Shown: positions 1 through 64,000 of the stretch, one piece after another
How positions within the stretch are numbered: position 1 is the first letter of the stretch
Layout of the letters: every line of letters begins with the position of its first letter
NCBI RefSeq assembly: GCF_003334255.1
Contig: NZ_QOWU01000015.1
Reading direction: 5' to 3' (one strand)
Length of the DNA stretch: 64,000 bases
From: Escherichia coli
GTDB lineage: Bacteria > Pseudomonadota > Gammaproteobacteria > Enterobacterales > Enterobacteriaceae
Notes under the pieces: generated by a model
Databases searched by the model: none
Told to the model about the DNA's origin: nothing
Seen by the model: only the letters and a program-made list of their open reading frames with translations
Translations under genes and position numbers: made by a program

Positions 1-369
1 AAAGTTACGCGCAATTCCGCGCCGCTTCAATTCACTCTTCAGGGCGGGGGTGAATTGGCTGGTAATAAATGACGGACACAGACGGAAACCACGTCGTAGC
101 CAGTGAAATAAACACAAACGTTGGTTAAGCACTGTACCTTCAACCCGGTAGCTACCGTCATAACCAGTCGTCAGTGTGAGTTGATGATAGCGCAGGATCT
201 CCCGTCCTGTTTCGCTGATATCAAGACTGGCAATATCATCATCCACACCATTAAGCTCGCTGAAGGTTGCCATGGTGGCGGTCAACCCCGGCTGAAAGAG
301 CGTCAGCAAGATCTGGCAGCGGCGCTGGGGAGCCGAAAGGACAGATGGTGGAGCAAGCGTAGGCATCAT
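1..369 (-). CDS. csiE: csiE, stationary-phase inducible protein, N-terminal 123 codons only (gene runs off the left edge of the window)
   Basis: Minus-strand translation from ATG at 367-369 reads MMPTLAPPSVLSAPQRRCQILLT... and stays open to position 1. Not in the ORF track because no stop lies in the window. Identity is recalled from the protein sequence. Confidence 0.8.
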   Translation of the reverse strand, partial: MMPTLAPPSVLSAPQRRCQILLTLFQPGLTATMATFSELNGVDDDIASLDISETGREILRYHQLTLTTGYDGSYRVEGTVLNQRLCLFHWLRRGFRLCPSFITSQFTPALKSELKRRGIARNF

Positions 370-559
370 CTGTAGATCTCCCATAAGCATAATTGATAAG
401 AATAGCTAAAGTTTGCTCAAGGAAATGGCGAAGGGAATGCTAATCATCAGAAATGTTGGCAAGCGTCACAGAATTTTTCTCATCTTAAACTGTTCTGACC
501 AGTGGATTAGCATGTCTTAAGGTGGTTTTGTGAATGATTATCGTGCTAGCGATCATGGG

Positions 560-1441
560 TTAGTTCTGCGGATTCAACGCGCTAAGGATAAAGTCCACCA
601 TCTGTTCGCGATAAACATCGCCGTGACGATCGGAAAAAGCATCAATGTGTTCGCCATCCGGGATTAGAATCAACCGTTTTGGCTCTTTTGCCAGGCTATA
701 CAACTTTTCGCTGTGCTGCCATGGGATAACGTGATCGGCTTTACCGTGAATGAGTAAAAGCGGGATCGGGCTGACGCTGGCGATGTAATTTTCGCCACTG
801 TAACTCTCATCAAGTAAGTAGCCACTGCCGGGGATCATCTGGTTGGCGATGGTTGCATAAGAGGCAAATGTGGAGTCGAGGATCACCGCACGTATGCCTT
901 CACGATCACCCTGACCAATAACAGCAAGAATATTCGCCCCGCCAATACTCTGCCCGAACAGCACCAGCCGTTGTGGGTTTACATCACTGCGATGGCGCAC
1001 CACATTGATGGCGCTTTGCGTATCGTCCAGCAATCCGGCCTGGGACGGCGTGCCTTTTGATTTACCAAACCCGTGATAATCAAACATAAAAACGTTGAAA
1101 TTACGCTCGGGTAACCAACTGACCAGCGGCCAGTGGGCGGACATATTTCCGGCATTGCCGTGAGCATGAATGATGGTTGCGATAGCGTTGTCAGCAGGGC
1201 CCGTCGAAGAAGGAATAAACCAGCCTTGCAGACGAGTACCGTCCTTAGCCGTAAATTCGACGGATTCCGCCGACCAGGGGTCGGGACCGTAAAGTTTATC
1301 GTCAGGATAATAGAAGAAGTTGATGGCAACGCGCGGCACTAAATAAACGCAGAAGGCAACAACAAAGAGAATAAACAGAATTTTGAGAACGCGTTTGTTC
1401 ACTGGCAGTGCCATAACCTTTCCTTGCGACTTCTTTATCAT
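560..1441 (-). CDS. yfhR: YfhR, membrane-anchored alpha/beta-hydrolase (S9-like peptidase fold)
   Basis: 293-aa ORF with an N-terminal TM segment and a GQSIGG nucleophile-elbow motif. An alternative start at 1414 (MALPVNK) would give 284 aa. Confidence 0.85.
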   Translation of the reverse strand: MIKKSQGKVMALPVNKRVLKILFILFVVAFCVYLVPRVAINFFYYPDDKLYGPDPWSAESVEFTAKDGTRLQGWFIPSSTGPADNAIATIIHAHGNAGNMSAHWPLVSWLPERNFNVFMFDYHGFGKSKGTPSQAGLLDDTQSAINVVRHRSDVNPQRLVLFGQSIGGANILAVIGQGDREGIRAVILDSTFASYATIANQMIPGSGYLLDESYSGENYIASVSPIPLLLIHGKADHVIPWQHSEKLYSLAKEPKRLILIPDGEHIDAFSDRHGDVYREQMVDFILSALNPQN

Positions 1442-1558
1442 CCATTAATCGGGGAAAGATGGTGGGAGAGTGACGAAAGAAAGTAAAGCAGTGAGGAAGT
1501 ATTTCGGAATAGCGCCTGAAAGGCGAGGGCGGGTGAGTGATATCACCCGCCTGAGTCA

Positions 1559-2362
1559 TTAACGCTTCAGAGCGTCGCTTAACTCGTCACGCATGTTCGC
1601 CAGCATGGCTTTAACAACGCGCGGGTTACCAGCAACGATGTTACCGGTCAGCATATAGTTATGACCACCGGTGAAGTCGCTGACGATGCCGCCCGCTTCA
1701 CGAACCAGCAGCTCGCCTGCAGCGAAGTCCCACGGGCGCAGACCGATTTCAAAGAAACCGTCAACACGACCCGCAGCGACGTAAGCCAGATCCAGCGCCG
1801 CAGAACCGGTACGACGGAAGTCTGCACATTCGTTGAATAGTTTGCCGACGATGTTGATGTAGGTAGTGGCGTACTGTTTGGCTTTGAACGGGAAGCCGGT
1901 CGCCAGAATAGTACCGTCGAGATCGCGAGCGGTGCTGCCGCGCAGACGGTAGCCGTTCAGCTGTGCGCCCTGACCGCGAGTGGCGGTGAACAGTTCGTTA
2001 CGCATAGGATCGTATACCACAGCAACTTCGGTGCGGCCTTTGATACGAACAGCGATAGATACCGCGAAGTGCGGCAGACGTTTGATAAAGTTGGTAGTGC
2101 CATCCAGTGGATCGATAACCCATTGAACATCCTGATCAGTACCTTCAAGTTCACCGCTTTCTTCGGTGATGATGGTGTGCTGTGGGTAAGATTTACGAAT
2201 CGTGTCGATAATCACCGCTTCGGCAGCTTTATCTACGTTGGTCACGAAATCGTTACTGCCTTTCTGGCTCGCTTCTACAGCGTCCGGGGTTTCATAGTTT
2301 TTGGCAATTAAATTACCCGCCTTGCGCGCTGCGCGCACGGCGATGTTCAGCATCGGATGCAT
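1559..2362 (-). CDS. suhB: SuhB inositol monophosphatase
   Basis: 267-aa ORF with the IMPase motif WVIDPLDGTTNF; position divergent from trmJ. Confidence 0.95.
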   Translation of the reverse strand: MHPMLNIAVRAARKAGNLIAKNYETPDAVEASQKGSNDFVTNVDKAAEAVIIDTIRKSYPQHTIITEESGELEGTDQDVQWVIDPLDGTTNFIKRLPHFAVSIAVRIKGRTEVAVVYDPMRNELFTATRGQGAQLNGYRLRGSTARDLDGTILATGFPFKAKQYATTYINIVGKLFNECADFRRTGSAALDLAYVAAGRVDGFFEIGLRPWDFAAGELLVREAGGIVSDFTGGHNYMLTGNIVAGNPRVVKAMLANMRDELSDALKR

Positions 2363-2480
2363 CGGTCTCTCTCACTGGATGTTAAAGAACGGGAAAACGG
2401 CGCAGAGTATAGCAGCGAGATCGGCATCTGTCTTCGTTTTATGATAAGATGCGTGAATAATCTTTAGATGAAGAAAGACA

Positions 2481-3221
2481 ATGCTGCAAAATATTCGAAT
2501 TGTGCTGGTGGAGACGTCACACACCGGCAATATGGGTTCTGTTGCCCGTGCCATGAAAACAATGGGATTAACCAATCTGTGGCTGGTTAATCCACTGGTG
2601 AAACCCGACTCCCAGGCGATTGCCCTGGCAGCAGGGGCCAGCGATGTGATTGGTAATGCTCACATCGTCGATACGCTCGACGAAGCGTTAGCCGGTTGTA
2701 GCCTGGTGGTGGGCACCAGCGCACGTTCCCGCACGCTGCCATGGCCGATGCTCGACCCGCGCGAATGCGGCCTGAAAAGCGTCGCTGAAGCGGCAAATAC
2801 CCCGGTGGCGCTGGTGTTTGGTCGCGAGCGCGTCGGCTTGACCAATGAAGAGTTGCAGAAATGCCATTATCATGTCGCGATTGCGGCTAACCCGGAATAC
2901 AGCTCGCTGAACCTGGCGATGGCGGTTCAGGTTATTGCCTATGAAGTGCGCATGGCCTGGCTGGCAACTCAGGAAAACGGCGAGCAGGTCGAGCATGAAG
3001 AGACGCCGTATCCGCTGGTCGATGATCTGGAGCGTTTTTATGGTCATCTGGAACAAACGCTGCTGGCAACCGGTTTTATCCGTGAAAACCATCCGGGGCA
3101 GGTGATGAATAAATTGCGCCGTCTGTTTACCCGTGCGCGCCCGGAAAGCCAGGAGTTGAATATCCTGCGCGGGATTCTGGCTTCTATTGAGCAGCAGAAT
3201 AAAGGTAACAAGGCCGAATAA
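2481..3221 (+). CDS. trmJ: TrmJ tRNA (Cm32/Um32) 2'-O-methyltransferase
   Basis: 246-aa SpoU-family ORF immediately upstream of iscR. Confidence 0.95.
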
Positions 3222-3403
<182 letters not shown>

Positions 3404-3471
3404 CAACAGGTACAAACGCCACGATAAAAAAATGGCACTGAAGGTTAAATACCCGACTAAATCAGTCAAGT

Positions 3472-3545
3472 AAATAGTTGACCAATTTACTCGGAAATGT
3501 CAGACTTGACCCTGCTATGCAATACCCCCACTTTTACAATAAAAA
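3472..3545 (+). promoter_or_regulatory. iscR promoter region with putative IscR type-1 operator
   Basis: aaatagttgaccaatttactcggaaatgtcag resembles the IscR type-1 site; TTGACC hexamers at 3478-3483 and 3506-3511; lies 40-110 nt upstream of iscR. Exact site boundaries are not determinable by eye. Confidence 0.5.
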
Positions 3546-3581
3546 ACCCCGGGCAGGGGCGAGTTTGAGGTGAAGTAAGAC

Positions 3582-4070
3582 ATGAGACTGACATCTAAAG
3601 GGCGCTATGCCGTGACCGCAATGCTTGACGTTGCGCTCAACTCTGAAGCGGGCCCGGTACCGTTGGCTGATATTTCCGAACGTCAGGGAATTTCCCTTTC
3701 TTATCTGGAACAACTGTTTTCCCGTCTGCGTAAAAATGGTCTGGTTTCCAGCGTACGTGGACCAGGCGGTGGTTATCTGTTAGGCAAAGATGCCAGCAGC
3801 ATCGCCGTTGGCGAAGTAATTAGCGCCGTTGACGAATCTGTAGATGCCACCCGTTGTCAGGGTAAAGGCGGCTGCCAGGGCGGCGATAAATGCCTGACCC
3901 ACGCGCTGTGGCGTGATTTGAGCGACCGTCTCACCGGTTTTCTCAACAACATTACTTTAGGCGAACTGGTTAATAACCAGGAAGTGCTGGATGTGTCTGG
4001 TCGTCAGCATACTCACGACGCGCCACGCACCCGCACACAAGACGCGATCGACGTTAAGTTACGCGCTTAA
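3582..4070 (+). CDS. iscR: IscR, Rrf2-family Fe-S cluster regulator
   Basis: 162-aa ORF with N-terminal HTH and the cluster-ligand region [13 protein letters not shown]. Confidence 0.97.
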
Positions 4071-4181
4071 TAAAAAGAATTCAGAATCAGGCCGGAGTGC
4101 TAAATACTCCGTAAACACGGTCGTACATCCAGCCGGTAGCCTGATTCCTTGCATTGAGTGATGTACGGAGTTTATAGAGCA

Positions 4182-5396
4182 ATGAAATTACCGATTTATC
4201 TCGACTACTCCGCAACCACGCCGGTGGACCCGCGTGTTGCCGAGAAAATGATGCAGTTCATGACGATGGACGGAACCTTTGGTAACCCGGCCTCTCGTTC
4301 TCACCGTTTCGGCTGGCAGGCTGAAGAAGCGGTAGATATCGCCCGTAATCAGATTGCCGATCTGGTCGGCGCTGATCCGCGTGAAATCGTCTTTACCTCT
4401 GGTGCAACCGAATCTGACAACCTGGCGATCAAAGGTGCAGCCAACTTTTATCAGAAAAAAGGCAAGCACATCATCACCAGCAAAACCGAACACAAAGCGG
4501 TACTGGATACCTGCCGTCAGCTGGAGCGCGAAGGTTTTGAAGTCACCTACCTGGCACCGCAGCGTAACGGCATTATCGACCTGAAAGAACTTGAAGCAGC
4601 GATGCGTGACGACACCATCCTTGTTTCCATCATGCACGTAAATAACGAAATCGGCGTGGTGCAGGATATCGCGGCTATCGGCGAAATGTGCCGTGCTCGT
4701 GGCATTATCTATCACGTTGATGCAACCCAGAGCGTGGGCAAACTGCCTATCGACCTGAGCCAGTTGAAAGTTGACCTGATGTCTTTCTCCGGTCACAAAA
4801 TCTATGGCCCGAAAGGTATCGGTGCGCTGTATGTACGTCGTAAACCGCGCGTACGCATCGAAGCGCAAATGCACGGCGGCGGTCACGAGCGCGGTATGCG
4901 TTCCGGCACTCTGCCTGTTCACCAGATCGTCGGAATGGGCGAGGCCTATCGCATCGCAAAAGAAGAGATGGCGACCGAGATGGAACGTCTGCGCGGCCTG
5001 CGTAACCGTCTGTGGAACGGCATCAAAGATATCGAAGAAGTTTACCTGAACGGTGACCTGGAACACGGTGCGCCGAACATTCTCAACGTCAGCTTCAACT
5101 ACGTTGAAGGTGAGTCGCTGATTATGGCGCTGAAAGACCTCGCAGTTTCTTCAGGTTCCGCCTGTACGTCAGCAAGCCTCGAACCGTCCTACGTGCTGCG
5201 CGCGCTGGGGCTGAACGACGAGCTGGCACATAGCTCTATCCGTTTCTCTTTAGGTCGTTTTACTACTGAAGAAGAGATCGACTACACCATCGAGTTAGTT
5301 CGTAAATCCATCGGTCGTCTGCGTGACCTTTCTCCGCTGTGGGAAATGTACAAGCAGGGCGTGGATCTGAACAGCATCGAATGGGCTCATCATTAA
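4182..5396 (+). CDS. iscS: IscS cysteine desulfurase
   Basis: Start [14 protein letters not shown] at 4182; PLP-lysine motif SFSGHK; active-site SSGSACTS. The track ORF begins 8 codons upstream. Confidence 0.97.
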
Positions 5397-5423
5397 TCGG
5401 TATCGGAATCAGGAGAATTTATA

Positions 5424-5810
5424 ATGGCTTACAGCGAAAAAGTTATCGACCATTACGAGAATCCGCGTAACGTGGGTTCCTTTGACAACAACGACGAGAA
5501 CGTCGGCAGCGGCATGGTGGGGGCACCGGCCTGTGGCGACGTGATGAAGTTGCAGATTAAAGTCAACGATGAAGGTATCATTGAAGACGCGCGTTTTAAA
5601 ACTTACGGCTGCGGTTCTGCTATCGCTTCCAGCTCCCTGGTCACCGAATGGGTGAAAGGGAAGTCTCTCGACGAAGCGCAGGCGATCAAAAATACCGATA
5701 TTGCTGAAGAACTTGAACTGCCGCCGGTGAAAATTCACTGTTCTATTCTGGCAGAAGACGCGATCAAAGCCGCCATTGCGGACTATAAAAGCAAACGTGA
5801 AGCAAAATAA
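5424..5810 (+). CDS. iscU: IscU Fe-S scaffold
   Basis: 128-aa ORF with the conserved cysteines (GAPACGDVM, YGCGSAIAS, HCS) and the LPPVK motif. Confidence 0.97.
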   Translation: MAYSEKVIDHYENPRNVGSFDNNDENVGSGMVGAPACGDVMKLQIKVNDEGIIEDARFKTYGCGSAIASSSLVTEWVKGKSLDEAQAIKNTDIAEELELPPVKIHCSILAEDAIKAAIADYKSKREAK

Positions 5811-5826
5811 GAGTTGAGGTTTGGTT

Positions 5827-6150
5827 ATGTCGATTACACTGAGCGACAGTGCAGCAGCGCGAGTAAATACCTTTCTGGCTAACCGCGGCAAAGGGTTTGG
5901 CCTGCGTCTGGGCGTGAGAACCTCCGGATGTTCAGGTATGGCTTATGTACTGGAATTTGTTGACGAACCGACGCCGGAAGACATCGTGTTTGAAGACAAA
6001 GGCGTGAAAGTCGTGGTCGATGGCAAAAGCCTGCAATTTCTGGACGGTACGCAGCTGGACTTCGTAAAAGAAGGCCTGAACGAAGGGTTTAAATTCACCA
6101 ACCCGAACGTCAAAGATGAGTGTGGTTGCGGCGAAAGCTTCCACGTTTGA
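5827..6150 (+). CDS. iscA: IscA A-type Fe-S carrier
   Basis: 107 aa from ATG 5827 (MSITLSD...); C-terminal CGCGESF motif. Confidence 0.95.
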
Positions 6151-6245
6151 TGCGCATACCGATAACCCCACCGTGGTCGCCTGCGCGTGGGGTTTGTTTT
6201 ACCTGATTCGCCGTTATCGCGGCGGATCGCAGCCCTGAGAATGTT

Positions 6246-6761
6246 ATGGATTACTTCACCCTCTTTGGCTTGCCTGCCCGTTATCAACTCGATACCCAGG
6301 CGCTGAGCCTGCGTTTTCAGGATCTACAACGTCAGTATCATCCTGATAAATTCGCCAGCGGAAGCCAGGCGGAACAACTCGCCGCCGTACAGCAATCTGC
6401 AACCATTAACCAGGCCTGGCAAACGCTGCGTCATCCGTTAATGCGCGCGGAATATTTGCTTTCTTTGCACGGCTTTGATCTCGCCAGCGAGCAGCATACT
6501 GTGCGCGACACCGCGTTCCTGATGGAACAGTTGGAGCTGCGCGAAGAGCTGGACGAGATCGAACAGGCGAAAGATGAAGCGCGGCTGGAAAGCTTTATCA
6601 AACGTGTGAAAAAGATGTTTGATACCCGCCATCAGTTGATGGTTGAACAGTTAGACAACGAGACGTGGGACGCGGCGGCGGATACCGTGCGTAAGCTGCG
6701 TTTTCTCGATAAACTGCGAAGCAGTGCCGAACAACTCGAAGAAAAACTGCTCGATTTTTAA
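6246..6761 (+). CDS. hscB: HscB J-type co-chaperone
   Basis: 171-aa ORF with the J-domain HPD motif (QYHPDKF). Confidence 0.95.
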
Positions 6762-6777
6762 TTTCTGGAAGCTAAAC

Positions 6778-8628
6778 ATGGCCTTATTACAAATTAGTGA
6801 ACCTGGTTTGAGTGCTGCGCCGCATCAGCGTCGTCTGGCGGCCGGTATTGACCTGGGCACAACCAACTCGCTGGTGGCGACAGTGCGCAGCGGTCAGGCC
6901 GAAACGTTAGCCGATCATGAAGGCCGTCACCTGCTGCCATCTGTTGTTCACTATCAACAGCAAGGGCATTCGGTGGGTTATGACGCGCGTACTAATGCAG
7001 CGCTCGATACCGCCAACACAATTAGTTCTGTTAAACGCCTGATGGGACGCTCGCTGGCTGATATCCAGCAACGCTATCCGCATCTGCCTTATCAATTCCA
7101 GGCCAGCGAAAACGGCCTGCCGATGATTGAAACGGCGGCGGGGCTGCTGAACCCGGTGCGCGTTTCTGCGGACATCCTCAAAGCACTGGCGGCGCGGGCA
7201 ACTGAAGCCCTGGCAGGCGAGCTGGATGGTGTAGTTATCACCGTTCCGGCGTACTTTGACGATGCCCAGCGTCAGGGCACCAAAGACGCGGCGCGTCTGG
7301 CGGGCCTTCACGTCCTGCGCTTACTTAACGAACCGACCGCTGCGGCTATCGCCTACGGGCTGGATTCCGGTCAGGAAGGCGTGATCGCCGTTTATGACCT
7401 CGGTGGCGGGACGTTTGATATTTCCATTCTGCGCTTAAGTCGCGGCGTGTTTGAAGTGCTGGCAACCGGCGGTGATTCCGCGCTCGGCGGCGATGATTTC
7501 GACCATCTGCTGGCGGATTACATTCGCGAGCAGGCGGGCATTCCTGATCGTAGCGATAACCGCGTTCAGCGTGAACTGCTGGATGCCGCCATTGCAGCCA
7601 AAATCGCGCTGAGCGATGCGGACTCCGTGACCGTTAACGTTGCGGGCTGGCAGGGCGAAATCAGCCGTGAACAATTCAATGAACTGATCGCGCCACTGGT
7701 AAAACGAACCTTACTGGCTTGTCGTCGCGCGCTGAAAGACGCGGGTGTAGAAGCTGATGAAGTGCTGGAAGTGGTGATGGTGGGCGGTTCTACTCGCGTG
7801 CCGCTGGTGCGTGAACGGGTAGGCGAATTTTTCGGTCGTCCACCGCTGACTTCCATCGACCCGGATAAAGTCGTCGCTATTGGCGCGGCGATTCAGGCGG
7901 ATATTCTGGTGGGTAACAAGCCAGACAGCGAAATGCTGTTGCTTGATGTGATCCCACTGTCGCTGGGCCTCGAAACGATGGGCGGCCTGGTGGAGAAAGT
8001 GATTCCGCGTAATACCACTATTCCGGTGGCCCGCGCTCAGGATTTCACCACCTTTAAAGATGGTCAGACGGCGATGTCTATCCATGTAATGCAGGGTGAG
8101 CGCGAACTGGTGCAGGACTGCCGCTCACTGGCGCGTTTTGCGCTGCGTGGTATTCCGGCGCTACCGGCTGGCGGTGCGCATATTCGCGTGACGTTCCAGG
8201 TCGATGCCGACGGTCTTTTGAGCGTGACGGCGATGGAGAAATCCACCGGCGTTGAGGCGTCTATTCAGGTCAAACCGTCTTACGGTCTGACCGATAGCGA
8301 AATCGCTTCGATGATCAAAGACTCAATGAGCTATGCCGAGCAGGACGTAAAAGCCCGAATGCTGGCAGAACAAAAAGTAGAAGCGGCGCGTGTGCTGGAA
8401 AGTCTGCACGGCGCGCTGGCTGCTGATGCCGCGCTGTTAAGCGCCGCAGAACGTCAGGTCATTGACGATGCTGCCGCTCACCTGAGTGAAGTGGCGCAGG
8501 GCGATGATGTTGACGCCATCGAACAAGCGATTAAAAACGTAGACAAACAAACCCAGGATTTCGCCGCTCGCCGCATGGACCAGTCGGTTCGTCGTGCGCT
8601 GAAAGGCCATTCCGTGGACGAGGTTTAA
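6778..8628 (+). CDS. hscA: HscA Hsp70-type chaperone
   Basis: 616 aa from ATG 6778 ([10 protein letters not shown]); Hsp70 signatures IDLGTTNS and DLGGGTFD. Confidence 0.95.
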
Positions 8629-8629
8629 T

Positions 8630-8965
8630 ATGCCAAAGATTGTTATTTTGCCTCATCAGGATCTCTGCCCTGATGGCGCTGTTCTGGAAGCTAATAGCGG
8701 TGAAACCATTCTCGACGCAGCTCTGCGTAACGGTATCGAGATTGAACACGCCTGTGAAAAATCCTGTGCTTGCACCACCTGCCACTGCATCGTTCGTGAA
8801 GGTTTTGACTCACTGCCGGAAAGCTCAGAGCAGGAAGACGACATGCTGGACAAAGCCTGGGGACTGGAGCCGGAAAGCCGTTTAAGCTGCCAGGCGCGCG
8901 TTACCGACGAAGATTTAGTAGTCGAAATCCCGCGTTACACTATCAACCATGCGCGTGAGCATTAA
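8630..8965 (+). CDS. fdx: Fdx [2Fe-2S] ferredoxin
   Basis: 111-aa ORF with the [12 protein letters not shown] cysteine cluster; start is 2 nt after the hscA stop. Confidence 0.95.
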
Positions 8966-8976
8966 CAGAGGTTAGT

Positions 8977-9177
8977 ATGGGACTTAAGTGGACCGATAGC
9001 CGCGAAATTGGCGAAGCACTGTACGATGCGTATCCCGATCTTGATCCGAAAACGGTTCGATTCACCGATATGCATCAGTGGATTTGCGATCTGGAAGATT
9101 TCGACGACGACCCGCAGGCATCCAACGAGAAAATCCTCGAAGCGATTTTGTTAGTCTGGCTGGACGAGGCCGAATAA
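8977..9177 (+). CDS. iscX: IscX (YfhJ)
   Basis: 66-aa acidic ORF directly downstream of fdx. Confidence 0.9.
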
Positions 9178-9354
9178 TTTCCGCGTCATGCTTCACGCCG
9201 CAGATGCGTTGGCTGCGCTCGTTCACCCCAGTCACATAGTTATCTATGCTCCTGGGGCTTCACTCACTTGCCGCCTTCCTGCAACGCGAATCATTTAGCG
9301 GAAAAATCCTGGGGCTGCCAACTGGCGGCCCTTTTACAAAGAAGGATAACTAAA

Positions 9355-10638
9355 ATGACAGAAGCGATGAAGATTACCCTCTCTACCCAACCTGCCGACG
9401 CGCGCTGGGGAGAAAAAGCAACTTACAGCATTAATAATGACGGCATTACCCTGCATTTGAACGGGGCAGACGATCTGGGGCTGATCCAGCGTGCGGCGCG
9501 CAAGATTGACGGTCTGGGCATCAAGCATGTTCAGTTAAGCGGTGAAGGCTGGGATGCGGATCGCTGCTGGGCATTCTGGCAAGGTTACAAAGCCCCGAAA
9601 GGCACGCGTAAAGTGGTGTGGCCGGATCTGGACGATGCCCAGCGCCAGGAACTGGATAACCGCCTGATGATCATCGACTGGGTGCGTGACACCATCAACG
9701 CACCGGCAGAAGAATTGGGACCATCGCAACTGGCACAGCGTGCTGTTGATCTGATCAGCAACGTCGCGGGCGATCGTGTGACTTATCGGATCACCAAAGG
9801 CGAAGATCTGCGTGAGCAAGGTTATATGGGGCTGCACACAGTCGGACGCGGTTCAGAACGTTCTCCGGTATTGCTGGCGCTGGATTACAACCCAACTGGC
9901 GATAAAGAAGCGCCAGTGTACGCGTGCCTGGTAGGTAAAGGTATCACTTTTGACTCCGGCGGCTACAGCATCAAACAGACTGCGTTTATGGACTCGATGA
10001 AGTCGGACATGGGCGGCGCGGCAACGGTTACCGGGGCGCTGGCATTTGCCATTACGCGCGGACTGAACAAGCGCGTGAAGCTGTTCCTCTGCTGTGCGGA
10101 TAACCTGATTAGCGGCAATGCGTTCAAGCTGGGCGATATCATCACCTATCGCAACGGTAAAAAAGTTGAAGTGATGAACACTGATGCCGAAGGGCGTCTG
10201 GTGCTTGCCGATGGTCTGATTGATGCCAGTGCGCAGAAACCGGAAATGATCATTGATGCGGCGACCCTCACCGGGGCGGCGAAAACTGCGCTGGGTAATG
10301 ATTATCACGCGCTGTTCAGTTTTGACGATGCGCTGGCCGGTCGCTTGCTGGCGAGTGCCGCGCAGGAGAACGAACCGTTCTGGCGTCTGCCGCTGGCGGA
10401 GTTCCACCGCAGCCAGCTGCCGTCTAACTTTGCCGAACTGAACAATACCGGAAGCGCGGCGTATCCGGCAGGCGCGAGCACGGCGGCGGGCTTCCTGTCG
10501 CACTTTGTTGAGAACTATCAGCAAGGCTGGCTGCATATCGACTGCTCGGCGACTTACCGTAAAGCGCCGGTTGAACAGTGGTCTGCGGGCGCTACGGGAC
10601 TTGGTGTGCGCACGATAGCTAATCTGTTAACGGCGTAA
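9355..10638 (+). CDS. pepB: PepB aminopeptidase B (M17 family)
   Basis: 427 aa from ATG 9355 ([10 protein letters not shown]); M17 signature NTDAEGRL. Confidence 0.95.
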
Positions 10639-10646
10639 ACTAATAT

Positions 10647-10744
<98 letters not shown>

Positions 10745-10779
10745 TTTGCGCCCCGAACGTTGAATGAATTGTGGTTCTT

Positions 10780-11556
10780 ATGTCCGAAACAAAAAACGAA
10801 CTTGAAGACCTGCTGGAAAAAGCAGCAACTGAACCGGCGCACCGCCCGGCCTTTTTCCGTACTCTACTGGAATCCACCGTCTGGGTGCCTGGTACGGCGG
10901 CGCAGGGCGAGGCTGTGGTTGAAGATAGCGCGCTTGATTTACAGCACTGGGAAAAAGAAGACGGCACCAGCGTCATTCCTTTTTTCACCTCGTTAGAAGC
11001 ACTTCAACAGGCGGTTGAAGACGAACAGGCATTTGTCGTAATGCCCGTTCGCACGCTGTTTGAGATGACACTTGGCGAAACGCTCTTCCTTAATGCCAAA
11101 CTGCCAACCGGTAAAGAATTTATGTCGCGTGAAATCAGTTTGTTGATTGGTGAAGAGGGAAATCCGCTGAGCAGCCAGGAAATCCTGGAAGGCGGTGAAT
11201 CGCTGATATTATCGGAAGTCGCAGAGCCGCCAGCACAAATGATTGATTCACTCACCACCTTATTTAAAACCATTAAGCCGGTGAAGCGTGCTTTTATTTG
11301 TTCAATTAAAGAGAACGAAGAGGCACAGCCTAATTTACTTATTGGCATTGAAGCCGATGGTGATATCGAAGAAATTATTCAGGCGACGGGAAGTGTAGCG
11401 ACCGATACATTACCTGGCGATGAACCAATCGATATTTGTCAGGTGAAAAAAGGGGAAAAAGGAATTAGCCACTTTATTACCGAACATATTGCGCCATTCT
11501 ATGAACGTCGCTGGGGTGGTTTTTTGCGTGACTTTAAACAGAATCGGATAATCTAA
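10780..11556 (+). CDS. sseB: SseB (enhanced serine sensitivity protein)
   Basis: 258 aa from ATG 10780 (MSETKNELEDLL). Confidence 0.9.
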   Translation: MSETKNELEDLLEKAATEPAHRPAFFRTLLESTVWVPGTAAQGEAVVEDSALDLQHWEKEDGTSVIPFFTSLEALQQAVEDEQAFVVMPVRTLFEMTLGETLFLNAKLPTGKEFMSREISLLIGEEGNPLSSQEILEGGESLILSEVAEPPAQMIDSLTTLFKTIKPVKRAFICSIKENEEAQPNLLIGIEADGDIEEIIQATGSVATDTLPGDEPIDICQVKKGEKGISHFITEHIAPFYERRWGGFLRDFKQNRII

Positions 11557-11559
11557 AAT

Positions 11560-11580
11560 ATGCCGCCCAAAGGGCGGCAT
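11560..11580. terminator. Stem-loop after sseB; also the candidate 3' end of the minus-strand ryfA-like transcript
   Basis: atgccgccc-aaa-gggcggcat is a perfect 9-bp stem. On the minus strand it is followed by atatttta; the U-tract is weak. Confidence 0.5.
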
Positions 11581-11736
11581 TCGGGCTTACTTGCTGCTCT
11601 GAAGGTTGTTAACCACCAGTAAATTGTCGCCGGAGAGACTCCGGTTATTATTTACCTCGGTTAACAGCGCACCAGAAACAATAAGTACGATACAAAAGCA
11701 CCGTATCTTCATTGTGCGGTCCATGCGAAGACCGCA

Positions 11737-11811
11737 TCACGACAGCACCACTGGCGATATTGCCGCGATAGCAAGCGCTGTGAAACACCTGCATTTACGG
11801 CCACGGAACAT
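11737..11811 (-). CDS. Candidate 24-aa small hydrophobic protein (MFRGRKCRCFTALAIAAISPVVLS), TimP/type-I-toxin-like
   Basis: ATG at 11809-11811 with SD aggaaagg 2 nt upstream; basic N-terminus followed by a 14-residue hydrophobic stretch; an upstream anti-SD (ccctttcc) can pair with the SD. Below the 60-aa cutoff of the ORF track. Confidence 0.3.
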   Translation of the reverse strand: MFRGRKCRCFTALAIAAISPVVLS

Positions 11812-11900
11812 CCTTTCCTAAAGCCAGCGCCCGTTTGCGAGACGGCGGAAAGGGCCGCAGTGGATAATACACTAACAGAACAATAATAACTCTCTTTTGC

Positions 11901-11929
11901 TTGACAAAAAGAGAGTTACTGGCGAGTAT
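11901..11929 (+). promoter_or_regulatory. Sigma70-like promoter inside a palindrome (copy 1)
   Basis: Consensus -35 TTGACA at 11901-11906, 17-nt spacer, -10 GAGTAT at 11924-11929. The -35 sits in the loop of the palindrome ctctcttttg/caaaaagagag and overlaps the minus-strand TTGTCA. Confidence 0.45.
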
Positions 11930-11935
11930 TGTCTC

Positions 11936-12032
11936 CGCTGAGACGCGCTTGCATTACTACGGTAATACAACCTGCTGGAAAGGCCGCGAACCGGACCAGC
12001 AACAAAAAACCGCCTGATTTTGGCGGTTTTTT
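11936..12032 (+). ncRNA. Candidate ~100-nt sRNA (TimR-like), copy 1
   Basis: Runs from the predicted TSS to an intrinsic terminator (ccgcc-tgatttt-ggcgg + T6, 12009-12032). Contains ggaaaggccgc, complementary (with one bulge) to the 5' UTR of the minus-strand small-ORF transcript. Confidence 0.4.
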
Positions 12033-12222
12033 GTTTTTTAAAGGAAAGTGAATTTACATGTTTAAGTAATATCTTTTACCGGTTAGAATTTTTAATTTTG
12101 AGCAGGATTTGTTTATATTTGTCTGAATTCAGACTAATAAGCCAGGTTATTTTATTACCGAACACGGCGGAAAGGGCCGGTGTCGATAATACGCTAAATA
12201 AACAATAATTACTCTCTTTTGC

Positions 12223-12251
12223 TTGACAAAAAGAGAGTTACTGGTGAGTAT
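12223..12251 (+). promoter_or_regulatory. Sigma70-like promoter, copy 2
   Basis: Identical TTGACA (12223-12228), 17-nt spacer and GAGTAT (12246-12251), in the same palindrome context as copy 1. Confidence 0.4.
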
Positions 12252-12257
12252 TGTTTT

Positions 12258-12357
12258 GCTGTGAAGCACCTGCGTTGCTCATGTAACACAAGTCAACCTG
12301 CTGGAAAGGCCGCGAACCAGACTAGCAATAAAAAACCGCCAAATTCGGCGGTTTTTT
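12258..12357 (+). ncRNA. Candidate ~100-nt sRNA, copy 2 (sibling of 11936-12032)
   Basis: Same promoter; diverged 5' half; conserved 3' block cctgctggaaaggccgcgaacc; terminator stem ccgcc/ggcgg preserved although the loop differs (aaattc vs tgatttt). Confidence 0.4.
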
Positions 12358-12373
12358 ATTGCCTGTAAAATAC

Positions 12374-13219
12374 TTATTTCACTGGCTCAACCGGTAAATC
12401 TGCCCGCGCGCCCCATTCACTCCATGCGCCGTCGTACAGTTTCACGTTTGGCACATCCAGCGTCGCGAGTGCTAACAAAACCACGGCTGCCGTTACACCA
12501 GAGCCGCAGCTGACGATAATTGGTTTGTCGTAGCTGACGCCGCGACCAAAAAATATCGCATCCAGTTCATCGGTCGTTTTTAGTTCGCCTTCGCGCACCA
12601 GTTCCGTCCACGGAACATTCAGTGCTCCGGGAATATGTCCGCGACGTAAACCTGGGCGAGGTTCATCAACTTCTGCGTTAAAACGTGCAGCCGGGCGGGC
12701 ATCAATAATTTGCGCCGTATTTTCATGGCTTGCCAATAATACATCGGTTACTTTCACCACGGCTTCAGGATTAAACGCGGCGTTAAACTCTCCTTCCGGC
12801 AGCTCTACTGCACCTTCTTCTAACAGCAGATCATCGCGCTGCCAGCCTGCAAGTCCACCCCCCAGAATCGACACTTTCTCTACACCAAAGGTGCGCAGCA
12901 TCCACCATGCTCGTGGGGCTGAGAAAAGATTACCTTCGTCATAGACAATCAGGTGCTTATCCTGGTTAACGCCTAATTCACGCATCGCCACGGCGAACGT
13001 TTCCGGGCGCGGCAGCATGTGCGGAAGCGGGGAAGTGTGATCAGAAAGCGCTTCGATATCAAAAAACACTGCGCCGGGAATATGTCCATTCAGATACTCC
13101 TGAGCAACGTTACGATCCTCCTGTCCAGGCGACGCCATGCGGGCATCGATAATCTGAATTTCCGGGTCATCAATATGTTCGGCGAGCCAGTCGGCTCCTA
13201 CAAACCATGTCGTGGACAT
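12374..13219 (-). CDS. sseA: SseA 3-mercaptopyruvate sulfurtransferase
   Basis: 281 aa from ATG 13217-13219 (MSTTWFVGADW); rhodanese active-site CGSGVTA. The track ORF extends 53 codons upstream of the real start. Confidence 0.93.
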   Translation of the reverse strand: MSTTWFVGADWLAEHIDDPEIQIIDARMASPGQEDRNVAQEYLNGHIPGAVFFDIEALSDHTSPLPHMLPRPETFAVAMRELGVNQDKHLIVYDEGNLFSAPRAWWMLRTFGVEKVSILGGGLAGWQRDDLLLEEGAVELPEGEFNAAFNPEAVVKVTDVLLASHENTAQIIDARPAARFNAEVDEPRPGLRRGHIPGALNVPWTELVREGELKTTDELDAIFFGRGVSYDKPIIVSCGSGVTAAVVLLALATLDVPNVKLYDGAWSEWGARADLPVEPVK

Positions 13220-13425
13220 AGGCATCTCCATTTTTGCCGGGGTTAGGCTAAATTGTCGGATGTTTAGTGAAAAGCGACAAGCAAAAGAGGCTGATTTGGC
13301 TGTCTGAGCCACAATTCTCACTAAAATTCGGATTGTATGGGCGTGATACTGAATTACATAACGTAAATTCTCACGCATAATAATTATTCGACGTTGCTAA
13401 CGGGCCATTGTGGCAGGGATGAAAA

Positions 13426-16400
13426 ATGAAAAAGTTACGCGTAGCCGCCTGCATGCTAATGCTGGCGCTGGCAGGGTGCGACAACAACGATAACGCGCCA
13501 ACAGCGGTGAAAAAAGATGCGCCTTCTGAAGTTACTAAAGCGGCCTCTTCAGAAAACGCGAGTTCAGCAAAACTCTCCGTGCCGGAGAGACAAAAACTGG
13601 CCCAACAGAGTGCCGGTAAGGTGCTGACATTGCTGGATCTCTCTGAAGTCCAACTTGATGGTGCAGCCACGCTGGTGCTGACGTTCTCCATCCCTCTCGA
13701 CCCGGATCAGGATTTCTCACGCGTTATTCATGTCGTCGATAAAAAAAGCGGCAAAGTGGATGGTGCCTGGGAGCTGTCAGATAATCTTAAAGAGTTACGT
13801 TTACGCCACCTCGAACCGAAACGTGATTTGATCGTTACTATTGGCAAGGAGGTCAAAGCACTCAACAACGCAACCTTCAGTAAAGATTACGAAAAAACTA
13901 TAACTACCCGCGACATCCAACCCAGCGTCGGTTTTGCCAGCCGTGGTTCGCTGCTGCCTGGCAAAGTCGTTGAAGGGCTGCCGGTAATGGCGCTCAACGT
14001 TAATAATGTCGATGTTAACTTCTTCCGCGTTAAGCCAGAATCTCTGCCAGCATTCATTAGCCAATGGGAATACCGCAATTCGCTGGCGAACTGGCAGTCA
14101 GACAAACTGCTGCAGATGGCGGATCTGGTCTACACCGGACGGTTTGATCTCAATCCTGCGCGTAACACCCGTGAAAAATTATTGCTGCCGCTGGGCGATA
14201 TCAAACCGCTTCAGCAGGCGGGCGTGTATCTGGCTGTGATGAATCAGGCTGGACGTTACGATTACAGTAATCCCGCGACGCTGTTTACGTTAAGTGATAT
14301 CGGCGTTTCAGCTCACCGTTATCACAATCGTCTGGATATCTTTACCCAAAGTCTGGAAAACGGCGCGGCCCAGCAAGGAATTGAAGTCTCTTTATTAAAT
14401 GAGAAAGGGCAGACTCTGACTCAGGCAACCAGTGACGCTCAGGGGCATGTGCAGCTGGAAAATGATAAAAACGCGGCATTACTGTTGGCGCGTAAAGACG
14501 GTCAGACAACGCTACTCGATTTAAAACTTCCGGCGCTGGACTTAGCAGAATTTAACATTGCTGGCGCGCCAGGCTATAGCAAACAGTTTTTCATGTTTGG
14601 CCCACGCGATCTTTATCGCCCAGGTGAAACGGTAATCCTCAATGGTTTGCTGCGTGATGCAGACGGTAAAGCGTTGCCCAATCAACCCATCAAGTTAGAC
14701 GTGATTAAACCCGATGGGCAGGTACTCAGGAGCGTCGTTAGTCAGCCGGAGAATGGCCTCTACCACTTTACCTGGCCACTCGATAGCAATGCGGCAACCG
14801 GTATGTGGCATATTCGCGCTAACACGGGCGATAATCAGTATCGGATGTGGGATTTCCACGTCGAAGATTTTATGCCAGAGCGCATGGCGCTGAATCTGAC
14901 CGGTGAGAAAACCCCGCTAACGCCGAAAGATGAAGTGAAATTCTCCGTGGTGGGGTACTACCTGTATGGTGCACCTGCTAATGGTAATACTTTGCAAGGG
15001 CAACTTTTCCTGCGCCCACTGCGTGAAGCTGTGTCAGCCTTACCTGGTTTTGAATTCGGCGATATAGCTGCCGAAAATCTTTCCCGCACGCTGGATGAAG
15101 TTCAGTTGACGCTGGATGATAAAGGGCGCGGCGAAGTTTCTACAGAAAGCCAGTGGAAGGAAACGCATTCCCCATTACAGGTTATTTTCCAGGGTAGTTT
15201 GCTGGAATCGGGCGGTCGCCCGGTGACGCGCCGCGCTGAGCAGGCTATCTGGCCTGCCGATGCATTGCCGGGGATCCGTCCGCAGTTCGCCTCGAAATCG
15301 GTTTACGATTATCGTACTGACAGCACGGTGAAACAGCCCATTGTTGATGAAGGCAGTAACGCCGCTTTTGACATCGTTTATAGCGATGCGCAAGGCGTGA
15401 AAAAAGCCGTGTCGGGCTTGCAGGTGCGCCTGATTCGCGAACGCCGCGATTACTACTGGAACTGGTCAGAAGATGAAGGCTGGCAGTCACAGTTTGATCA
15501 AAAAGATCTGATCGAAAATGAACAAACTCTGGATCTGAAAGCGGACGAAACCGGCAAGGTCAGTTTTCCGGTAGAGTGGGGCGCTTATCGTCTGGAAGTC
15601 AAAGCGCCGAATGAAGCGGTCAGTAGTGTTCGTTTCTGGGCTGGCTATAGCTGGCAGGACAACAGCGACGGTAGCGGCGCAGTGCGACCCGACCGTGTCA
15701 CGCTGAAACTGGATAAAGCCAGTTATCGCCCTGGCGACACCATTAAGTTGCATATCGCCGCGCCAACGGCGGGTAAAGGTTATGCGATGGTCGAGTCCAG
15801 TGAAGGGCCGCTGTGGTGGCAAGAGATTGATGTTCGGGCTCAAGGGCTGGATCTGACGATTCCGGTCGATAAAACCTGGAATCGTCATGATCTGTATTTA
15901 AGTACGCTGGTGGTACGTCCTGGCGATAAATCTCGCTCCGCGACGCCAAAACGCGCGGTTGGTGTGTTGCATCTGCCGCTTGGCGATGAAAACCGTCGCC
16001 TCGATCTGGCGCTGGAAACACCAGCAAAAATGCGTCCCAATCAACCATTAACCGTGAAAATTAAAGCCAGCACTAAAAATGGCGAGAAGCCTAAACAGGT
16101 GAATGTGCTGGTGTCTGCCGTTGATAGTGGTGTGCTGAATATTACTGACTACGTCACGCCAGATCCGTGGCAGGCGTTCTTTGGTCAGAAACGCTATGGC
16201 GCAGACATTTACGATATTTACGGTCAGGTTATTGAAGGTCAGGGGCGTCTGGCAGCTCTGCGTTTCGGTGGCGATGGTGATGAGCTGAAACGTGGTGGTA
16301 AACCGCCGGTCAATCACGTCAATATTGTCGTGCAGCAGGCGCTGCCGGTAACGCTCAACGAACAGGGCGAAGGCTCGGTTACACTGCCGATTGGCGATTT

Positions 16401-18387
16401 TAACGGTGAATTGCGCGTCATGGCGCAAGCCTGGACGGCAGATGACTTCGGTAGCAACGAAAGTAAAGTGATAGTTGCCGCACCGGTGATTGCTGAACTG
16501 AACATGCCGCGCTTTATGGCGAGTGGCGATACCTCGCGTCTGACGCTGGATATCACTAATCTTACCGATAAACCGCAAAAACTGAACGTTGCCCTGACCG
16601 CCAGTGGTTTGCTTGAACTGGTCAGCGATTCACCCGCAGCCGTTGAATTAGCGCCAGGTGTGCGTACTACGCTGTTTATCCCGGTGCGAGCATTGCCGGG
16701 TTATGGCGATGGAGAAATTCAGGCCACCATTAGCGGGTTAGCGTTACCGGGTGAAACCGTTGCCGATCAGCATAAGCAGTGGAAAATCGGCGTCCGTCCG
16801 GCGTTCCCGGCACAAACGGTTAATTACGGTACGGCGTTACAGCCTGGTGAGACATGGGCGATTCCGGCGGATGGATTGCAAAACTTCTCGCCTGTTACGC
16901 TGGAAGGGCAATTGTTGTTGAGCGGCAAACCACCGCTGAACATCGCACGTTATATCAAAGAGTTAAAAGCGTATCCGTACGGCTGTCTTGAGCAAACCGC
17001 CAGCGGCCTGTTTCCGTCACTTTATACCAACGCAGCCCAACTGCAGGCGTTGGGCATCAAAGGCGACAGTGATGAGAAACGCCGTGCATCGGTCGATATC
17101 GGCATTTCCCGTTTGCTGCAAATGCAACGTGATAACGGCGGCTTTGCGCTGTGGGATAAAAACGGTGACGAAGAGTACTGGCTGACGGCTTACGTGATGG
17201 ATTTCCTGGTCCGCGCAGGCGAACAGGGTTACAGCGTGCCGACAGACGCCATTAACCGGGGTAATGAGCGTCTGCTGCGCTATTTACAAGATCCGGGCAT
17301 GATGTCGATCCCGTACGCGGATAATCTCAAAGCCAGTAAATTCGCCGTACAGTCTTACGCTGCGCTGGTGTTGGCCCGTCAGCAAAAGGCTCCGCTGGGT
17401 GCGCTGCGTGAAATCTGGGAGCATCGTGCAGATGCCGCTTCTGGTTTACCGCTGCTGCAACTTGGCGTTGCGCTGAAAACCATGGGTGATGCGACGCGTG
17501 GTGAAGAAGCGATTGCGCTGGCGCTGAAAACGCCGCGTAATAGTGATGAGCGGATATGGCTGGGTGATTACGGTAGTTCACTGCGCGACAACGCGTTAAT
17601 GCTCTCCTTGCTGGAAGAAAATAAACTGCTACCCGATGAGCAGTACACTTTGCTGAACACACTTTCGCAGCAGGCGTTTGGTGAACGCTGGCTATCGACG
17701 CAGGAAAGTAACGCGTTGTTCCTGGCTGCCCGTACGATTCAGGATTTACCCGGTAAATGGCAGGCGCAAACCTCTTTCTCAGCTGAGCAGCTGACAGGCG
17801 AGAAAGCGCAAAACAGCAATCTGAATAGCGATCAACTTGTCACCTTGCAGGTGAGCAACAGTGGCGATCAGCCGTTATGGTTGTGTATGGATGCCAGCGG
17901 TTATCCGCAATCCGCACCTTTACCGGCGAACAATGTGCTGCAAATCGAGCGTCATATTCTTGGTACTGATGGTAAGAGCAAATCGCTGGACTCGTTACGT
18001 AGCGGCGATCTGGTGCTGGTGTGGTTGCAGGTAAAAGCCAGTAACAGCGTGCCGGATGCGTTAGTCGTGGATCTGCTGCCTGCGGGTCTGGAACTGGAAA
18101 ACCAGAATCTGGCGAACGGTAGCGCCAGCCTGGAGCAAAGTGGTGGCGAAGTGCAGAACTTACTGAACCAGATGCAGCAGGCGAGCATTAAGCACATTGA
18201 GTTCCGTGACGATCGCTTTGTGGCGGCGGTTGCCGTTGATGAATACCAACCGGTAACGCTGGTGTATCTGGCGCGGGCGGTGACGCCGGGAACGTATCAG
18301 GTACCGCAACCGATGGTGGAATCAATGTATGTTCCCCAATGGCGGGCGACCGGCGCGGCTGAAGATCTGCTGATTGTCAGACCGTAA
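13426..18387 (+). CDS. yfhM: YfhM, alpha-2-macroglobulin-like lipoprotein (ECAM)
   Basis: 1653-aa ORF; lipoprotein signal with lipobox LAGC; thioester motif CLEQ (YPYGCLEQTASG). Confidence 0.95.
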   Translation: MKKLRVAACMLMLALAGCDNNDNAPTAVKKDAPSEVTKAASSENASSAKLSVPERQKLAQQSAGKVLTLLDLSEVQLDGAATLVLTFSIPLDPDQDFSRVIHVVDKKSGKVDGAWELSDNLKELRLRHLEPKRDLIVTIGKEVKALNNATFSKDYEKTITTRDIQPSVGFASRGSLLPGKVVEGLPVMALNVNNVDVNFFRVKPESLPAFISQWEYRNSLANWQSDKLLQMADLVYTGRFDLNPARNTREKLLLPLGDIKPLQQAGVYLAVMNQAGRYDYSNPATLFTLSDIGVSAHRYHNRLDIFTQSLENGAAQQGIEVSLLNEKGQTLTQATSDAQGHVQLENDKNAALLLARKDGQTTLLDLKLPALDLAEFNIAGAPGYSKQFFMFGPRDLYRPGETVILNGLLRDADGKALPNQPIKLDVIKPDGQVLRSVVSQPENGLYHFTWPLDSNAATGMWHIRANTGDNQYRMWDFHVEDFMPERMALNLTGEKTPLTPKDEVKFSVVGYYLYGAPANGNTLQGQLFLRPLREAVSALPGFEFGDIAAENLSRTLDEVQLTLDDKGRGEVSTESQWKETHSPLQVIFQGSLLESGGRPVTRRAEQAIWPADALPGIRPQFASKSVYDYRTDSTVKQPIVDEGSNAAFDIVYSDAQGVKKAVSGLQVRLIRERRDYYWNWSEDEGWQSQFDQKDLIENEQTLDLKADETGKVSFPVEWGAYRLEVKAPNEAVSSVRFWAGYSWQDNSDGSGAVRPDRVTLKLDKASYRPGDTIKLHIAAPTAGKGYAMVESSEGPLWWQEIDVRAQGLDLTIPVDKTWNRHDLYLSTLVVRPGDKSRSATPKRAVGVLHLPLGDENRRLDLALETPAKMRPNQPLTVKIKASTKNGEKPKQVNVLVSAVDSGVLNITDYVTPDPWQAFFGQKRYGADIYDIYGQVIEGQGRLAALRFGGDGDELKRGGKPPVNHVNIVVQQALPVTLNEQGEGSVTLPIGDFNGELRVMAQAWTADDFGSNESKVIVAAPVIAELNMPRFMASGDTSRLTLDITNLTDKPQKLNVALTASGLLELVSDSPAAVELAPGVRTTLFIPVRALPGYGDGEIQATISGLALPGETVADQHKQWKIGVRPAFPAQTVNYGTALQPGETWAIPADGLQNFSPVTLEGQLLLSGKPPLNIARYIKELKAYPYGCLEQTASGLFPSLYTNAAQLQALGIKGDSDEKRRASVDIGISRLLQMQRDNGGFALWDKNGDEEYWLTAYVMDFLVRAGEQGYSVPTDAINRGNERLLRYLQDPGMMSIPYADNLKASKFAVQSYAALVLARQQKAPLGALREIWEHRADAASGLPLLQLGVALKTMGDATRGEEAIALALKTPRNSDERIWLGDYGSSLRDNALMLSLLEENKLLPDEQYTLLNTLSQQAFGERWLSTQESNALFLAARTIQDLPGKWQAQTSFSAEQLTGEKAQNSNLNSDQLVTLQVSNSGDQPLWLCMDASGYPQSAPLPANNVLQIERHILGTDGKSKSLDSLRSGDLVLVWLQVKASNSVPDALVVDLLPAGLELENQNLANGSASLEQSGGEVQNLLNQMQQASIKHIEFRDDRFVAAVAVDEYQPVTLVYLARAVTPGTYQVPQPMVESMYVPQWRATGAAEDLLIVRP

Positions 18388-20700
18388 ATGCCTCGCTTGT
18401 TAACCAAACGCGGCTGCTGGATAACGTTGGCAGCCGCGCCCTTTCTCCTTTTTCTTGCAGCGTGGGGAGCAGATAAACTCTGGCCTCTACCGCTGCATGA
18501 AGTCAATCCCGCACGAGTGGTCGTGGCGCAGGATGGTACGCCGCTCTGGCGCTTCGCCGATGCTGACGGCATCTGGCGTTATCCGGTAACAATCGAAGAT
18601 GTTTCTCCACGTTACCTTGAAGCGCTGATCAATTATGAAGATCGCTGGTTCTGGAAGCATCCGGGGGTGAATCCATTCTCGGTGGCGCGCGCAGCATGGC
18701 AAGATCTCACTTCGGGACGGGTTATTTCCGGTGGCAGCACGCTCACTATGCAGGTTGCTCGTCTGCTTGATCCTCACCCCAAAACATTTGGCGGCAAAAT
18801 TCGCCAGCTCTGGCGCGCGTTGCAACTGGAATGGCATCTGTCTAAGCGTGAAATTCTGACCTTGTATCTTAACCGCGCTCCGTTTGGCGGTACGTTGCAG
18901 GGGATCGGTGCGGCAAGTTGGGCTTATCTCGGAAAATCGCCTGCGAATTTAAGCTATTCCGAGGCGGCAATGCTGGCGGTTTTGCCGCAAGCGCCCAGCC
19001 GTCTTCGCCCGGATCGTTGGCCGGAGCGTGCCGAAGCCGCGCGTAATAAAGTGCTCGAACGGATGGCCGTGCAAGGTGTGTGGTCCCGTGAGCAGGTAAA
19101 AGAGTCAAGGGAAGAACCCATCTGGCTGGCCCCCCGACAAATGCCGCAACTGGCACCGCTGTTTTCGCGCATGATGCTCGGTAAAAGCAAAAGCGACAAA
19201 ATCACTACTACGTTGGATGCCGGTCTTCAACGACGTCTGGAAGAACTGGCGCAAAACTGGAAAGGGCGGTTGCCACCGCGCAGCTCACTGGCGATGATCG
19301 TGGTTGATCATACCGATATGCGTGTTCGCGGCTGGGTGGGATCGGTTGATCTCAACGATGATTCACGCTTTGGTCATGTTGATATGGTCAATTCGATCCG
19401 ATCGCCAGGATCAGTGCTCAAACCGTTTGTTTATGGTCTGGCGCTGGATGAAGGCTTGATCCACCCGGCATCACTGCTGCAAGACGTCCCCCGGCGCACC
19501 GGTGATTATCGACCAGGTAACTTTGATAGCGGTTTTCATGGCCCGATCAGCATGAGCGAGGCGCTGGTGCGCTCGCTGAACTTACCTGCTGTGCAGGTGC
19601 TGGAAGCCTATGGACCGAAACGGTTTGCGGCAAAGTTACGCAATGTTGGATTGCCGTTATATTTGCCCAACGGTGCTGCGCCGAATCTTTCACTCATTCT
19701 CGGCGGCGCTGGTGCAAAACTGGAAGATATGGCGGCAGCGTATACCGCGTTTGCTCGCCACGGCAAGGCAGGCAAATTGCGCTTACAGCCTGACGATCCG
19801 CTGCTTGAACGGCCTTTAATGTCGTCGGGGGCGGCGTGGATCATTCGCCGGATTATGGCTGATGAAGCGCAACCCTTGCCGGATAGTGCCTTGCCGCGCG
19901 TCGCCCCACTGGCATGGAAAACGGGCACCAGCTATGGCTATCGTGACGCCTGGGCGATTGGGGTTAACGCTCGCTATGTCATTGGGATCTGGACTGGCAG
20001 ACCGGACGGCACGCCCGTTGTTGGTCAGTTTGGCTTTGCCAGTGCCGTACCATTGTTGAATCAGGTCAATAATATCTTACTGTCGCGCAGTGCGAATCTG
20101 CCGGAAGACCCGCGCCCGAACTCAGTCACTCGTGGCGTTATCTGCTGGCCGGGCGGACAGTCTTTGCCGGAAGGTGACGGTAACTGTCGCCGCCGCCTGG
20201 CAACCTGGCTGCTGGACGGGAGTCAGCCGCCAACTCTATTACTGCCGGAGCAGGAAGGCATTAATGGCATTCGTTTCCCCATCTGGCTGGATGAAAATGG
20301 CAAACGTGTTGCCGCTGATTGCCCGCAAGCGCGACAAGAAATGATAAATGTCTGGCCGCTACCGCTGGAACCCTGGCTGCCCGCATCAGAACGTCGCGCT
20401 GTGCGCTTACCACCGGCCTCGACAAGTTGCCCGCCATACGGTCACGATGCCCAGCTCCCGCTGCAGCTGACAGGCGTTCGCGATGGCGCGATTATTAAAC
20501 GTTTACCGGGCGCAGCGGAAGCGACTTTGCCGTTGCAATCAAGTGGAGGGGCAGGTGAACGCTGGTGGTTTCTGAATGGCGAACCGTTAACTGAACGCGG
20601 GCGCAACGTGACCCTGCATTTGACGGATAAAGGTGATTATCAATTGCTGGTGATGGATGACGTGGGGCAAATCGCGACAGTGAAATTTGTCATGCAATAG
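18388..20700 (+). CDS. pbpC: PbpC penicillin-binding protein 1C
   Basis: 770-aa ORF with glycosyltransferase and transpeptidase (SVLK) motifs; ATG immediately follows the yfhM stop. Confidence 0.95.
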   Translation: MPRLLTKRGCWITLAAAPFLLFLAAWGADKLWPLPLHEVNPARVVVAQDGTPLWRFADADGIWRYPVTIEDVSPRYLEALINYEDRWFWKHPGVNPFSVARAAWQDLTSGRVISGGSTLTMQVARLLDPHPKTFGGKIRQLWRALQLEWHLSKREILTLYLNRAPFGGTLQGIGAASWAYLGKSPANLSYSEAAMLAVLPQAPSRLRPDRWPERAEAARNKVLERMAVQGVWSREQVKESREEPIWLAPRQMPQLAPLFSRMMLGKSKSDKITTTLDAGLQRRLEELAQNWKGRLPPRSSLAMIVVDHTDMRVRGWVGSVDLNDDSRFGHVDMVNSIRSPGSVLKPFVYGLALDEGLIHPASLLQDVPRRTGDYRPGNFDSGFHGPISMSEALVRSLNLPAVQVLEAYGPKRFAAKLRNVGLPLYLPNGAAPNLSLILGGAGAKLEDMAAAYTAFARHGKAGKLRLQPDDPLLERPLMSSGAAWIIRRIMADEAQPLPDSALPRVAPLAWKTGTSYGYRDAWAIGVNARYVIGIWTGRPDGTPVVGQFGFASAVPLLNQVNNILLSRSANLPEDPRPNSVTRGVICWPGGQSLPEGDGNCRRRLATWLLDGSQPPTLLLPEQEGINGIRFPIWLDENGKRVAADCPQARQEMINVWPLPLEPWLPASERRAVRLPPASTSCPPYGHDAQLPLQLTGVRDGAIIKRLPGAAEATLPLQSSGGAGERWWFLNGEPLTERGRNVTLHLTDKGDYQLLVMDDVGQIATVKFVMQ

Positions 20701-20848
20701 TCTGTTTTGTCCCTGATTGTTGCTAAAACTCATTTTATTTTAAAAAAATGTTACCTTCATCAATAGTCAACGGCCCTGTTGCTCATTATAATCCGCGCCA
20801 TCTCGTACGCTGGTACAGACAACAACAGAACAATTTACAGAGGTAAAA

Positions 20849-21280
20849 ATGGCTATTGAACGTACTTTTTCCATCATCAAACCGAACGCGGTAGCAAAAA
20901 ACGTCATTGGTAATATCTTTGCGCGCTTTGAAGCTGCAGGGTTCAAAATTGTTGGCACCAAAATGCTGCACCTGACCGTTGAACAGGCACGTGGCTTTTA
21001 TGCTGAACACGATGGAAAACCGTTCTTTGATGGTCTGGTTGAATTCATGACCTCTGGCCCGATCGTGGTTTCCGTGCTGGAAGGTGAAAACGCCGTTCAG
21101 CGTCACCGCGATCTGCTGGGCGCGACCAATCCGGCAAACGCACTGGCTGGTACTCTGCGCGCTGATTACGCTGACAGCCTGACCGAAAACGGTACCCACG
21201 GTTCTGATTCCGTCGAATCTGCCGCTCGCGAAATCGCTTATTTCTTTGGCGAAGGCGAAGTGTGCCCGCGCACCCGTTAA
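20849..21280 (+). CDS. ndk: Nucleoside diphosphate kinase
   Basis: 143-aa ORF with active-site NGTHGSDS. Confidence 0.97.
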
Positions 21281-21345
21281 TAATTTCGTAAATGCCGCGT
21301 GCAAACGTGGCATCCGTGCGCCAGAATTTGTACAATGCAGCGCCC

Positions 21346-21388
21346 CCGGACGAGCAGCCGCTCACCGGGGCGTTTCTTTTTTCAACCC
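21346..21388 (+). terminator. Putative intrinsic terminator after ndk
   Basis: ccccgg...ccgggg stem followed by gtttcttttttc. Confidence 0.5.
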
Positions 21389-21429
21389 TCCAGGGGCCAT
21401 AACGTGTAATAACGAGGCCGGAATAGCAT

Positions 21430-22584
21430 ATGTCTGAACAATTAGTCACACCTGAAAACGTCACCACGAAAGATGGAAAAATCAACCTGCTGGATCTCAA
21501 CCGTCAGCAGATGCGGGAGTTTTTTAAAGATTTAGGTGAAAAACCCTTCCGCGCCGATCAGGTGATGAAGTGGATGTATCACTATTGCTGCGACAACTTT
21601 GATGAGATGACCGACATCAACAAAGTGTTGCGCGGCAAACTGAAAGAGGTGGCGGAAATCCGCGCACCGGAAGTGGTTGAAGAACAGCGTTCATCTGACG
21701 GCACCATTAAATGGGCGATCGCCGTTGGCGATCAGCGCGTCGAAACGGTGTATATCCCGGAAGACGACCGTGCCACGCTCTGCGTCTCTTCGCAGGTGGG
21801 GTGTGCGCTGGAGTGTAAATTCTGTTCCACCGCCCAGCAGGGCTTTAACCGCAACCTGCGGGTGTCGGAAATTATCGGCCAGGTGTGGCGTGCGGCGAAA
21901 ATCGTCGGCGCAGCAAAAGTCACCGGTCAGCGTCCGATCACTAACGTAGTGATGATGGGCATGGGCGAGCCGCTGCTCAACCTGAACAACGTCGTTCCGG
22001 CGATGGAAATCATGCTTGATGATTTCGGTTTTGGCCTGTCTAAACGTCGCGTCACGCTTTCCACTTCCGGTGTAGTTCCGGCGCTGGATAAACTGGGCGA
22101 TATGATCGACGTTGCACTGGCAATTTCCCTGCACGCGCCGAACGACGAAATTCGTGACGAAATTGTGCCGATCAACAAAAAGTACAATATCGAAACGTTC
22201 CTTGCTGCGGTGCGCCGTTATCTGGAGAAATCCAACGCCAATCAGGGCCGAGTCACTATTGAATACGTGATGCTTGACCACGTTAACGACGGCACTGAAC
22301 ACGCGCACCAACTGGCGGAACTGCTGAAAGATACGCCGTGTAAGATCAACCTGATCCCGTGGAACCCGTTCCCGGGTGCGCCGTATGGACGCAGCTCGAA
22401 CAGCCGTATCGACCGTTTCTCAAAAGTGCTGATGAGCTACGGTTTCACCACTATTGTGCGTAAAACTCGTGGTGATGATATCGATGCTGCCTGTGGTCAG
22501 TTGGCGGGCGATGTTATCGACCGTACGAAACGTACCCTGCGTAAACGGATGCAGGGTGAAGCCATCGACATTAAAGCGGTCTGA
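21430..22584 (+). CDS. rlmN: RlmN radical-SAM rRNA/tRNA m2A methyltransferase
   Basis: 384-aa ORF with radical-[11 protein letters not shown]. Confidence 0.95.
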
Positions 22585-22868
22585 TAGCCATTACGCCACG
22601 GTTACTTTATGTACCGTGGCGTAATGTTTTATGAATGAAGTATTAAGTTGCAATTGTCTGGTCAATATTAACGGTGCGTTTTTGCTGACTTTAAGGCAGT
22701 ATGTAACGATGCAACAGTAAGTTAGCCTTAGTGAATGTGGGCTTTGTCACGAGCACACAGACGGTCTTATACTGTATGATAACGGTTAACTTAACGGATG
22801 TTTCGCGGTGTGGGTGAGCATGATGGTTCACCGGCATCTCAATTCTCATTTAAACGTACCTGCAGCGA

Positions 22869-23882
22869 ATGAATACTGAAGCCACGCACGACCAAAATGA
22901 AGCACTTACTACCGGCGCTCGCCTGCGTAATGCTCGCGAACAACTAGGACTTAGTCAGCAGGCCGTTGCCGAGCGACTTTGCCTGAAGGTTTCCACGGTA
23001 CGCGACATTGAAGAAGATAAGGCACCCGCCGATCTTGCTTCAACATTCCTGCGCGGATATATCCGCTCTTATGCGCGTCTGGTACATATTCCAGAAGAAG
23101 AACTGCTGCCAGGGCTGGAAAAGCAGGCTCCACTTCGGGCTGCAAAAGTTGCGCCGATGCAGAGTTTTTCCCTCGGTAAACGCCGCAAAAAACGCGACGG
23201 CTGGCTGATGACCTTCACTTGGCTGGTGTTGTTTGTGGTTATCGGCCTGAGCGGTGCCTGGTGGTGGCAAGACCACAAAGCTCAGCAGGAAGAGATCACC
23301 ACTATGGCCGATCAATCTTCGGCGGAACTGAGCAGTAATAGCGAGCAGGGGCAGAGTGTTCCATTAAATACGTCGACAACTACAGACCCGGCTACAACGT
23401 CCACGCCGCCAGCGTCTGTGGATACTACCGCAACCAACACGCAAACACCTGCCGTAACTGCGCCAGCACCAGTTGTTGATCCGCAACAGAATGCGGTTGT
23501 TTCGCCTTCGCAGGCAAATGTTGATACCGCCGCGACCCCGGCACCAACGGCAGCAACAACGCCAGATGGTGCTGCGCCGTTGCCAACCGATCAGGCTGGC
23601 GTGACCACGCCGGTGGCTGATCCGAATGCGCTGGTGATGAACTTTACTGCCGATTGCTGGCTGGAGGTCACTGATGCTACCGGTAAAAAATTGTTTAGCG
23701 GTATGCAGCGTAAAGACGGTAATTTGAACTTAACCGGCCAGGCACCGTACAAACTGAAAATTGGTGCGCCAGCCGCAGTACAGATCCAGTATCAAGGGAA
23801 ACCTGTCGATCTGAGTCGTTTTATCAGAACTAACCAGGTTGCGCGTCTGACCCTCAATGCCGAACAATCACCGGCGCAGTAA
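22869..23882 (+). CDS. rodZ: RodZ cytoskeleton protein
   Basis: 337-aa ORF: N-terminal HTH, a single TM segment, and a Pro/Thr/Ala-rich periplasmic linker. Confidence 0.93.
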
Positions 23883-23908
23883 CAGACGGGTAACGCGGGA
23901 GATTTTTC

Positions 23909-25027
23909 ATGCATAACCAGGCTCCAATTCAACGTAGAAAATCAACACGTATTTACGTTGGGAATGTGCCGATTGGCGATGGTGCTCCCATCGCCGTACA
24001 GTCCATGACCAATACGCGTACGACAGACGTCGAAGCAACGGTCAATCAAATCAAGGCGCTGGAACGCGTTGGCGCTGATATCGTCCGTGTATCCGTACCG
24101 ACGATGGACGCGGCAGAAGCGTTCAAACTCATCAAACAGCAGGTTAACGTGCCGCTGGTGGCTGACATCCACTTCGACTATCGCATTGCGCTGAAAGTAG
24201 CGGAATACGGCGTCGATTGTCTGCGTATTAACCCTGGCAATATCGGTAATGAAGAGCGTATTCGCATGGTGGTTGACTGTGCGCGCGATAAAAACATTCC
24301 GATCCGTATTGGCGTTAACGCCGGATCGCTGGAAAAAGATCTGCAAGAAAAGTATGGCGAACCGACGCCGCAGGCGTTGCTGGAATCTGCCATGCGTCAT
24401 GTTGATCATCTCGATCGCCTGAACTTCGATCAGTTCAAAGTCAGCGTGAAAGCGTCTGACGTCTTCCTCGCTGTTGAGTCTTATCGTTTGCTGGCAAAAC
24501 AGATCGATCAGCCGTTGCATCTGGGGATCACCGAAGCCGGTGGTGCGCGCAGCGGGGCAGTAAAATCCGCCATTGGTTTAGGTCTGCTGCTGTCTGAAGG
24601 CATCGGCGACACGCTGCGCGTATCGCTGGCGGCCGATCCGGTCGAAGAGATCAAAGTCGGTTTCGATATTTTGAAATCGCTGCGTATCCGTTCGCGAGGG
24701 ATCAACTTCATCGCCTGCCCGACCTGTTCGCGTCAGGAATTTGATGTTATCGGTACGGTTAACGCGCTGGAGCAACGCCTGGAAGATATCATCACTCCGA
24801 TGGACGTTTCGATTATCGGCTGCGTGGTGAATGGCCCAGGTGAGGCGCTGGTTTCTACACTCGGCGTCACCGGCGGCAACAAGAAAAGCGGCCTCTATGA
24901 AGATGGCGTGCGCAAAGACCGTCTGGACAACAACGATATGATCGACCAGCTGGAAGCACGCATTCGTGCGAAAGCCAGTCAGCTGGACGAAGCGCGTCGA
25001 ATTGACGTTCAGCAGGTTGAAAAATAA
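23909..25027 (+). CDS. ispG: IspG (GcpE) HMBPP synthase
   Basis: 372-aa ORF with the Fe-S cysteines ([15 protein letters not shown]). Confidence 0.95.
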
Positions 25028-25137
25028 TAACGTGATGGGAAGCGCCTCGCTTCCCGTGTATGATTGAACCCGCATGGCTCCCGAAACATTGAGGGAAGCG
25101 TTGAGGGTTCATTTTTATATTCAGAAAGAGAATAAAC

Positions 25138-26412
25138 GTGGCAAAAAACATTCAAGCCATTCGCGGCATGAACGATTACCTGCCTGGCGAAACGGCCATC
25201 TGGCAGCGCATTGAAGGCACACTGAAAAACGTGCTCGGCAGCTACGGTTACAGTGAAATCCGCTTGCCGATTGTAGAGCAGACCCCGCTATTCAAACGTG
25301 CGATTGGTGAAGTCACCGACGTGGTTGAAAAAGAGATGTACACCTTTGAGGATCGCAATGGCGACAGCCTGACTCTGCGCCCTGAAGGGACGGCGGGCTG
25401 TGTACGCGCCGGCATCGAGCATGGTCTTCTGTACAATCAGGAACAGCGTCTGTGGTATATCGGGCCGATGTTCCGTCACGAGCGTCCGCAGAAAGGGCGT
25501 TATCGTCAGTTCCATCAGTTGGGCTGCGAAGTTTTCGGTCTGCAAGGTCCGGATATCGACGCTGAACTGATTATGCTCACTGCCCGCTGGTGGCGCGCGC
25601 TGGGTATTTCCGAGCACGTAACTCTTGAGCTGAACTCTATCGGTTCGCTGGAAGCACGCGCCAATTACCGCGATGCGCTGGTGGCATTCCTTGAGCAGCA
25701 TAAAGAAAAGCTGGACGAAGACTGCAAACGCCGCATGTACACTAACCCGCTGCGCGTGCTGGATTCAAAAAATCCGGAAGTGCAGGCGCTTCTCAACGAC
25801 GCTCCGGCATTAGGTGACTATCTGGACGAGGAATCTCGTGAGCATTTTGCCGGTCTGTGCAAACTGCTGGAGAGCGCGGGGATCGCTTACACCGTAAACC
25901 AGCGTCTGGTGCGTGGTCTGGATTACTACAACCGTACCGTTTTCGAGTGGGTGACTAACAGTCTCGGCTCCCAGGGCACCGTGTGTGCAGGCGGTCGTTA
26001 TGACGGTCTTGTGGAACAACTGGGCGGTCGTGCAACACCGGCTGTCGGTTTTGCGATGGGCCTCGAACGTCTTGTATTGTTAGTACAGGCCGTTAATCCG
26101 GAATTTAAAGCCGATCCTGTTGTCGATATATACCTGGTGGCTTCAGGTGCTGATACACAATCTGCGGCTATGGCATTAGCTGAGCGTCTGCGTGATGAAT
26201 TACCGGGCGTGAAATTGATGACCAACCACGGCGGCGGCAACTTTAAGAAACAGTTTGCCCGTGCTGATAAATGGGGTGCCCGCGTTGCTGTGGTGCTGGG
26301 TGAGTCTGAAGTGGCTAACGGCACAGCAGTAGTGAAGGATTTGCGCTCTGGTGAGCAAACGGCAGTTGCGCAGGATAGCGTAGCCGCGCATTTGCGCACG
26401 TTACTGGGTTAA
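25138..26412 (+). CDS. hisS: Histidyl-tRNA synthetase
   Basis: 424-aa ORF, GTG start, class II aaRS motifs. Confidence 0.95.
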
Positions 26413-26429
26413 GGAAGGAGAAGGACAGC

Positions 26430-27050
26430 GTGGAAATTTACGAGAACGAAAACGACCAGGTAGAAGCGGTTAAACGCTTTTTTGCTGAAAATGGCAAAGC
26501 ACTGGCTGTTGGGGTGATTTTGGGCGTTGGCGCACTGATTGGCTGGCGCTACTGGAACAGCCATCAGGTTGATTCTGCACGCTCCGCTTCTCTTGCCTAT
26601 CAAAATGCGGTTACCGCAGTGAGCGAAGGCAAACCGGATAGCATCCCGGCGGCGGAAAAATTTGCTGCTGAAAATAAAAATACTTATGGTGCGCTGGCTT
26701 CTTTGGAACTTGCGCAGCAATTTGTTGACAAAAATGAACTAGAGAAAGCTGCCGCCCAGTTACAACAGGGGCTGGCAGACACGAGCGATGAAAATCTCAA
26801 AGCCGTGATAAATCTGCGTCTTGCTCGCGTTCAGGTACAGCTCAAGCAGGCTGATGCCGCGCTGAAAACCCTTGATACCATCAAAGGTGAAGGGTGGGCT
26901 GCCATTGTTGCCGACCTGCGTGGTGAAGCATTGCTGAGCAAAGGTGATAAGCAAGGTGCGCGTAGTGCATGGGAAGCAGGCGTGAAAAGCGATGTTACTC
27001 CGGCACTGAGCGAAATGATGCAGATGAAAATTAATAATTTGTCCATCTGA
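26430..27050 (+). CDS. yfgM: YfgM, inner-membrane-anchored periplasmic TPR-like protein
   Basis: 206-aa ORF, GTG start, one N-terminal TM segment. Confidence 0.9.
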   Translation: MEIYENENDQVEAVKRFFAENGKALAVGVILGVGALIGWRYWNSHQVDSARSASLAYQNAVTAVSEGKPDSIPAAEKFAAENKNTYGALASLELAQQFVDKNELEKAAAQLQQGLADTSDENLKAVINLRLARVQVQLKQADAALKTLDTIKGEGWAAIVADLRGEALLSKGDKQGARSAWEAGVKSDVTPALSEMMQMKINNLSI

Positions 27051-27060
27051 GAGGGACCCG

Positions 27061-28239
27061 ATGCAATTGCGTAAATTACTGCTGCCAGGACTGCTTTCCG
27101 TTACCCTTTTAAGCGGCTGTTCGCTGTTTAACAGCGAAGAAGATGTGGTAAAGATGTCCCCATTGCCAACCGTTGAAAACCAGTTTACGCCGACCACGGC
27201 GTGGAGCACTTCCGTTGGTAGCGGCATTGGCAACTTCTATTCCAATCTTCATCCGGCACTGGCGGACAACGTTGTCTATGCAGCGGACCGCGCTGGTTTA
27301 GTAAAAGCGCTGAATGCGGATGATGGCAAAGAAATCTGGTCTGTCAGCCTGGCCGAGAAAGATGGCTGGTTCTCTAAAGAGCCTGCATTACTTTCTGGCG
27401 GTGTGACCGTGTCTGGTGGGCATGTCTACATTGGCAGCGAAAAGGCGCAGGTTTACGCGCTGAATACCAGCGATGGTACTGTGGCATGGCAAACTAAAGT
27501 CGCGGGTGAAGCACTTTCGCGCCCGGTGGTCAGCGACGGTCTGGTGTTAATCCACACCAGTAACGGTCAGTTACAAGCGCTGAACGAAGCTGACGGCGCT
27601 GTCAAATGGACAGTTAACCTCGATATGCCTTCGCTCTCTTTGCGTGGCGAGTCTGCGCCGGCAACGGCTTTTGGTGCGGCCGTCGTGGGGGGCGATAATG
27701 GTCGCGTCAGCGCAGTGCTGATGGAACAGGGCCAGATGATTTGGCAGCAGCGTATTTCCCAGGCGACCGGTTCTACCGAAATTGACCGTCTGAGCGATGT
27801 TGACACGACTCCCGTCGTTGTTAACGGCGTTGTTTTCGCGCTGGCCTATAATGGTAACCTGACGGCGCTTGATCTGCGCAGTGGTCAGATTATGTGGAAA
27901 CGCGAACTGGGTTCGGTGAATGATTTCATCGTCGACGGCAATCGCATCTATCTGGTCGATCAAAATGACCGGGTGATGGCGTTGACCATTGATGGCGGCG
28001 TTACGCTGTGGACACAAAGCGATCTGCTGCATCGCCTGCTGACTTCTCCGGTGCTGTATAATGGCAACCTGGTGGTCGGTGACAGTGAAGGTTATCTGCA
28101 CTGGATTAACGTCGAAGATGGTCGTTTCGTTGCCCAGCAAAAAGTTGATAGTTCCGGTTTCCAGACTGAACCGGTTGCCGCTGACGGCAAACTGCTGATC
28201 CAGGCAAAAGACGGAACCGTGTACTCTATTACACGTTAA
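27061..28239 (+). CDS. bamB: BamB outer-membrane assembly lipoprotein
   Basis: 392-aa ORF; lipobox LSGC; PQQ-like beta-propeller repeats. Confidence 0.95.
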   Translation: MQLRKLLLPGLLSVTLLSGCSLFNSEEDVVKMSPLPTVENQFTPTTAWSTSVGSGIGNFYSNLHPALADNVVYAADRAGLVKALNADDGKEIWSVSLAEKDGWFSKEPALLSGGVTVSGGHVYIGSEKAQVYALNTSDGTVAWQTKVAGEALSRPVVSDGLVLIHTSNGQLQALNEADGAVKWTVNLDMPSLSLRGESAPATAFGAAVVGGDNGRVSAVLMEQGQMIWQQRISQATGSTEIDRLSDVDTTPVVVNGVVFALAYNGNLTALDLRSGQIMWKRELGSVNDFIVDGNRIYLVDQNDRVMALTIDGGVTLWTQSDLLHRLLTSPVLYNGNLVVGDSEGYLHWINVEDGRFVAQQKVDSSGFQTEPVAADGKLLIQAKDGTVYSITR

Positions 28240-28356
28240 TCGTCTCTGTCGTTCACTTTGAAAACGGCTCCTGGACAGGGGCCGTTTTCCTGTTTTTAAC
28301 AACGACGCGAATATAGCGTGCGTTGTCTGATGATTTATAAAAATGAGGCTTTAAAC

Positions 28357-29829
28357 ATGGTACCTGTGGTCGCGCTTGTCGGGCGCCCTAACGTAGGAAA
28401 ATCCACGTTATTTAACCGTCTAACTCGCACCCGAGATGCGCTGGTTGCGGATTTCCCGGGTCTGACTCGTGACCGTAAGTACGGTCGTGCGGAAATTGAA
28501 GGCCGTGAGTTTATCTGTATTGATACCGGCGGGATTGATGGCACAGAAGACGGTGTAGAAACCCGCATGGCGGAACAGTCGCTGCTGGCGATTGAAGAAG
28601 CGGACGTCGTACTGTTTATGGTGGATGCGCGCGCGGGCCTGATGCCGGCAGATGAAGCGATTGCCAAACATCTGCGCTCCCGTGAAAAACCGACCTTCCT
28701 GGTGGCAAACAAAACTGACGGTCTGGATCCCGATCAGGCAGTGGTTGATTTCTACTCGCTTGGTTTAGGTGAAATCTACCCGATCGCCGCGTCTCACGGT
28801 CGTGGCGTATTAAGTCTGCTGGAGCATGTGCTGCTGCCGTGGATGGAAGATCTCGCACCGCAAGAGGAAGTCGACGAAGACGCTGAATACTGGGCGCAAT
28901 TTGAAGCGGAAGAGAACGGCGAAGAAGAAGAGGAAGACGACTTCGACCCGCAAAGTCTGCCGATCAAACTGGCGATTGTGGGTCGTCCGAACGTAGGTAA
29001 GTCTACACTCACTAACCGTATTCTTGGTGAAGAGCGCGTTGTTGTTTACGACATGCCTGGCACGACGCGTGACAGCATCTACATCCCAATGGAACGCGAT
29101 GGACGTGAGTATGTGCTCATTGACACCGCTGGCGTACGTAAACGCGGCAAAATCACCGATGCTGTAGAGAAATTCTCCGTAATCAAAACGTTGCAGGCCA
29201 TTGAAGACGCCAACGTGGTGATGTTAGTGATTGATGCGCGCGAAGGTATTTCCGATCAGGATCTCTCGCTGCTGGGCTTTATTCTCAATAGTGGGCGCTC
29301 ACTTGTCATTGTGGTGAATAAGTGGGATGGCCTGAGTCAGGAAGTGAAAGAGCAGGTGAAAGAAACGCTGGACTTCCGTCTGGGCTTTATCGATTTTGCT
29401 CGTGTGCACTTTATCTCTGCCTTGCACGGCAGTGGTGTTGGTAACTTGTTTGAATCAGTACGTGAAGCGTATGACAGCTCCACCCGTCGTGTGGGGACCT
29501 CTATGCTGACGCGCATCATGACGATGGCTGTTGAAGATCACCAACCGCCGCTGGTACGCGGTCGTCGTGTGAAGCTGAAATATGCCCACGCCGGTGGTTA
29601 TAACCCGCCGATTGTGGTGATTCACGGTAATCAGGTGAAAGACCTGCCTGATTCCTACAAGCGCTACTTGATGAACTACTTCCGCAAATCGCTGGACGTA
29701 ATGGGATCGCCGATTCGTATTCAGTTCAAAGAAGGGGAAAACCCGTATGCGAATAAGCGTAACACCCTGACGCCAACCCAGATGCGTAAACGTAAGCGTC
29801 TGATGAAGCACATCAAGAAAAATAAATAA
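28357..29829 (+). CDS. der: Der (EngA) double-GTPase
   Basis: 490 aa from ATG 28357; two G domains, each with GRPNVGKST. Confidence 0.95.
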
Positions 29830-29850
29830 TTATCCGTAAGTATTTTATCT

Positions 29851-29882
29851 GCCATTCCCTCTATGAATGTAGAGGGAATGGC
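29851..29882. repeat. Perfect 13-bp inverted repeat with a 6-nt loop
   Basis: gccattccctcta-tgaatg-tagagggaatggc, between the der stop (29829) and the yfgJ SD/ATG (29899); no T-tract follows. Confidence 0.9.
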
Positions 29883-29898
29883 TACCGGAGGAATTCAT

Positions 29899-31511
<1,613 letters not shown>

Positions 31512-31573
31512 TTATTCAGTCGATAGTAACCCGCCCTTCGGGGATAGCAAGCATTTTTTGCAAAAAGGGGTAG

Positions 31574-31599
31574 ATGCAATCGGTTACGCTCTGTATAAT
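31574..31599 (+). promoter_or_regulatory. guaB promoter -10 with PurR-box-like sequence
   Basis: TATAAT at 31594-31599; atgcaatcggttacgc (31574-31589) resembles the PurR operator. Confidence 0.5.
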
Positions 31600-31642
31600 G
31601 CCGCGGCAATATTTATTAACCACTCTGGTCGAGATATTGCCC

Positions 31643-33109
31643 ATGCTACGTATCGCTAAAGAAGCTCTGACGTTTGACGACGTTCTCCTCGTTCCTGCTC
31701 ACTCTACCGTTCTGCCGAATACTGCTGACCTCAGCACCCAGCTGACGAAAACTATTCGTCTGAATATCCCTATGCTTTCCGCAGCAATGGATACCGTAAC
31801 GGAAGCGCGCCTGGCTATTGCTCTGGCTCAGGAAGGCGGTATCGGCTTTATCCACAAAAACATGTCCATTGAACGCCAGGCAGAAGAAGTTCGCCGTGTG
31901 AAAAAACACGAATCTGGTGTGGTGACTGATCCGCAGACTGTTCTGCCAACCACGACGCTGCGCGAAGTGAAAGAACTGACCGAGCGTAACGGTTTTGCGG
32001 GCTATCCGGTCGTTACCGAAGAAAACGAACTGGTGGGTATTATCACCGGTCGTGACGTGCGTTTTGTTACCGACCTGAACCAGCCGGTTAGCGTTTACAT
32101 GACGCCGAAAGAGCGTCTGGTCACCGTGCGTGAAGGTGAAGCCCGTGAAGTGGTGCTGGCAAAAATGCACGAAAAACGCGTTGAAAAAGCGCTGGTGGTT
32201 GATGACGAATTCCACCTGATCGGCATGATCACCGTGAAAGACTTCCAGAAAGCGGAACGTAAACCGAACGCCTGTAAAGACGAGCAAGGCCGTCTGCGTG
32301 TTGGTGCAGCGGTTGGCGCAGGTGCGGGTAACGAAGAGCGTGTTGACGCGCTGGTTGCCGCAGGCGTTGACGTTCTGCTGATCGACTCCTCCCACGGTCA
32401 CTCAGAAGGTGTACTGCAACGTATCCGTGAAACCCGTGCTAAATATCCGGATCTGCAAATTATCGGCGGCAACGTGGCAACAGCTGCAGGTGCACGCGCT
32501 CTGGCAGAAGCTGGTTGCAGTGCGGTTAAAGTCGGCATTGGCCCTGGCTCTATCTGTACAACTCGTATCGTGACTGGCGTCGGTGTTCCGCAGATTACCG
32601 CTGTTGCTGACGCAGTAGAAGCCCTGGAAGGCACCGGTATTCCGGTTATCGCTGATGGCGGTATTCGCTTCTCCGGCGACATCGCCAAAGCTATCGCCGC
32701 TGGCGCAAGCGCGGTGATGGTAGGTTCCATGCTGGCGGGTACTGAAGAATCTCCGGGTGAAATCGAACTCTACCAGGGCCGTTCTTACAAATCTTACCGT
32801 GGTATGGGTTCCCTGGGCGCGATGTCCAAAGGTTCCTCTGACCGTTATTTCCAGAGCGATAACGCTGCCGACAAACTGGTGCCGGAAGGTATCGAAGGTC
32901 GCGTAGCCTATAAAGGTCGCCTGAAAGAGATCATTCACCAGCAGATGGGCGGCCTGCGCTCCTGTATGGGTCTGACCGGCTGTGGTACTATCGACGAACT
33001 GCGTACTAAAGCGGAGTTTGTACGTATCAGCGGTGCGGGCATTCAGGAAAGCCACGTTCACGACGTGACCATTACTAAAGAGTCCCCGAACTACCGTCTG
33101 GGCTCCTGA
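31643..33109 (+). CDS. guaB: GuaB IMP dehydrogenase
   Basis: 488 aa from ATG 31643 (MLRIAKEA); catalytic loop [11 protein letters not shown]. Confidence 0.97.
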
Positions 33110-33177
33110 TTCTCTTCGCCCGACTTCATGTCGGGCGATTTATATTATCTGTTTCACTTGCCTCGGAATAAGCGTCA

Positions 33178-34755
33178 ATGACGGAAAACATTCATAAGCA
33201 TCGCATCCTCATTCTGGACTTCGGTTCTCAGTACACTCAACTGGTTGCGCGCCGCGTGCGTGAGCTGGGTGTTTACTGCGAACTGTGGGCGTGGGATGTG
33301 ACAGAAGCACAAATTCGTGACTTCAATCCAAGCGGCATTATTCTTTCCGGCGGCCCGGAAAGTACTACTGAAGAAAACAGTCCGCGTGCGCCGCAGTATG
33401 TCTTTGAAGCAGGCGTACCGGTATTCGGCGTTTGCTATGGCATGCAGACCATGGCAATGCAGTTGGGCGGTCACGTTGAAGCCTCTAACGAACGTGAATT
33501 TGGCTACGCGCAGGTTGAAGTCGTAAACGACAGCGCACTGGTTCGCGGTATCGAAGATGCGCTGACCGCAGACGGTAAACCGCTGCTCGATGTCTGGATG
33601 AGCCACGGCGATAAAGTTACCGCTATTCCGTCCGACTTCATCACCGTAGCCAGCACCGAAAGCTGCCCGTTTGCCATTATGGCTAACGAAGAAAAACGCT
33701 TCTATGGCGTACAGTTCCACCCGGAAGTGACTCACACCCGCCAGGGTATGCGCATGCTGGAGCGTTTTGTGCGTGATATCTGCCAGTGTGAAGCCTTGTG
33801 GACGCCAGCGAAAATTATCGACGATGCTGTAGCTCGCATCCGCGAGCAGGTAGGCGACGATAAAGTCATCCTCGGCCTCTCTGGTGGTGTGGATTCCTCC
33901 GTAACCGCAATGCTGCTGCACCGCGCTATCGGTAAAAACCTGACTTGCGTATTCGTCGACAACGGCCTGCTGCGCCTCAACGAAGCAGAGCAGGTTCTGG
34001 ATATGTTTGGCGATCACTTTGGTCTTAACATTGTTCACGTACCGGCAGAAGATCGCTTCCTGTCAGCGCTGGCTGGCGAAAACGATCCGGAAGCAAAACG
34101 TAAAATCATCGGTCGCGTTTTCGTTGAAGTATTCGATGAAGAAGCGCTGAAACTGGAAGACGTGAAGTGGCTGGCGCAGGGCACCATCTACCCTGACGTT
34201 ATCGAATCTGCGGCGTCTGCAACCGGTAAAGCACACGTCATCAAATCTCACCACAACGTGGGCGGCCTGCCGAAAGAGATGAAGATGGGCCTGGTTGAAC
34301 CGCTGAAAGAGCTGTTCAAAGACGAAGTGCGTAAGATTGGTCTGGAGCTGGGCCTGCCGTACGACATGCTGTACCGTCACCCGTTCCCGGGACCAGGCCT
34401 TGGCGTTCGTGTTCTGGGTGAAGTGAAGAAAGAGTACTGTGACCTGCTGCGCCGTGCTGACGCCATCTTCATTGAAGAACTGCGTAAAGCGGACCTGTAC
34501 GACAAAGTCAGCCAGGCGTTCACTGTGTTCCTGCCGGTACGTTCCGTTGGCGTAATGGGCGATGGTCGTAAGTATGACTGGGTTGTCTCTCTGCGTGCTG
34601 TCGAAACCATCGACTTTATGACCGCACACTGGGCGCATCTGCCGTACGATTTCCTCGGTCGCGTTTCCAACCGCATTATCAATGAAGTGAACGGTATTTC
34701 CCGCGTGGTGTATGACATCAGCGGCAAGCCGCCAGCTACCATTGAGTGGGAATGA
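33178..34755 (+). CDS. guaA: GuaA GMP synthase
   Basis: 525-aa ORF with GATase (GVCYGMQ) and PP-loop (SGGVDSS) motifs. Confidence 0.97.
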
Positions 34756-34780
34756 TTTGACCCTGCACTATGAATGAACA

Positions 34781-34810
34781 AAACCCTCTGTTACTACAGA
34801 GGGTTTTTTA
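34781..34810 (+). terminator. Intrinsic terminator of guaBA
   Basis: aaccctctg-ttactac-agagggtt followed by ttttta. Confidence 0.8.
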
Positions 34811-34847
34811 TCTTCAAGAATTATAGGATTGAAGTTACTAACATCGA

Positions 34848-35387
34848 TTAATTAAACCAGCTGTCCGATTTGTTCTCTTCTGCTTTGCCCACGCTTTTCA
34901 TCAGATCGCGACCGCCTTCAGTCATATTTCTGTTGGCGTCAGCTTCAGATTGCACCACATCGGTTTGCGCAGCTTTGTGCTTCAGTTCCTGATCGATAAA
35001 TTCGTTTTCTCGCTTAACGCGGGCTTCTTCTTTCGCCAGCGCCAGTTTTTGTTTCTGAATCTCTAAGCTGCGTAGCTCATCTTCATAACTTTGATCGCGT
35101 TTTTTGTCCGCAGAGGCTTCGGCGTCCAGTTTATCCTGACGAGCTTTCTTATTTGCCGCTGCCGTTGCCGCTCTTTTGTTAGCGGCGGCCTGGGCATTTG
35201 CGCGACGTTGCTTCTCTTGCTGGATTTCCCTGTTGCGCTCCGCGACCCATTCGTCATGCTGCCTTTGCTCTTCATTTTTACCTTGCTGTTCCGCTTCTGC
35301 GACAGCAGAGAGTTGATCCTGCAATGATGAGGCGATAGCCGGATAGCTTAAGGAGGCTAAGATGGCGCAAAGAAAAACTTTCTTCAT
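34848..35387 (-). CDS. yfgI: YfgI, secreted charged coiled-coil protein
   Basis: 179-aa ORF; signal peptide MKKVFLCAILASLSYPAIA; K/E/Q/A-rich. Confidence 0.85.
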   Translation of the reverse strand: MKKVFLCAILASLSYPAIASSLQDQLSAVAEAEQQGKNEEQRQHDEWVAERNREIQQEKQRRANAQAAANKRAATAAANKKARQDKLDAEASADKKRDQSYEDELRSLEIQKQKLALAKEEARVKRENEFIDQELKHKAAQTDVVQSEADANRNMTEGGRDLMKSVGKAEENKSDSWFN

Positions 35388-35402
35388 GACTCCTCCTGAT
35401 TA

Positions 35403-35921
35403 TTAGCTCTTTTCAGGACATTTGGTATTTGGCTGAATACGCGTTTCGTTATACGTCGTGGTAATAACAACGGCTAAACCTGTCGTAAACTGGCACTCTT
35501 TACCCACCTGGGTAGAGGTATACACTTTGGTGCCTTCCTTATAGGTTAAAGAAACACCTTCCACTAAGGTTTTATCATTCACCATAGAACCCGCTGCCGC
35601 GCCTACAGCTCCGCCGCCAACTGCACCTGCCGTCGTTCCGGAATTGCTGCCAGACCCGACGTTGTGGCCGATAACACCGCCAGCGACTGCGCCAATAAGC
35701 GCGCCGAAGGCTTGTGCGTTCCGTTTATTTTGGGAGTTGTCTACGGCAACTTTTGCGGGAAGAATGGAAATAATATTAACGGTTTTAGTTTCTTGTTTGG
35801 TATTCAGTTGATCGGTTTGATAAACATCGGCAGCATGATCGTCAGCATTTGACTGGCATCCTGCCAGAGTGAATGACGCTAACATTGCCACAGGCAGAAG
35901 ACATTTTTTAAATTTCATCAC
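35403..35921 (-). CDS. yfgH: YfgH, outer-membrane glycine-zipper lipoprotein
   Basis: 172-aa ORF; lipobox LAGC; glycine-zipper stretch GALIGAVAGGVIGHNVG. Confidence 0.85.
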   Translation of the reverse strand: MMKFKKCLLPVAMLASFTLAGCQSNADDHAADVYQTDQLNTKQETKTVNIISILPAKVAVDNSQNKRNAQAFGALIGAVAGGVIGHNVGSGSNSGTTAGAVGGGAVGAAAGSMVNDKTLVEGVSLTYKEGTKVYTSTQVGKECQFTTGLAVVITTTYNETRIQPNTKCPEKS

Positions 35922-36231
35922 TATTCCTTGTTATACACATTACGAAAAATAAGACATTTAAGATCATCAAAAGAGGAAAGTAAATGTATTGCGTATAAAG
36001 GGATAGATTAAATTTATTAAAATTCACGCAGGGAATAATTTATAAAAATATATCATTACAACATATATATTAATTTTATATTTATTTCGCAGCCAAACAG
36101 GATAAACATCAGTCAGGATAAAGACGTAAAATTTAAGATGAAAGAATATCTGCCGCTTTGATAATCCCAAACAGCAAAAGCATCCGACAGCGAAGTGCCG
36201 TTATGTTCTGTGAAAGTGGAGAAGGTAACCG

Positions 36232-36423
36232 CTAACGTTGTACCGGTGATTCGACGGAGAGTGTGGATTGCTGAGCTTCTTTTTTGCTCTGATGGTGCTG
36301 CCAGGCACCGACGGACGAGTAGATAAAACGGCCAAAGAAGAAGATAAAGCTGATGAGCAGTACGATACGGGTCATGCGACTGTTAAATCGGTGTCGTTTT
36401 CGCATACTGGTTGCCTGACTCAC
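36232..36423 (-). CDS. yfgG: YfgG, small membrane protein
   Basis: 63-aa ORF with one TM segment (IVLLISFIFFFGRFIY). Confidence 0.75.
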   Translation of the reverse strand: MSQATSMRKRHRFNSRMTRIVLLISFIFFFGRFIYSSVGAWQHHQSKKEAQQSTLSVESPVQR

Positions 36424-36633
36424 AAAAGGTTCCTTGAAGTATGTCCCACGCTGTGGACGGTACTTACATTAAGGCACAACAGGACAAAATGGTCAATTCT
36501 TCGTTATGTAAAAAAGCGTCAGTGGATACATATTTTAATGTTATGGAAGTTAATTTAATTATTTACAATGATGATGTAATAATGATGAATTAACATGATA
36601 AACGTAATAATTCATTAATCAGGGTTATTTTGT

Positions 36634-36674
36634 TTGATATATATCAATTGGTACTTTCATATGACACTTAGAAT
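36634..36674 (+). promoter_or_regulatory. FNR-dependent class II promoter of pdeF
   Basis: Perfect FNR consensus TTGAT-atat-ATCAA at 36634-36647; -10 TAGAAT at 36669-36674, which places the site near -41.5. Confidence 0.65.
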
Positions 36675-36774
36675 CAATGCTCTCTATAGTGATGAATAAT
36701 CATCATTCGAAGTCAGGTGGGATGCCTGTCTGAATACACCTCCTTCAGGATGTGGGGGATTCTGCTGAGCATCT

Positions 36775-39018
36775 ATGAAACTGAATGCAACTTATATAAA
36801 AATACGTGATAAATGGTGGGGGCTTCCGCTGTTCCTGCCTTCTTTAATCTTGCCCATTTTCGCCCACATTAATACTTTCGCGCATATTTCTTCCGGTGAG
36901 GTTTTTCTCTTTTATCTGCCTCTGGCACTGATGATCAGCATGATGATGTTTTTCAGCTGGGCGGCATTGCCAGGGATCGCCTTAGGGATTTTTGTCCGCA
37001 AATATGCAGAGCTGGGTTTTTACGAAACGCTATCATTAACGGCTAATTTTATTATCATTATCATTCTCTGTTGGGGCGGTTACAGGGTCTTTACTCCCCG
37101 GCGTAACAACGTTTCACATGGTGATACCCGTTTAATTTCCCAGCGTATATTCTGGCAGATTGTGTTTCCTGCAACGCTGTTTCTGATACTTTTCCAGTTT
37201 GCTGCATTTGTAGGATTACTGGCGAGCAGAGAAAATCTGGTCGGTGTCATGCCTTTTAACCTCGGGACTTTAATCAATTATCAGGCCTTACTGGTGGGTA
37301 ATCTGATCGGTGTCCCGCTGTGCTACTTCATCATTCGGGTAGTGCGAAATCCATTTTATTTACGTAGCTATTATTCGCAATTAAAACAGCAGGTTGATGC
37401 CAAAGTCACCAAAAAAGAGTTCGCGCTCTGGCTACTGGCATTAGGTGCTTTATTGTTGCTGTTATGCATGCCGTTAAATGAAAAAAGCACAATTTTTAGC
37501 ACCAATTATACCTTGTCATTATTGCTGCCCCTGATGATGTGGGGAGCGATGCGCTATGGTTATAAGCTGATTTCGCTGCTCTGGGCGGTCGTGTTGATGA
37601 TCAGCATCCACAGCTATCAAAATTACATTCCCATTTATCCTGGCTATACCACGCAGCTGACCATAACCTCCTCCAGTTATCTGGTATTCTCTTTTATTGT
37701 CAATTATATGGCTGTACTGGCAACCCGTCAGAGAGCGGTAGTCAGACGCATTCAGCGGCTTGCGTATGTGGACCCGGTGGTTCATCTGCCAAATGTTCGC
37801 GCCCTGAATCGCGCGTTGCGTGATGCCCCCTGGTCTGCGCTTTGTTATTTACGCATCCCTGGCATGGAAATGCTGGTTAAGAACTATGGCATCATGCTGC
37901 GGATTCAATACAAGCAAAAACTTTCTCACTGGCTGTCACCCTTGCTGGAACCGGGTGAAGATGTTTATCAGCTTTCGGGTAACGATCTCGCGCTGCGACT
38001 GAATACAGAATCGCACCAGGAGCGCATTACCGCACTGGATAGCCATCTCAAGCAATTTCGTTTCTTTTGGGATGGCATGCCGATGCAACCGCAGATTGGC
38101 GTCAGTTACTGCTATGTGCGCTCGCCAGTGAATCATATCTACCTGCTGCTGGGAGAGCTAAATACGGTCGCCGAACTTTCCATCGTGACCAACGCCCCGG
38201 AAAATATGCAGCGTCGCGGGGCAATGTATTTGCAACGCGAATTGAAAGATAAAGTCGCGATGATGAATCGACTACAGCAGGCGCTGGAACACAACCATTT
38301 TTTCCTGATGGCCCAGCCGATTACCGGTATGCGTGGTGATGTTTACCATGAAATTCTTCTGCGCATGAAAGGTGAGAATGATGAACTGATCAGCCCCGAT
38401 AGCTTCTTGCCGGTCGCACACGAATTTGGTTTATCGTCGAGTATCGACATGTGGGTCATTGAGCATACGCTGCAATTTATGGCTGAAAACAGAGCGAAGA
38501 TGCCCGCTCACCGTTTTGCTATTAATCTGTCTCCAACCTCGGTATGTCAGGCTCGTTTTCCTGTTGAAGTCAGTCAGTTGCTGGCTAAATATCAGATTGA
38601 AGCGTGGCAACTTATTTTTGAAGTCACCGAAAGTAATGCTCTGACCAATGTTAAGCAGGCGCAAATCACCTTGCAGCATCTTCAGGAATTAGGCTGCCAG
38701 ATTGCGATTGATGATTTCGGCACCGGCTACGCCAGCTATGCGCGGCTTAAAAATGTGAATGCCGATCTGCTTAAAATTGACGGCAGTTTTATCCGCAATA
38801 TTGTGTCAAATAGTCTGGATTATCAGATAGTGGCATCGATTTGCCACCTGGCGCGAATGAAGAAAATGCTGGTAGTGGCAGAGTACGTTGAAAACGAAGA
38901 GATCCGCGAGGCGGTGCTCTCTTTGGGGATCGATTATATGCAGGGTTATCTTATTGGTAAGCCGCAGCCGTTAATTGATACGCTGAATGAAATCGAACCC
39001 ATTCGCGAAAGTGCCTGA
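36775..39018 (+). CDS. pdeF: PdeF (YfgF), MASE1 / degenerate GGDEF / EAL c-di-GMP phosphodiesterase
   Basis: 747-aa ORF: N-terminal multi-TM MASE1-like region, degenerate GGDEF (SGNDL), EAL-type domain with the signature E-I-L (HEILLRM). Confidence 0.9.
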   Translation: MKLNATYIKIRDKWWGLPLFLPSLILPIFAHINTFAHISSGEVFLFYLPLALMISMMMFFSWAALPGIALGIFVRKYAELGFYETLSLTANFIIIIILCWGGYRVFTPRRNNVSHGDTRLISQRIFWQIVFPATLFLILFQFAAFVGLLASRENLVGVMPFNLGTLINYQALLVGNLIGVPLCYFIIRVVRNPFYLRSYYSQLKQQVDAKVTKKEFALWLLALGALLLLLCMPLNEKSTIFSTNYTLSLLLPLMMWGAMRYGYKLISLLWAVVLMISIHSYQNYIPIYPGYTTQLTITSSSYLVFSFIVNYMAVLATRQRAVVRRIQRLAYVDPVVHLPNVRALNRALRDAPWSALCYLRIPGMEMLVKNYGIMLRIQYKQKLSHWLSPLLEPGEDVYQLSGNDLALRLNTESHQERITALDSHLKQFRFFWDGMPMQPQIGVSYCYVRSPVNHIYLLLGELNTVAELSIVTNAPENMQRRGAMYLQRELKDKVAMMNRLQQALEHNHFFLMAQPITGMRGDVYHEILLRMKGENDELISPDSFLPVAHEFGLSSSIDMWVIEHTLQFMAENRAKMPAHRFAINLSPTSVCQARFPVEVSQLLAKYQIEAWQLIFEVTESNALTNVKQAQITLQHLQELGCQIAIDDFGTGYASYARLKNVNADLLKIDGSFIRNIVSNSLDYQIVASICHLARMKKMLVVAEYVENEEIREAVLSLGIDYMQGYLIGKPQPLIDTLNEIEPIRESA

Positions 39019-39023
39019 ATAAT

Positions 39024-39050
39024 GCGGGCCGACATTTCTCGTCGGCCCGC
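39024..39050. terminator. Bidirectional stem-loop between pdeF and ppx
   Basis: gcgggccgac-atttctc-gtcggcccgc, a perfect 10-bp stem. Confidence 0.6.
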
Positions 39051-39056
39051 AAAGTA

Positions 39057-42669
<3,613 letters not shown>

Positions 42670-42802
42670 TACCACTTTTACTCCGTTTTATTCACGGGAC
42701 ACTGCCTGGATATTATGGCGAGCAATATTGGCAGATGTCCAACTATGCCAGAAAAGGGGGAAAAAAACTGCTGGAGCTTGCGATTTACAGGTGAATTGAA
42801 AA

Positions 42803-42830
42803 ACGCCAGCGGCAGAGCTGGCGCTTTAAC
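42803..42830 (-). terminator. Putative terminator of purMN
   Basis: Minus strand cgccagctctgccgctggcg followed by tttttc. Confidence 0.55.
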
Positions 42831-42839
42831 TACGGGGCA

Positions 42840-43477
42840 TTACTCGTCGGCAGCGTAGCCCTGCGGCGGCAGACGTTGACCATCCAGCCACGCGGCGTTT
42901 TCGTGCATTTTCAGACGACCATCGGCAAACCAGCTAATCACCAGTGGATAAATAGCGTGTTCCTGGGTTTGCACGCGGGCGGTGATGTCATCTTCCGTAT
43001 CACCAGCAAATACCGGGACTTTCGCCTGTAAAATAACCGGGCCACCGTCCAGTTCATCGGTGACGAAATGCACCGATGTACCGTGCTCTTCATCACCATT
43101 TTCCAGCGCCTGACGATGGGTGTGTAATCCGGGATATTTCGGCAGCAGAGAAGGGTGAATGTTCAGCAAACGCCCGGCATAGTGGGAGACAAACGCCGGG
43201 CTGAGAATGCGCATAAAACCAGCCAGCACGACCATATCGGGTGCGTACATGTCGATTTCATGAATCAACTCCCGGTCATAGGCTTCACGACTGTCAAACG
43301 CGCTGGCGATGAGCGTATGCGTTGCAATACCCGCCTGGCGGGCGCGTTCAAGGCCGAACGCGTCGGCCTTATTGCTGAAAACTGCCCGTACGGTGCCTTT
43401 AATTTTGTTAGTTTTACAGGCGTCAATAATTGCCTGTAAATTACTTCCGTTGCCGGAAATAAGCACCACAATATTCA

Positions 43478-43478
<1 letters not shown>
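42840..43478 (-). CDS. purN: PurN GAR transformylase
   Basis: 212-aa ORF; start overlaps the purM stop by 1 nt. Confidence 0.95.
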
Positions 43479-44533
<1,055 letters not shown>

Positions 44534-44578
44534 TTACTTGCGGTAGAAAAATAAAATTCGGCGCAATTCTAACAGGGA

Positions 44579-44594
44579 AAGCAAACGTTTGCGA
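44579..44594. promoter_or_regulatory. PurR operator in the purMN leader
   Basis: aaGCAAACGTTTGCga is a near-perfect match to the palindromic PurR box; it lies 64 nt upstream of the purM start. Confidence 0.7.
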
Positions 44595-44791
44595 GACTGC
44601 TTTACACAACCTTTTTGCACGTCTTTTCCCCAGGCGCGCGGCGAAAGAAGACTTGTGCCAGGGCAAAGGTTAGTTTTCGGATGGAATAATCTTCTTTCAT
44701 AACCATTTGAATATAAAATAACTTTATCTCAAACCGTTATCATTTTGACTAAAGTCAACGAAAATAATATTGCCGCCTTGAAGAAAGGAGG

Positions 44792-44812
44792 TATAATCCG
44801 TCGATTTTTTTT
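44792..44812 (+). promoter_or_regulatory. upp promoter -10 and T8 initially-transcribed tract
   Basis: TATAAT at 44792-44797 followed by gaT8g (T-run 44805-44812), the classic architecture of the pyrimidine-regulated upp promoter. Confidence 0.7.
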
Positions 44813-44839
44813 GTGGCTGCCCCTCAAAGGAGAAAGAGT

Positions 44840-45466
44840 ATGAAGATCGTGGAAGTCAAACACCCACTCGTCAAACACAAGCTGGGACTGATGCGTGAGC
44901 AAGATATCAGCACCAAGCGCTTTCGCGAACTCGCTTCCGAAGTGGGTAGCCTGCTGACTTACGAAGCGACCGCCGACCTCGAAACGGAAAAAGTAACTAT
45001 CGAAGGCTGGAACGGCCCGGTAGAAATCGACCAGATCAAAGGTAAGAAAATTACCGTTGTGCCAATTCTGCGTGCGGGTCTTGGTATGATGGACGGTGTG
45101 CTGGAAAACGTTCCGAGCGCGCGCATCAGCGTTGTCGGTATGTACCGTAATGAAGAAACGCTGGAGCCGGTACCGTACTTCCAGAAACTGGTTTCTAACA
45201 TCGATGAGCGTATGGCGCTGATCGTTGACCCAATGCTGGCAACCGGTGGTTCCGTTATCGCGACCATCGACCTGCTGAAAAAAGCGGGCTGCAGCAGCAT
45301 CAAAGTTCTGGTGCTGGTAGCTGCGCCAGAAGGTATCGCTGCGCTGGAAAAAGCGCACCCGGACGTCGAACTGTATACCGCATCGATTGACCAGGGACTG
45401 AACGAGCACGGATACATTATTCCGGGCCTCGGCGATGCCGGTGACAAAATCTTTGGTACGAAATAA
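44840..45466 (+). CDS. upp: Upp uracil phosphoribosyltransferase
   Basis: 208 aa from ATG 44840 ([11 protein letters not shown]). Confidence 0.95.
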
Positions 45467-45483
45467 AGAATAAAAATAATTAA

Positions 45484-45511
45484 AGCCGACTTTAAGAGTC
45501 GGCTTTTTTTT
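45484..45511 (+). terminator. Intrinsic terminator after upp
   Basis: aaagccgact-ttaaga-gtcggcttt followed by T8. Confidence 0.8.
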
Positions 45512-45551
45512 GAGTAAAGCGCCTATAACACATAATACAGAGGATAATACT

Positions 45552-46841
45552 ATGACGCGCCGTGCTATCGGGGTGAGTGAAAGACCGCCACTTTTACAGA
45601 CAATCCCGCTTAGTTTGCAACATTTGTTCGCCATGTTTGGTGCAACCGTCCTGGTGCCCGTCTTATTTCATATTAACCCGGCGACTGTACTGTTATTTAA
45701 CGGTATTGGAACGCTGCTGTATCTCTTCATCTGTAAAGGGAAAATTCCGGCTTATCTTGGTTCCAGCTTTGCCTTTATTTCACCGGTATTGTTACTGTTG
45801 CCGTTGGGGTATGAAGTCGCGCTGGGCGGCTTTATTATGTGCGGCGTGCTGTTCTGCCTGGTTTCTTTTATCGTGAAGAAAGCGGGGACCGGCTGGCTGG
45901 ACGTGCTGTTTCCACCTGCGGCAATGGGCGCAATCGTTGCCGTCATCGGTCTGGAGCTGGCGGGCGTAGCTGCCGGTATGGCGGGTTTACTCCCGGCTGA
46001 AGGGCAAACGCCAGACTCCAAAACCATCATCATCTCTATTACCACCCTGGCGGTCACGGTTTTAGGTTCCGTGCTGTTTCGTGGTTTCCTGGCAATTATC
46101 CCGATTTTAATTGGCGTGCTGGTGGGGTACGCGCTCTCTTTCGCAATGGGAATTGTCGATACCACGCCGATTATTAATGCTCACTGGTTTGCGCTGCCAA
46201 CCCTCTATACGCCGCGCTTCGAGTGGTTTGCCATTCTGACTATTCTGCCAGCGGCATTAGTGGTTATTGCCGAACACGTAGGGCACCTGGTAGTAACGGC
46301 TAATATCGTCAAAAAAGATCTGCTGCGCGATCCAGGTCTGCACCGTTCGATGTTTGCTAACGGCCTGTCGACCGTGATCTCCGGCTTCTTTGGCTCTACG
46401 CCAAATACCACTTACGGAGAAAACATTGGCGTGATGGCGATCACCCGTGTTTACAGTACTTGGGTTATCGGCGGGGCGGCGATTTTCGCTATCCTGCTTT
46501 CCTGCGTCGGTAAACTGGCTGCCGCTATCCAGATGATCCCATTGCCGGTGATGGGCGGCGTTTCGCTGCTGCTTTATGGTGTCATCGGTGCTTCCGGTAT
46601 TCGTGTTTTGATCGAATCGAAAGTGGATTACAACAAAGCACAGAACCTGATCCTGACTTCCGTGATTTTGATCATCGGCGTCAGTGGCGCGAAGGTAAAC
46701 ATCGGCGCGGCGGAGTTAAAAGGTATGGCGCTGGCGACCATCGTCGGTATCGGCTTAAGTTTGATCTTCAAACTGATTAGTGTGCTGCGCCCTGAAGAAG
46801 TGGTGCTGGACGCAGAAGACGCGGATATAACAGACAAATAA
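45552..46841 (+). CDS. uraA: UraA uracil:H+ symporter (NCS2 family)
   Basis: 429 aa from ATG 45552 ([13 protein letters not shown]); multi-TM. Confidence 0.95.
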
Positions 46842-46890
46842 TGTACCGACCGGGCAGTGTTGCTGCCCGGTTCAAACATCATGGGATTCT

Positions 46891-47637
46891 GTGGTAAACT
46901 TCTCGCGATTTTGTGAAATCCTGGTTGAGGTATCTCTGAACACACCGGCACAGCTCTCTTTGCCACTTTATCTTCCTGACGACGAAACCTTTGCAAGTTT
47001 CTGGCCGGGGGATAACTCCTCTTTACTGGCCGCGCTGCAAAACGTGCTGCGTCAGGAACATAGCGGTTACATCTATCTCTGGGCACGCGAAGGCGCGGGG
47101 CGCAGCCATCTGCTGCACGCGGCTTGCGCGGAATTGTCGCAGCGTGGCGATGCGGTGGGCTATGTCCCGCTGGATAAACGCACCTGGTTTGTTCCGGAAG
47201 TGCTCGACGGTATGGAGCATTTGTCGCTGGTCTGTATCGACAACATTGAGTGTATTGCAGGCGATGAGTTGTGGGAGATGGCGATTTTCGATCTCTACAA
47301 TCGAATTCTGGAATCGGGCAAAACACGGTTGTTGATCACCGGCGATCGTCCACCGCGGCAGTTGAATCTGGGATTACCGGATCTCGCGTCGCGACTCGAC
47401 TGGGGGCAGATCTACAAATTGCAGCCACTTTCTGATGAAGATAAGTTGCAGGCGCTACAGTTACGCGCGCGTTTGCGTGGTTTTGAACTGCCGGAAGATG
47501 TGGGGCGTTTCTTGCTGAAGCGGCTCGACAGAGAAATGCGCACGCTATTTATGACGTTGGATCAGTTGGATCGTGCGTCGATTACCGCGCAACGTAAGCT
47601 GACCATTCCGTTTGTGAAAGAAATTCTGAAGTTGTAG
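46891..47637 (+). CDS. hda: Hda, DnaA-related regulator of replication initiation
   Basis: 248-aa maximal ORF with a DnaA-like AAA+ fold ([11 protein letters not shown]). The true start may be the downstream CTG at 46936, which would give 233 aa. Confidence 0.85.
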
Positions 47638-47651
47638 ATAAGGTGTTTATT

Positions 47652-47745
47652 GTCGGATGCGGCGCGAACGCCTTATCCGAACTACGCGAAGTTAATCCAT
47701 AGTATTCGTAGGCCGGATAAGACGTGGCAAGCGTCGCATCCGGCA
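47652..47745. repeat. REP pair (BIME)
   Basis: gtcggatgcggcgcgaacgccttatccg and gtaggccggataagacgtggcaagcgtcgcatccggca. Confidence 0.85.
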
Positions 47746-47774
47746 ATGTGCTTCAACTAGCGATGGAGCACATC

Positions 47775-48134
47775 TTAACCCACGATTTCCAGTACCTGCT
47801 CCGGTGGACGACCAATCCGCGCTTTGCCATTCGCGACCACAATCGGGCGCTCCATCAGCTTCGGATTATCCACCATTGCCTGAATCAGCGCCTCTTCGCT
47901 AAGCGAACTGTCAGCCAGGTTCAGTTCTTTATAAAGATCCTCTTTCTGGCGCATCAATTCGCGGGCGCTATTCATCCCCAGCATTTTCAGCAAATCGCGC
48001 AGCGTTGCCGCATCGGCGGGTGTCTCAAGGTAGAGCACCACTTCTGGCTCCACGCCGTTTTCTTTCAGCAGGTTCAGCGTTTCCCGGCTCTTTGAACAGC
48101 GTGGGTTATGGTAGATTTTTACCTGTTTGGTCAT
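47775..48134 (-). CDS. yfgD: YfgD, ArsC/Spx-family protein
   Basis: 119-aa ORF with N-terminal YHNPRCSKSRETL. Confidence 0.85.
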   Translation of the reverse strand: MTKQVKIYHNPRCSKSRETLNLLKENGVEPEVVLYLETPADAATLRDLLKMLGMNSARELMRQKEDLYKELNLADSSLSEEALIQAMVDNPKLMERPIVVANGKARIGRPPEQVLEIVG

Positions 48135-48154
48135 TGTTCTTCCTTTAATGCGAA

Positions 48155-49618
48155 TTACATCTTGGTATAAGGCTTAAAGCGTTCCTGCAGCTGGCGCAAC
48201 TGGTCGATGCGCGCATCGTAACGCGCTTGTTGCAGGCTGCCTAATTTCACCTGCGAACTGGCGCTACTCAACAAGGAAATGGCCTGATCGAGTCGTCCGG
48301 CGAGCGCATAACCTTCTGCTCGCGCAGCCAGCTCCTGATCGCGGTTATTTAGCGCGGCTTCCGCCTGTGCCAGCAAATCCCAGCCGTTGCTGTCATCTTT
48401 ATTATTAAAGGTGTAGCGATTGAGAATATTGGCCGCTTCTTGTGGTTGACCGCCTTGCAGATAAGCGTTCGCCAGGTTGAGCTGCAACACCGGATTGGTG
48501 CGCAAATCACGGGCATTTTTCAGGCGATTGATTGCCTCATTGGCTTTGTTTTGCCCAAGATCGATATCGGTAGCCAGATCGAGATACCATGCGTTGCCAG
48601 GTTCTGCCGCCAGTAACGGTTGCAGCGTTTTACGCGCCTCGTCGTATTTATTGGCTTCCATCGCCTGTAAAGCACGACCATATTGCGCCGCTCGTTGCTG
48701 ACGAACGTTTCCTTTCGCCCATTCATCCAGCAAATCACTGGTGAGCTGGTTACGTCCGGAATTATACATCCCCAGTGTGCGCGCTTTCGCCAGATAGAAA
48801 TCTTCCGACGACTGCACCACCATCGGGCGCATCTGATTAGCACGGTTGCGGGCATCTGCCAGACGACTTTCCGGCAACGGGTGAGTCAATAAAATTTCCG
48901 GCGGGCGCGAGGAGTAACGCGCCTGATCGAGTAATTTTTCGAGGAAGGTTGGCATCGCTTGCGGATCGAATCCCGAGCGTTGCAGCACCTGAATACCAAT
49001 GCGGTCCGCTTCCTGTTCATTTTGCTGGGTGAAACTGATCATCCCCTGACGCGTTCCCGCCAGTGTACCGGTCAGCGCCGCCATCCCCGCCTGCGGACTG
49101 GCCATCGCCAGTAAAATAGAACCTAACGCGCCGACCCAGGTCAGCGGCGCGCTGCGTTGTTGATCTTCCATCGCTCGCGCCAGGTGACGTTGGGTGACGT
49201 GGGAGATTTCGTGCGCCATAACTGAAGCCAGTTGACTTTCGTTATCGGAATAACGGAACAGGGCAGAGTGCAGCACCACGTTGCCGCCAAAGAAAGCAAA
49301 GGCGTTAATTTCGTCGTTGTTGATCAGAAAAAAATGAAACGGTGTCTTAACCGAATTGGCATGCGAAACCAGACGCATCCCCAGCGAATTAATATATTGC
49401 GTTAACAGCGGGTCATTAATTAACGGCGCGCTGCCGCGTAGCTGGCGGACATAATAGTCGCCCATCTGCATTTCCTGACCAATGGAAAGCGTGCTTCCTG
49501 CGGAGGTTCCCATATCCGGCAAGGTGTCTGCGCTGTCGGCAAACGCCGGGGCTACCTGACCAATGGTCATAGCAGCAATGAGGGTTGCAACCAGGTTTTT
49601 TTTCAACTGCCTGAACAT
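48155..49618 (-). CDS. bepA: BepA (YfgC), periplasmic M48 metalloprotease with TPR domain
   Basis: 487-aa ORF; signal peptide; HExxH ([12 protein letters not shown]). Confidence 0.93.
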
Positions 49619-49830
49619 AACCTCTATCCTGTATTTCTGAAGATAGTCATTTGACCGATACTGTGAAATATCGTTCCCACCGCGCCGCCTTTGAGTGTAA
49701 CGGCGAAGATTAGCCCACTCAAATGACTTTTCAGTTTCCTGAATCCGTCATAAAAAGCGAAGTCTTTTTTGTGACATTTCGATACAATTGCGGATCGCAA
49801 TCCCGCTCTTGAGGTTCAGGGAAGGTCTTT

Positions 49831-50892
49831 ATGCTCGAAATGTTGATGCAATGGTATCGCCGCCGTTTTAGCGACCCGGAAGCGATTGCCTTGCTGGTTA
49901 TTTTAGTTGCCGGATTTGGCATTATCTTTTTCTTTAGTGGCCTGCTTGCTCCGTTGCTGGTGGCTATTGTGCTGGCCTATTTGCTGGAATGGCCAACTGT
50001 GCGCCTGCAATCTATTGGCTGCTCCCGCCGCTGGGCGACGTCGATTGTATTGGTGGTTTTTGTCGGTATATTGCTACTGATGGCGTTCGTGGTACTGCCT
50101 ATCGCCTGGCAACAGGGCATCTACTTAATTCGCGATATGCCGGGGATGCTCAATAAGCTTTCTGACTTTGCCGCCACGTTGCCGCGCCGCTATCCGGCGT
50201 TAATGGATGCGGGCATTATTGATGCAATGGCCGAAAATATGCGCAGTCGGATGCTGACCATGGGCGATTCGGTGGTGAAAATTTCCCTCGCCTCGCTGGT
50301 CGGTTTGCTGACCATAGCCGTCTATCTGGTGCTGGTGCCATTGATGGTCTTCTTCCTGCTGAAAGACAAAGAGCAGATGCTGAACGCCGTTCGTCGGGTG
50401 CTGCCGCGCAACCGTGGACTGGCAGGACAGGTGTGGAAGGAGATGAATCAACAAATCACCAACTATATCCGCGGCAAAGTGCTGGAGATGATCGTGGTGG
50501 GGATCGCCACCTGGCTGGGGTTCTTGCTCTTTGGGCTGAACTATTCGCTGCTGCTGGCGGTGCTGGTCGGCTTCTCGGTACTTATTCCGTACATTGGCGC
50601 ATTTGTGGTGACCATTCCGGTGGTTGGCGTGGCGCTATTCCAGTTTGGTGCAGGCACGGAATTCTGGAGCTGCTTCGCAGTGTATCTGATTATTCAGGCG
50701 CTGGACGGCAACCTGTTAGTACCGGTGTTGTTCTCCGAAGCGGTTAACCTGCATCCGCTGGTGATTATTTTATCGGTGGTGATCTTCGGTGGTTTGTGGG
50801 GATTCTGGGGCGTATTCTTCGCCATTCCATTGGCGACCCTGATCAAAGCCGTGATCCACGCCTGGCCCGATGGGCAAATAGCGCAAGAATAA
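49831..50892 (+). CDS. perM: PerM (YfgO), AI-2E-family permease
   Basis: 353-aa multi-TM ORF. Confidence 0.85.
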   Translation: MLEMLMQWYRRRFSDPEAIALLVILVAGFGIIFFFSGLLAPLLVAIVLAYLLEWPTVRLQSIGCSRRWATSIVLVVFVGILLLMAFVVLPIAWQQGIYLIRDMPGMLNKLSDFAATLPRRYPALMDAGIIDAMAENMRSRMLTMGDSVVKISLASLVGLLTIAVYLVLVPLMVFFLLKDKEQMLNAVRRVLPRNRGLAGQVWKEMNQQITNYIRGKVLEMIVVGIATWLGFLLFGLNYSLLLAVLVGFSVLIPYIGAFVVTIPVVGVALFQFGAGTEFWSCFAVYLIIQALDGNLLVPVLFSEAVNLHPLVIILSVVIFGGLWGFWGVFFAIPLATLIKAVIHAWPDGQIAQE

Positions 50893-50929
50893 TCTTCAGC
50901 CCGACGAACTGTTTCGCCGGGCTGATTTT

Positions 50930-51779
50930 TCAGGATTCCTGACGTAAATAAATAGCCCGATAACAAATACTCACCAGCACTGCACCGCCGATAATATTAC
51001 CCAGCATCACCGGGAGCAGATTGGCGGTAATAAAATGGCTGACCGTCAGAGCCGGAAAATTGTCTGCGCTACTGTGCGCCAGTTGCCAGAAGGGGGGGAG
51101 GGGCGAAATGGCGAATGGCAATGGCGAACGGAATCACAAACAAATTGGCGATACAGTGCTCAAAGCCACTGGCGACAAACAGGGTGATGGGCAAAATCAT
51201 GGCGACGATTTTGTCGCATAACGAACGCCCGCAATAACTCATCCACAGCGCCAGGCAAACCATCAGATTGCACATAATGCCGAGGCTGACAGATTCAGTA
51301 AATGTATGATGCATTTTGCCCTCGGCGCAGTGTAAAACCGCGACTCCCCACATCGCGTTTTCACTCATCACCAGCCCGGAAAACCAGATTAACAAACTGA
51401 AACAGGCAATACCTGCCAGATTACCGCAGGCCACCAGAAGTGCGTTAATCAGCCAAGTTCGCCAACTAATAACGCCCCGACTTTTTGCCATCACCGTCAT
51501 TACCGACGAGGTGAACAGGCTGGTGCCGCAAACCGCCAGCAAAATAAAGCCGAGTGTAAAGCAAAGGCCGCCCACCAGATGGGTTAATGCCTGTGAAGAC
51601 GGGGCATCGGCGATAACGGAAAGGTAAAAAGTAAATCCAATCGTCATAAACACGCCAGCGGACATCGCCATTAAAAAGACCGATACTTTGCTGCGGGCAA
51701 TTTTATGGGCAGCAATCCGTTCAGCGATTGCCGCTTTTCTGGCGCTCAACTGCAAGTCGAAAGAGAGTTTGTTTCTCAT
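50930..51779 (-). pseudogene. focB: focB (formate channel FocB) interrupted by a +1 frameshift
   Basis: Two overlapping minus-strand ORFs (51069-51779 and 50930-51121) together cover an FNT-family protein. They are joined by removing one G from the G7 run at 51092-51098. The span is 850 nt, where 849 would give an intact 282-aa protein. Confidence 0.75.
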
Positions 51780-51800
51780 GCATACTCCTGCAAAAGCAGA

Positions 51801-53816
51801 TTACAACACCTCGCGAACCGAGATCCCCAGACGCTGCATTCGTGACAGCAGCGTGGTGCGCTTCATCCCTAATCGTGTCGCCGCGCCACGGGGCCCGGCA
51901 ACAATGCCATTGGTTTCTCGCAATACCTGAACAATGCGCTGACGTTCTTCTTCGTCATTCTCTGGCGTCGTCGGGTGCAGCAACTGCGCCATTGAACTGC
52001 GAAGCGCTGAATCTTCATTTAGCGTCGGCAGTAAACGGCTTTGTCGGACATTAAGATGTAAATTCAGACTGTTACCGCGAGTCAGCAGTACCGCTCGCTC
52101 AATCACGTTTTCCAGCTCGCGCACGTTGCCCGGCCAGTCCCACGACATCAACTGGCGTAGCGCCTCGGTTGGGATGGCGTCAATTGCGCGATTCATATGG
52201 CGCGCCATTTTTTGCGTGAAATGTTTTGCTAAAAGAGGGATATCTTCCGGACGGTCGCGCAGCGGCGGCAATTCCAGTGGGAAGACATTCAGGCGATAAA
52301 AGAGATCGCTGCGAAACTGGCGATCTTCAACCATTTGCCACAAATCACGGTTGGTGGCGGCAATGACTCTGACATTCACCGGGATCGTTCTACTCCCGCC
52401 GAGACACTCAATCTCCCGCTCCTGCAATACGCGCAGCAGTTTAGGCTGAAGTTCTAACGGCAGATCGCCAATTTCATCGAGAAACAACGTGCCGCCATCG
52501 GCAATTTCAAAACGACCACGATGGGTATTAATCGCACCAGTAAACGCCCCTTTGTCATGACCGAATAACTCACTTTCCAGAAGACTGGCGGGGATGGCAG
52601 CGCAGTTGATTTTGACCAGCGGCTTGTCGTGTCGCGGGCTAAGTTGATGGATCGCTCTGGCGATCACCTCTTTGCCGGTTCCGGTTTCACCACAAATCAA
52701 CACCGTACTGTCGCTCTTCGCCACAATATCTACCTGCTGGAGCAGGTCTTCCATTGCCTGGCTTTGATAGATAATGTCACCGACGCCCAGATTTGAAAGG
52801 AGCTGCTCGCTAAGCTGGTGGTTTTCTTGCTGCAAACTTTCCTGCAAATCGGTCATGCTGCGCCAGGCATCGGCATTGCCAACGGCAATAGCGATGCGAT
52901 CGGCTATGTGTTGTAGTAGCTGGCAGTTTTCCTCACTAAAGAGAGTGGAAGAGGTATGCGCCAGCAACAATGCACCCGGTGTATGGTTGCCAAAGGTAAG
53001 CGGTATCAGGAGCGCAGATTCGCAGCCGTTAGATGCAAGTAAGAGTAATAACGGGTCGCGTTGCCAGAGAAACAGATCATCTGCACGATGCGTCAAGGTC
53101 GGTTGTCGGGTTTGTAGCGTTTGTGTCAGCAATACACTGTCGCCAGGCATATTGCGTGGCAGACACGCACAATGTGAGGCAGAAAGATCGCTGCACCACA
53201 GGCTGAACTTCTCGTTCTTTCGATGATCGCCCAGTACCATACTGACTGAAGCCAGACCGAAAAAATGATGGATCTCACGGGCGACGTCAGCGATCAGATC
53301 GTCGAGATCAAGATGTGACAGCACTGCATTAGTAATATCAACCAGTACCCGATGATGATCGCGATCTTTCTCCAGCAAACGCAGCGCCACCTGTTGTTCT
53401 TCATCATTGAGCCATGATTGCAGAACCGGGGTGATTATGCGTGTCAGCCAGTTAAACAGTGTGCAATCCTGGGGAGTAAAACGACTGCCGTGGGTGCGAA
53501 TAAAGCGTAGCTCCGCCATTCCACTACTGCCGAGAAGGACGGCGTGACGCGAATAATCGACCATCTCGCCCTGATACTCTGTTGTTGCCGTCACATCGCT
53601 GCCATCATCATGGTAGCGGTAATAGAAGTTGCTTTTGAGAACATGCAGTTCAATAAGTTGTACCGGGCTGAACGGCGGCGGCAGCGGGATGAAGGCGCGT
53701 AATAAAGACGCCTTGCCGTGTTTCTGTGCTAACCGCTCCGCGAGCATTCCGTTTACCGCTTCAATTGTTATTCCTTGTGGCGGGGCAAACATCGCCTCGT
53801 CTGACATAGCCATCAA
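51801..53816 (-). CDS. hyfR: HyfR, sigma54-dependent activator of the hyf operon
   Basis: 671-aa ORF: GAF-like N-terminus, AAA+ sigma54-interaction domain ([14 protein letters not shown]), C-terminal HTH. Intact. Confidence 0.93.
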
Positions 53817-53842
53817 CAGTCCTTATTAATGAGAAATCCTTC

Positions 53843-54256
53843 TCACGCAATTTTTCTGGCCATCAGATAGATAGCCGGTTCCAGCACAATTTCATCCAAC
53901 AGATGAATGAATTGAATGCTACGCGCTTGCCACACAGACGTCGCGTCATCTGCCAGTGGCGCGAATGCCCGGGTCAACAGGGCGGTGTGGCTGGCGTCAA
54001 TAACAATCTCACCAAAAGTCATCACCCCCAGCATCTTACGTCGGGCTTGCTCCTCTTCGACCAGTGCAAGCCAATCTTCGTATTCCGTCAGTGGGCAGCG
54101 GAAGGCGACATTCAGACAATCAATCACGCCAACGTGATGACCGATAGCCAGCGAGTAATACATTACCTGAGAGCTGTGTTCCGGCATCTCGTCGCTACTG
54201 GCGACAAACTTTTTTCGCAGCGTCCAGAAAACAATTTCCCCGCACTCTTCAGTCAT
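53843..54256 (-). CDS. hyfJ: HyfJ (HycH-like hydrogenase maturation factor)
   Basis: 137 aa from ATG 54254-54256 ([11 protein letters not shown]). Confidence 0.85.
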
Positions 54257-55006
54257 GTAACCCCCTGAGTACGCGAAAGAGTTGCTGAACGATACTATTG
54301 AGACGTGGATCGTCGGCATCGCGCAACCAGGTGTTAACCCGATTTCCTGTAGGATCGTCGCTTAAATGGCGCAGGAGCCGATCGCAAATTTCTCGCCCCT
54401 GACGATAGCCCGCCAGCCGCCGCGCTTCTCGCTCAATGGCGATACGCTGTGATGGCGGGATCTGTGGCCACAACGGTTGCATAGTCACCCCGGTGGGATC
54501 GCGATAATCCACAGCGTGAATCTTCTGTTGCAGCAAACCGAGCGCCACGGCGAAACCGTGAATGGTGGCGGCCGGTGTTGGCGGGCAGCCGGGGATCCAA
54601 ACATCAATGGGGACAATGGTGTCGCTGCCGCCCCAGACGCTGTAGAGATCGTGGAAAATACCGCCGCCGACACCGCACGCGCCGTAGGAAACACAGATTT
54701 ATGATCGGGGGCAGACTCATACGCCCGAAGTGCAGGCATACGCATCGCCCGGGTGACTGCGCCAGTAAATAACAAAATATCGGCGTGACGCGGTGATGAA
54801 ACAACCTTAATGCCAAAACGTTCTGCGTCGAATACGGGGGTGATGGCAGCAAAAATTTCGATTTCACAGGCGTTGCAGCCACCGCAATCGACGCGATAAA
54901 CGTAGGCTGAGCGACGGATATCCTGTAGCAAATGCCGCTTCATATTTTGCGTTTGCTCGTCCAGCGTGATGGGCTGGCTGACATATTGCGTAAGCACTGG
55001 ACTCAT
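54249..55006 (-). pseudogene. hyfI: hyfI (NuoB-like hydrogenase-4 small subunit) interrupted by a -1 frameshift
   Basis: N-terminal ORF 54485-55006 (with [10 protein letters not shown]) leaves the conserved frame after ...YESAPDHK. The conserved continuation ([13 protein letters not shown]...IPGCPP...) is in the other frame and runs to the stop at 54249. A T3 run at 54698-54700 is one base short. The span is 758 nt, where 759 would give 252 aa. Confidence 0.75.
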
Positions 55007-55542
55007 AGCTGCTCCTTAGCCACCAGCGGTACATCTGTATCGTCGTTGAGCAGCGTCGCGCGTTGTTTGCACTCCGGGCAGACGCTCGCTTGCGCCCATA
55101 ACATTTCGCGGTTTTGTGGCGCATTTTGTTGCTGTGCCAACAATTCAGCAGCCAGTGCGACGGTTTTTTGCGGGGCAAACGGGCGTTCGCAACGGCTGCA
55201 ACGTTGTAGATGGAACGTCGCGCGGGTATAGAGATCGGCTTTATTGGTGACGGTCAGTTCAAAGTTATTGGTAAGCTGGATGGCTCTGGTCGGGCACACT
55301 TCTTCACAACGTCCGCAGTAAATACAACGCCCCAGATAGAGCTGCCAGGTGCGCGAATTTTGCTGGTCGTCGGTCTGGATAGTCAGCGCATTTGCCGGAC
55401 AAGCACAGGCGCCGCAGGCAATACATTGGCTGGGCATCAGGTCCGGTTTCCCGCGAAAGCCTGGGCTGACCTCCAGTGGCGCGAAGGGATATTTCACCGT
55501 CGCGGTTCCGGCGCGCATAATAGTTTTCAGTAACTTCAGCAT
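55003..55542 (-). CDS. hyfH: HyfH, 2x[4Fe-4S] ferredoxin-type subunit
   Basis: 179-aa ORF with [10 protein letters not shown] and [12 protein letters not shown] motifs. Confidence 0.93.
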
Positions 55543-55551
55543 CTTCTGTCC

Positions 55552-57219
55552 TTACTTCAGCGGCGAACGGTTACGATCAATGCCGTAGCGTTCGATCTCT
55601 TTATACGGCACGGTTTTTGACTGGCGCTTGCGCACATCTACCAGCGTCACACGGTCGGTACAGGAGTAGCAGGGATCAAGGCTACCGATAATCAGCGGTG
55701 CGTCAGAAACGGTATTGCCGCGCAGCATGTAACGCAACACCGGCCAGTTGGCGTAGGTGGCGGCACGGCAGCGCCAGCGGAACAATTTTTGGTTATCACC
55801 GAGCATGCTCCAGTGCACGTCTTCACCGCGTGGCGCTTCAACAAAGCCCAGCGCGAATGCGTGAGGTTTATAGCTAAAGCCTTCGGTCAGCAGTGGGGTA
55901 TCCGGCATGTTGTCGAGGGCAAATTCCAGCATTGCCAGCGAATCAAACGTCTCTTTGACACGGACCATCACGCGGGAGAAAACATCGCCGCCGGTAAAGG
56001 TAAACAGTGTTTTTGGAATATTGCCGTAGTCGGCGTAGGGGTGATCAAAGCGCAAATCACGGGCGATTTGTCGGTCGAGAATGCCAATGCCCTGAGTGCG
56101 TTGTTCCATATTCGGCGTAGCAAGCAGCATCTCTACCAGCTCCGACACGTCGGCGCGCATCTCGCGCACCAGTTTCAGCGTTTGCAGACGTTGCTCTTTG
56201 AGAATATCGCGGCGAACACCACCAATCAGATTCAGACCGTAGGTTTTACGCGACCCGATCAGCAATTCCGCCATCGTCATCGACTTTTCCCGCACGCGGA
56301 AAAATTGCATAAAGCCGGTATCAAAACCAACGAAATGGCAGGAGAGGCCAAGGTTAAGCAAATGACTGTGTAGCCGTTCGACTTCCAGCAGAATCGAGCG
56401 AATAGTATGTGCTCGTTGCGGCACCTCAATCCCCAGTGCATTTTCAACCGAATTGGTATAGGCCACACTGTGGGCAAAACCGCAAATCCCACACACGCGG
56501 TCCGATAAGAAGGTCACTTCGTTGTAGCCCATCCGCGTTTCTGCCAGTTTCTCCATGCCGCGATGGACATAAAACAGGCGGTAATCAGCATCGACAATTT
56601 GCTCGCCATCCACAAACAAGCGGAAGTGACCCGGTTCATCGGAGGTGATATGCAGCGGGCCGACAGGGATCACCCGCGCATCGCTGTTGCCCTCATTGAT
56701 AAACGGATACGTTTCGGAATCAGTCGTCGGTTCAGGGCGCAGTCGATAATCCATCGCATCTTTGCGCAGCGGATGCATATCTTCCGGCCAGTCATCGGGC
56801 AACACCAGGCGACGCTGATCCGGCAGGCCAACCGGAATCAGCCCGTACATATCGCGAATTTCTCGCTCGCCCCAGACCGCGGCAGGGACGCGCGGTGTGA
56901 CTGACGGAAACTCCCGACTGTCGGCATCGACCAGCGCCTTCACCACAATCCAGCATTTTTCGGCCCCTTCCATTGAAAGGGCATAATAAACCGCGTAATG
57001 ACCGTTAAGTGTCCGCTCGTCGTTGCCAAACAGGACCGGAAGCCAGCCATCATGTTGATAATAAAGATACTGTACAACGTCAGGCAGCAGATTGATTTTC
57101 ACCGTAATGGTGACCTGTTCAGGCGTTTGTCGCTCTTCATCCAGCACCGCGCCGGGGAACTGCGTTTTCAGGGCGGCGAGAATCGCTTCGCCACGATTTG
57201 ACGATGAATTAACGTTCAC
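55552..57219 (-). CDS. hyfG: HyfG, hydrogenase-4 [NiFe] large subunit
   Basis: 555 aa from GTG 57217-57219; N-terminal [10 protein letters not shown] and C-terminal DPCYSCTDR nickel-binding motifs. Confidence 0.95.
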
Positions 57220-58789
57220 TGTGTTTCTCCGAAACAGATGCGGTGCCTGAAGGCAAAAAATCATGCCAGGTGCTACGTTGTGCAGGCAGATCGTGCGTCC
57301 CTGAGAGGACTATAGTGGAAGCGCCCGCCAGGATCCTGATGACAGGTTGTGGAATATGCGTTCCCATCGCCAGCATCATGACCAGCAGAATCACCATTGG
57401 CGAGGTGGTCAACCAGCCGAGATCACCCCGGTTAACGGCCTGCGGCGGTTTCGCCATTAACACCCGCGCAGCCATCCGTACCAGGCCCGCCAGCACCAGC
57501 GTTAACAGCAATAACAGCAGGACGATAATCAGCAGGTGATTACGTGCCAGTCCGGCGGTAATGGTCATAAATTCGCTAAGAAAAATGTTGAAGGGCGGCA
57601 TCCCTGCCAGCGCCAGCGCACCGCCGCCAAACAGCACGGCGGTAAATGGCATGATTTTGAGCATCCCACAGACGACGTTGAGATCGCGCGTGCCGTACTT
57701 GAGCAGTACATTGCCGGAACCGCAGAACAGCAGCGTTTTTGCCAGACTGTGGTTTAAGATGTGCAGCAGCGCGGCAAAAATTCCCAGCGGCCCGCCAATG
57801 CCTAGCGCCACCGCGACCAGTCCCATGTTCTCCACGCTGGAGTACGCCAGCAGACGCTTAATGTCCCGCTGTACCAGAATGAAAAATGCCGCCACGGCAA
57901 CCGACAACATGCCGAAGATGAGCAACAACCGGTTGGGGAAATCGCTGCCGATGGCCTGGCAAATAATGATGTAATAGCGAATCAGCACCAACAGCGCGCA
58001 GTTCAGCAATACGGCGGAGAGTAGGGCGCTGACCGGACTCGGCGCTTCACTGTGAGCATCCGGCAGCCAGGCGTGCATGGGAAATAGCCCGGTTTTGGTA
58101 CCAAAGCCAATTAGCACAAACACAAAGGCCAACAGCATTAATGTTGGATCAAGCAAGGACGATTGCTTAAGAACCTCGCTCCAGAATATCGCCATTTCTG
58201 CCTGCGGCATAACGCTGGCGGCGTTGGCGTATACCAGCACGGTACCGAACAGACCAAAAGCGACACCAACAGTACAAATAATGATGTACTTCCATGCAGC
58301 TTCCAGCGATGAACGCTGACCGTAAATGCCTACCAGAAACGCCGAGCTTAAGGTGGTGGCTTCGATCGCCGCCCACATCACAATCAGGTTATTGCTGGTA
58401 ACAACCAGCAGCATGGTGAACAAAAACAGATGGAAGAAACCGTAGTAATCGCACAGCGTAACGGGTGAAAGCTCGCCGTGCTCCACTTCATGACGCATGT
58501 AGCCAATCGAGTAAACACCGGTGAGAAAGCCAATCACACCAAGAATGGCGAGGAACAAACCGCCCAGACCATCAATATGAAGCCACAGTCCCGCAGCGAA
58601 TATTTCTCCTGCATCAGCGGCAGTTTGGACCACCCAGAGTGCCAGAATCAGCAGCAGTGTGATCCCTAAGCTATGTAATACGGTCACCGTACAAGTCGCA
58701 GAGAGCCTCCGTTTCCGGCAGGCAAAACAGAGCAGCGAAAAAAGCAGCGGCGTGAGCAGGAGTAAAGCGAACATCACAGAATAACTCAT
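57209..58789 (-). CDS. hyfF: HyfF, NuoN/L-like antiporter-type membrane subunit
   Basis: 526-aa multi-TM ORF. Confidence 0.93.
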
Positions 58790-58793
58790 CTCA

Positions 58794-59444
58794 TTATCCC
58801 TTCAGCGCGGTCAAGTCGTTCACGTCCAGCGTGCCGTGGGTACGCCATATTTTTCTTGCCAGTAACACCATCACAATGACGGCGAAGATGGCGTCGGTAG
58901 CGATACCTATTTCCACCAGTTCCGGTGCTCGCCAGGCAAGAAGCGCCAGCACCAGATGGGAGCCGTTTTCCATCAGGCAGTAACCAAAAATTTGCCGCAG
59001 GATATTGCGCTGGCTGACAATGCACAGCAGGCCAAGCAGAAAATGACCTAACGCTACCGCCAGCGCCGGTTTCAGCCCGGTAGCCATCGGTAGCTTCACG
59101 GGCTGAACGACAAATGCGCAAAGCAGGACAATTAACGCCGCGAGCAGTGCCATCATTGCCGGACCGAATAACGCTTTTTCCGGGATGTTCTGGGGAATAT
59201 TTCGTGCAGCGTAAGTCATGATTAACGGTACCAGCAGCACTTTGGTGATAAAGGCGCTGGCGGACCAGATCAGCAGTTGCTCTGCGGCGAACAGGCACGA
59301 GAGGGTGGCGAAAATAGACACCAGCACCAGTGACTGGCAGGCGTAAAATCCGCATGACAGGCGATAGCTTTTGACGCTAATCACAAACAGCGATGTCAGC
59401 ATCATCAGTCCCGCCAGATTATTTACGATCATAGAACCGGTCAT
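58794..59444 (-). CDS. hyfE: HyfE membrane subunit
   Basis: 216-aa multi-TM ORF. Confidence 0.9.
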
Positions 59445-59455
59445 TCATCATCTCC

Positions 59456-60895
59456 TTACTGCAACCAGGTCGCGGCGATTACGCTGGAAATCAGCGACAT
59501 CACAATCAGTACAATCAACACCAGGCGCATTGATCCTGGCAGCGGTGCGGCATCGGCGACGGCCTCGCTCGGTTTGCCAGGCACAACGCGACCAAACCAG
59601 CGAATAAACCAGGCGAAACTGGCGACCGATTCAATCATCAGCAGAATCAGGGCGGGCAGCAGGATCCAGTACTCCACTGACAACGCAAAACCGGCAACAA
59701 ACAGCGGGAATTTACTGAAGAAGCCGTTGAACGGCGGTACGCCGGTAATCGCCAGCGCTACCACGCAGAAACCCACGCCTGGCAACGGCAGGGTGTGCAA
59801 TACGCCACGCAGACGCGGCAACAAGCGCGTGCCGCAGCTGTAACTCAGCGCACCTGCTACAAGGAAAAACAGGCTTTTAGCGAACGCGTGGTTGACGATG
59901 TAGGCGATGCTACCCTCCAGCGCCAGCCGCGAGCCGAAGATGGAGAGCGACAAGCCGAAGAACATCCAGCCAAGTTGAGTGATGGTCGACCAGGCCAGCA
60001 ACCGCTTCATATCCTGCTGTGGCAAATACATCAGGAAGCCATAAAGAATGGTGACCAGCGCCATGACCATGCCAACGCCGCCAATCACATGCGGGATATT
60101 GCCGCCGTCGATAATGGCGCGGGCAAAAATGTAAACGCCCACTTTCACCATCGATGCGGCGTGGAGATAAGCGCTGATCGGTGTTGGCGCTTCCATTGCA
60201 TCCGGTAGCCACGCTTGCATCGGTAGCTGGGCCGATTTCCCCCACGCGGCAAACAGGATGCCGCCATAAACCAGATAACGTGCGTCGCCGTGTAACTCGC
60301 TCATCGCGCTAAGCGCAAACGTTCCGGTCTGCAAAAACAGCGTGGCGGCGGCAAGATACAACCCCAACGAACCGATATGGGTGATAAGCAACGCTTTTAG
60401 TGCTGAACGCTGCGCTTTATCGCTCTGATAATAACTGATCAACGCCCAGGAGCAGCCGCCCGTAATTTCAAAAAACAACAACTGACCGAGCAGCGTCGAG
60501 GAGAGTACCAGTCCCGCCATCGCGCCGATAAACACCAGCAAAAATGCGTAATAACGATTCGTGCCGTTATGCGGGTGTTCGCGATTTTTATCCGTCAGAT
60601 AACCCGTGGAGTAGATCGTGACCAGCAAACCGAGAAACACCACCACAAACAGAATCAGCGTACTCACGCGATCAATGACCAGGCCAAACAATGCCACATC
60701 CCCCACGTTGACCAACGTCAACGTGACGGCAACTTTATCGGCCTGATAAAACGCGGAGATCAGCGACAACATGCACAGCGTGGTCAGCGCGGCGAACAAA
60801 ACCCCCCATTCGGCGGCCCGACGTTGTGGCGAAAACGAAACGACCAGTGCGCCGATAAAAGGCAGCATTAACGTCGTCAGAGCAAGATTTTCCAT
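59456..60895 (-). CDS. hyfD: HyfD, NuoM/L-like antiporter-type membrane subunit
   Basis: 479-aa multi-TM ORF. Confidence 0.93.
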   Translation of the reverse strand: MENLALTTLMLPFIGALVVSFSPQRRAAEWGVLFAALTTLCMLSLISAFYQADKVAVTLTLVNVGDVALFGLVIDRVSTLILFVVVFLGLLVTIYSTGYLTDKNREHPHNGTNRYYAFLLVFIGAMAGLVLSSTLLGQLLFFEITGGCSWALISYYQSDKAQRSALKALLITHIGSLGLYLAAATLFLQTGTFALSAMSELHGDARYLVYGGILFAAWGKSAQLPMQAWLPDAMEAPTPISAYLHAASMVKVGVYIFARAIIDGGNIPHVIGGVGMVMALVTILYGFLMYLPQQDMKRLLAWSTITQLGWMFFGLSLSIFGSRLALEGSIAYIVNHAFAKSLFFLVAGALSYSCGTRLLPRLRGVLHTLPLPGVGFCVVALAITGVPPFNGFFSKFPLFVAGFALSVEYWILLPALILLMIESVASFAWFIRWFGRVVPGKPSEAVADAAPLPGSMRLVLIVLIVMSLISSVIAATWLQ

Positions 60896-60911
60896 ATTCC
60901 GTCAGTGCTCC

Positions 60912-61859
60912 TTACAGACCGGTTAACCAGAAGACCCATGCAAGCGCAGCAAGGCTGAAGCCAAGCCAGGTCACATGGTGAATGAGTAAAAAACGCCCGC
61001 GTGCCAGCGTGTTTTCTGCGATTGAGGCCAGTACAAAAATCAGCAAAACCTTGAGCAGCGTAACGACAAGTGAAGTCAGCAGGCAGGCGAGAGAAAGTTC
61101 TTGCGCGCGCCCAAAGGGCAGAAACAGGGCCACAAACAGTGCTGCCATCACGACCTGTTTCAGCCCCAGCCCCCATTTCGCCAGCGCCAGCCCGGCACCG
61201 GAATATTCTGTCAGCGGGCCTTCCTGTAATTCCTGTTCTGCTTCAGCAACATCAAAGGGAATTTTTCCCATCTCAATGAAGCAGGCAAAACCACAGGCCA
61301 GTAACGCCAGTACGGTGGTTAGCGGCGAGTTCCAGCCCATCGCCAGCGTATTGCTGATCATCTCGATATGCGTGGAATCCGCTATCAGTGCCAATACCAG
61401 CAGTGAGAGAATAAGCATGGGTTCGACCAGAATGCCGAGCGTCAACTCGCGACTGGCACCGACTCCCGCAAACGGACTTCCGGTATCCAGCCCGGAAAGA
61501 GCAAAGAAAAAACGAAACAGGGCAAGAAGATAGATAAGGGTGATCAGATCGCCGCCGCCCGCAAAAGGGGAAACGGTAATAAATAGTGGTAGGGCCATCG
61601 CCAGCACCAGCATGCTGCTGATTAATACCCAGGGCATCAGGCGGAACATCAGACCTGAAGATGTCGGCGCAACTTCCTGGCGTTTAAACAGTTTGTGGAT
61701 ATCGCGATAATCCTGCCAGATCCCCGGTCCGCGGCGGGAGTGCATTCGCGCGCGTATCTGCCGGGAAATACCCGTAAAAAGTGGGGTTAGCATCAGCAGA
61801 ATCACGGCCTGTGCTAACGCAAAAATGACCAGATATCCGTCGCAAAGAGTTTGTCTCAT
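60912..61859 (-). CDS. hyfC: HyfC, NuoH-like membrane subunit
   Basis: 315 aa from ATG 61857-61859 (MRQTLCDGY). Confidence 0.93.
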   Translation of the reverse strand: MRQTLCDGYLVIFALAQAVILLMLTPLFTGISRQIRARMHSRRGPGIWQDYRDIHKLFKRQEVAPTSSGLMFRLMPWVLISSMLVLAMALPLFITVSPFAGGGDLITLIYLLALFRFFFALSGLDTGSPFAGVGASRELTLGILVEPMLILSLLVLALIADSTHIEMISNTLAMGWNSPLTTVLALLACGFACFIEMGKIPFDVAEAEQELQEGPLTEYSGAGLALAKWGLGLKQVVMAALFVALFLPFGRAQELSLACLLTSLVVTLLKVLLIFVLASIAENTLARGRFLLIHHVTWLGFSLAALAWVFWLTGL

Positions 61860-61869
61860 GGTGATTTCC

Positions 61870-63887
61870 TTAGACGGCAATAGCGATTAGCAGCACAACC
61901 AGTGCGGCGACCACATACAGGCAATAGAGACGAAAGTCGCCGCTTTGCAGATGCTGTATTTCTTTGGCCAGCCGTTGGGTGGCGCTCACGATGGGGCGGA
62001 TCACCCGCTCATCCCAGAAGGGTTCTGTGCTCTGAGCCCTGGCGGTGACGTGCGCAAGACCTTTATTTAGCCTCAGCGTAGGGTCGAGCTGTTGTCGTAG
62101 ACGAAATAGCGCAGAGAAGACCACACGCAGCGGCTGCATCACGCCATTGCCTGACGGGGCCATCGCATTTTCCCAGCCGTAGCCGCATGCCCAGGCATCT
62201 CCTGTGCGACGAAACGCTGCGCGGCGCGAACGACACCACAGCCAGTAAAGGCCAGGCAGCAAAGGCATCGCCAGTAGTAACAGCAACAGTAATGAGGAGG
62301 TTACCTGTGTATGAAACGTGCCGGGTACAAGAGCTATTCCGCTGGCGACAGTGACGGGAGGGGTATTGGTAAACGCATGGGCAATATGCATTATCTTCGG
62401 TGCCAGCCAACTGGCACTAAGCGCAATTAATACGCAGAGTGCCGCGAGCAGTAGCATGGCGACGATCATCGTATTTGGCACTTCCTGTGCCTCTTCAGCG
62501 TGTGTACTGCGCGGCGCACCACAGAAAGTAATACCGTACATTTTGACGAAGCACATTACTGCCAGCCCACCAGTGACTGCCAGCATTACCATAGCAATAG
62601 GACCCGCAAGTTGTAGCGCTACGGCTTCCACACGACTTAGTGAGAACAGCGACTGCCAGGTGTACCATTCGCTGATAAAACCATTCAGCGGAGGAATGGC
62701 TGATATCGCGAGGCAACCAATCAGGCATGCTGCGGCTGTCCACGGCATCCGTTTCGCCAGTGCCCCCATTTTTTCCATGTCGTGGGTATGCAAACGCGAA
62801 ATAATCGCGCCCGCGCCGAGAAATAGCAGCCCTTTGAACAGCGCATGGTTGAGCAGATGAAACAGTGCGCCGAGCAGTCCAACCACGGTGAGCAGCGGGT
62901 CGTGCAGTGACAGACCGTCCATCGCCACACCGACTGCCAGCAAAATAATGCCGACGTTTTCGACGGTACTCCAGGCCAGCAGCCGTTTGATATCCTGTTC
63001 CGCCAGCGCATATAGCACGCCCAGGAGCGCGGAGATTGCGCCGATCGCCATCACCAGAATGCCCCACCACAGAGGCAAACCCGTTTGCGCCAGCAGATCC
63101 ATCGCTACTTTCAGGATGCCGAAAATACCGATTTTGACCATTACGCCAGACATCAACGCCGAAGCGTGCGATGGTGCGGCAGGGTGAGCGCGCGGCAACC
63201 AGCTGTGCAACGGTATCATCCCGGCTTTCGCGCCAAAACCGAAAAAGGCCAGCAGAAACACCGCCGACGCCAGCCCCGGAGAAAGTGAAAGCGTGCGAAA
63301 CTGGCAAAATCGAGGCTGCCGCTTTCGCGCCCCATCAGCAAGAAGGCGATCATAATCAGCACCGATCCGGCGTGGGCGATAAAAAAGTAGAGCATGCCAG
63401 CGTTGATCGACGTTTTATCCTGCCTGGCAATGACCAGAAACCAGGAAGACAGCGACATCATTTCAAACAGCACGATGAACCAAAAAGCGTTGTCCATCAC
63501 CAGCAGGGCAACCATCGATGCGATGAAAAGATTCATAAAGAAGCCCATCGCCGCCGCGCCTTTGCCCTCGTATTCGCGCATATAAGTCAATGAATAGAGC
63601 GAACAAACCACCACCAGCAAGGAGATAACCAGCACCATAAATGCCGAGAGGCTATCCATTCGCAGGGTTAAATCGGCAAAGTCAAAAGGGGTGGCAAAAT
63701 GGGCGACTAAAGTTACACCAGCATGTAATTGCGTAATTCCGCTGATGATGCCAATCACGCCGCCCACCAGCGATGTGATGCCGGAAAGCTTAATAGCCAG
63801 TCTGTCCAGACCGAGTAAAAACAGCGAAGCCAGACTGGCAAACAGATAGAGGATCAGCGACCAGGTTAATAATTGCAGGGCATCCAT
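61870..63887 (-). pseudogene. hyfB: hyfB (NuoL-like hydrogenase-4 membrane subunit) interrupted by a -1 frameshift
   Basis: N-terminal ORF (ATG 63885-63887, MDALQLLTW...) and C-terminal ORF (stop at 61870) are in different frames and overlap near 63260-63300. Total span is 2018 nt, where 2019 would give 672 aa. The most likely site is gcgaaa at 63296-63300 (one base missing). Confidence 0.75.
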
Positions 63888-64000
63888 TAGCGTTGCTCCT
63901 GAGTGAGGGAAAGGGGATCCTCCCATAAGCGCTAACTTAAGGGTTGTGGTATTACGCCTGATATGATTTAACGTGCCGATGAATTACTCTCACGATAACT

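Follow-up and report, generated by a model that had tools for sequence, protein, structure and literature searches.

The question raised by this locus is whether a short hydrophobic reading frame, preceded by a purine-rich motif that can be masked by base pairing, represents a toxin gene of its own. The frame (MFRGRKCRCFTALAIAAISPVVLS) appears in the ORF listing of a 64,000-nucleotide stretch of Escherichia coli DNA (contig NZ_QOWU01000015.1; 'the window'), where it lies on the minus strand at positions 11737–11811, with an ATG at 11811–11809, 24 sense codons and a TGA at 11739–11737. An SD-like motif, AGGAAAGG, occupies positions 11819–11812, immediately 5' of the ATG at 11811, while CCCUUUCC, at 11854–11847 and 35 nt upstream, is complementary to GGAAAGG. 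The first-pass annotation of the window described the frame and its adjacent SD-like motif, regarded the frame as unannotated and proposed that it resembles a type I toxin. The description of the sequence is accurate, and the frame is indeed without annotation in the RefSeq record of K-12 and in the other E. coli records that we inspected.

The frame lies within the leader of the timP mRNA

The transcript that contains the frame is RyfA, as had been supposed. A 304-nt RNA at 11555–11858 (minus strand) matches Rfam family RF00126 with a score of 314.9 bits (gathering score 80, E = 8.9e-88) over the full length of the model (positions 1–296 of 296), and K-12 ryfA (b4440) maps to the same interval. 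Its length also agrees with the estimate of about 305 nt, counted to the hairpin at 11560–11580 (minus strand), from which the identity with RyfA had been argued; this hairpin is the intrinsic terminator of the timP mRNA as well as the 3' hairpin of the Rfam model. RyfA, formerly considered an 'sRNA', is the timP mRNA, and the region examined here is its 5' untranslated leader, located between sseA and sseB. The antitoxin sRNA gene timR (K-12 b4811), with an A-type seed, maps to 12258–12357 (plus strand), and the 5' end of TimR (GCUGUGAAGCACCUGCGUU) is complementary to stem-loop SL2 of the leader. [quoted passage not shown]

That RyfA codes for the toxin TimP, as the first-pass annotation stated for Salmonella, also holds here: a timP reading frame is annotated inside RyfA. 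The timP coding sequence (11587–11712, minus strand; timP in RefSeq, b4812 in K-12) specifies a 41-residue product (MKIRCFCIVLIVSGALLTEVNNNRSLSGDNLLVVNNLQSSK) that scores 86.8 bits against NCBIfam NF040796 (toxic_TimP; cutoff 45). Its AUG, at Rfam position 147 (window 11712), stands at +145 of RyfA in Salmonella numbering and directly 3' of SL4, the stem-loop that sequesters the SD of timP. Mapped from this point, Salmonella +1 is window position 11856; Rfam position 1 is window position 11858, and the 24-codon frame occupies Rfam positions 48–122. An ATG and an intact timP frame are present in all 24 orthologues that were aligned (described below), in which timP has a pN/pS of 0.53 overall and of 0.36 for the N-terminal 20 codons.

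The TimP orthologue is a separate, downstream and annotated 41-codon frame, and not the 24-codon frame; the letters had been read correctly, and the toxin assigned to the wrong reading frame. Published work on the family points the same way. RNAcode, applied to the Rfam alignment, predicted the TimP frame and no other (PMC7667032), and in Salmonella a mutated TimP start codon removes all toxicity of ryfA overexpression (PMC7667032). It is likewise to TimP, and not to the 24-codon frame, that TimR has been tied by experiment (PMC7667032, PMC11228461; Salmonella). A further study still treats TimP production by E. coli as an open question (PMC13188913). The main value of the present analysis is a correction: RyfA of E. 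coli already has a known, annotated toxin gene (timP, b4812).

Sequence properties of the 24-codon frame

In the window allele the frame specifies a peptide whose N-terminus is basic and which contains a hydrophobic run of about 15 residues, one of them proline. Orthologous translations gain charged residues or a second proline (ALVFTEISPVVLT in Rahnella, VLAITPLSPVVLS in Superficieibacter). The shortness of this run was not counted against a membrane toxin, since published type I toxins reach down to 18 amino acids and TimP's own hydrophobic segment is similar in length to that of the 24-residue peptide.

Comparison of the 24-residue peptide with TimP gave no match to NCBIfam NF040796 even at E ≤ 10, and no family was matched either by this peptide or by the 31-residue product of an overlapping frame that begins with GTG. 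The exact 24-residue peptide was not found among approximately 15 billion predicted proteins, a collection in which TimP is encoded on thousands of contigs.

All three sense frames are open over this part of the leader, giving ORFs of 24, 31 and 48 codons. When the 304-nt RNA was shuffled with its dinucleotide composition preserved, an ATG-initiated ORF of at least 24 codons arose in 62% of shuffles, and by itself the 24-codon frame is no more than is expected by chance. The combination of an ATG-initiated ORF with an upstream SD-like 4-mer arose in 6.7% of such shuffles. The presence of this combination in the leader is explained by the fact that GGAAAGG is fixed as the 3' arm of a conserved stem.

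The SD-like motif and its complement form the base of a conserved stem-loop

Leaders were collected for comparison by scanning contigs with a permissive pattern describing SL4 (GCGGTCNNNGCANNGACCGCAC), which matched at least 120 loci and yielded at least 14 true ryfA homologues, none of them from Salmonella, among the matches listed; most of those listed matches, in phyla unrelated to these hosts, were GC-rich hairpins that fit the pattern by chance. TimP protein clusters, and the contigs that encode their members, supplied Salmonella and additional alleles, and a false match in Erwinia dacicola L116 was removed from the set. The alignment comprises 24 intact leaders, each of 149–151 nt: seven E. 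coli alleles, Escherichia sp. E1V33, E. whittamii, four Salmonella, three Citrobacter, Superficieibacter, four Rahnella, two Yersinia and one Erwinia. Because this set was partly chosen by the SL4 pattern, very divergent loci are unsampled; the invariance of SL4 in the alignment is in part an artefact, both the search pattern and the extraction regex having required it.

The GGAAAGG of the SD-like motif (11812–11818, minus strand; Rfam positions 41–47) is the 3' arm of the lower SL1 stem, and the CCUUUCC taken for its anti-SD (11847–11853, minus strand; Rfam positions 6–12) is the 5' arm, in both the Rfam structure and the minimum free energy (MFE) fold. The pairing of ccctttcc with ggaaagg that had been predicted from the sequence is therefore present in the MFE fold of the leader and in the Rfam consensus, and it recurs in the 24 orthologues, where this helix is 96.4% paired and two of its seven pairs have changed on both sides (for example from U-A to C-G in Salmonella). 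SL1 alone folds at −17.8 kcal/mol.

Beyond the lower SL1 stem, the 24-codon frame overlies further structural elements of the leader (all on the minus strand). Approximately codons 6–14 (11772–11795) cover SL2 (11791–11772; Rfam positions 68–87) together with the TimR-binding site, as judged by the repeat of the TimR 5' end and by the position of the Salmonella site; on the plus strand, positions 11777–11795 repeat the sequence of the TimR 5' end (direct-repeat family D3), and the computed energy of the SL2–TimR duplex is −45.3 kcal/mol. SL3 follows at 11736–11769 (Rfam positions 90–123). Its loop, GCCAGUG (11749–11755), supplies the codons S-P-V of the frame and is at the same time the 3' arm of a pseudoknot whose 5' arm is CGCUGGC (11823–11829) in upper SL1; the pseudoknot joins bases within the 24-codon frame to bases that lie beyond it. 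The UGA of the frame sits at the base of the SL3 stem, and the stop position is kept as part of that stem. SL4 (11716–11735; Rfam positions 124–143), the hairpin that sequesters the timP SD (PMC11228461), comes next.

Across the 24 leaders, 97.5% of the 984 pair cells in the leader helices hold standard pairs, compared with at most 48.8% once the helix partners are slid by 1–3 columns as a control, and none of 500 column shuffles reached the observed pairing or covariation score. The pseudoknot helix is 99.4% paired, with compensatory changes at four of its seven pairs. The C-terminal 'ISPVVL' of the peptide seems conserved because it is conserved as RNA.

The initiation context of the 24-codon frame appears poor in these predictions. 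GGAAAGG is unpaired with a probability of 0.09–0.30, depending on the length of RNA folded, while the AUG itself is mostly unpaired (probability 0.81–0.92). The best pairing to the 3' end of 16S rRNA is formed by AAGGA, whose final base is the A of the AUG, and an alternative pairing through AGGA leaves a spacer of 4 nt. Both spacings are below the optimum for an E. coli SD, and the motif would accordingly be not only buried but also badly placed.

Pairing is conserved across relatives and the reading frame is not

An ATG is found at the start of the 24-codon frame in 16 of the 24 aligned leaders, and an ATG followed by the full 24 codons in 13; the start codon is missing in eight leaders and the frame is shortened in three more. 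Without regard to the start codon, the frame is open over 24 codons to the same UGA in 21/24 leaders, some of which have no ATG. Those with the ATG are Escherichia, C. freundii, Superficieibacter, the four Rahnella species and a rare Salmonella allele. In the dominant S. enterica allele (TimP cluster member P0109, on at least 1,000 contigs) the corresponding codon is ATA in 5/5 contexts, and it is ATA also in S. salamae, ACA and TCG in two of the three sampled Citrobacter, AGT in Yersinia and AAT in Erwinia. The Rfam consensus at this position, 'GGAua', agrees with the non-ATG codons.

Within E. coli, alleles were tallied with exact 43-mers spanning the start of the frame in 5,426 complete genomes. 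The A type, to which the window and K-12 belong, has 24 codons and was found in 1,968 genomes. The B allele, which reads ATG TTC CGC GAC CGT TAG, was found in 1,093 genomes, all identical to the query, and the B' allele, in which the same frame is followed by AGC, in 1,805. In both of these a TAG at codon 6 leaves an ORF of five codons, so that 2,898 of the 5,426 complete genomes (53.4%) carry the shortened form. A further 350 genomes have the O157:H7 type, with 24 codons and the motif weakened to GGAAAGA; the leaders of about 210 genomes were unclassified, and an L135-type leader allele had no match among the complete E. coli genomes.

The pattern of substitution also suggests that the 24-residue peptide is not under purifying selection. 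Variable columns at codon positions 1, 2 and 3 of the frame number 17, 18 and 13, so that variation is lowest at third positions, the reverse of what a coding sequence would show. The summed pairwise pN/pS of the frame is 1.30, the highest of the three frames (the others being 0.63 and 0.75) and at the 97th percentile of a column-shuffle null with a mean of 0.84. The first-pass annotation had named conservation of RNA structure alone, with no conservation of the ORF, as an outcome that would count against a coding role; in the alignment the helices are kept (97.5% paired) and the ORF is not.

A probably fortuitous frame over the timP leader

We believe the best explanation of these observations, to which we assign a probability of roughly 0.87, is that the 24-codon ORF is a fortuitous frame laid over structurally conserved leader elements of the known timP/TimR locus. 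The mechanistic experiments on timP all come from Salmonella. There, timP is no longer translated when the lower part of SL1 is destabilized and is translated again once a compensatory mutation is introduced, and a 7-bp pseudoknot between SL1 and SL3 is likewise essential (PMC11228461). SL2 is the TimR site, the timP mRNA undergoes no enzymatic processing, and 5' truncations inactivate rather than activate it, the truncated forms being inactive and unstable (PMC11228461). Judging by the shared structure, the 'lower part of SL1' in that study probably corresponds to the CCUUUCC/GGAAAGG helix, and by analogy the Salmonella mechanism would hold for this E. coli allele as well.

On this explanation the frame would simply open right after the 3' arm of lower SL1 (GGAAAGG), cross SL2 and SL3, and stop at the UGA at the SL3 base. 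GGAAAGG and CCUUUCC would be the base of SL1 and not an off-switch for the 24-codon frame. SL1 would, as in Salmonella, scaffold the SL1–SL3 pseudoknot, which would let ribosomes initiate at the timP start sequestered by SL4, and TimR bound at SL2 would disrupt the pseudoknot. The ORF, the 'SD', the complementary segment and the hydrophobic appearance of the translation are then by-products of conserved RNA helices. More generally, a GC-rich structured leader can mimic a type I toxin gene in each of these four respects, with an ORF, a purine-rich 'SD', a segment complementary to it and a hydrophobic translation.

We infer that the 24-codon frame yields no functional peptide, although occasional translation may occur in ATG-bearing alleles such as that of the window. 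The profiling supplement of Stringer et al. has no entry for ryfA, timP, these coordinates or either peptide, which is a weak negative. A 30-residue ORF in Shigella ryfA1, which is a candidate only for equivalence to the +1 frame discussed below, gave no signal as a GFP translational fusion (Fris et al., PMC5333039).

Alternative readings of the upstream frames

The first-pass annotation had proposed an independent, hydrophobic, type-I-like toxin whose SD is freed by mRNA processing. Such a reading draws on the basic N-terminus and the hydrophobic stretch of some 15 residues, on a length within the published type I toxin range of 18–51 residues (PMC7667032), on the pairing of the SD-like motif, and on the predicted duplex between an antisense-type sRNA, TimR, and bases within the ORF. 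We nevertheless consider it very unlikely that the 24-codon frame encodes a toxin, since the peptide matches no family and is missing from the protein collection, most lineages and 53% of E. coli genomes have lost either its start or its frame, it shows no purifying selection (pN/pS 1.30), and where its 'hydrophobic' codons have changed, bases beyond the ORF have changed along with them. The occlusion that was proposed does exist, as a paired helix, whereas the processing that was to relieve it does not in Salmonella, where the timP mRNA is unprocessed and 5' truncations are inactive (PMC11228461). Any cut that removed the anti-SD would also remove SL1, and the antitoxin in question has been tied experimentally to TimP. 

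A regulatory upstream ORF, in which the peptide is irrelevant, is a second alternative, and we regard it as improbable. Ribosomes would occasionally start at 11811 when SL1 breathes and thereby modulate timP translation: they would melt SL2 and SL3, terminate at the UGA, which precedes the timP AUG by 25 nt, and either open SL4, in a coupling like that of mok/hok, or destroy the pseudoknot and compete with TimR. The geometry is suitable, in that the stop (11737–11739) abuts SL4 (11716–11735) and the ORF covers the TimR site and one pseudoknot arm; the ATG is also found in distant genera, 21/24 leaders keep the frame open as far as this UGA, and a pN/pS of 1.30 fits a role in which the act of translation alone matters. 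Such coupling would call for a conserved start as well as a conserved stop, and only the stop is kept, the start being absent in 8/24 leaders and the frame cut short in three more. In 53% of E. coli genomes the frame ends at codon 6, before SL2, and a start codon is lacking from the dominant Salmonella allele and from two Citrobacter, Yersinia and Erwinia, so that a uORF function is no general feature of timPR. Moreover, translation of Salmonella timP in a purified system needs no uORF (the mutated AUG being that at +53) and depends on intact SL1 and the pseudoknot (PMC11228461), and in the E. coli leader the SD is buried and badly spaced. A narrower form of the same idea, and if anything a less probable one, confines it to E. 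coli with the A allele (K-12 type), where low-level translation of the 24-codon frame would be an allele-specific, TimR-competing tuning of TimP. If this were true, the B and B' alleles, with their stop at codon 6, and Salmonella, which lacks the AUG, would be without such a route of tuning, the uORF would be a polymorphic regulatory add-on to a structural-switch toxin leader, and its allele-specific modulation of a pseudoknot-dependent leader would amount to a small refinement of the timPR model and not to a new kind of system.

The functional upstream ORF of the leader could instead be the overlapping +1 frame, a 31-codon ORF at 11709–11804 (minus strand) that begins with GTG at 11804 in the window and with ATG in many alleles, and whose start aligns with the AUG of the Salmonella uORF at +53. 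ATG is frequent at this position (Salmonella, Citrobacter, Superficieibacter and several E. coli alleles), the frame has a pN/pS of 0.63, and a deletion in E. albertii fuses it to the body of TimP, where it has been called as a 63-residue protein. Yet a pN/pS of 0.63 is not unusual, 15% of shuffles being as low; the length of the frame varies from 8 to 31 codons among taxa; and GCG or ACG stands in place of the start codon in the E. coli B alleles, Yersinia, Erwinia and two Rahnella. When this start was changed from AUG to AAG in Salmonella, timP translation in vitro was unaffected (PMC11228461), and the Shigella ryfA1 ORF that is possibly equivalent to it gave no GFP signal (PMC5333039). With its pN/pS non-significant, its length unconserved and the Salmonella mutation without effect, we rejected the +1 frame as a real uORF and hold a function for it to be hardly credible.

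Comparison with Salmonella timP and other type I loci

The locus in the window corresponds closely to the timP/TimR system of Salmonella (Andresen et al. 2020, PMC7667032; Eleftheraki & Holmqvist 2024, PMC11228461). The two share the sseA–sseB locus, RF00126 and NF040796, the length of the 5' UTR, the four stem-loops SL1–SL4, the covarying 7-bp SL1–SL3 pseudoknot, and a divergently encoded TimR with a 5' end complementary to SL2. They differ in the length of TimP, which is 41 residues in E. coli and 38 in Salmonella, and in two positions of the leader: at +46 the window has ATG where the dominant Salmonella allele has ATA, and at +53 it has GTG where Salmonella has AUG. The ATG at +46 gives the window a 24-codon ORF that most of its relatives are without.

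The putative uORF of Salmonella ('CCAUGGCC...UAG') has its AUG at +53 to +55 and its stop at +77 to +79, and was considered for a mok/hok-like coupling and found dispensable (PMC11228461). Like the 24-codon frame it lies in the same leader and overlaps the TimR site, but it is in another frame, starts 7 nt downstream, aligns with the GTG at 11804 and not with the ATG at 11811, and has eight codons in SL1344-type Salmonella. The M1 mutation (AUG to AAG) hit +53 in that other frame and is therefore no direct test of the 24-codon frame.

The loci hok/mok/sok and tisB/istR-1 resemble timP in producing small toxin mRNAs with a structured leader, a sequestered SD and an antisense sRNA. In both of them an occluded ribosome-binding site is activated by processing, whereas timP is activated by a structural switch, the pseudoknot, with no processing. 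The SD that is sequestered in timP is its own, in SL4, and the SL1 helix is required for translation and is not inhibitory. K-12-type strains differ further from the Salmonella system in carrying an extra, duplicated TimR/promoter unit and the IS128 RNA.

A second TimR-like gene and a tandem duplication upstream of timP

Directly upstream of the type I toxin gene timP, we identified a second TimR-like gene (11937–12035, plus strand) and compared it with the annotated antitoxin gene timR (12258–12357, plus strand). The proximal gene, which has no annotation in the K-12 RefSeq record, shares the −35 and −10 elements of timR and is followed by a terminator of its own. Its 5′ seed, GCUGAGACGCGCUUGCAUU, is of the ‘B type’: the TimR-binding stem-loop (SL2) that it matches belongs to the B-allele timP of other E. 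coli, with a perfect match over 16 nt in SK1144. Pairing with the window's own A-type SL2 is weaker for this gene than for the annotated distal TimR (−36.3 versus −45.3 kcal/mol).

The region spanning 11842–12357 contains a tandem duplication of ∼322 bp (repeat families D1 and D2, with 90% and 84% identity between repeats, respectively). Besides TimR and the divergent promoter region, the duplicated unit includes the initial ∼17 nt of ryfA. The IS128 RNA (11990–12198, minus strand; Rfam RF00125, 260 bits) begins at the second ryfA-type promoter and carries SL1 in truncated form. From there it extends through unique AT-rich sequence to the proximal TimR terminator, read from its reverse side, where it ends. 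In Nissle-type strains, timP is driven by the IS128-type promoter sequence, suggesting that the repeats have undergone unequal recombination.

Allelic variation in the timP leader

Comparison of five E. coli loci (L141, L142, L143, L146 and L147) with positions 11772–11800 of the window showed that the species is polymorphic for both SL2 of timP and the TimR seed, which occur as matched allele pairs. Among 5,426 E. coli genomes, 1,968 carry the A allele, 1,093 the B allele, 1,805 the B′ allele and 350 the O157:H7-type allele; outside SL2, the leader is nearly invariant in this species. The matched pairs look like a diversification of toxin/antitoxin specificity, and recall the distinction between RyfA1/RyfB1 and RyfA2 in Shigella. 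From Escherichia to Erwinia, the length of the 5′ UTR is almost fixed (149–151 nt in an alignment of 24 intact leaders from six genera), despite a mean column divergence of 13%.

Within Salmonella enterica (L123/L124 compared with L136–L140), an ATG at +46, and with it the 24-codon frame proposed in the first-pass annotation, is present in a rare allele (TimP P0100, 2 contigs); the corresponding codon in the dominant allele is ATA. The TAG at +77 that terminates the published +53 uORF is also polymorphic, being found in L137 and L138 and not in L136, L139 or L140.

An in-frame ATG located four codons before the annotated timP start (11713–11724, minus strand; within the loop and 3′ arm of SL4) would extend the product to 45 aa (MDRT-MKIRC...). 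Older E. coli records list this 45-aa TimP, which was the version used in a UPEC study (PMC8205139); RefSeq now lists 41 aa.

Rearranged timP loci in other species

In three separate genera, SL2 is directly preceded by, and fused to, TimR in reverse complement (L129/L130 in E. marmotae, L059 in C. amalonaticus and L112 in Y. aleksiciae). Both promoters and SL1 are lost, with the TimP ORF still intact. The TimR seed and SL2 form direct repeats, and recombination between these would be expected to yield such a fusion.

A different rearrangement was observed in E. albertii (L131/L132, locus positions about 1200–1392), where a ∼26-nt deletion has taken out the start codon of timP together with most of SL4. 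As a result, the leader ORF of the +1 frame (MTVNAGTPQ...) continues in frame into the body of TimP, and the 63-aa fusion product is called a ‘hypothetical protein’ (P0031).

Follow-up and report, generated by a model that had tools for sequence, protein, structure and literature searches.

A divergently transcribed TimR-family sRNA, probably a spare or weaker antitoxin, in a recombinant timP/timR tandem array of Escherichia coli

The window analyzed in this study, a stretch of DNA of 64,000 nucleotides, belongs to Escherichia coli and shows two mismatches to K-12 MG1655 over positions 11400-12500. The gene order at the locus is pepB, sseB, ryfA/timP, sseA, with sseB, timP and sseA identified through RefSeq. 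A previous reading of the sequence alone (the sequence-only reading) had pointed to a small open reading frame on the minus strand and to a divergent, terminated plus-strand sRNA. The small open reading frame encodes TimP, the toxin of the type I toxin-antitoxin pair timPR, and its product scored 86.8 bits against NCBIfam NF040796 (cutoff, 45). The intact timP gene (ryfA) adjoins the sRNA, here named TimR-A, in divergent orientation, with the two start sites 78 nt apart. The proposed sRNA, ~98 nt in length and divergent from the timP/ryfA mRNA, was borne out, but the picture of a single sRNA was incomplete: a tandem copy at 12257-12357, 320 bases beyond TimR-A and here named TimR-B, is the annotated timR, offers the better match to timP and had been missed. 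The coordinates of all features are given in Table 1. RyfB and RyfC as named in K-12 were also considered as parts of the timP locus and rejected, as these names stand there for shoB/ohsC.

Table 1. Positions and evidence for the features of the timP/timR region in the 64,000-nt window
Feature	Position	Strand	Evidence
sseB	10771-11556	+	
ryfA/timP mRNA, toxin transcript	11555-11858	-	Rfam RF00126, 314.9 bits; K-12 annotation
timP CDS, 41-aa toxic inner membrane protein	11587-11712	-	NCBIfam NF040796 and RefSeq
TimR binding site (predicted), SL2 of the timP 5' UTR, mRNA nt 58-83, variable region TGTTT	11776-11801	-	Best local duplex
Conserved timP -10, TATTAT	11869-11864	-	Aligned -10-like hexamers across genera; Salmonella oligonucleotide EHO-1348
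Perfect palindrome, 12-nt arms (11887-11898 and 11907-11918), 8-nt centre GCTTGACA	11887-11918	.	Inverted repeat
TimR-A -35 hexamer, TTGACA	11901-11906	+	TTGAC invariant in 14/14 aligned units; Salmonella oligonucleotide EHO-1349 identical
TimR-A -10 hexamer, GAGTAT, 17-nt spacer	11924-11929	+	Hexamer and spacing as in Salmonella
TimR-A sRNA (IS129/ECS011): 5' seed, hairpin 1, invariant hairpin 2, terminator	11935-12032	+	Covariance model, ECS011, Northern blot
5' seed CGCUGAGACGCGCUUGC, specificity determinant	11936-11952	+	Pairing with timP SL2
Hairpin 1 (AUUAC-UACG-GUAAU)	11953-11966	+	Consensus fold
Hairpin 2, GCUGG-AAAGGCCGCGAACCGGA-CCAGC (also written with AAAGGCCGCnAACCnGA)	11973-12001	+	Invariant columns, 14-sequence alignment
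IS128: B-unit promoter output, ~20-nt timP 5' stub and array spacer	11990-12198	-	Rfam RF00125, 260.3 bits; filler homology
Bidirectional intrinsic terminator, 14-nt perfect arms, 7-nt loop	12001-12035	.	Inverted repeat, fold, covarying stem
Second copy of palindrome and -35, 10-nt arms	12211-12238	.	Direct repeat D1, inverted repeats I3/I4
TimR-B sRNA, K-12 timR b4811	12257-12357	+	Coordinate mapping; covariance model, 81.5 bits; 19-bp seed duplex including G.U
sseA	13378-12374	-	RefSeq

Three independent lines of evidence place the plus-strand RNA in the TimR family, namely, its match to the Salmonella promoter, a covariance model, and its prior detection in K-12. Salmonella TimR and its promoter were reconstructed with the help of published oligonucleotides (Andresen et al. 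2020, Table S2), and the promoter reads TTGACA-17 nt-GAGTAT-TAATC followed by the +1; the -35 hexamer, spacing and -10 hexamer match those of TimR-A, which sets its +1 at 11935. The covariance model was built from nine TimR sequences outside Escherichia (from Salmonella, Citrobacter, Superficieibacter, Rahnella, Yersinia and Erwinia, Salmonella TimR included) and matched positions 11935-12033 of the plus strand over its full length (model positions 1-98) with 99.6 bits (E ~2e-20). Copy B was matched at 12256-12358, and the one remaining match in the 64 kb was weak and antisense, on the terminator of copy B. The RNA had been detected in K-12 as ECS011 (Shinhara et al. 2011), which its authors equated with IS129 (Chen et al. 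2002). The 71-nt contig of ECS011 (CCGCUGAGACGCGCUUGCAUUACUACGG...CCAGCAACAA) is identical to window positions 11935-12005, and its K-12 v2 coordinates, 2651730-2651800, map there exactly. Northern blotting of ECS011 with a strand-specific 35-mer on its unique 5' part gave bands of ~95 and ~100 nt. The 5' end of TimR-A corresponds to K-12 v3 position 2653778 on the minus strand, and IS129/ECS011 shares coordinates, strand and sequence with TimR-A. The extent predicted by the sequence-only reading, 11936-12032, proved essentially exact, its start differing from the sequenced ECS011 5' end by no more than 1 nt, and the TimR-like assignment that it offered holds at the family level, given the covariance model score. 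Judged by homology, from which its function in E. coli is taken, the RNA at 11935-12032 is a type I antitoxin sRNA of the TimR family (RyfB, STnc2070).

In Yersinia, Rahnella, Erwinia, Citrobacter, Superficieibacter and E. whittamii, there is a single divergent sRNA; copy A is collinear with it and occupies the corresponding position. On position and sequence, TimR-A is orthologous to Salmonella TimR, and the annotated b4811 is so to a lesser degree. RefSeq carries no annotation at TimR-A in K-12, nor in three records among the A-type matches listed. Rfam 15, which lists no TimR model, gave no match above the gathering score on the plus strand of 11935-12032; the sub-threshold scores were 35.4 bits for the rimP leader (versus 47) and 25.5 bits for the rnk leader (versus 55).

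The plus-strand promoter with its 17-nt spacer and GAGTAT, as described in the sequence-only reading, is present, and its Salmonella counterpart is the same. Spacing between the -35 and -10 elements is conserved from Escherichia to Yersinia and Erwinia, and every aligned unit keeps the 17 nt and a -10 hexamer whose second base is A and sixth base T. A simple promoter scan did not list this promoter because GAGTAT matches only 3/6 consensus positions; it listed a minus-strand promoter, TTGTCA-16-TATTGT. A start from the latter would fall at ~11873, about 15 nt upstream of the known timP 5' end, and this promoter is not conserved. The aligned timP -10 elements read TATGAT, TACAAT or TAAAAT in other genera. 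The Salmonella timP transcript starts with GGCCCUUUCC, equivalent to window position 11856 and downstream of the same TATTAT, and K-12 annotates the start at 11858. Since the conserved timP -10 lies at 11869-11864 and the +1 at 11856-11858, the timP -35 should be located at about 11887-11892, beside the TimR -35 and under the left arm of the palindrome. The sequence-only reading had described the palindrome as TCTCTTTTGCTTGACAAAAAGAGAG at 11891-11915, with TTGACA at 11901-11906 on the plus strand and TTGTCA at 11907-11902 on the minus strand, and had proposed overlapping divergent -35 hexamers and mutually exclusive transcription. All of these sequence elements are present; the overlap was not upheld, as the conserved timP -10 and +1 make the two -35 elements adjacent.

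To describe the anatomy of the sRNA, 14 sequences from six genera and E. coli variants were aligned. The consensus fold consists of a single-stranded, fast-evolving 5' seed of ~17 nt, hairpin 1, hairpin 2 and the terminator, and the whole TimR-A RNA folds at -33.1 kcal/mol (z = -3.4). Hairpin 1 shows compensatory changes between AU and GC pairs in five of the aligned sequences, and the terminator stem covaries. The strong intrinsic terminator called previously is indeed there, built of arms at 12001-14 and 12022-35 and ending in a run of T, and it is common to TimR-A and the IS128 remnant. Hairpin 2 is invariant across genera.

In Salmonella, the 5' end of TimR pairs with a site in the timP 5' UTR that precedes the ribosome binding site by more than 60 nt, and compensatory mutations together with cell-free translation revealed direct translational repression (PMC7667032). 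The Salmonella site comprises the loop and the 5' side of SL2, with G76 protected, and pairing destabilizes an SL1-SL3 pseudoknot that is essential for initiation (PMC11228461, PMC13000454). Repression of TimP and rescue from its toxicity have been demonstrated for Salmonella TimR only (PMC7667032). Unrestricted RNAduplex analysis of the whole RNAs resulted in long, loop-ridden duplexes that were no better than those of shuffles (z ~-1.5) and was replaced by local and accessibility-corrected analyses. The best compact duplex of both sRNA copies was located at mRNA nt ~58-83 (window 11801-11776), a site that corresponds to the Salmonella SL2/G76 protection site. The seed duplex with the timP of the window was equalled by 1/2000 shuffles for seed A and by 0/2000 for seed B. 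Based on these counts and on the shared position at SL2, as in Salmonella, we infer the same repression mechanism here. A sigma-70 promoter (TTGACA-17 nt-GAGTAT, +1 at 11935) drives TimR-A, and the intrinsic terminator ends the RNA at 12032. The single-stranded 5' seed would pair with SL2, at a distance of over 60 nt from the downstream ribosome binding site, and this pairing would destabilize the SL1-SL3 pseudoknot needed for 30S loading, with the result that TimP translation is blocked.

Four variable regions of timP SL2 have been published, TGTTT, CGCGT, CACCC and CCCCC (Fris et al. 2017), and the E. coli timP alleles each have a matching sRNA seed. The TimR-A seed forms 17/17 Watson-Crick pairs with the CGCGT-type SL2 found in other E. 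coli strains, yielding a seed duplex of -37.0 kcal/mol and -17.7 kcal/mol net after opening costs. With the TGTTT-type SL2 of the window, it reaches -25.1 (net, -11.0 kcal/mol); here, the longest helix has 6 Watson-Crick pairs, or 11 pairs counting G.U, and 5/20 positions, three of them G.U, are off the perfect partner. The TimR-B seed behaves in the opposite way, with -35.9 over 19 bp including G.U for the TGTTT type of the window (net, -19.1 kcal/mol) and -19.5 for the CGCGT type (net, +10.5 kcal/mol). The D seed and the CACCC-type SL2 form a seed duplex of -33 to -34. Two properties of TimR-A stand as counter-evidence, the 5/20 seed positions off the perfect partner and a -10 hexamer that is a poor consensus match (3/6).

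Two direct repeats, D1 (11842-11932 and 12164-12254, 90% identical) and D2 (11968-12031 and 12294-12357, 84%), indicate a tandem duplication. Judged by its content, IS128 is a remnant without a toxin gene, and it was not detected by strand-specific Northern blotting (PMC3175480). Informative sites at 11568-11834, covering the timP body and SL2, are B-type except for a single A-type site at 11603. Those at 11858-11980, covering the promoters, the palindrome and the sRNA body, are A-type, and there is one B-type site at 12009 in the terminator. The mosaic junction coincides with the left edge of D1 and lies in the ~24 nt with which the timP transcript begins, a stretch that is invariant. By these sites, unit 1 is a recombinant in which a B-type (TGTTT) toxin gene is joined to an A-type promoter and sRNA. 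The position of the junction therefore leaves the toxin gene beside a non-cognate antitoxin, with the cognate TimR-B one unit further. We sought a one-step recombination route leading from a tandem array to the arrangement seen in K-12, and none could be derived; what is established is the junction.

Furthermore, we analyzed how these alleles are distributed in other E. coli genomes. CFT073 carries just one unit, an intact B unit with a cognate pair, and EC11 likewise one, of type A. In GF4-3, three units are complete; SL2 was scored in two of these, and there each timP pairs best with the sRNA next to it. A megablast search over 5426 complete E. coli genomes, whose allele counts are lower bounds, detected the 5' part of the A-type sRNA in at least 4545 genomes and that of the B-type sRNA in at least 1626, the TGTTT-type SL2 in at least 1972 and the CGCGT-type SL2 in at least 1805. 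A contig scan with the pattern GCGGTCNNNGCANNGACCGCAC was too loose and returned at least 120 loci, most of them GC-rich hairpins from unrelated phyla; among the matches listed, 14 were usable Enterobacterales loci, and none was from Salmonella.

Our preferred reading, to which we assign a probability of roughly 0.85, is that TimR-A is a divergently transcribed TimR paralog acting as a spare or weaker antitoxin in a recombinant tandem array, with TimR-B as the main repressor. As the toxin carries a B-type SL2 and the adjacent sRNA is A-type, TimR-B is most probably the main timP repressor in this genome and TimR-A most likely a weaker, cross-reacting or spare antitoxin, which may serve as a backup repressor or be a functional orphan. 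In Shigella dysenteriae, overexpression of RyfB1 lowered the cognate RyfA1 and not RyfA2 (PMC5333039), which suggests that seed/SL2 differences can insulate sibling pairs. In a study of APEC, deletion of timR had no phenotype, and loss of ryfA was harmful only when timR was present; this result hints at additional activities of TimR. The same study and earlier work on UPEC question whether E. coli makes TimP.

The timPR system (ryfA/ryfB), its mechanism, the Shigella siblings, the variable-region alleles and the transcript IS129/ECS011 have all been published, and our finding mainly rediscovers this well-described system, with three useful additions. The long-catalogued orphan sRNA IS129/ECS011 of K-12, listed as an sRNA without a function and antisense to IS128, can now be assigned to the TimR family. 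Deletion of the sRNA beside ryfA, or of timR (b4811) alone, would remove one of two potential repressors in K-12-type strains. The SL2 variable regions and their matching seeds (A, B and D) form a natural specificity set for antitoxin discrimination among paralogous toxins. In the literature searched, we found no assignment of ECS011/IS129 to the TimR family and no link of it to TimR or timP, and neither the orthology of TimR-A to Salmonella TimR nor the K-12-type mosaic with its non-cognate arrangement; a literature search for RIL-seq-style IGR names gave no match.

Other readings of the sRNA itself were weighed against this one. The sequence-only reading had placed the contact with timP not at the seed but at the internal segment GGAAAGGCCGC (11977-11987), which would make TimR-A the dedicated antitoxin of the adjacent timP through the extreme 5' end of the mRNA, GCGGCCCUUUCC (with GCGGCCCTTTCC at 11858-11847 on the minus strand). 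The complementarity is real: GGAAAGGCCGC pairs with the first 12 nt of the minus-strand RNA in an 11-bp duplex interrupted by one bulge (-19 to -22 kcal/mol), the two segments hardly vary between genera, so that the pairing potential is kept everywhere, and the first nucleotides of the timP mRNA were poorly resolved in published probing. As an interaction site, however, it performs no better than chance, since the -22 kcal/mol duplex was equalled by 136/2000 shuffles and by 4.3% of genomic 34-nt windows, and opening costs reduce its net energy to -6.1 kcal/mol, whereas the seed sites retain -11 to -19. Furthermore, GGAAAGGCCGC is embedded in hairpin 2, where it is invariant across genera, and the mRNA segment forms the 5' arm of SL1. 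A covariation test had little to compare, as the two partners hardly vary; it revealed no compensatory changes, and a change to A at a position of the Rahnella mRNA has no counterpart in the sRNA. According to published mutational and probing data, the interaction takes place at the seed and SL2 (PMC7667032, PMC11228461). A contact of GGAAAGGCCGC with the timP 5' end is thus unlikely, and we regard a dedicated antitoxin working by this route as quite improbable. Cis-antisense regulation of IS128 would agree with the perfect complementarity of the 3' 43 nt of TimR-A to the 3' end of IS128 (overlap, 11990-12032; duplex, -79.6 kcal/mol) and with Table 2 of PMC3175480 (2011), in which ECS011 is classed as antisense to IS128. 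Yet the overlap is simply the terminator, and IS128, a toxin-less stub plus array spacer, was undetectable with strand-specific probes and is missing from most phylogroups, compared with an A-type sRNA in at least 4545/5426 genomes, which makes such a role very improbable. We consider it hardly credible that the transcript codes for a small protein, either from the 38- and 40-aa plus-strand open reading frames listed at 11901-12017 and 11929-12051 or from an internal TTG open reading frame: both listed frames begin upstream of the mapped 5' end at 11935, the RNA contains no ATG or GTG, the frame is broken in homologs by indels (of 5 nt in copy B and the D type, of 1 nt in Salmonella), and the sequences are conserved in the manner of helices, compensatory changes included.

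The palindrome invites an interpretation of its own, as an operator at which a dimeric regulator bound to the 12-nt arms would extend over the TimR -35, the spacer and the timP -35 region and in this way co-regulate or switch the divergent promoters in Escherichia. It is longer than the sequence-only reading had stated, untranscribed between the two start sites and centred on the TimR -35, with its left arm covering the expected timP -35. The window contains six perfect inverted repeats of this kind (12-nt arms, spacer of up to 10 nt) in 64 kb, at least two of them sRNA terminators, compared with 0-2 per block-shuffled window. The palindrome is kept in both units and also, with a single mismatch, in CFT073 and EC1; the copies of the window stem from a duplication, however, and are not independent evidence. 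The arms occur in A- and B-type units of E. coli and in part in E. whittamii and are absent from the D-type units of E. coli and from all other aligned genera, despite conserved promoters. No known binding motif was recognised in the palindrome, and the minus-strand promoter needed for overlapping -35 hexamers conflicts with the conserved timP -10 and +1. Statistically, the palindrome stands out, and it could be an operator specific to the lineage, an idea we hold to be rather unlikely. A function as minus-strand terminator was rejected, as the palindrome is AT-rich, with three GC pairs and a poor T tail, and has no upstream transcript. More speculative still is a scenario in which, in K-12-type E. 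coli, recombination within the conserved first ~24 nt of timP uncoupled the toxin from its cognate antitoxin and the orphaned TimR-A was kept for a new role, either graded, G.U-rich backup repression of the non-cognate toxin or action on other mRNAs in trans, with the palindrome as an operator coordinating the divergent promoters and hairpin 2 as a possible second contact with the invariant timP 5' end. We think this doubtful as a whole; if true, the orphan-antitoxin reading could explain why ryfA loss in APEC is harmful only in the presence of timR.

With TimR-A read as a spare or weaker antitoxin, the locus can be compared with its relatives. Salmonella Typhimurium TimR (STnc2070; Andresen 2020, 2024 PNAS, 2026 NAR) is likewise divergent beside timP, and both promoters read TTGACA-17-GAGTAT. 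The two RNAs have the same length and a collinear arrangement of seed, hairpin 1, invariant hairpin 2 and terminator, and the seed targets SL2, as predicted for TimR-A. The Salmonella seed differs from that of TimR-A owing to co-evolution with SL2. Unlike in Salmonella, the adjacent timP here has a non-matching SL2 allele, and a good match is provided by the second paralog. This paralog, K-12 timR (b4811, copy B), belongs to the same family, has the palindrome, the promoter and the timP target site in common with TimR-A, and is 84-90% identical in the 3' module. It differs in its seed and in a 5-nt insertion after hairpin 1, and it is annotated, whereas TimR-A is not. Its pairing with the timP of the window extends over 19 bp, including G.U, compared with the patchy match of TimR-A.

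Shigella dysenteriae carries at the same locus tandem units of a toxin mRNA and a divergent sRNA of ~100 nt, RyfA1/RyfA2 and RyfB1/RyfB2 (Fris 2017). These siblings discriminate between their targets, and the specificity resides in the 5-nt SL2 variable region (TGTTT, CGCGT, CACCC, CCCCC). Both units are complete in Shigella; in the window, only a stub is left of the second toxin gene, and the toxin gene that remains lies beside a non-cognate sRNA. Trans-acting sRNA genes that adjoin, and do not overlap, the gene of a small membrane toxin are also found in tisB/istR-1, shoB/ohsC, zorO/orzO and dinQ/agrB, and in the multi-copy Ibs/Sib sets the copies are insulated by paralog-specific seed pairing. 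Neither these sets nor the systems of the tisB/istR-1 type show sequence homology to TimR, and the only Rfam matches were sub-threshold and driven by the terminator. Unlike in those type I systems, the site of TimR action lies well ahead of the ribosome binding site, where pairing disrupts a pseudoknot, and the timP mRNA does not have to be processed.

The best-matched antitoxin for the toxin gene timP of this genome is TimR-B, the second copy of the divergent sRNA, which corresponds to K-12 timR (b4811). Compared with TimR-A, the first TimR-family sRNA divergent from timP, TimR-B differs in its seed and has 5 additional nucleotides inserted downstream of hairpin 1. The body of timP is of the B type, bearing the TGTTT allele of the variable SL2 region, whereas all sequence upstream is A-type, and the recombination junction between the two falls where the 322-nt tandem repeat has its left boundary.

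Features of the timPR region (window coordinates)
Feature	Position	Strand	Remark
TimR-B	12257-12357	+	K-12 timR b4811
IS128 RNA	11990-12198	minus	Rfam match, 260 bits
Recombination junction	11834-11858 and 11842/12164		

IS128, annotated between the two sRNA copies, does not represent a separate sRNA gene; it is composed of the timP promoter of the B unit, a timP 5' stub of about 20 nt and the array spacer, and its 3' end is the bidirectional terminator of TimR-A. In a published strand-specific Northern blot, IS128 was not detected. The older, array-derived sRNA C0614 (K-12 v2 2651474-2651560) maps to 12175-12261 (+). Its span covers palindrome 2, the second copy of the palindrome with the -35 hexamer, together with the TimR-B promoter, but not the TimR-B RNA, and C0614 was probably a signal from TimR-B whose boundaries were misplaced.

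Within E. coli, timPR is a highly plastic locus, with one, two or three units of timP and its divergent sRNA depending on the strain (GF4-3, EC1, EC11, Ch1 and CFT073); the extra units include part of the 3' end of sseB. A fourth type of sRNA, without hairpin 1, occurs in EC1.

While the seed is fast-evolving, hairpin 2 of TimR (11973-12001, +, and its homologs) is unchanged from Escherichia to Yersinia and Erwinia, and this invariance could reflect protein binding or a second contact with RNA. The spacer of the Salmonella TimR promoter contains an inverted repeat, CTCCCTT-AA-AAGGGAG (oligo EHO-1349; PMC7667032, Table S2), which resembles the E. coli palindrome in its arms but differs from it in position.

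Sub-threshold Rfam matches to other type I antitoxin families, namely, AgrB (29.6 bits), ohsC (28.8 bits) and OrzO-P (25.8 bits), were obtained at 12279-12360 (+) and 12003-12076 (minus) and most likely stem from the terminator hairpins. For TimP itself, mechanical ORF calling on the minus strand (11587-11724) gives 45 amino acids with the ATG at 11724, the version used in the UPEC literature; RefSeq and NCBIfam give 41 amino acids with the ATG at 11712.

Follow-up and report, generated by a model that had tools for sequence, protein, structure and literature searches.

A K-12-like timP/ryfA-timR locus of Escherichia coli in which the toxin gene adjoins a TimR paralogue that is, by its seed, non-cognate

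The stretch of DNA analysed here (the window; 64,000 nucleotides of the E. coli contig NZ_QOWU01000015.1) carries a single toxin gene, timP, inside the ryfA RNA and, on the opposite strand, two similar sRNA units of about 100 nt, one adjoining the toxin gene and the other separated from it by an AT-rich segment. This arrangement raises the question which of the two sRNAs is the antitoxin of the resident toxin, and how the second one came to lie apart from any toxin gene. The gene order in the window is pepB, sseB, ryfA/timP, sseA, yfhM, with an orientation inverted relative to MG1655. Genome comparison gave 100% identity of positions 11550-12380 to E. coli strain G1/2 and 99.8% to K-12 MG1655, and the two-copy arrangement is also that of K-12 MG1655, a point that the first-pass annotation of this DNA had left open. 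The toxin gene, the two sRNA copies and their promoters are located as follows.

11555-11858, minus strand: ryfA RNA, the mRNA of the timP toxin (full-length match to Rfam RF00126 with 315 bits; corresponds to MG1655 ryfA b4440)
11587-11712, minus strand: timP coding region, inside a 45-aa ORF at 11587-11724 and spanned by MG1655 timP b4812 and by 126-nt PGAP timP annotations
11776-11798, minus strand: predicted TimR-binding site in the timP 5'UTR, ryfA nt 61-83 (best RNAduplex duplex of both TimR copies)
11880-11929, both strands: divergent promoter block 1, a palindrome with overlapping -35 hexamers
11935-12032, plus strand: copy 1, a CGCGT-class TimR paralogue, published as ECS011/IS129 (assigned by identity to the ECS011 read)
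12202-12251, both strands: divergent promoter block 2, with the palindrome of block 1, overlapping -35 hexamers (12223-12229) and the sRNA -10 GAGTAT at 12246-12251
12258-12357, plus strand: copy 2, TimR (MG1655 timR b4811, 2653356-2653455 on the minus strand, maps exactly to these coordinates)

Alignment of the two copies by blastn showed that 12164-12357 repeats 11842-12032 with 82.7% identity over 196 columns (E = 4e-52), so that the repeat of 11843-12032 at 12165-12357, as first described from the letters, was confirmed to within 1-2 nt by pairwise alignment. The pattern described with it, a near-identical start, a diverged middle and a conserved 3' block with terminator stem, was also recovered: the untranscribed part, comprising the ryfA 5' end and the promoter, is 86% identical between the copies, the following ~40 nt are 58% identical, and the 3' block and terminator reach 85%. 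The palindrome, the overlapping -35 hexamers and the -10 do not differ at all. In block 1 the sRNA has its hexamer, TTGACA, at 11901-11906 on the plus strand, and that of ryfA is TTGTCA at 11907-11902 on the minus strand, the latter being part of the site TTGTCA-16-TATTGT found on the minus strand in a promoter scan; the sRNA -10, GAGTAT, lies at 11924-11929, and the 5' end of ECS011 is located 6 nt beyond it. The copy 2 unit, ~100 nt long, has the promoter TTGACA-17-GAGTAT and a terminator of 11 bp followed by U6, and it folds as TimR does, into a single-stranded 5' seed, SL1, SL2 and an intrinsic terminator with an AAAUUC loop. With its intact promoter, conserved fold and terminator, copy 2 is a sibling sRNA gene, in agreement with the first-pass annotation.

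The terminator stems (AAAAAACCGCC/GGCGGUUUUUU) are the same in both copies, and only the loops differ, being UGAUUUU in copy 1 and AAAUUC in copy 2. That the loops vary while the stem is kept had been seen correctly, but the compensatory terminator change claimed from it does not exist, as no stem base differs. Compensatory changes sit instead in the internal hairpin SL1 (AUUAC/GUAAU versus GUUGC/GUAAC); across nine TimR variants, pair 1 of SL1 is A-U or G-C and pair 4 is A-U, G-U or G-C, and SL2 and the terminator are kept throughout. The diverged middle of the repeat is the recognition seed together with SL1, not drift. Weak Rfam matches to ohsC, OrzO-P, AgrB and RNAI on the terminators were sub-threshold and were dismissed as reflecting a generic terminator shape.

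In Salmonella the 5' end of TimR recognises an 18-nt site in the 5'UTR of timP by base pairing, and compensatory mutants together with in vitro translation established that TimP is repressed in this way (PMC7667032); binding of TimR disrupts a pseudoknot that is required for timP translation (PMC11228461). The predicted site at 11776-11798 has the same relative position in the timP 5'UTR as this experimentally shown one (PMC7667032). Four versions of the ryfA variable region, TGTTT, CGCGT, CCCCC and CACCC, have been distinguished (Fris et al.), and according to this scheme the resident ryfA, with the variable pentamer in GG-UGUUU-CAC, is of the TGTTT (RyfA2) class. Using RNAduplex in windowed and seed-only calculations, in which target accessibility is ignored and from which all energies given here stem, we obtained 19-20 contiguous bp (including G-U) and -39.4 to -39.5 kcal/mol for the copy 2 seed with resident ryfA nt 61-83. 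The copy 2 seed, the complement of the TGTTT class, recurs as a direct repeat on the plus strand at 11777-11795, and of the two copies it is copy 2 alone that matches the 5'UTR of the resident timP over the whole length of its seed. The copy 1 seed, GCUGAGACGCGCUUGC, is the complement of the CGCGT ryfA class, which has no member in the window. [quoted passage not shown]

Pairing three seed classes with three targets gave -39 to -42 kcal/mol for the cognate and -18 to -31 kcal/mol for the non-cognate combinations. Ten naturally adjoining TimR/ryfA pairs, eight from single-ryfA loci and two from strain CH10508, and drawn from E. coli, another Escherichia species and Kluyvera, ranged from -35.8 to -41.7 kcal/mol, each stronger than copy 1 with the resident ryfA, the gap not being wide. 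RNAduplex runs on whole RNAs were discarded as uninformative, yielding long-range duplexes dominated by the shared terminator. A pairing of the TimR 3' block with ryfA nt 49-60 or with the ryfA 5' end (-27 kcal/mol) was set aside as well, since the block lies inside SL2 and the O157 ryfA alters the site without a compensating change in its TimR. Copy 2 is the annotated TimR and, as predicted from its seed, the cognate antitoxin of the resident timP, and copy 1 is by the same measure a mismatched, non-cognate paralogue beside it. The first-pass annotation had called copy 2 an antitoxin-only or decoy copy. The lack of a toxin ORF on its minus-strand side stands, but copy 2 is neither a decoy nor an orphan, being timR b4811, so that the roles given to the two copies are reversed and the interpretation as a whole is partly supported.

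The pairing data also bear on the possibility that the resident timP has two repressors, a strong one in copy 2 and a partial one in copy 1, providing a redundant or differently regulated supply of antitoxin. Promoters and folds are identical in both copies, copy 1 keeps the 11-bp helix GCGCUUGCAUU with flanking pairs at the authentic site (-30.9 kcal/mol), many trans-acting sRNAs work with 7-12 bp, and two of the natural adjoining pairs have just 10-12 contiguous bp. These two pairs nonetheless reach about -36 kcal/mol. Moreover, overproduced RyfB1 of Shigella dysenteriae lowers RyfA1 but not RyfA2 (PMC5333039), despite flanking complementarity, showing that seed differences of such kind confer specificity, and Salmonella TimR no longer gave rescue when 6 nt of its seed were mutated (PMC7667032). 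We thus regard partial repression by copy 1 as conceivable but rather less probable than not by some distance, and take copy 2 to be the cognate sRNA, with copy 1 non-cognate.

The origin of the separation between copy 2 and timP was addressed by comparison with other strains. Behind copy 1 the window contains the following elements.

12033-12150, no strand: AT-rich spacer, 26% GC, always found after a terminator with the UGAUUUU loop
11990-12198, minus strand: match to the Rfam IS128 RNA (RF00125, 260 bits against a gathering score of 80)
12151-12164, plus strand: duplicated remnant of the sseB 3' end, TTTATTACCGAACA, identical in 14 of 14 positions to sseB 11473-11486
12164-12179, minus strand: stub of 16 nt from the 5' end of a second ryfA that was deleted (ACGGCGGAAAGGGCCG in reverse complement), assigned by alignment to CH10508

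The segment 12036-12164 has 26% GC as compared to 52% in the window, and its ORFs, of 29 and 62 aa, are only mechanical. The earlier description of an AT-rich, ORF-less spacer is right in these two respects; what it did not contain is the deletion scar, the sseB remnant and the IS128 match. CH10508 and related strains carry two complete modules, and their locus consists, in this order, of sseB, ryfA(TGTTT), TimR, a UGAUUUU terminator, the AT spacer, an 87-nt fragment of the sseB 3' end (sseB'), ryfA(CGCGT), TimR, an AAAUUC terminator and sseA. Where the window has the 14-nt sseB remnant, CH10508 continues as the 87-nt fragment, which is annotated as a pseudogene. Relative to CH10508 (L007 3083-3439) ~357 bp are missing, the gap extending from 14 nt into the sseB' fragment to about nt 17 of ryfA, with the junction at 12163/12164 and a microhomology of 1 nt. 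Apart from these ~357 bp the window is collinear with the two-module locus, which argues that the spacer, the sseB' remnant, the stub and an orphaned promoter together are the scar of a second toxin gene. Of 5,426 E. coli genomes, 2,244 have the spacer, each in one copy; no homologue was present in the fetched Citrobacter, Kluyvera, Salmonella arizonae and Escherichia sp. loci, nor in phages, true plasmids or the rest of the window, except for the 14-nt sseB remnant.

Single-module genomes show which alleles belong together. A37 combines a TGTTT ryfA with a TimR of the copy 2 type, the copy 2 allele being the sole TimR of this strain and adjoining ryfA there, E2865 and M45 combine a CGCGT ryfA with a TimR of the copy 1 type, and O157 has a CACCC ryfA with its own TimR. 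In all four, TimR with an AAAUUC terminator is followed directly by sseA, and there is no spacer. The terminator loop tracks the position in the locus and not the type of sRNA, UGAUUUU always standing before the spacer and AAAUUC before sseA, and cassettes of ~130 bp comprising promoter, seed and SL1 are swapped between the window and CH10508. Position-bound loops together with swapped cassettes call for at least one recombination within the shared 19-nt sequence GAGACGGCGGAAAGGGCCG, in addition to the deletion.

These results make it likely that the locus is a timP/ryfA-timR type I toxin-antitoxin system in a K-12-like composite form, with copy 2 as TimR, copy 1 as a non-cognate paralogue and the spacer as the scar of a ryfA deletion. 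Copy 2 would be transcribed from its own sigma-70 promoter as an sRNA of ~100 nt that base-pairs, through its unstructured 5' end, with ~20 nt in the 5'UTR of timP, and by analogy to Salmonella this pairing would block TimP translation by destabilising the pseudoknot-containing active mRNA. As TimR acts in trans, a distance of 400 bp from timP should not, in principle, stop its action, and copy 2 is probably the operative TimP repressor in this strain. Copy 2 would formerly have faced a ryfA of its own, which was removed by an illegitimate deletion of ~357 bp that left behind the AT-rich spacer, 14 nt of sseB', the 16-nt ryfA stub and an apparently intact, orphaned ryfA promoter; recombination in the common 19-nt sequence GAGACGGCGGAAAGGGCCG would have put the non-cognate TimR of the CGCGT class beside the toxin of the TGTTT class. 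We infer that the path to the window took at least one recombination and one deletion, and likewise the order of these events. Anatomy, allele classes, energies, the junction and the distribution come from our analysis; the literature provided expression of copy 1, indirect and weak indications for copy 2 and, for Salmonella and Shigella, repression through the seed.

The match to IS128 offers a different reading of the AT-rich segment, namely as an sRNA gene on the minus strand that extends from the duplicated ryfA promoter to a bidirectional terminator. The match spans the AT-rich segment, the back of the copy 1 terminator and the first bases past the spacer, and our scan located a promoter-like site on the minus strand at 12229-12202, an intact TTGTCA-16-TATTGT, and a terminator-like site. 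Besides the Rfam score of 260 bits for RF00125, a fold z-score of -5.0 and conservation of at least 99% in more than 1,100 genomes would fit a gene. Much of the fold score, however, originates from the shared terminator and an inverted repeat made by the junction, high identity is expected among closely related genomes, and the sequence is pieced together from the ryfA stub, the sseB remnant and the spacer. In K-12, IS128 gave zero deep-sequencing reads and no signal in a strand-specific Northern blot, its original detection relied on a double-stranded probe that also sees copy 1, and its overexpression caused no phenotype. A genuine IS128 gene is thus quite improbable, and Rfam IS128 appears to be the scar of a ryfA deletion rather than an sRNA gene.

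Expression data from K-12 are relevant to the reading that reverses the roles of the copies, in which copy 1, adjoining timP, is the working antitoxin and copy 2 a leftover antitoxin-only or decoy copy. The 5' ends of copy 1 and ryfA lie 77 nt apart with back-to-back promoters, and the only timP has copy 1 as its direct, divergently oriented neighbour, which is the canonical type I arrangement. The ECS011 read (re-annotated as IS129), CCGCUGAGACGCGCUUGCAUUAC... / CCGCUGAGACGCGCUUGCAUUACUACGG..., is identical to the window from 11935 onwards. In K-12, ECS011 was represented by 46.5 mean reads, and a probe specific for copy 1 detected Northern bands of ~95/100 nt, so that copy 1 is an adjacent, divergent gene whose ~100-nt RNA is expressed. 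The MG1655 record has no annotated feature on it. Copy 2 is neither adjacent nor divergent to timP, the 5' ends of copy 2 and ryfA being 400 bp apart, and it faces a mere 16-nt ryfA stub. The copy 2 sequence is absent from Shinhara's K-12 candidate tables. The old annotation C0614 lies on the copy 2 promoter and reaches 4 nt into the start of copy 2; the coverage given for it, 4.6%, equals 4 of 87 nt, so that ~17 reads probably begin at the copy 2 start site, a weak indication, next to the curated b4811 entry, that copy 2 is transcribed in K-12. Against a working antitoxin in copy 1 stand its CGCGT seed opposite a TGTTT ryfA (11 bp and -30.9 kcal/mol versus 20 bp and -39.4 kcal/mol for copy 2), the copy 2 allele in TGTTT single-module genomes, the placement of timR on copy 2 by the MG1655 curators, and the finding that seed mismatches cost regulation in Salmonella and set specificity in Shigella. 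This reversed assignment is very unlikely to be correct.

There is next to no chance that the similarity reflects a generic intergenic repeat family of the REP, ERIC or MITE kind instead of a duplicated gene, the unit having a palindrome and hairpins but residing, in 5,426 complete E. coli genomes, at a single locus with at most three places per genome. All matches were chromosomal and at the sseB-sseA locus, thus dispelling the concern, raised with the repeat itself, that it might occur at many unrelated sites. Phages contained no match, true plasmids none but one short match to the terminator region, other 'plasmid' matches being mislabelled chromosomes, and no third copy of the unit was found elsewhere in the 64-kb window. 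A REP-like element is located nearby at 10633-10677.

The locus is closely related to two characterised systems. TimR-timP of Salmonella Typhimurium (formerly STnc2070-ryfA; Andresen et al. 2020; Eleftheraki & Holmqvist 2024) belongs to the same ryfA family, has the TimP ORF and shares with the window a divergent sRNA of ~100 nt with an intrinsic terminator and a 5' end complementary to ~18-20 nt of the timP 5'UTR. Unlike the one module of Salmonella, the window has two sRNA genes of different seed classes for one toxin, the cognate sRNA lying 400 bp off behind the scar and the adjoining one being mismatched. In S. dysenteriae the same module is tandemly duplicated between sseB and sseA as RyfA1/RyfB1 and RyfA2/RyfB2 (Fris et al. 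2017), with two divergent sRNAs of ~100 nt that are about 60% identical and owe their specificity to the variable region, and the link to ryfA-type siblings in Shigella that had been drawn in the first-pass annotation is correct, the siblings being ryfA/ryfB pairs. S. dysenteriae retains both toxin RNAs, whereas the window has lost one, and the toxin that is left adjoins a non-cognate sRNA.

Tandem toxin/sRNA modules whose sRNAs are each tied to their own toxin mRNA by short differences in the seed are also known from zorO-orzO/zorP-orzP and ibs-sib. As in zor-orz, the genes in the window are divergent and do not overlap. In both of these systems the sRNA lies beside its cognate toxin, in contrast to the window, where cassettes have been shuffled and one toxin has been lost. 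We rejected the placement of K-12 RyfB/RyfC beside ryfA as wrong; these are b4607/b4608 at about 2.698 Mb, which we take to be the shoB/ohsC locus.

In K-12 the same DNA goes by several names, the scar on the minus strand being IS128, copy 1 ECS011/IS129 and copy 2 b4811; each name arose independently of the others. As all parts have been named (b4811, ECS011/IS129, IS128 and C0614, with RyfB1/RyfB2 as precedent), the feature itself is already known. In the searchable literature, we found no link between ECS011 and TimR, no description of IS128 as a remnant of a ryfA deletion and no statement that the sRNA adjoining ryfA in K-12 is a non-cognate TimR allele; the allele mismatch at this locus appears to be undescribed so far. 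The point is mainly one of annotation: the copy that had been flagged as an orphan is K-12 timR, and the spacer is Rfam IS128. It has practical consequences, too. There are two TimR-like sRNAs in K-12-type strains, and their seeds differ; a deletion of 'timR', or a probe for it, that is chosen by adjacency would hit the wrong gene. Phenotypes of ryfA or timR across E. coli pathotypes concern different allele classes in different architectures.

The overlap of the -35 hexamers suggests that the two divergent promoters of a block are not open to RNA polymerase at the same time. The timP promoter would then compete with the promoter of a non-cognate sRNA, and the toxin promoter would no longer be coupled to transcription of the cognate antitoxin.

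The K-12-type junction is present in ~1,774 of the 5,426 E. coli genomes. A cassette of the copy 1 type was found at ≥95% identity in 4,569 genomes and a ryfA target of the CGCGT class at ≥95% in 2,992, so that at least ~1,577 genomes have a TimR of the copy 1 type and no cognate toxin. One may speculate that about one third of complete E. coli genomes, including K-12, stably keep and express a CGCGT-class TimR without its cognate toxin as more than a relic, although we consider this doubtful. If it were true, copy 1 could pre-neutralise the majority timP allele when it arrives by recombination, CGCGT being the commonest timP class in E. coli, and would thereby serve in anti-addiction or compatibility, or else it could have gained other targets in trans. 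The locus is a compact natural case of type I toxin-antitoxin specificity cassettes that diversify and are shuffled by recombination.

Outside E. coli, the scan of the genome collection yielded seven loci, none of them from Shigella, and the conserved TimR 3' block was located beside ryfA in single-module loci of Citrobacter, Kluyvera, Salmonella arizonae and another Escherichia species. Within E. coli, EECO1006 and B20105 carry a third TimR-like variant after the spacer without a cognate ryfA. This variant is decaying, half of its SL1 being gone, and in B20105 the terminator is deleted, too.

The target site in ryfA, the timP toxin mRNA, and the seed of TimR, its antitoxin sRNA, form a direct repeat of ~16 nt when read on one DNA strand. 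In two comparison loci, that of E. coli 06-00048 (L006 2720-2745) and that of Salmonella enterica subsp. arizonae CCUG 6322T (L015), the DNA between target site and seed is absent, the two promoters and the 5' end of ryfA with it, and ryfA is joined directly to TimR; the Rfam ryfA match in the arizonae locus extends over only 272 nt. Judged from these sequences, it looks like the module has been inactivated recurrently by loss between the target site and seed repeats.

We also found the terminator loop of the distal TimR broken at an identical position, between CCGCCAAATT and TGAACTG..., in two loci (coordinates are those of each locus):

L004 3290-3300, Rosetta2-DE3, a BL21 derivative: interrupted distal TimR terminator loop
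L006 2810-2830, 06-00048: interrupted distal TimR terminator loop

In 06-00048 the break is followed by an ISEcB1 (IS3-family) element. Rosetta2-DE3 has a similar end, followed by a tRNA-like sequence and gltX in place of sseA, implying a rearrangement. TimR would be left without its terminator in both strains.

A third TimR-like gene, with the seed GAGUAGACGAGAUACACUUGCA, follows the AT-rich spacer in EECO1006 (L003 1240-1380) and B20105 (L020 1030-1125). Its promoter differs, the 5' half of SL1 is missing and, in B20105, the terminator is deleted as well. Its locus contains no cognate ryfA: pairing reaches just 5 contiguous bp, at about -17 kcal/mol.

In the window, the sRNA promoter and the divergent ryfA promoter have -35 hexamers that overlap, at 11901-11907 and again at 12223-12229, inside a palindrome: TTGACA on the + strand and TTGTCA on the - strand, with an offset of 1 nt. 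This arrangement suggests that the sRNA and ryfA promoters of one block cannot both be occupied at once. Modules of the O157 type and other Escherichia modules do not have the palindrome. The deletion junction preceding copy 2 produced an imperfect inverted repeat, TATTACCGAACAC / GTGTCGATAATA, at 12153-12165 and 12180-12191, which brackets the ryfA stub. In the predicted fold of IS128 this repeat makes up the first hairpin; it may have arisen by chance or reflect the way in which the deletion came about.

RyfA genes of the CGCGT pentamer class were placed in an enteropathogen-associated 'ryfA1-like' group in 2017 (PMC5333039). At an identity of at least 95% this is the majority ryfA class, present in about 2,992 of the 5,426 complete E. 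coli genomes, and it is carried by bovine, urinary and river-estuary isolates. The association with pathogenicity that was proposed for this class may have to be revisited. The MG1655 RefSeq record carries no feature at 2653681-2653778 (copy 1, window 11935-12032), despite an expressed sRNA of ~100 nt, ECS011/IS129, and applies the timR label to the distal copy only.

A 21-nt exact match to the TimR 3' block was observed in a contig of a GC-rich Phycisphaerae MAG (L013 1593-1613); neither ryfA nor TimR context surrounds it. With about 0.1 such matches expected in the collection, it is apparently due to chance. Between pepB and sseB the window holds a REP-like element at 10633-10677, which matches Rfam naRNA4 partially, with 40 bits against a gathering score of 59.5.

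Follow-up and report, generated by a model that had tools for sequence, protein, structure and literature searches.

A stem-loop without a U-tract as the probable 3′ boundary of der mRNA between der and yfgJ of Escherichia coli

Introduction

[quoted passage not shown] Within operons, the REP element between malE and malF acts both as a stabiliser and as an attenuator. REP325, another intra-operon REP found in yjdMN, likewise combines the two roles (Harris et al. 2026, bioRxiv 10.64898/2026.03.23.713779). In E. coli, Rho-dependent transcripts end immediately past stable stem-loops that have no U-tract; termination itself is diffuse and takes place further downstream, and the stem-loops then stop PNPase and RNase II. 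A switch between terminator types during evolution, driven by uridine content, was predicted from these observations (Dar & Sorek 2018, PMC6061677).

Here we follow up an unannotated inverted repeat located between der and yfgJ of a K-12-like E. coli genome, for which sequence inspection had suggested a processing site, an RNA stability element or a protein-binding site controlling yfgJ. Combining published K-12 transcript ends, variation among complete genomes and orthologous loci of other Enterobacteriaceae, we find it probable that the palindrome is an RNA stem-loop defining and protecting transcript 3′ ends, that is, a terminator-type hairpin devoid of a U-tract.

Results

A perfect palindrome next to the yfgJ ribosome-binding site

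The window, by which we mean the whole 64,000-nt stretch of DNA analysed, is E. coli K-12-like and contains bamB, der, yfgJ, xseA and guaB, as established by identity to annotated K-12 records; the same records place bamB at 27061-28239 and the der stop codon TAA at 29827-29829 (plus strand). The yfgJ CDS (29899-30114, plus strand) encodes a 71 aa double zinc ribbon protein (PF07191) and is transcribed via read-through of the hairpin described here. It is convergent with xseA (30111-31481, minus strand), the two stop codons overlapping by 4 bp, and the xseA transcript runs antisense through yfgJ up to the hairpin. Throughout, subtracting a window coordinate from 2665713 gives the K-12 position, on the minus strand.

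The repeat consists of the arms GCCATTCCCTCTA (29851-29863) and TAGAGGGAATGGC (29870-29882), complementary at 13 of 13 positions around the 6-nt loop TGAATG, and it starts 21 nt 3′ of the der stop and ends 16 nt 5′ of the yfgJ ATG. As RNA at the 3′ end of the der mRNA (29851-29882, plus strand), the 13 Watson-Crick pairs and a closing U·G pair leave an effective tetraloop GAAU, with a folding energy of −23.8 kcal/mol in the der sense. Because the repeat is symmetrical, the hairpin also folds in RNA of the opposite strand (−22.4 kcal/mol). Bar et al. 2023 print the same fold for their "der Primary" terminus (Supp. Data 3). Downstream of the stem come TACC, the yfgJ Shine-Dalgarno (SD) sequence GGAGG (29887-29891) and the ATG start codon (29899-29901). 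The original prediction of a mismatch-free 13-bp palindrome ending 4 nt before the yfgJ SD is therefore accurate in the window, coordinates included.

The palindrome is not a random occurrence. In first-order Markov simulations of the window, perfect hairpins of 13 bp or more arise 0.01 times per 64 kb, and the RNA fold of 29820-29915 (−32.6 kcal/mol) has a z of −4.96 against shuffles. Its arm sequence is single-copy in the window with up to two mismatches allowed and occurs once in each of 3665 E. coli genomes. No Rfam family matches the palindrome, the sole hit of a permissive scan of 29300-30400 being a piece of sraL within der at chance level (E = 9.6); a REP/BIME repeat was rejected on the same grounds of copy number and Rfam search. 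As for intrinsic termination, a stable GC-containing stem-loop is present while the 7-8 nt U-rich tract is missing: the tail UACCGGAG has one U in 8 nt and a T-score of 0.91, against 3.1-4.8 for the orthologous terminators described below. The terminator scan gave no consensus match at the palindrome, nor was a promoter-like site found on the plus strand of 29300-30400. This bears out the view that we are not dealing with a canonical intrinsic terminator, and der and yfgJ have no real terminator between them.

Transcript ends flank the stem on both strands

Published K-12 maps show 3′ ends on both sides of the stem, one for each strand. On the plus strand, a terminus catalogued as "der Primary" peaks at 29882-29900 (K-12 2635813-2635831), inside the yfgJ SD, with dominant positions 2635822 and 2635825, equivalent to 29891 and 29888 in the window and lying 6-9 nt past the stem (PMC10687069, Supp. 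Data 2 and 3). It was detected in three RNAtag-seq datasets, each made up of three libraries, where R amounts to 0.58, 0.76 and 0.69 and the adjusted p value of a library lies between ~1e-9 and 1e-39, and the fold assigned to it is exactly this hairpin, at −25 kcal/mol and with a longest U run of 2 (Bar et al. 2023, PMC10687069). On the minus strand, the xseA-sense terminus (29839-29850, K-12 2635863-2635874) is dominated by 2635869, window position 29844, 7 nt past the stem, and is present in two of the three datasets (R = 0.77-0.81) (PMC10687069). Overall, 1316 of 1814 LB RNAtag-seq termini were recovered by term-seq too (Bar et al. 2023, PMC10687069); because RNA is fragmented and ligated in RNAtag-seq, ends next to so stable a stem might be biased.

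Dominant 3′ ends at the hairpin are absent on both strands and in three conditions from the Term-seq lists of ~900-1200 ends of Adams et al. 2021 (PMC7815308), which we take as a weak negative because these lists are short and der and xseA are weakly expressed. The TERMITe (PMC12207403) and SMRT-Cappable-seq (PMC6131387) supplements hold no entry for the der-yfgJ hairpin locus.

R is 1 minus read-through, and in the same sheets guaA reaches 0.98-1.0 and the bamB terminator 0.70-0.96 (PMC10687069). Read-start density, taking the column to mean what we infer, is 0.35-0.41 for the yfgJ CDS against 0.48-0.56 for the der CDS, a ratio of ~0.7 (PMC10687069). Since the der-end R is below that of guaA and yfgJ density is ~0.7 of that of der, read-through into yfgJ is substantial, and roughly two thirds or more of transcription goes on into this gene.

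With bicyclomycin, Rho-dependent regions show up past the hairpin on the xseA-sense strand and, in the der/yfgJ direction, immediately beyond yfgJ (Adams et al. 2021, PMC7815308). The first is centred at 29793 (minus strand; K-12 2635920, plus strand; Rho score 11.2, p = 2.6e-45; PMC7815308 Supp. file 2), ~58 nt beyond the hairpin and antisense to der, and shows that the xseA-sense end is Rho-dependent. The second is centred at window position 30203 (plus strand; K-12 2635510, minus strand; score 3.8, p = 2e-6; PMC7815308), one position being given per ±800 nt, so that a der-sense site at the hairpin itself would be hidden behind it. Transcription in the der sense thus crosses yfgJ and is ended by Rho ~90 nt beyond the stop codon of that gene. 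Between the stop and this point, 30142-30186 (plus strand) contains an 8-bp hairpin (30142-30149 / 30169-30176) followed by the primary 3′ terminus of yfgJ (30185-30186; K-12 2635527 is position 30186). Ratios of C to G downstream are not clearly rut-like, at 0.81 in the der sense and ~1.0-1.1 in the xseA sense.

The xseA 3′ UTR measures ~270 nt and is antisense to all of yfgJ, and xseA-yfgJ figures as a convergent overlapping pair ("excludon") in the ExcludonFinder list. That a convergent xseA transcript ends at the same hairpin had escaped the original prediction.

Ends located 6-9 nt past the stem on both strands have the geometry of termination, and the hairpin itself might release RNA polymerase, be it as a leaky U-poor terminator helped by NusA, NusG or Rho or as a collision-type overlapping bidirectional terminator. 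Convergent transcription does cross the hairpin, about ten genera have a true intrinsic terminator at the orthologous position, terminators may pass through transition states between types (Dar & Sorek 2018, PMC6061677) and nascent stem-loops position head-on collisions at bidirectional terminators unlike intrinsic ones (Wang et al., bioRxiv 10.1101/2022.10.23.513370). However, the tail has a single U and a T-score of 0.91, and yfgJ RNA at ~0.7 of der RNA, like the der-end R values, points to der-sense release that is weak or absent. The collision variant, moreover, belongs to a class described as Rho-independent, whereas the xseA-sense end reads through strongly with bicyclomycin, and both genes are weakly expressed, a situation in which collision-based termination was reported to be less efficient (bioRxiv 10.1101/2022.10.23.513370). 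We consider release of polymerase by the hairpin unlikely as the main source of these ends.

Cleavage by RNase III was also looked at and appears unlikely: the stem has 13-14 bp against the ~20 bp or more needed, the longer helix that extends it has interruptions and is not kept in other alleles, and neither mapped end falls within the stem, the two being separated by 44-47 nt and each found 3′ of the stem as read on its strand.

Variation within E. coli and Escherichia

An intergenic region of this type is present in 3665 of 5426 complete E. coli genomes, and 1402 of the 3665 are identical to the window. The perfect palindrome is, in other words, strain-dependent, being found in ~40% of K-12-type genomes, and the claim of a mismatch-free stem that stands for the window does not extend to other strains. 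Of 40 rows sampled evenly over the ranking, 23 have a 78-nt match and lack one A of the 3′ arm. Variants of this arm turn GGGAATGGC into GGG-ATGGC, GGG-GTGGC (O157:H7) or GGG-GGGGC, a bulged stem with G·U pairs being kept. The hairpin changes of five variants all fall within two or three 3′-arm columns, and these columns account for all polymorphism in the 119-nt region but one SD change, carried by strain C1. A-to-G changes yield G·U pairs on the der-sense RNA and C·A mismatches on the other strand, as seen in the O157 type (−18.5 versus −15.0 kcal/mol).

A second allele is carried by ~1200 genomes (e.g., SF-166 and CE10) that match the query only as far as the der stop codon; their intergenic region is divergent, their yfgJ departs from that of the window mostly in the 5′ half, and the sinH island follows downstream. 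A hairpin is found in the same place in this B2-type allele (GGUUUCCCUUUCC-ACAC-GGAGAGGGAAGCC), with 13 bp including one or two G·U, and in SF-166 it folds at −21.9 kcal/mol on the plus strand versus −13.8 kcal/mol on the minus strand. The wobble pairs of the B2-type, O157-type and E. albertii variants pair in the der-sense orientation only.

Considering eight Escherichia hairpins together, 96.3% of cells are paired, as opposed to 40-73% in slid controls. Compensatory double changes affect 5 of 14 pairs, a level reached by 2 of 500 shuffles, in a set of few and related sequences where the K-12 allele by itself accounts for four of these five changes. These figures derive from hairpin-only alignments leaving out three variants with a 1-nt deletion, for which MAFFT placed the gap at the row end; a whole-region alignment of K-12-type and B2-type sequences was dropped, its hairpins being out of register.

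The same alleles bear on the idea that the hairpin is a cis-regulator of yfgJ, tuning ribosome access through its proximity to the SD or through an extended helix, or, once the RNA has been processed, serving as a stabiliser at its 5′ end. [quoted passage not shown] The extended pairing is nevertheless not conserved, since the SD is left unpaired by the B2-type allele and by those of E. whittamii and E. albertii; the closeness of hairpin and ATG results from a short spacer that is also seen in genera with an ordinary terminator; and the ends of der transcripts map within the SD, which means that the RNAs they delimit lack yfgJ. Taken together, specific control of yfgJ, as originally suggested, finds no support in a compact spacer and in SD/AUG-covering pairing that the B2-type allele does not have, and we regard such a regulator as very unlikely.

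The orthologous site in other Enterobacteriaceae

A YfgJ profile scan of one genome per species returned 80 loci. In ~28 of them yfgJ follows der directly, as it does in the window and in the two loci of B2/F type; the remaining ones are paralogues located elsewhere. A stem-loop just 3′ of the der stop is present in all 30 der-yfgJ loci examined among the Enterobacteriaceae, its core ending 15-22 nt ahead of the ATG in most of them and up to ~40 nt in Kosakonia, Pantoea and Salmonella. Primary sequence turns over completely between genera and pairing is kept, meaning that the hairpin, and not the sequence of the palindrome, is what is conserved in enterobacteria.

Tail and stem statistics were computed for the 28 loci with a clean core hairpin, omitting Salmonella diarizonae and strain M-21, where the core hairpin was not delimited. 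Eleven loci form a U-rich group (Kosakonia, Buttiauxella, Cedecea, Atlantibacter, Pantoea, Superficieibacter, one further genus and, as a borderline case at 2.94, Pseudocitrobacter faecalis), with 4-7 U in the 8-nt tail, T-scores of 2.9-4.8 and a median stem of 9 bp and −16.2 kcal/mol; the ten with a T-score of at least 3.1 (3.1-4.8) look like canonical intrinsic terminators. The other 17 loci (Escherichia, Citrobacter, Trabulsiella and two Pseudocitrobacter) are U-poor, with 0-3 U in 8 nt (mostly 1-2), T-scores of 0-1.75, K-12 among them, and a median stem of 13 bp and −21.9 kcal/mol. U-poor stems are longer and more stable (Mann-Whitney p = 0.0009), and T-score correlates negatively with stem length (Spearman rho = −0.54), both figures being uncorrected for phylogeny. 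The E. coli hairpin is the positional equivalent of the der intrinsic terminator of other Enterobacteriaceae, in which, on the Escherichia side, the U-tract is absent and the stem longer. At the orthologous site, Salmonella enterica subsp. diarizonae appears to have a REP-like palindrome.

In 27 of the 30 loci, the plus (der-sense) strand of the intergenic region gives a better fold than its complement (Wilcoxon p = 2e-5, uncorrected for phylogeny). Sequence comparison would thus favour selection acting at the RNA level, on the der-sense strand.

These comparisons also weigh on the possibility that the palindrome has no RNA function at present. It could be a DNA feature, such as a dimeric-protein operator or a cruciform, or else a decaying remnant of the ancestral der terminator that became perfect in K-12 through an accident of mutation (correction of a quasipalindrome by template switching), with the mapped ends as by-products or artefacts. 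The 13-6-13 symmetry is indeed perfect in the window, polymorphism confined to 3′-arm columns suggests a quasipalindrome mutational hot spot and the Term-seq lists mentioned above have no end at the hairpin. But all 30 loci keep a stable hairpin although the sequence has turned over completely, U-less stems are longer rather than decayed, G·U pairing restricted to one strand is favoured neither by DNA recognition nor by cruciform extrusion, and the ends are reproducible over nine libraries and three datasets. We find such an explanation highly improbable. The dimeric protein-binding site raised by the original prediction was rejected in particular: it is the structure that is conserved and not the half-site sequence, which differs between genera, the wobbles pair in the der sense only, most loci fold better in that sense, and 29300-30400 offers no promoter-like site for an operator to act on.

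Discussion

We read the palindrome as a protective 3′ stem-loop of the der mRNA because its anatomy and the available data match the class of Dar & Sorek. RNAs carrying der end 6-9 nt past the stem, while much transcription goes on into yfgJ and is stopped by Rho. According to this reading, most of the hairpin-proximal ends would come from longer RNAs, Rho-terminated or cut inside yfgJ, that are trimmed 3′-to-5′, and, by analogy with the class, trimming by PNPase or RNase II would halt at the stable stem. The expected result is a stabilised der mRNA and a der message somewhat more abundant than that of yfgJ. On the other strand, the convergent xseA transcript, after ~270 nt antisense through yfgJ, ends 7 nt past the same stem in a Rho-dependent manner.

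Among the options originally listed, an RNA stability element or processing site is the one that fits, given ends 6-9 nt past the stem in at least three RNAtag-seq datasets and a conserved hairpin. Checking 3′-end profiles, as had been proposed, did reveal transcript ends at the hairpin in the RNAtag-seq maps; a palindrome that is neither conserved nor associated with a transcript end, which would have spoken against the prediction, is not what we see, because ends map there and the hairpin is conserved.

It is tempting to go further and view the hairpin as a two-way boundary coupling der, yfgJ and xseA, which would set the der:yfgJ ratio and anchor the antisense xseA 3′ UTR, with xseA and yfgJ opposed in an excludon-like manner and variation at the site dialling yfgJ output. 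The forms seen there range from a U-tract terminator through a U-less long stem, with bulged and perfect versions in E. coli, to the REP-like palindrome of Salmonella, and were the boundary reading true, such variation could explain the reported strain differences in yfgJ expression. We offer this as speculation, and consider it quite doubtful.

Returning to the protective stem-loop, it gives an unannotated palindrome a concrete role backed by evidence, that of bounding, in E. coli K-12, both the der mRNA and the 3′ UTR of xseA at their 3′ ends. The der site is also a clean natural example, at one orthologous position, of the predicted switch between an intrinsic terminator and a U-less protective hairpin, the stem lengthening as the U-tract goes. 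Beyond annotation the importance is small, the comparative series being of modest value, and we claim nothing categorically new since the terminus had its entry in a published table covering the whole genome (Bar et al. 2023, PMC10687069).

Four described systems come closest. Canonical intrinsic terminators, as found after der in Atlantibacter, Kosakonia, Buttiauxella, Cedecea and Pantoea, occupy the same place with a GC-containing stem, a loop of 4-6 nt and an end 6-9 nt past the stem; the E. coli site departs from them in its U-poor tail and T-score, in a stem of 13-14 rather than 8-10 bp and in its substantial read-through. Overlapping bidirectional terminators share with it a single stem-loop, ends on both strands, convergent units and a sequence unlike that of an intrinsic terminator (Wang et al. 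2022, bioRxiv 10.1101/2022.10.23.513370). Flanking ends on both strands are thus common to the two, but Rho independence is not, the xseA-sense end being bicyclomycin-sensitive; in addition, the hairpin lies upstream of yfgJ and not between the stops, and expression is low. Intra-operon REP elements are likewise palindromic hairpins between co-directional genes that protect the upstream mRNA, limit the downstream gene and are partly Rho-linked, from which the der-yfgJ hairpin differs as a single-copy, unique sequence without the REP consensus.

The resemblance to protective 3′ stem-loops (Dar & Sorek 2018, PMC6061677) extends to a terminator-like energy, a precise end a few nt past the stem, weakly expressed genes, the lack of both a U-rich tail and an upstream A-tract (the tails being UACCGGAG on the plus and AGAUAAAA on the minus strand) and Rho-dependent read-through nearby, demonstrated on the xseA-sense strand. 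The der site is peculiar in standing inside an operon-like der-yfgJ pair, 4 nt from the next SD, and in serving both strands. Overall, the hairpin is an ordinary, already described kind of bacterial 3′-end element and not a new regulator.

Alleles and apparent insertions downstream of der

The region downstream of der occurs in E. coli as two sharply distinct alleles, whose divergence starts exactly at the der stop codon (29830-30010 in the window; 1551-1700 in L001 and L002, two B2/F-type comparison loci). In the K-12-type allele, carried by 3665 of 5426 E. coli genomes, yfgJ directly abuts xseA, while the B2/F-type allele, found in about 1200 genomes, has an intergenic region of its own, a sinH (intimin-like) island downstream and a yfgJ that is highly diverged in its 5′ half. 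The K-12-type YfgJ protein is closer to that of Pseudocitrobacter (73-76% identity) than to the product of the other E. coli allele (66-68%), and this protein comparison suggests that recombination replaced one form by another long ago.

Within the 119 nt surrounding the hairpin, polymorphism is confined, one Shine-Dalgarno variant excepted, to 2-3 columns of the 3′ arm (29876-29878), where the changes are a 1-nt deletion together with A>G and T>G. K-12 may owe its perfect palindrome to quasipalindrome 'correction' by template switching; alternatively, slippage may have given rise to the bulged forms.

Larger differences are also found at the der 3′ end. At one Escherichia albertii locus (L059, 700-1500) and in E. 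coli E69 (L010), the final ~21 nt of der (CATATCAAGAAAAATAAGTAA) adjoin the hairpin and the sequence upstream of them is not der; in E. albertii that place is taken by a 199-aa ORF whose C-terminus carries an AlpA-like DNA-binding motif. From the sequence, both loci appear to record integration of a mobile element at the der 3′ end with duplication of the attachment site. E. coli Z1323HEC0067 (L003, 1582-1824) carries a frameshifted remnant of an IS4-family transposase between der and sinH, in place of yfgJ and the hairpin.

Hairpin types at the der 3′ site

Stem length at the orthologous site was compared between der loci L026, L033, L043, L067, L073 and L082 on the one hand and the window, L001, L012, L029 and L059 on the other. 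Where a U-tract follows, the hairpin is short (medians 9 bp and -16 kcal/mol); where it is missing, the hairpin is long (medians 13 bp and -22 kcal/mol), a difference that may represent a trade-off of general validity between stems that terminate and stems that protect. In the intergenic region of Salmonella enterica subsp. diarizonae (L037), the positional counterpart of the der hairpin is a palindrome (AGGCCUGACAAGCGUAGCGCUAUCAGGCCU) that is REP-like in sequence, a putative third kind of 3′ hairpin at this site.

yfgJ start codon, 3′ end and paralogues

The hairpin contains two ATGs in the yfgJ reading frame, one in the loop (29863) and one in the 3′ arm (29878), which would extend YfgJ by 12 or 7 residues, respectively. 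Certain database entries for YfgJ are longer, at 97-114 aa, and are probably start-codon miscalls. At the other end of the gene, the convergent yfgJ and xseA overlap by 4 bp (TTAA, 30111-30114) that hold the stop codons of both. The yfgJ transcript ends at 30185-30186, inside the xseA coding region; this end follows a hairpin of 8 bp whose loop is 19 nt long (30142-30186, transcript end included), and a region of Rho termination has its centre at 30203.

Paralogues of the YfgJ family are present away from der in many Enterobacteriaceae (Enterobacter, Lelliottia, Leclercia and some Citrobacter; comparison loci L008, L014, L015, L019, L020, L028, L030, L044 and others). One recurrent context has a conserved, extended -10-like motif (GTGGTAAAAT) ~40 nt upstream of the gene; in another, the gene comes after a gene for a membrane protein and a GC-rich hairpin (CCGGGGC...GCCCCGG).

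Other palindromes in the window

A canonical intrinsic terminator (AAAACGGCUCCUGGACAGGGGCCGUUUUCCUGUUUUU) stands between bamB and der at 28261-28293, and published data place a strong 3′ end at 28291-28293 (K-12 2637420-2637422). Expression of der must consequently depend on read-through or on a promoter of its own within the 117-nt spacer.

Two perfect 14-16 bp palindromes, AACAAAAAACCGCC...GGCGGTTTTTTGTT at 12001-12035 and GCAATAAAAAACCGCC...GGCGGTTTTTTATTGC at 12325-12362, have the form A-tract/GC stem/T-tract and, judged by this form, look like bidirectional intrinsic terminators. Since a palindrome of the TAACTCTCTTTT...AAAAGAGAGTTA type lies ~110 nt upstream of each (at 11887 and 12211), the pairs 11887/12001 and 12211/12325 suggest a duplicated unit.

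Finally, a perfect 14-bp palindrome with a 10-nt loop (22589-22626) lies 5 nt past the rlmN stop codon, and UUUUAU comes directly after it. In published data the 3′ end of rlmN (K-12 2643081, window 22632) falls 6 nt past this stem, a stem-to-end distance equal to that at der.

Follow-up and report, generated by a model that had tools for sequence, protein, structure and literature searches.

The AT-rich yfgI-yfgH-yfgG-pdeF segment of Escherichia coli, a probable mosaic of three transcription units beside an integration hot spot

Between guaA and ppx, the E. coli chromosome carries yfgI, yfgH, yfgG and pdeF (yfgF) in a stretch of low GC content. Do these four genes form one island and one regulatory module? 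An initial annotation had proposed so, describing H-NS-silenced DNA and an under-characterised envelope-stress or anaerobiosis module. We analysed a window of 64 kb (the whole stretch of DNA considered here) and a comparison set of 80 related loci, all from Enterobacteriaceae and with a Ppx identity of 82% or more. The RefSeq annotation of identical E. coli DNA confirmed that the window is E. coli chromosome and that gene calls and coordinates are correct (Table 1), including the gene identities given initially. The protein descriptions (a 63-aa TM peptide, a glycine-zipper lipoprotein, a secreted coiled-coil protein and a c-di-GMP phosphodiesterase) also hold. The segment is probably a mosaic: three independently transcribed units beside an integration hot spot, not one island or module.

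Table 1. Features of the guaA-ppx region (positions in the window)
Feature	Position	Strand	Description	Basis
guaA	33178-34755		flank of region	RefSeq annotation
Empty attB, GIsul2-type elements	34744-34755	+	last 12 nt of guaA, GAGTGGGAATGA	
Hairpin terminator	34780-34807	.	AAAACCCTCTGT-TACT-ACAGAGGGTTTT, A and T runs both sides	terminator scan, inverted repeat
yfgI	34848-35387	-	secreted DUF5384 protein; second gene of yfgHI	annotation; Pfam DUF5384, E = 9e-62
yfgH	35403-35921	-	outer-membrane lipoprotein, SlyB/glycine-zipper family	
AT-rich spacer 1	35922-36231		310 bp, 30.6% GC; 5' of yfgHI, 3' of yfgG	
yfgHI promoter-like element	35956-35984	-	TTTACT (35984-35979), 17 nt, TTAAAT (35961-35956)	
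yfgG	36232-36423	-	63-aa DUF2633 small membrane protein	Pfam DUF2633, E = 4e-28
AT-rich spacer 2	36424-36774		34.2% GC; divergent control region of yfgG and pdeF	
50-codon ORF	36441-36593	+	PGAP hypothetical protein, 31% GC	
yfgG sigma-70 promoter	36468-36496	-	TTGACC (36496-36491), 17 nt, CTTAAT (36473-36468)	
FNR box	36634-36647	+	TTGATATATATCAA, class II pdeF promoter	
pdeF -10 hexamer	36669-36674	+	TAGAAT, conserved	published -10 element (PMC3718329)
Near-invariant 21-nt block	36714-36734	+	CAGGTGGGATGCCTGTCTGAA, pdeF leader, about +33 to +53	
pdeF (yfgF)	36775-39018	+	MASE1, degenerate GGDEF, EAL; anaerobic c-di-GMP phosphodiesterase	annotation, Pfam, literature
ppx	39057-40598		other flank	RefSeq annotation

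The low-GC stretch is real. From yfgI to pdeF the GC content is 44.9%, against 52.7% and 51.2% in the flanking 10 kb. The two spacers initially called strikingly AT-rich hold both GC minima of the 64 kb: the two lowest non-overlapping 200-bp windows lie at 35898-36097 (22.5%) and 36504-36703 (24.0%), about 6 sd below the mean (52.3%, sd 5.0), and the next lowest is at 30.5%. The other spacers reach 44.8% when pooled and the whole window 52.2%. Coding sequences of the segment are only mildly low (46.6-49.5%), with a deficit mainly at codon position 1, reflecting amino-acid composition; GC3 is clearly low only in yfgH (z = -2.65). Codon usage of the four genes is not atypical and stays inside the spread seen for core genes nearby (Karlin B z-scores: yfgI -0.3, yfgG 0.8, yfgH 2.1, pdeF 4.4; guaB 8.8, guaA 6.3). 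The segment thus differs from its flanks in GC content but not in codon usage, and the compositional half of the island argument that concerns codons is lost.

Synteny splits the proposed island. The order ppk-ppx-pdeF-yfgG is kept in Escherichia, Citrobacter, Salmonella, Enterobacter, Klebsiella, Kluyvera, Kosakonia, Buttiauxella and other genera, and yfgG adjoins pdeF wherever the locus extends far enough to show both genes. To judge from its presence beside ppx in about 70 Enterobacteriaceae loci, the pair is ancestral. PdeF (Pfam domains MASE1, 15-320, and EAL, 498-730) evolves fast, with 53-76% identity across genera versus 82-94% for Ppx. YfgG has a single hydrophobic segment, and its gene is intact in two Kosakonia loci (L044 and L045) even though pdeF has decayed there.

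The two genes share spacer 2 as a divergent control region of about 350 bp and fixed length. Among the approximately 70 loci it measures 338-355 bp, with three exceptions (two Salmonella at 413-415 bp and locus L079 at 319 bp), and its GC content varies between 32 and 48%. In 4638 of 5423 E. coli genomes the spacer reaches 99% identity or more. The AT-richness of spacer 2 is a conserved trait of H-NS-accessible regulatory DNA, not a sign of foreign DNA. The yfgG promoter hexamers are those predicted by Shimada et al. (PMC3946193), and both are among the best-conserved stretches of the spacer (mostly at least 90%). On the other side, the FNR box is the published site at -41.5 of pdeF (PMC3718329). 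It is the sole perfect match in the window, and 68 of 72 related loci have a TTGA[ACT]-N4-[AGT]TCAA box 131-150 bp 5' of the pdeF ATG. The -41.5 spacing would place the transcription start near 36682. As in class II FNR promoters, a perfect TTGAT-N4-ATCAA thus precedes the presumed start by 41.5 bp and is followed by a TAGAAT -10; the likeness concerns pdeF only, no comparable site being present for yfgG or yfgHI. Spacer 2 also includes a 50-codon ORF, which is probably not a gene: it is not intact outside Escherichia, is shifted or absent in other genera, and had no protein family match in a family search. Its seeming conservation coincides with the yfgG promoter hexamers.

In contrast to the pdeF-yfgG pair, yfgHI is confined to 6 of the 80 related loci; within E. 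coli it is fixed (5426/5426 genomes). The chromosomal carriers examined are Escherichia, two Citrobacter, a Pseudocitrobacter MAG and one further Enterobacteriaceae genome, all with the genes at the same position, and in all loci examined yfgI lies directly 3' of a YfgH-like gene. The two genes probably form a discrete, bicistronic accessory cassette, placed in a hypervariable slot that reaches from yfgG to the hairpin terminator following guaA. Among related loci the yfgG-guaA interval varies between 61 bp and over 7 kb. Cargo elsewhere includes a LysR and MFS pair, an MscS-like channel, a TorA/TorC-like reductase, a fimbrial usher, a 1700-aa RecQ/UvrD helicase, prophage lysis genes and, as read from the sequences, inositol-catabolism-like ORFs. 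Seven genomes have an empty slot, with only 61-299 bp between yfgG and guaA and a hairpin in each (CCCTCTG..CAGAGGG in L012, L017, L019 and L076, a different sequence in the other three). The window hairpin, with its flanking A and T runs, would serve both convergent genes, guaA and yfgI, and is likely the ancestral right edge of the slot. Two Citrobacter loci with 90-93% DNA identity differ in the presence of yfgHI.

A YfgH-like plus DUF5384 pair is also present on 200 plasmid and 13 phage records. Full-length homologous pairs occur in P1/P7-type phages, IncY phage-plasmids and ColE1-type plasmids, the ColRNAI plasmids concerned measuring 3.9-7.5 kb. Identity to E. coli YfgH/YfgI decreases from chromosomal copies (77-85%) to Col plasmids (60-70%) and P7/IncY (about 48%). 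The P7 pair upf50.5/upf50.0 has the same order, lipoprotein then DUF5384, and full-length homology (YfgI 47.5% identical), but it sits between the immunity region (immI) and a late operon (tail tube), and its upstream DNA gives no convincing alignment to the chromosomal counterpart.

The other side of the slot is an integration site. The core site of GIsul2, 5'-GAGTGGGA-3', was described at the guaA 3' end, with an empty attB in E. coli DH5alpha (PMC9376610). The window holds this core site, and its attB is likewise empty. In strain 81EVA, an element of about 10.9 kb carrying integrase, RepA, TrbJ-TrbL and TraJ genes separates guaA from yfgI, with the GAGTGGGAATGA repeat on either side. At least one strain has a prophage at this junction, the phage TL-2011b record extends into yfgI-yfgH-yfgG, and 963 of 5426 complete E. 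coli genomes (17.7%) have an interrupted guaA-yfgI junction. Because the guaA 3' end is a GIsul2-type attB and a prophage is present at the same junction, the neighbourhood would keep gathering AT-rich accessory DNA. The yfgHI genes are not themselves a GIsul2-type element, since they lie beyond the guaA terminator and are not bounded by an att repeat. In E. coli, the cassette is bounded by neither an integrase nor a tRNA gene, and no direct repeats flank it.

YfgH carries the lipobox LAGC and a Pfam Gly-zipper 2TM domain. Translation probably begins at the ATG at 35918, where homologues start; they lack the GTG. It matches SlyB (PDB 7OJF) over its full length (E = 4e-10), and its alignment to TraT is weak (E = 0.013). 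According to a December 2025 preprint (bioRxiv 10.64898/2025.12.22.696046), yfgH is an envelope-stress gene with about 7 YfgH copies per cell in LB; it is induced by lpxC, lptD or bamA knock-down, and the protein stabilises the outer membrane and is predicted to form ring oligomers. YfgH is probably an outer-membrane ring lipoprotein like SlyB (7OJF/7OJG) and TraT. It differs from them in always preceding a DUF5384 gene in the loci examined, within a pair also found on phages and plasmids, in being nearly silent without stress, and in its genetic suppressors (clsA, as against the Mla pathway in the case of slyB). YfgH may work together with YfgI, a secreted, long coiled-coil-like protein.

The cassette would bring its own AT-rich upstream region, spacer 1. 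This DNA diverges fast: identities within the genus are 87.7% and 77.6%, and identity is below 95% in 913 of 5420 E. coli genomes. It contains neither gene remnants nor an Rfam match; a weak terminator-like hairpin lies just 3' of yfgG (36185-36200, minus strand). All six chromosomal yfgHI loci keep the TTTACT hexamer and the AACAAGGAAT ribosome-binding stretch, and five keep TTAAAT (L010 is the exception); beyond about 75 nt the distal AT-rich DNA is unalignable among them. The promoter-like element, which is followed by an AAGGAA ribosome-binding site, is not a canonical sigma-70 match and was not flagged by the promoter scan; we infer a promoter role.

Is this DNA silenced by H-NS? The window has a sole perfect copy of TCGATAAATT, which we take to be a high-affinity H-NS motif, inside yfgI (34993-35002, plus strand; pattern search), and a one-mismatch copy at 34844-34853. 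Binding is known from the literature, as are the control of pdeF by FNR and BasR and the phenotypes of YfgH and YfgG. The yfgF/yfgG spacer is an H-NS genomic-SELEX site (PMC3946193) and also holds a PgrR genomic-SELEX site; yfgH and the yfgHI transcription unit are H-NS-bound by ChAP-seq, a per-gene call that holds for one or more of the three E. coli strains, with an 'L/N' entry for yfgH in the HTG column (PMC4720273 S2 Table). The initial H-NS claim therefore stands for binding, and silencing may be the cause of the low yfgHI expression. The H-NS-bound cassette is, as reported, near-silent in rich medium and induced when outer-membrane biogenesis fails. The segment resembles H-NS-bound xenogeneic DNA of E. 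coli and Salmonella in its 22-34% GC tracts, in the published binding at both places, in the very low basal expression of yfgH, in the patchiness of yfgHI and in the rapid change of spacer 1 within the species. It differs in its normal codon usage, in the fixation of yfgHI in E. coli without bounding integrase or att sites, and in that pdeF-yfgG, one half of the supposed island, belongs to the ancestral core and has a conserved AT-rich spacer.

Each of the three transcription units has a promoter-like element of its own, and their documented associations differ. Control of pdeF is FNR-dependent and anaerobic (PMC3718329), and BasR binds its promoter (EMSA). A Ni/Co tolerance phenotype is reported for yfgG (bioRxiv 10.1101/387399), whereas yfgH is associated with depletion of LpxC, LptD or BamA (bioRxiv 10.64898/2025.12.22.696046). 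Our analysis gave no evidence that yfgG, yfgHI and pdeF are co-regulated, nor did we find data in which they are co-expressed. The envelope-stress link suggested initially is thus borne out for yfgH and does not extend to a four-gene module. As a whole, the initial interpretation is partly supported.

Composition, synteny, mobile homologues, the attB and the conservation of promoter elements, all observed directly, also bear on the alternatives. That the four genes were acquired together as one H-NS-silenced, co-regulated envelope-stress or anaerobiosis island is very improbable. They are contiguous and low in GC, H-NS binds at yfgH as well as in the yfgF/yfgG spacer, each of the four products belongs to the envelope or a membrane, the surface properties of pdeF mutants are altered (PMC3718329) and the envelope- and metal-responsive BasR binds the pdeF promoter. 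Yet essentially all of the Enterobacteriaceae loci examined carry pdeF-yfgG and yfgHI is patchy, therefore the units differ in history; codon usage is normal, the FNR box serves pdeF only, and yfgG and yfgHI each have a conserved promoter-like element, with 310 bp and a weak terminator-like hairpin between them. The unlike associations of the units and the survival of yfgG beside a decayed pdeF in Kosakonia argue in the same direction. A more modest alternative sees in the spacers only ordinary promoter AT-richness in long intergenic DNA, with incidental H-NS binding and nothing foreign. E. coli intergenic DNA is generally AT-rich, and other spacers of the window (upp-uraA, pbpC-ndk and guaA-yfgI) reach 30.6-37% GC. 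H-NS SELEX marks 24-36% of RpoD holoenzyme-bound spacers, neighbouring upp/purM included (PMC3946193), spacer 2 is conserved and dense in regulatory sites, and the codon usage is normal. We consider this unlikely nonetheless: the two minima stand far below any other non-overlapping 200-bp window, yfgHI is patchy and has phage and plasmid homologues, and spacer 1 is hypervariable within E. coli, therefore an accessory H-NS-bound segment fits it better than a constrained core promoter.

The most serious challenge to the mosaic with an accessory yfgHI, although still a doubtful one, is that yfgHI never was an insertion: it would be ancestral to Escherichia-Salmonella-Citrobacter and repeatedly lost, the phage and plasmid copies being later captures. 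The coding sequences, which lack any compositional sign of foreign origin, count against an accessory origin; the order of identities from chromosomes to Col plasmids to P7/IncY and the missing mobility hallmarks agree with ancestry. Whether yfgHI was gained or lost is a matter of inference. Old presence with repeated loss fits the chromosomal pattern as well as repeated gain, because all carriers examined have yfgHI at one position and the divergence of the cassette DNA between two carrier hosts (75%) resembles that of the flanks (71-84%). Against ancestry, YfgH/YfgI identity is nearly flat (77-85%) across hosts in which PdeF varies from 57 to 75% and Ppx from 86 to 93%, copies in the more remote hosts L052 and L084 are as close to those of E. 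coli as the Citrobacter copies or closer, the close Citrobacter pair differs in presence, and the slot is in high flux of unrelated cargo.

Nearly all of the region has already been described, and the mosaic is in this sense a largely ordinary finding; the exceptions are YfgI and the 21-nt pdeF leader block. The block is the most conserved stretch of spacer 2. It had no match in an Rfam search, and RNAalifold gives only an almost invariant CAGG-N7-CCTG hairpin. YfgI, which has a signal peptide followed by DUF5384, is predicted by AF2 as one long helix (residues 2-178, pLDDT 86). Its family is small (258 clusters among 5.8e9 proteins), and the named matches are all from Enterobacteriaceae except one partial match. 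Over their full length, YfgI matches phrog_1094 and YfgH matches phrog_1277.

Within the window, which runs from csiE and the isc operon through guaBA and ppx-ppk to the hyf operon of the E. coli chromosome, gene coordinates were taken from the RefSeq annotation of an identical E. coli strain (see table); the coordinates and gene names of the initial annotation agree with them. A 4.4-kb query over the yfgI-pdeF region gave matches in 5426/5426 complete E. coli genomes, with a single place covering at least 80% of it in 5408/5426. The four genes had initially been taken as one low-GC, H-NS-silenced island forming an envelope-stress or anaerobiosis module. Our best reading is instead a mosaic, in which pdeF-yfgG, an ancestral pair whose AT-rich control region is conserved, would lie beside an accessory, H-NS-bound yfgHI cassette (yfgH and yfgI) with phage and plasmid homologues, next to a heavily used attB at the guaA end. 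Adjacency does not make a module: here an old regulatory pair would stand beside a slot (the variable interval from yfgG to the guaA terminator) that acquires accessory DNA time and again, itself next to an attB. For these annotated genes of E. coli K-12, the composition, H-NS binding, FNR control and, recently, the function of YfgH have already been published; the value of the finding lies in the corrected framing of the region.

Coordinates of the features discussed (window positions unless a fetched locus, L044 or L045, is named)
Feature	Position	Strand	Remark
Empty GIsul2-type attB	34744-34755		GAGTGGGAATGA
CCCTCTG..CAGAGGG hairpin	34780-34807		between yfgI and guaA
yfgI	34848-35387	-	RefSeq
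yfgH	35403-35921	-	RefSeq
Probable yfgH start codon	35918 (ATG)		annotated as GTG (MMKFKK...), which is missing from homologues of other genera; these begin at the corresponding ATG
yfgG	36232-36423	-	RefSeq
50-aa "hypothetical protein"	36441-36593	+	RefSeq/PGAP, WP_000017552.1
yfgG promoter	36496-36468	-	TTGACC-17-CTTAAT, predicted by Shimada et al. (PMC3946193)
FNR box, perfect	36634-36647		TTGATATATATCAA (TTGAT-N4-ATCAA)
pdeF -10 element	36669-36674		TAGAAT
Near-invariant 21-nt block	36714-36734		CAGGTGGGATGCCTGTCTGAA; about +33 to +53 of the pdeF transcript; about 56 genus-level sequences
pdeF	36775-39018	+	RefSeq
ppx	39057-40598	-	RefSeq
pdeF remnant	L044 11558-12126		Kosakonia arachidis
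pdeF remnant	L045 11593-12820		Kosakonia oryziphila

The AT-richness noticed initially is genuine and not a matter of chance. The spacer between yfgG and yfgH (35922-36231, spacer 1) has 30.6% GC and the divergent yfgG/pdeF control region (36424-36774, spacer 2) 34.2%, against 44.8% for the window's other spacers pooled. Of all 200-bp stretches in the 64 kb, the two poorest in GC (22.5% and 24.0%, about 6 sd under the window mean) fall one in each spacer, and provide AT tracts suited to H-NS nucleation. The third-lowest stretch (30.5%) belongs to a 661-bp spacer adjoining timP, whose product is a small toxic inner-membrane protein (positions 11587-11712 and 12027-12226). The four coding sequences are merely mildly low in GC (46.6-49.5%). 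Their deficit at codon position 1, seen in pdeF, yfgG and yfgH (z = -2.5 to -3.5), reflects amino-acid composition, and GC3 is unremarkable save in yfgH (z = -2.65). When the codon-usage distance of each gene from the other 43 genes of the window was calibrated by simulation, z was -0.3 for yfgI, 0.8 for yfgG, 2.1 for yfgH and 4.4 for pdeF, inside the range of neighbouring core genes, some of which deviate more (guaB 8.8, guaA 6.3, iscS 5.0). The initial annotation had made an island depend on GC and codon usage setting these genes apart from their flanks; since their codon usage is not atypical, half of that test fails. Composition gives extreme spacers (22-34% GC) beside coding sequences whose codon usage is in the core-gene range, and the low GC of the region stems mostly from the spacers. 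Insertion sequences are found in the region in some E. coli strains: features of the matched region in NZ_CP069882.1 and NZ_CP122507.1 include an IS200C transposase and an IS5 with two thirds of the region lost, and the AT-rich spacers may be IS targets.

We then compared 80 Enterobacteriaceae loci, retrieved with Ppx as query and 10-kb flanks, onto which the E. coli proteins were mapped. The order ppk-ppx-pdeF-yfgG was found in practically all loci that reach far enough to reveal it, in Escherichia, Citrobacter, Salmonella, Enterobacter, Klebsiella, Raoultella, Kosakonia, Kluyvera, Leclercia, Lelliottia, Atlantibacter and Buttiauxella. PdeF is fast-evolving (53-76% identity, against 82-94% for Ppx). 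By contrast with this near-universal pair, yfgH-yfgI occurs in 6/80 loci (two Escherichia, two Citrobacter, a Pseudocitrobacter MAG and one other Enterobacteriaceae), and a single low-GC island acting as an envelope or anaerobiosis module is not supported: patchiness among the 80 loci is limited to yfgHI and does not extend to the whole segment. The yfgG-guaA interval varies in length between 61 bp and over 7 kb, with unrelated cargo by lineage: a LysR regulator with an MFS transporter, an MscS-like channel, a TorA/TorC-like reductase, a chaperone-usher fimbrial operon, a 1700-aa RecQ/UvrD helicase, prophage lysis cassettes, or inositol-catabolism-like ORFs (the last recognised by reading the sequences). 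Seven genomes carry an empty slot, where yfgG is followed after 61-299 bp by guaA; each gap holds a hairpin, and a CCCTCTG..CAGAGGG hairpin is common to four of them (L012, L017, L019 and L076) and to the window. Two Citrobacter loci with 90-93% DNA identity differ in the presence of yfgHI. Given the rarity of yfgHI, the variable and empty slots and the recent Citrobacter polymorphism, yfgHI with its 310-bp AT-rich upstream DNA behaves like a self-contained accessory unit that is lodged past yfgG and ahead of the guaA terminator, and pdeF-yfgG is ancestral.

In three loci from lineages with an MscS-like gene in the slot, the YfgG match ends at 78% of its length (L020 14140-14286, L084 14136-14282 and L011 14141-14287), which suggests that the left slot edge there lies inside the yfgG 3′ end. 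In Kosakonia arachidis and K. oryziphila only pdeF remnants (5% and 36%) are left, adjoining a full-length yfgG; since yfgG is intact beside a decayed pdeF, its function would not depend strictly on PdeF.

The distribution of yfgHI may reflect either repeated gain or repeated loss. Exchange is favoured by an identity pattern that is flat across hosts. Age is favoured by its constant chromosomal position and by DNA divergence like that of the flanks. As for hallmarks of mobility around yfgHI, no tRNA gene was found in 30000-44000, no meaningful flanking direct repeats were detected, and the RefSeq annotation has no integrase in this region of the window. Identical YfgG segments had suggested a recent slot transfer between L020 and L084; their slot DNA is 75% identical, not above the flanks, and the idea was dropped. 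Searches of spacer 1 with tblastn and blastn for remnants of genes, such as the MscS-like gene that Citrobacter has there, found none.

The DNA immediately beyond yfgI is a known hot spot of integration. A 301-bp probe spanning the guaA-yfgI junction was intact in 4463/5426 complete E. coli genomes and interrupted in the other 963/5426. In strain 81EVA (locus L093), the junction holds an element of about 10.9 kb in which a tyrosine integrase comes first, then RepA, TrbJ/TrbL and TraJ; on either side of the element stands GAGTGGGAATGA, the 12 nt with which guaA ends (L093 9130-9141 and 20005-20016). This site equals the published GIsul2 attB, 5′-GAGTGGGA-3′, at the guaA 3′ end (PMC9376610). The record of phage TL-2011b enters yfgI-yfgH-yfgG straight after its spanin, endolysin and holin genes; the end of this record (L092 1850-3425) is host DNA, with part of pdeF followed by yfgG, yfgH and yfgI. 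A lysis cassette related to that of TL-2011b occupies the slot of five other genera.

The ancestral pair shares a control region whose AT-rich DNA is constrained regulatory sequence. Spacer 2 measures 338-355 bp at 32-48% GC in about 70 loci, with three exceptions (two Salmonella loci at 413-415 bp, and L079 at 319 bp); within E. coli it shows at least 99% identity in 4638/5423 genomes and less than 95% in none. A TTGA[ACT]-N4-[AGT]TCAA box lies 131-150 bp upstream of the pdeF ATG in 68/72 related loci. The FNR box of the window, the only perfect FNR consensus in 64 kb, and the TAGAAT element agree with the published class II FNR promoter of yfgF, the synonym of pdeF (PMC3718329). This class II arrangement, with TTGAT-N4-ATCAA near -41.5 and a -10 element, was found for pdeF only. 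The yfgG promoter hexamers are among the best-conserved parts of spacer 2, mostly at 90% or more. The ORF that PGAP places in this 31%-GC spacer was considered as a small protein; outside Escherichia its reading frame is not kept, and its apparent conservation coincides with the yfgG promoter hexamers that it overlaps, so that these 50 codons are probably an annotation artefact and not a gene.

Downstream of the pdeF promoter, the 21-nt block is followed on its 3′ side by a CCC..GGG hairpin-like segment of variable sequence (36737-36745), and GAGCATCTATG is conserved at the pdeF start codon (36765-36774). We looked for RNA structure in several ways. Rfam covariance models gave no match to the spacers or pdeF leader over 34000-39500 at E up to 1; RNAalifold returned only an invariant 5-pair hairpin in the leader (covariation term -0.06); MFE z-scores of the CCC..GGG hairpin were near 0 (mean -0.22); and an anchored pairing test of the leader did no better than shifted controls. 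A candidate long-range pairing GGAUGC:GCAUCU, read from the alignment, has compensatory changes in a single Buttiauxella locus and is disrupted in other loci. A 3-codon uORF, AUG-CCU-GUC-UGA, in the block is weakened as a candidate by AUA in place of AUG in 7/56 sequences. The block could be an unrecognised post-initiation control element of pdeF, the anaerobic c-di-GMP phosphodiesterase. With its fixed length, FNR box and leader block, the control region is conserved enough for targeted mutagenesis. PdeF itself carries MASE1 (PF05231, residues 15-320, E = 6e-71) and EAL (PF00563, residues 498-730, E = 8e-71) domains, as an EAL-type phosphodiesterase; its GGDEF domain is too degenerate for Pfam detection.

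The only perfect TCGATAAATT of the 64 kb, a high-affinity H-NS motif, lies inside yfgI. The proposed H-NS binding is supported by published data: genomic SELEX placed an H-NS site in the yfgF/yfgG spacer (PMC3946193), and in ChAP-seq yfgH and the yfgHI unit were bound in at least one of SE15, SE11 and K-12, with ppx, ppk and purN unbound (PMC4720273 S2 Table). The same table gives yfgH as "L/N" in its HTG column, for horizontal-transfer prediction methods. Other controls differ between the genes. pdeF is activated by FNR (PMC3718329) and repressed by BasR. Over-expression or disruption of yfgG alters Ni/Co tolerance (bioRxiv 10.1101/387399). According to a preprint in which yfgI and yfgG are nowhere mentioned (bioRxiv 10.64898/2025.12.22.696046), a cell grown in LB contains about 7 copies of YfgH, knock-down of lpxC, lptD or bamA induces it strongly, and it stabilises the outer membrane; "envelope stress" was apt for yfgH. 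Low basal level and stress induction are compatible with H-NS silencing. The yfgHI orthologues of S. Typhi (srgIL) are SdiA-regulated and, according to published work, missing from S. Typhimurium; in E. coli the pair was not under SdiA control. The grouping of all four genes as a co-regulated module finds no such backing. pdeF is divergent from yfgG, yfgH and yfgI and alone has an FNR box, the 310-bp yfgG-yfgH gap contains a terminator-like hairpin as well as a conserved promoter-like block of its own, and tight linkage is limited to yfgH-yfgI (15-bp gap). Transcription is predicted to start near 35949(-), 36461(-) and 36682(+). We found nothing to indicate joint regulation of the three units pdeF, yfgG and yfgHI.

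The approximately 75 nt immediately upstream of yfgH contain a putative promoter, TTTACT-17-TTAAAT, then AAGGAA; TTTACT and the ribosome-binding stretch are present in 6/6 chromosomal carriers and TTAAAT in 5/6. The distal AT-rich DNA is unalignable, at 31-36% GC in all carriers. Spacer 1 is hypervariable even within E. coli (below 95% identity in 913/5420 genomes), with identity down to 87.7% and 77.6% within the genus. Judging from the homologues, the annotated GTG start of yfgH is probably off by one codon.

YfgH has a LAGC lipobox and a Gly-zipper domain (PF05433, E = 7e-8) and matches SlyB over its full length (PDB 7OJF, E = 4e-10, residues 8-163 on 6-154), as a SlyB-like lipoprotein with a Gly-zipper 2TM; its match to TraT, a plasmid exclusion protein, is weak. 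AF3 models and pull-downs suggest that it may form a ring oligomer around lipid or outer-membrane proteins (bioRxiv 10.64898/2025.12.22.696046). YfgI belongs to Pfam DUF5384, a small family (258 clusters among 5.8 billion proteins) whose organism-named matches are all from Enterobacteriaceae, save one partial match labelled Staphylococcus aureus. AlphaFold2 predicts YfgI as a single helix (residues 2-178, pLDDT 86), which would fit a coiled-coil-forming periplasmic protein. A Skp-like chaperone was considered and rejected, as the model is one unbroken helix with no beta core and the sequence has no relative in the PDB. PADLOC defence models gave no families for the four proteins at E up to 0.01.

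In every locus examined, the gene directly upstream of a DUF5384 gene encodes a YfgH-like glycine-zipper lipoprotein. Searches with YfgI by tblastn reached 200 plasmid and 13 phage records; a few of the "plasmid" records, at 1.4-4.9 Mb and with the chromosomal copy at 99-100% identity, look like mislabelled chromosomes. Mobile carriers of the pair include ColRNAI mobilizable plasmids of 3.9-7.5 kb (60-70% identity) and an IncY phage-plasmid, among the 186 plasmid records below 60% identity. In phage P7 the pair (upf50.5/upf50.0, L091 3476-4540) lies between the immI region (c4-icd-ant) and the late tail-tube operon, and the P1-like phages SJ46, RCS47 and JL22 have a DUF5384 homologue at 47.5% identity, as in P7. 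Both proteins match PHROGs over their full length (E = 3e-104 and 5e-111). RefSeq and PHROGs label YfgH homologues "DNA methyltransferase", evidently a propagated mis-annotation of an outer-membrane lipoprotein.

These homologues suggest a role for yfgHI in the competition of mobile elements with their hosts. It is conceivable, if rather doubtful, that YfgH and YfgI make up an obligate two-protein envelope device, domesticated in E. coli under H-NS. YfgH would then form an outer-membrane ring of the SlyB/TraT kind, and YfgI, once secreted, a coiled coil with some 150 residues and a length of about 20 nm at full extension; P1/P7-type phages and phage-plasmids and ColE1-type plasmids would carry the pair as envelope-hardening or exclusion cargo. 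If so, YfgI would be the partner missing from current work on YfgH. Studies of YfgH in outer-membrane stress should in any case include the always-linked yfgI and account for the phage and plasmid homologues.

On the 7.5-kb ColRNAI plasmid CP056397.1 (L089), a PEtN transferase gene (3593-5134) lies beside the YfgH-like/DUF5384 pair (5899-6967). This transferase was considered as an MCR enzyme; it reaches no MCR model and has only distant CptA/EptA-family matches, below the cut-offs. This small mobilizable replicon thereby carries two envelope-remodelling functions on 7.5 kb.

Follow-up and report, generated by a model that had tools for sequence, protein, structure and literature searches.

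The palindrome TTGAT-atat-ATCAA upstream of pdeF (yfgF) in Escherichia coli very probably serves as the operator in a sigma-70 promoter of class II that is activated by FNR and drives this gene. The palindrome was analysed within a 64,000-nucleotide stretch of DNA, hereafter called the window, and the coordinates of the features are collected in Table 1. The FNR site, its position, its regulator and its occupancy in vivo are already published, and the element itself is nothing new. Novel relative to the published pdeF promoter are a conservation test across 23 promoters and a connection with the H-NS/StpA findings of Myers 2013. Moreover, the box serves as a positive control, as an experimentally validated class II FNR promoter that is recoverable from sequence alone.

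Table 1. Features of the pdeF promoter, leader and gene, in coordinates of the window
Feature	Position	Strand	Remarks
yfgG-pdeF spacer	36424-36774		351 bp, AT-rich (34% G+C); inside much longer in vivo H-NS-bound regions
FNR binding site, palindrome TTGAT-atat-ATCAA (TTGATatatATCAA)	36634-36647	+	centre 36640.5
Box-to--10 gap	36648-36668	+	21 nt, without usable -35 hexamer
Overlapping consensus-type promoter candidate ATGACA-18-TATAGT	36661-36690	+	from promoter scan; rival or secondary promoter
-10 hexamer TAGAAT of the FNR-dependent pdeF promoter	36669-36674	+	named as -10 in PMC3718329
Predicted transcription start	36682	+	inferred arithmetically from the published -41.5 plus box coordinates
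pdeF 5' leader	36682-36774	+	about 93 nt; predicted from the inferred start
5' hairpin, palindrome GTGATGA-ataa-TCATCAT	36688-36707	+	per-sequence folds
Invariant block CAGGTGGGATGCCTGTCT	36714-36731	+	hairpin 36712-36730, GGA 36720-36722
Second GGA hairpin	36739-36758	+	GGA 36748-36750
Invariant GAGCATCT	36767-36774	+	directly before ATG
pdeF (yfgF) CDS	36775-39018	+	747 aa; MASE1-(degenerate GGDEF)-EAL c-di-GMP phosphodiesterase; gene under regulation

The 421 bases at 36380-36800 are 100% identical to K-12 MG1655, and the annotation of this identical DNA confirms pdeF as the downstream gene, as a sequence-only reading of the window had named it. The region is carried by 5423 of 5426 complete E. 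coli genomes. In the RefSeq annotation of identical DNA, guaB and guaA are followed by yfgI, yfgH and yfgG on the opposite strand, then by a hypothetical ORF of 50 aa, pdeF and, again on the opposite strand, ppx. The first ATG of the pdeF ORF lies at 36775, with an in-frame TGA stop two codons 5' of it, and the domains of the protein correspond to Pfam PF05231 and PF00563, as matched on homologues. The 50-aa "hypothetical protein" WP_000017552.1 of RefSeq occupies 36441-36593, between yfgG and pdeF; at E. fergusonii and Citrobacter loci (L081-L085), no gene is called where it would sit, and it probably reflects a false gene call in AT-rich sequence. In addition, a hairpin followed by a T-run that resembles a terminator (GGTGGGGGCTTCCGCTGTTCCTGCC TTCTTTAATC) lies at 36815-36839, 40 nt within the pdeF CDS. 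One such element was found against 0.4 expected, and it is likely a chance occurrence.

The arms of the box, TTGAT (36634-36638) and ATCAA (36643-36647), flank the central atat (36639-36642), and all 10 defined consensus positions match, so that the perfect FNR box claimed from the letters is indeed perfect. The distance from the box centre to the first base of the -10 is 28.5 nt, and a start 7-8 nt past the -10 (36681-36682) gives a predicted centre at -40.5 to -41.5. The same reading had placed the -10 TAGAAT at its position in Table 1 and the box about 41 bp upstream of the predicted start; both coordinates and arithmetic are right, and the published description of the E. coli yfgF promoter is of an "FNR box at -41.5 (TTGAT--ATCAA)" and a "-10 element (TAGAAT)" (PMC3718329, Green laboratory). 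With spacers of 16-18 nt, the candidates for a -35 agree with TTGACA at only 0-1 of 6 positions, and a weak or absent -35 is what is expected for an activator-dependent promoter.

Several further observations concern the DNA around the box. An AT-rich block, AACGTAATAATTCATTAATC, lies at 36601-36620, approximately 60-80 bp 5' of the start. It recurs as (A)AGGTAATAATTGATTAAT in Citrobacter, in E. fergusonii and in further relatives, and as GCGTAAAAATTAATTAAT in Phytobacter, whereas Salmonella retains only a part; H-NS nucleation or binding of a second regulator are possible roles. Among the matched E. coli genomes, 1577 have a core promoter identical to that of K-12 and 2734 carry at least one difference, which makes the K-12 sequence the minority allele. 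The commonest core-promoter SNP, T36653A (TTGGTACTTT to TTGGAACTTT), falls within the 21 nt that separate the box from the -10 and leaves the box itself untouched. Furthermore, E. coli strain ES6 (L090, 1-183; approximately position 36650 of the window) carries an IS1 between the FNR box and the -10, at the junction ...ATCAATAAGTTGGAGTCATTACC/GGAACTTTCATATGACACTTAGAAT. This insertion cuts pdeF off from the FNR site and constitutes a natural test of FNR dependence.

pdeF loci were gathered by scanning species-representative genomes and by exact look-ups of homologous proteins, and the resulting 23 promoters represent at least eight enterobacterial genera. They are drawn from six Escherichia lineages (E. 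fergusonii, E. whittamii and cryptic clades among them), Salmonella enterica, four Citrobacter, two Enterobacter and two Phytobacter species, several Kluyvera and further relatives. All 23 promoters carry TTGA[TC]-N4-[AG]TCAA, exactly 21 nt and then TAnAAT at the corresponding place. Alignment A2, which has a mean column identity of 63%, shows no variation in its TTGA, TCAA and TAnAAT columns. The orthologues differ in the N4 spacer (ATAT, TTAA, GTGT, GTAT, TCAT, TCAC, GTGC, ATGC, TTAT and CATA), and the flanks drift too. Judged from these alignments, the box, its spacing and the -10 are under selective constraint with a free central spacer, and this pattern is what a dimeric FNR site would leave when its distance to a -10 is fixed. 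The Salmonella promoter (L080) was recovered independently as TTGACTTAAATCAA ... TACAAT and equals the Salmonella variant TTGAC--ATCAA/TACAAT reported in PMC3718329. In other words, the unit of box, 21 nt and TAnAAT is fixed across Enterobacteriaceae, which extends the published comparison of E. coli and Salmonella.

As reported in Tables S5 and S6 of Myers 2013 (PMC3688515), an FNR peak lies at yfgF/yfgG and was called by three ChIP-seq peak callers as well as by ChIP-chip. The motif under the peak, TTGATATATATCAA, is the same 14-mer (PatSer 16.08, ln p -14.9; Table S6), its score ranks among the higher ones in excerpts of that table, and yfgF is given there as the likely target of the divergent pair. 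FNR ChIP-seq, which the sequence-only reading had put forward as a check, thus comes out in its favor. Moreover, "FNR yfgF Activator Anaerobiosis" is an entry in the table of a curation paper, a survey of all GGDEF/EAL proteins describes PdeF as undetectable aerobically, "which is induced anaerobically", and FNR-dependent anaerobic induction of yfgF was described by Lacey, Partridge and Green in 2010 (Microbiology 156:2873), as restated in PMC3718329. An entry for yfgF was also looked for in ArcA ChIP supplements and was absent from them.

The expression data of Myers 2013 qualify this picture. In exponential glucose-minimal culture, yfgF expression is unchanged by fnr deletion, and the gene is filed in Table S9, which holds peaks without expression change, as well as in Table S11 (PMC3688515). 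In an hns stpA mutant, the FNR peak average at the site rises from 0.35 to 1.68, and only in this mutant does the tabulated +O2/-O2 ratio of yfgF reach 0.23, an approximately 4-fold anaerobic induction (PMC3688515). H-NS ChIP-chip regions in Table S3 of the same study span the FNR site at 2627088, from 2626274 to 2628408 anaerobically and from 2624400 to 2628963 aerobically. Table S6 gives "None" for H-NS/IHF/Fis overlap at this site, which is inconsistent with the regions of Table S3 (PMC3688515). An "HNS" flag is likewise set on the yfgG-pdeF spacer in Shimada 2014 (PMC3946193), and the general conclusion of Myers 2013 is that FNR access is restricted by nucleoid proteins (PMC3688515). The anaerobic, FNR-dependent expression of yfgF/pdeF that the earlier reading had cited therefore stands in published work, but without removal of H-NS and StpA, exponential glucose-minimal culture shows no fnr-dependent change. 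Because fnr deletion has no effect under these conditions and output appears only when hns and stpA are deleted, FNR is required but does not suffice. Collectively, FNR is the switch, and silencing by H-NS/StpA, and perhaps more, decides the output.

Two further FNR ChIP-seq-bound motifs listed by Myers 2013 fall within the window. One, TTGACTAAAGTCAA, lies at 44745-44758 in the purM/upp spacer. The other, GTGAGCGAGATCAA (reverse complement TTGATCTCGCTCAC), lies at 31482-31495 in the xseA/guaB spacer and adjoins the xseA start; it is a half-FNR, half-CRP hybrid with one mismatch from the CRP consensus.

The promoter scan returned a single sigma-70-type site, ATGACA-18-TATAGT, which matches the consensus at 10 of 12 positions and is closer to it than the FNR-dependent promoter, and identical hexamers were predicted for yfgF from RpoD-holoenzyme genomic SELEX (PMC3946193). 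If this were the working promoter, transcription would start at approximately 36697, FNR would sit at about -56.5 in a non-class II position, and expression would be largely constitutive. We consider this improbable. A single site falls short of the 2.3 expected in shuffles of the AT-rich region, and the RpoD SELEX assignment is a sequence prediction inside a low-resolution peak. Furthermore, ATGACA and TATAGT are confined to Escherichia, whereas TAnAAT keeps its fixed place throughout the set of orthologues, and the published start puts FNR at -41.5 (PMC3718329) rather than at about -56.5. The failure to detect PdeF aerobically also argues against a strong constitutive promoter.

The assignment of the ChIP peak to the divergent pair yfgF/yfgG raises the alternative that the site serves yfgG, alone or alongside pdeF. 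According to Myers 2013, yfgG is approximately 2.2-fold higher anaerobically (aerobic/anaerobic 0.45, Table S12), and sigma-70 shows a strong anaerobic peak close to the yfgG start (2627279, approximately position 36456 of the window). The geometry speaks against this, as the yfgG start codon is 217 bp from the box centre and the box lies approximately 180 bp upstream of the predicted yfgG promoter TTGACC-17-CTTAAT, beyond the usual activation positions. In a text search of the supplementary tables of Myers 2013, yfgG was found only in Tables S5, S6, S7, S9 and S12 and not in Table S8, the table of FNR-dependent operons. Since Myers 2013 names yfgF as the target and it is the pdeF -10 from which the box keeps a constant distance, a role of the box at yfgG is very improbable.

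CRP is a paralogue of FNR and recognises related targets, and the palindrome could be read as a CRP site, with pdeF responding to cAMP-CRP instead of, or besides, oxygen. The 16-mer TTTGATATATATCAAT (36633-36648) matches TGTGA-N6-TCACA at 7 of 10 positions. However, matches of this quality occur 179 times in the window against 215 expected, so that the loose fit to CRP suggested in the sequence-only reading is no better than chance. The G of the CRP site is absent from both arms, which carry T instead (TTTGA on the left, ATTGA mirrored on the right). The G:C pair of GTGA, as opposed to TTGA, is what tells CRP sites from FNR sites. In addition, all 23 orthologous promoters keep TTGA[TC]/[AG]TCAA without drift toward GTGA, and the occupancy in vivo reported by Myers 2013 is that of FNR. 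Control by CRP through this site is thus highly improbable.

Regarding chance, a pattern search of both strands found the perfect TTGAT-N4-ATCAA only once in the 64 kb, against 0.11 expected, and 11 of 100 whole-window shuffles contained at least one perfect box; by these window statistics alone the box is therefore only mildly unusual. One-mismatch FNR-like boxes at 6944 and 18236 were set aside, their frequency being at chance level. For the local expectation, the 351-bp yfgG-pdeF spacer (34% G+C) was simulated 200,000 times with a first-order Markov model. A perfect box arose in 0.4% of the simulated spacers, and a box followed by TAnAAT at 20-22 nt in 9 of the 200,000 (4.5e-5). Although TATATATA-type runs are common in AT-rich spacers, a functionless chance palindrome has a practically negligible probability given these local figures, and it is excluded because the half-sites are invariant in at least eight genera, with only the central 4 nt varying, and FNR occupies the site in vivo.

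Anaerobic FNR carries a [4Fe-4S] cluster, forms a dimer and binds TTGAT-N4-ATCAA; oxygen converts or destroys the cluster, and the dimer dissociates. For the class II FNR-dependent promoter of pdeF, an FNR dimer centred at approximately -41.5 would replace the missing -35 and recruit RNA polymerase to TAGAAT by direct contacts. With oxygen, the dimer would be lost and the promoter would fall silent. A coat of H-NS/StpA on the AT-rich spacer may lower FNR occupancy and keep the promoter off in fast-growing glucose-minimal cultures. From the ChIP and expression tables, we infer that H-NS works by occluding or trapping the pdeF promoter.

We also set the pdeF promoter beside known systems. The published E. 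coli K-12 yfgF promoter (PMC3718329) is the same object, with box, -10, stated position at -41.5, gene and regulator all equal. With canonical class II FNR promoters (ydfZ and the downstream site of yfiD/grcA; Myers 2013), it has in common the half-sites, a predicted centre near -41.5, the lack of a -35 and a ChIP peak. Unlike these, the pdeF promoter has a perfect box and yet shows no effect of fnr deletion in exponential glucose-minimal culture, its output being gated by other factors. Similar to the H-NS-masked FNR promoters that make up Category 7 of Myers 2013 (hlyE and ttdR among them), it lies under H-NS cover, and its FNR occupancy and anaerobic induction increase without hns stpA. In contrast to Category 7, however, the masking at pdeF is only partial, because an FNR peak is already detectable in the wild type. 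Finally, class II CRP promoters, with their site at -41.5, involve a homologous activator family and a 2-fold symmetric site that overlaps the -35, but the half-site at pdeF is TTGA, not GTGA.

The leader downstream of this promoter is more conserved than the promoter itself (alignments A2-A4). The segments CAGGTkGGATGCCTGyCT (36714-36731) and GrGCATCTATGA (36767-36778) are invariant or nearly so in at least eight genera, in which the PdeF proteins are only 57-76% identical. In E. coli, an 85-nt stretch of the leader is single-copy and identical in 5360 of 5408 genomes. The 5' hairpin folds in 21 of the 23 sequences, and it does so from unrelated sequence (for example, CCGCG...CGCGG in Kluyvera), which suggests that the stem-loop is conserved. 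The invariant block folds into a hairpin with a 5-nt loop, GGGAU or UGGAU, and the GGA is kept in all rows of the alignment.

The hairpin at 36739-36758 changes its inner pairs by lineage, from CCUCC/GGGGG to CCCUU/AAGGG, CCCUC/GAGGG and CCCAC/GUGGG, and in 22 of the 23 sequences the individual fold leaves the second GGA unpaired; one lineage is without this GGA. By pair count, 84% of the cells of this covarying hairpin are paired, compared with 25-54% in slid controls. The covariation is modest, at 0.111 against 0.082 for shuffles, and 11 of 500 shuffles scored as high. From the MAFFT alignment of the leader, RNAalifold yielded the invariant hairpin alone and no compensatory pairs; differences in loop length misalign the hairpin at 36739-36758. 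The fold of the K-12 leader is no more stable than those of shuffles (z = -0.33), and a scan of 36400-36900 against Rfam returned no family, the two hits being noise (E = 1.4 and 9.8) far below gathering scores.

Three other candidates in the leader were tried and rejected. The long-range helix between GGAUGC (36720-36725) and GCAUCU (36769-36774) in the minimum-energy fold of K-12 suffers uncompensated changes in three lineages. The three-codon mini-ORF ATG CCT GTC TGA (36722-36733), which lies in the invariant block behind AGGTGGG, has ATA as its start in 2 of 23 sequences, has lost its stop in 3 of 23 and keeps no conserved frame to pdeF; it is probably not a conserved feature. The likeness of GATGC/GCATC to NsrR half-sites is weak, and yfgF does not appear in the main text of the CFT073 nitric oxide/NsrR paper.

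The arrangement of the GGA motifs resembles targets of CsrA. The leader carries two GGA motifs, both in hairpin loops, at 28 nt from each other and thus within reach of one CsrA dimer, which is pattern evidence only. Leaders of c-di-GMP genes under CsrA control are known from dgcT/ycdT and dgcZ/ydeH (Jonas et al. 2008, as cited in PMC5635695). Like these, pdeF has the mRNA of a c-di-GMP enzyme with two hairpin-loop GGA motifs at such a spacing, both RGGAUG in K-12. Unlike CsrA-controlled leaders, it has no GGA over the ribosome-binding region, as none occurs in 36759-36777, which covers the Shine-Dalgarno and start region, and the second GGA is missing from one lineage. yfgF/pdeF does not appear in the supplementary tables of a CLIP-seq study of CsrA in E. 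coli, and the literature on yfgF/pdeF with CsrA held incidental co-mentions only. The cultures used for CLIP-seq were reportedly aerobic, a state in which pdeF is off.

These blocks of the leader lack annotation and lie outside the finding on the box. Based on their pattern of conservation, we tentatively raise the possibility of a second control layer, in which the leader with its two GGA hairpins is a candidate platform for CsrA or another RNA-binding factor that would gate translation or mRNA stability. If true, such a gate would help to explain how a perfect class II site can be occupied by FNR without FNR-dependent output in exponential cells. PdeF links oxygen sensing to c-di-GMP, and a post-transcriptional gate on it, if true, would be a small but real addition to this network.
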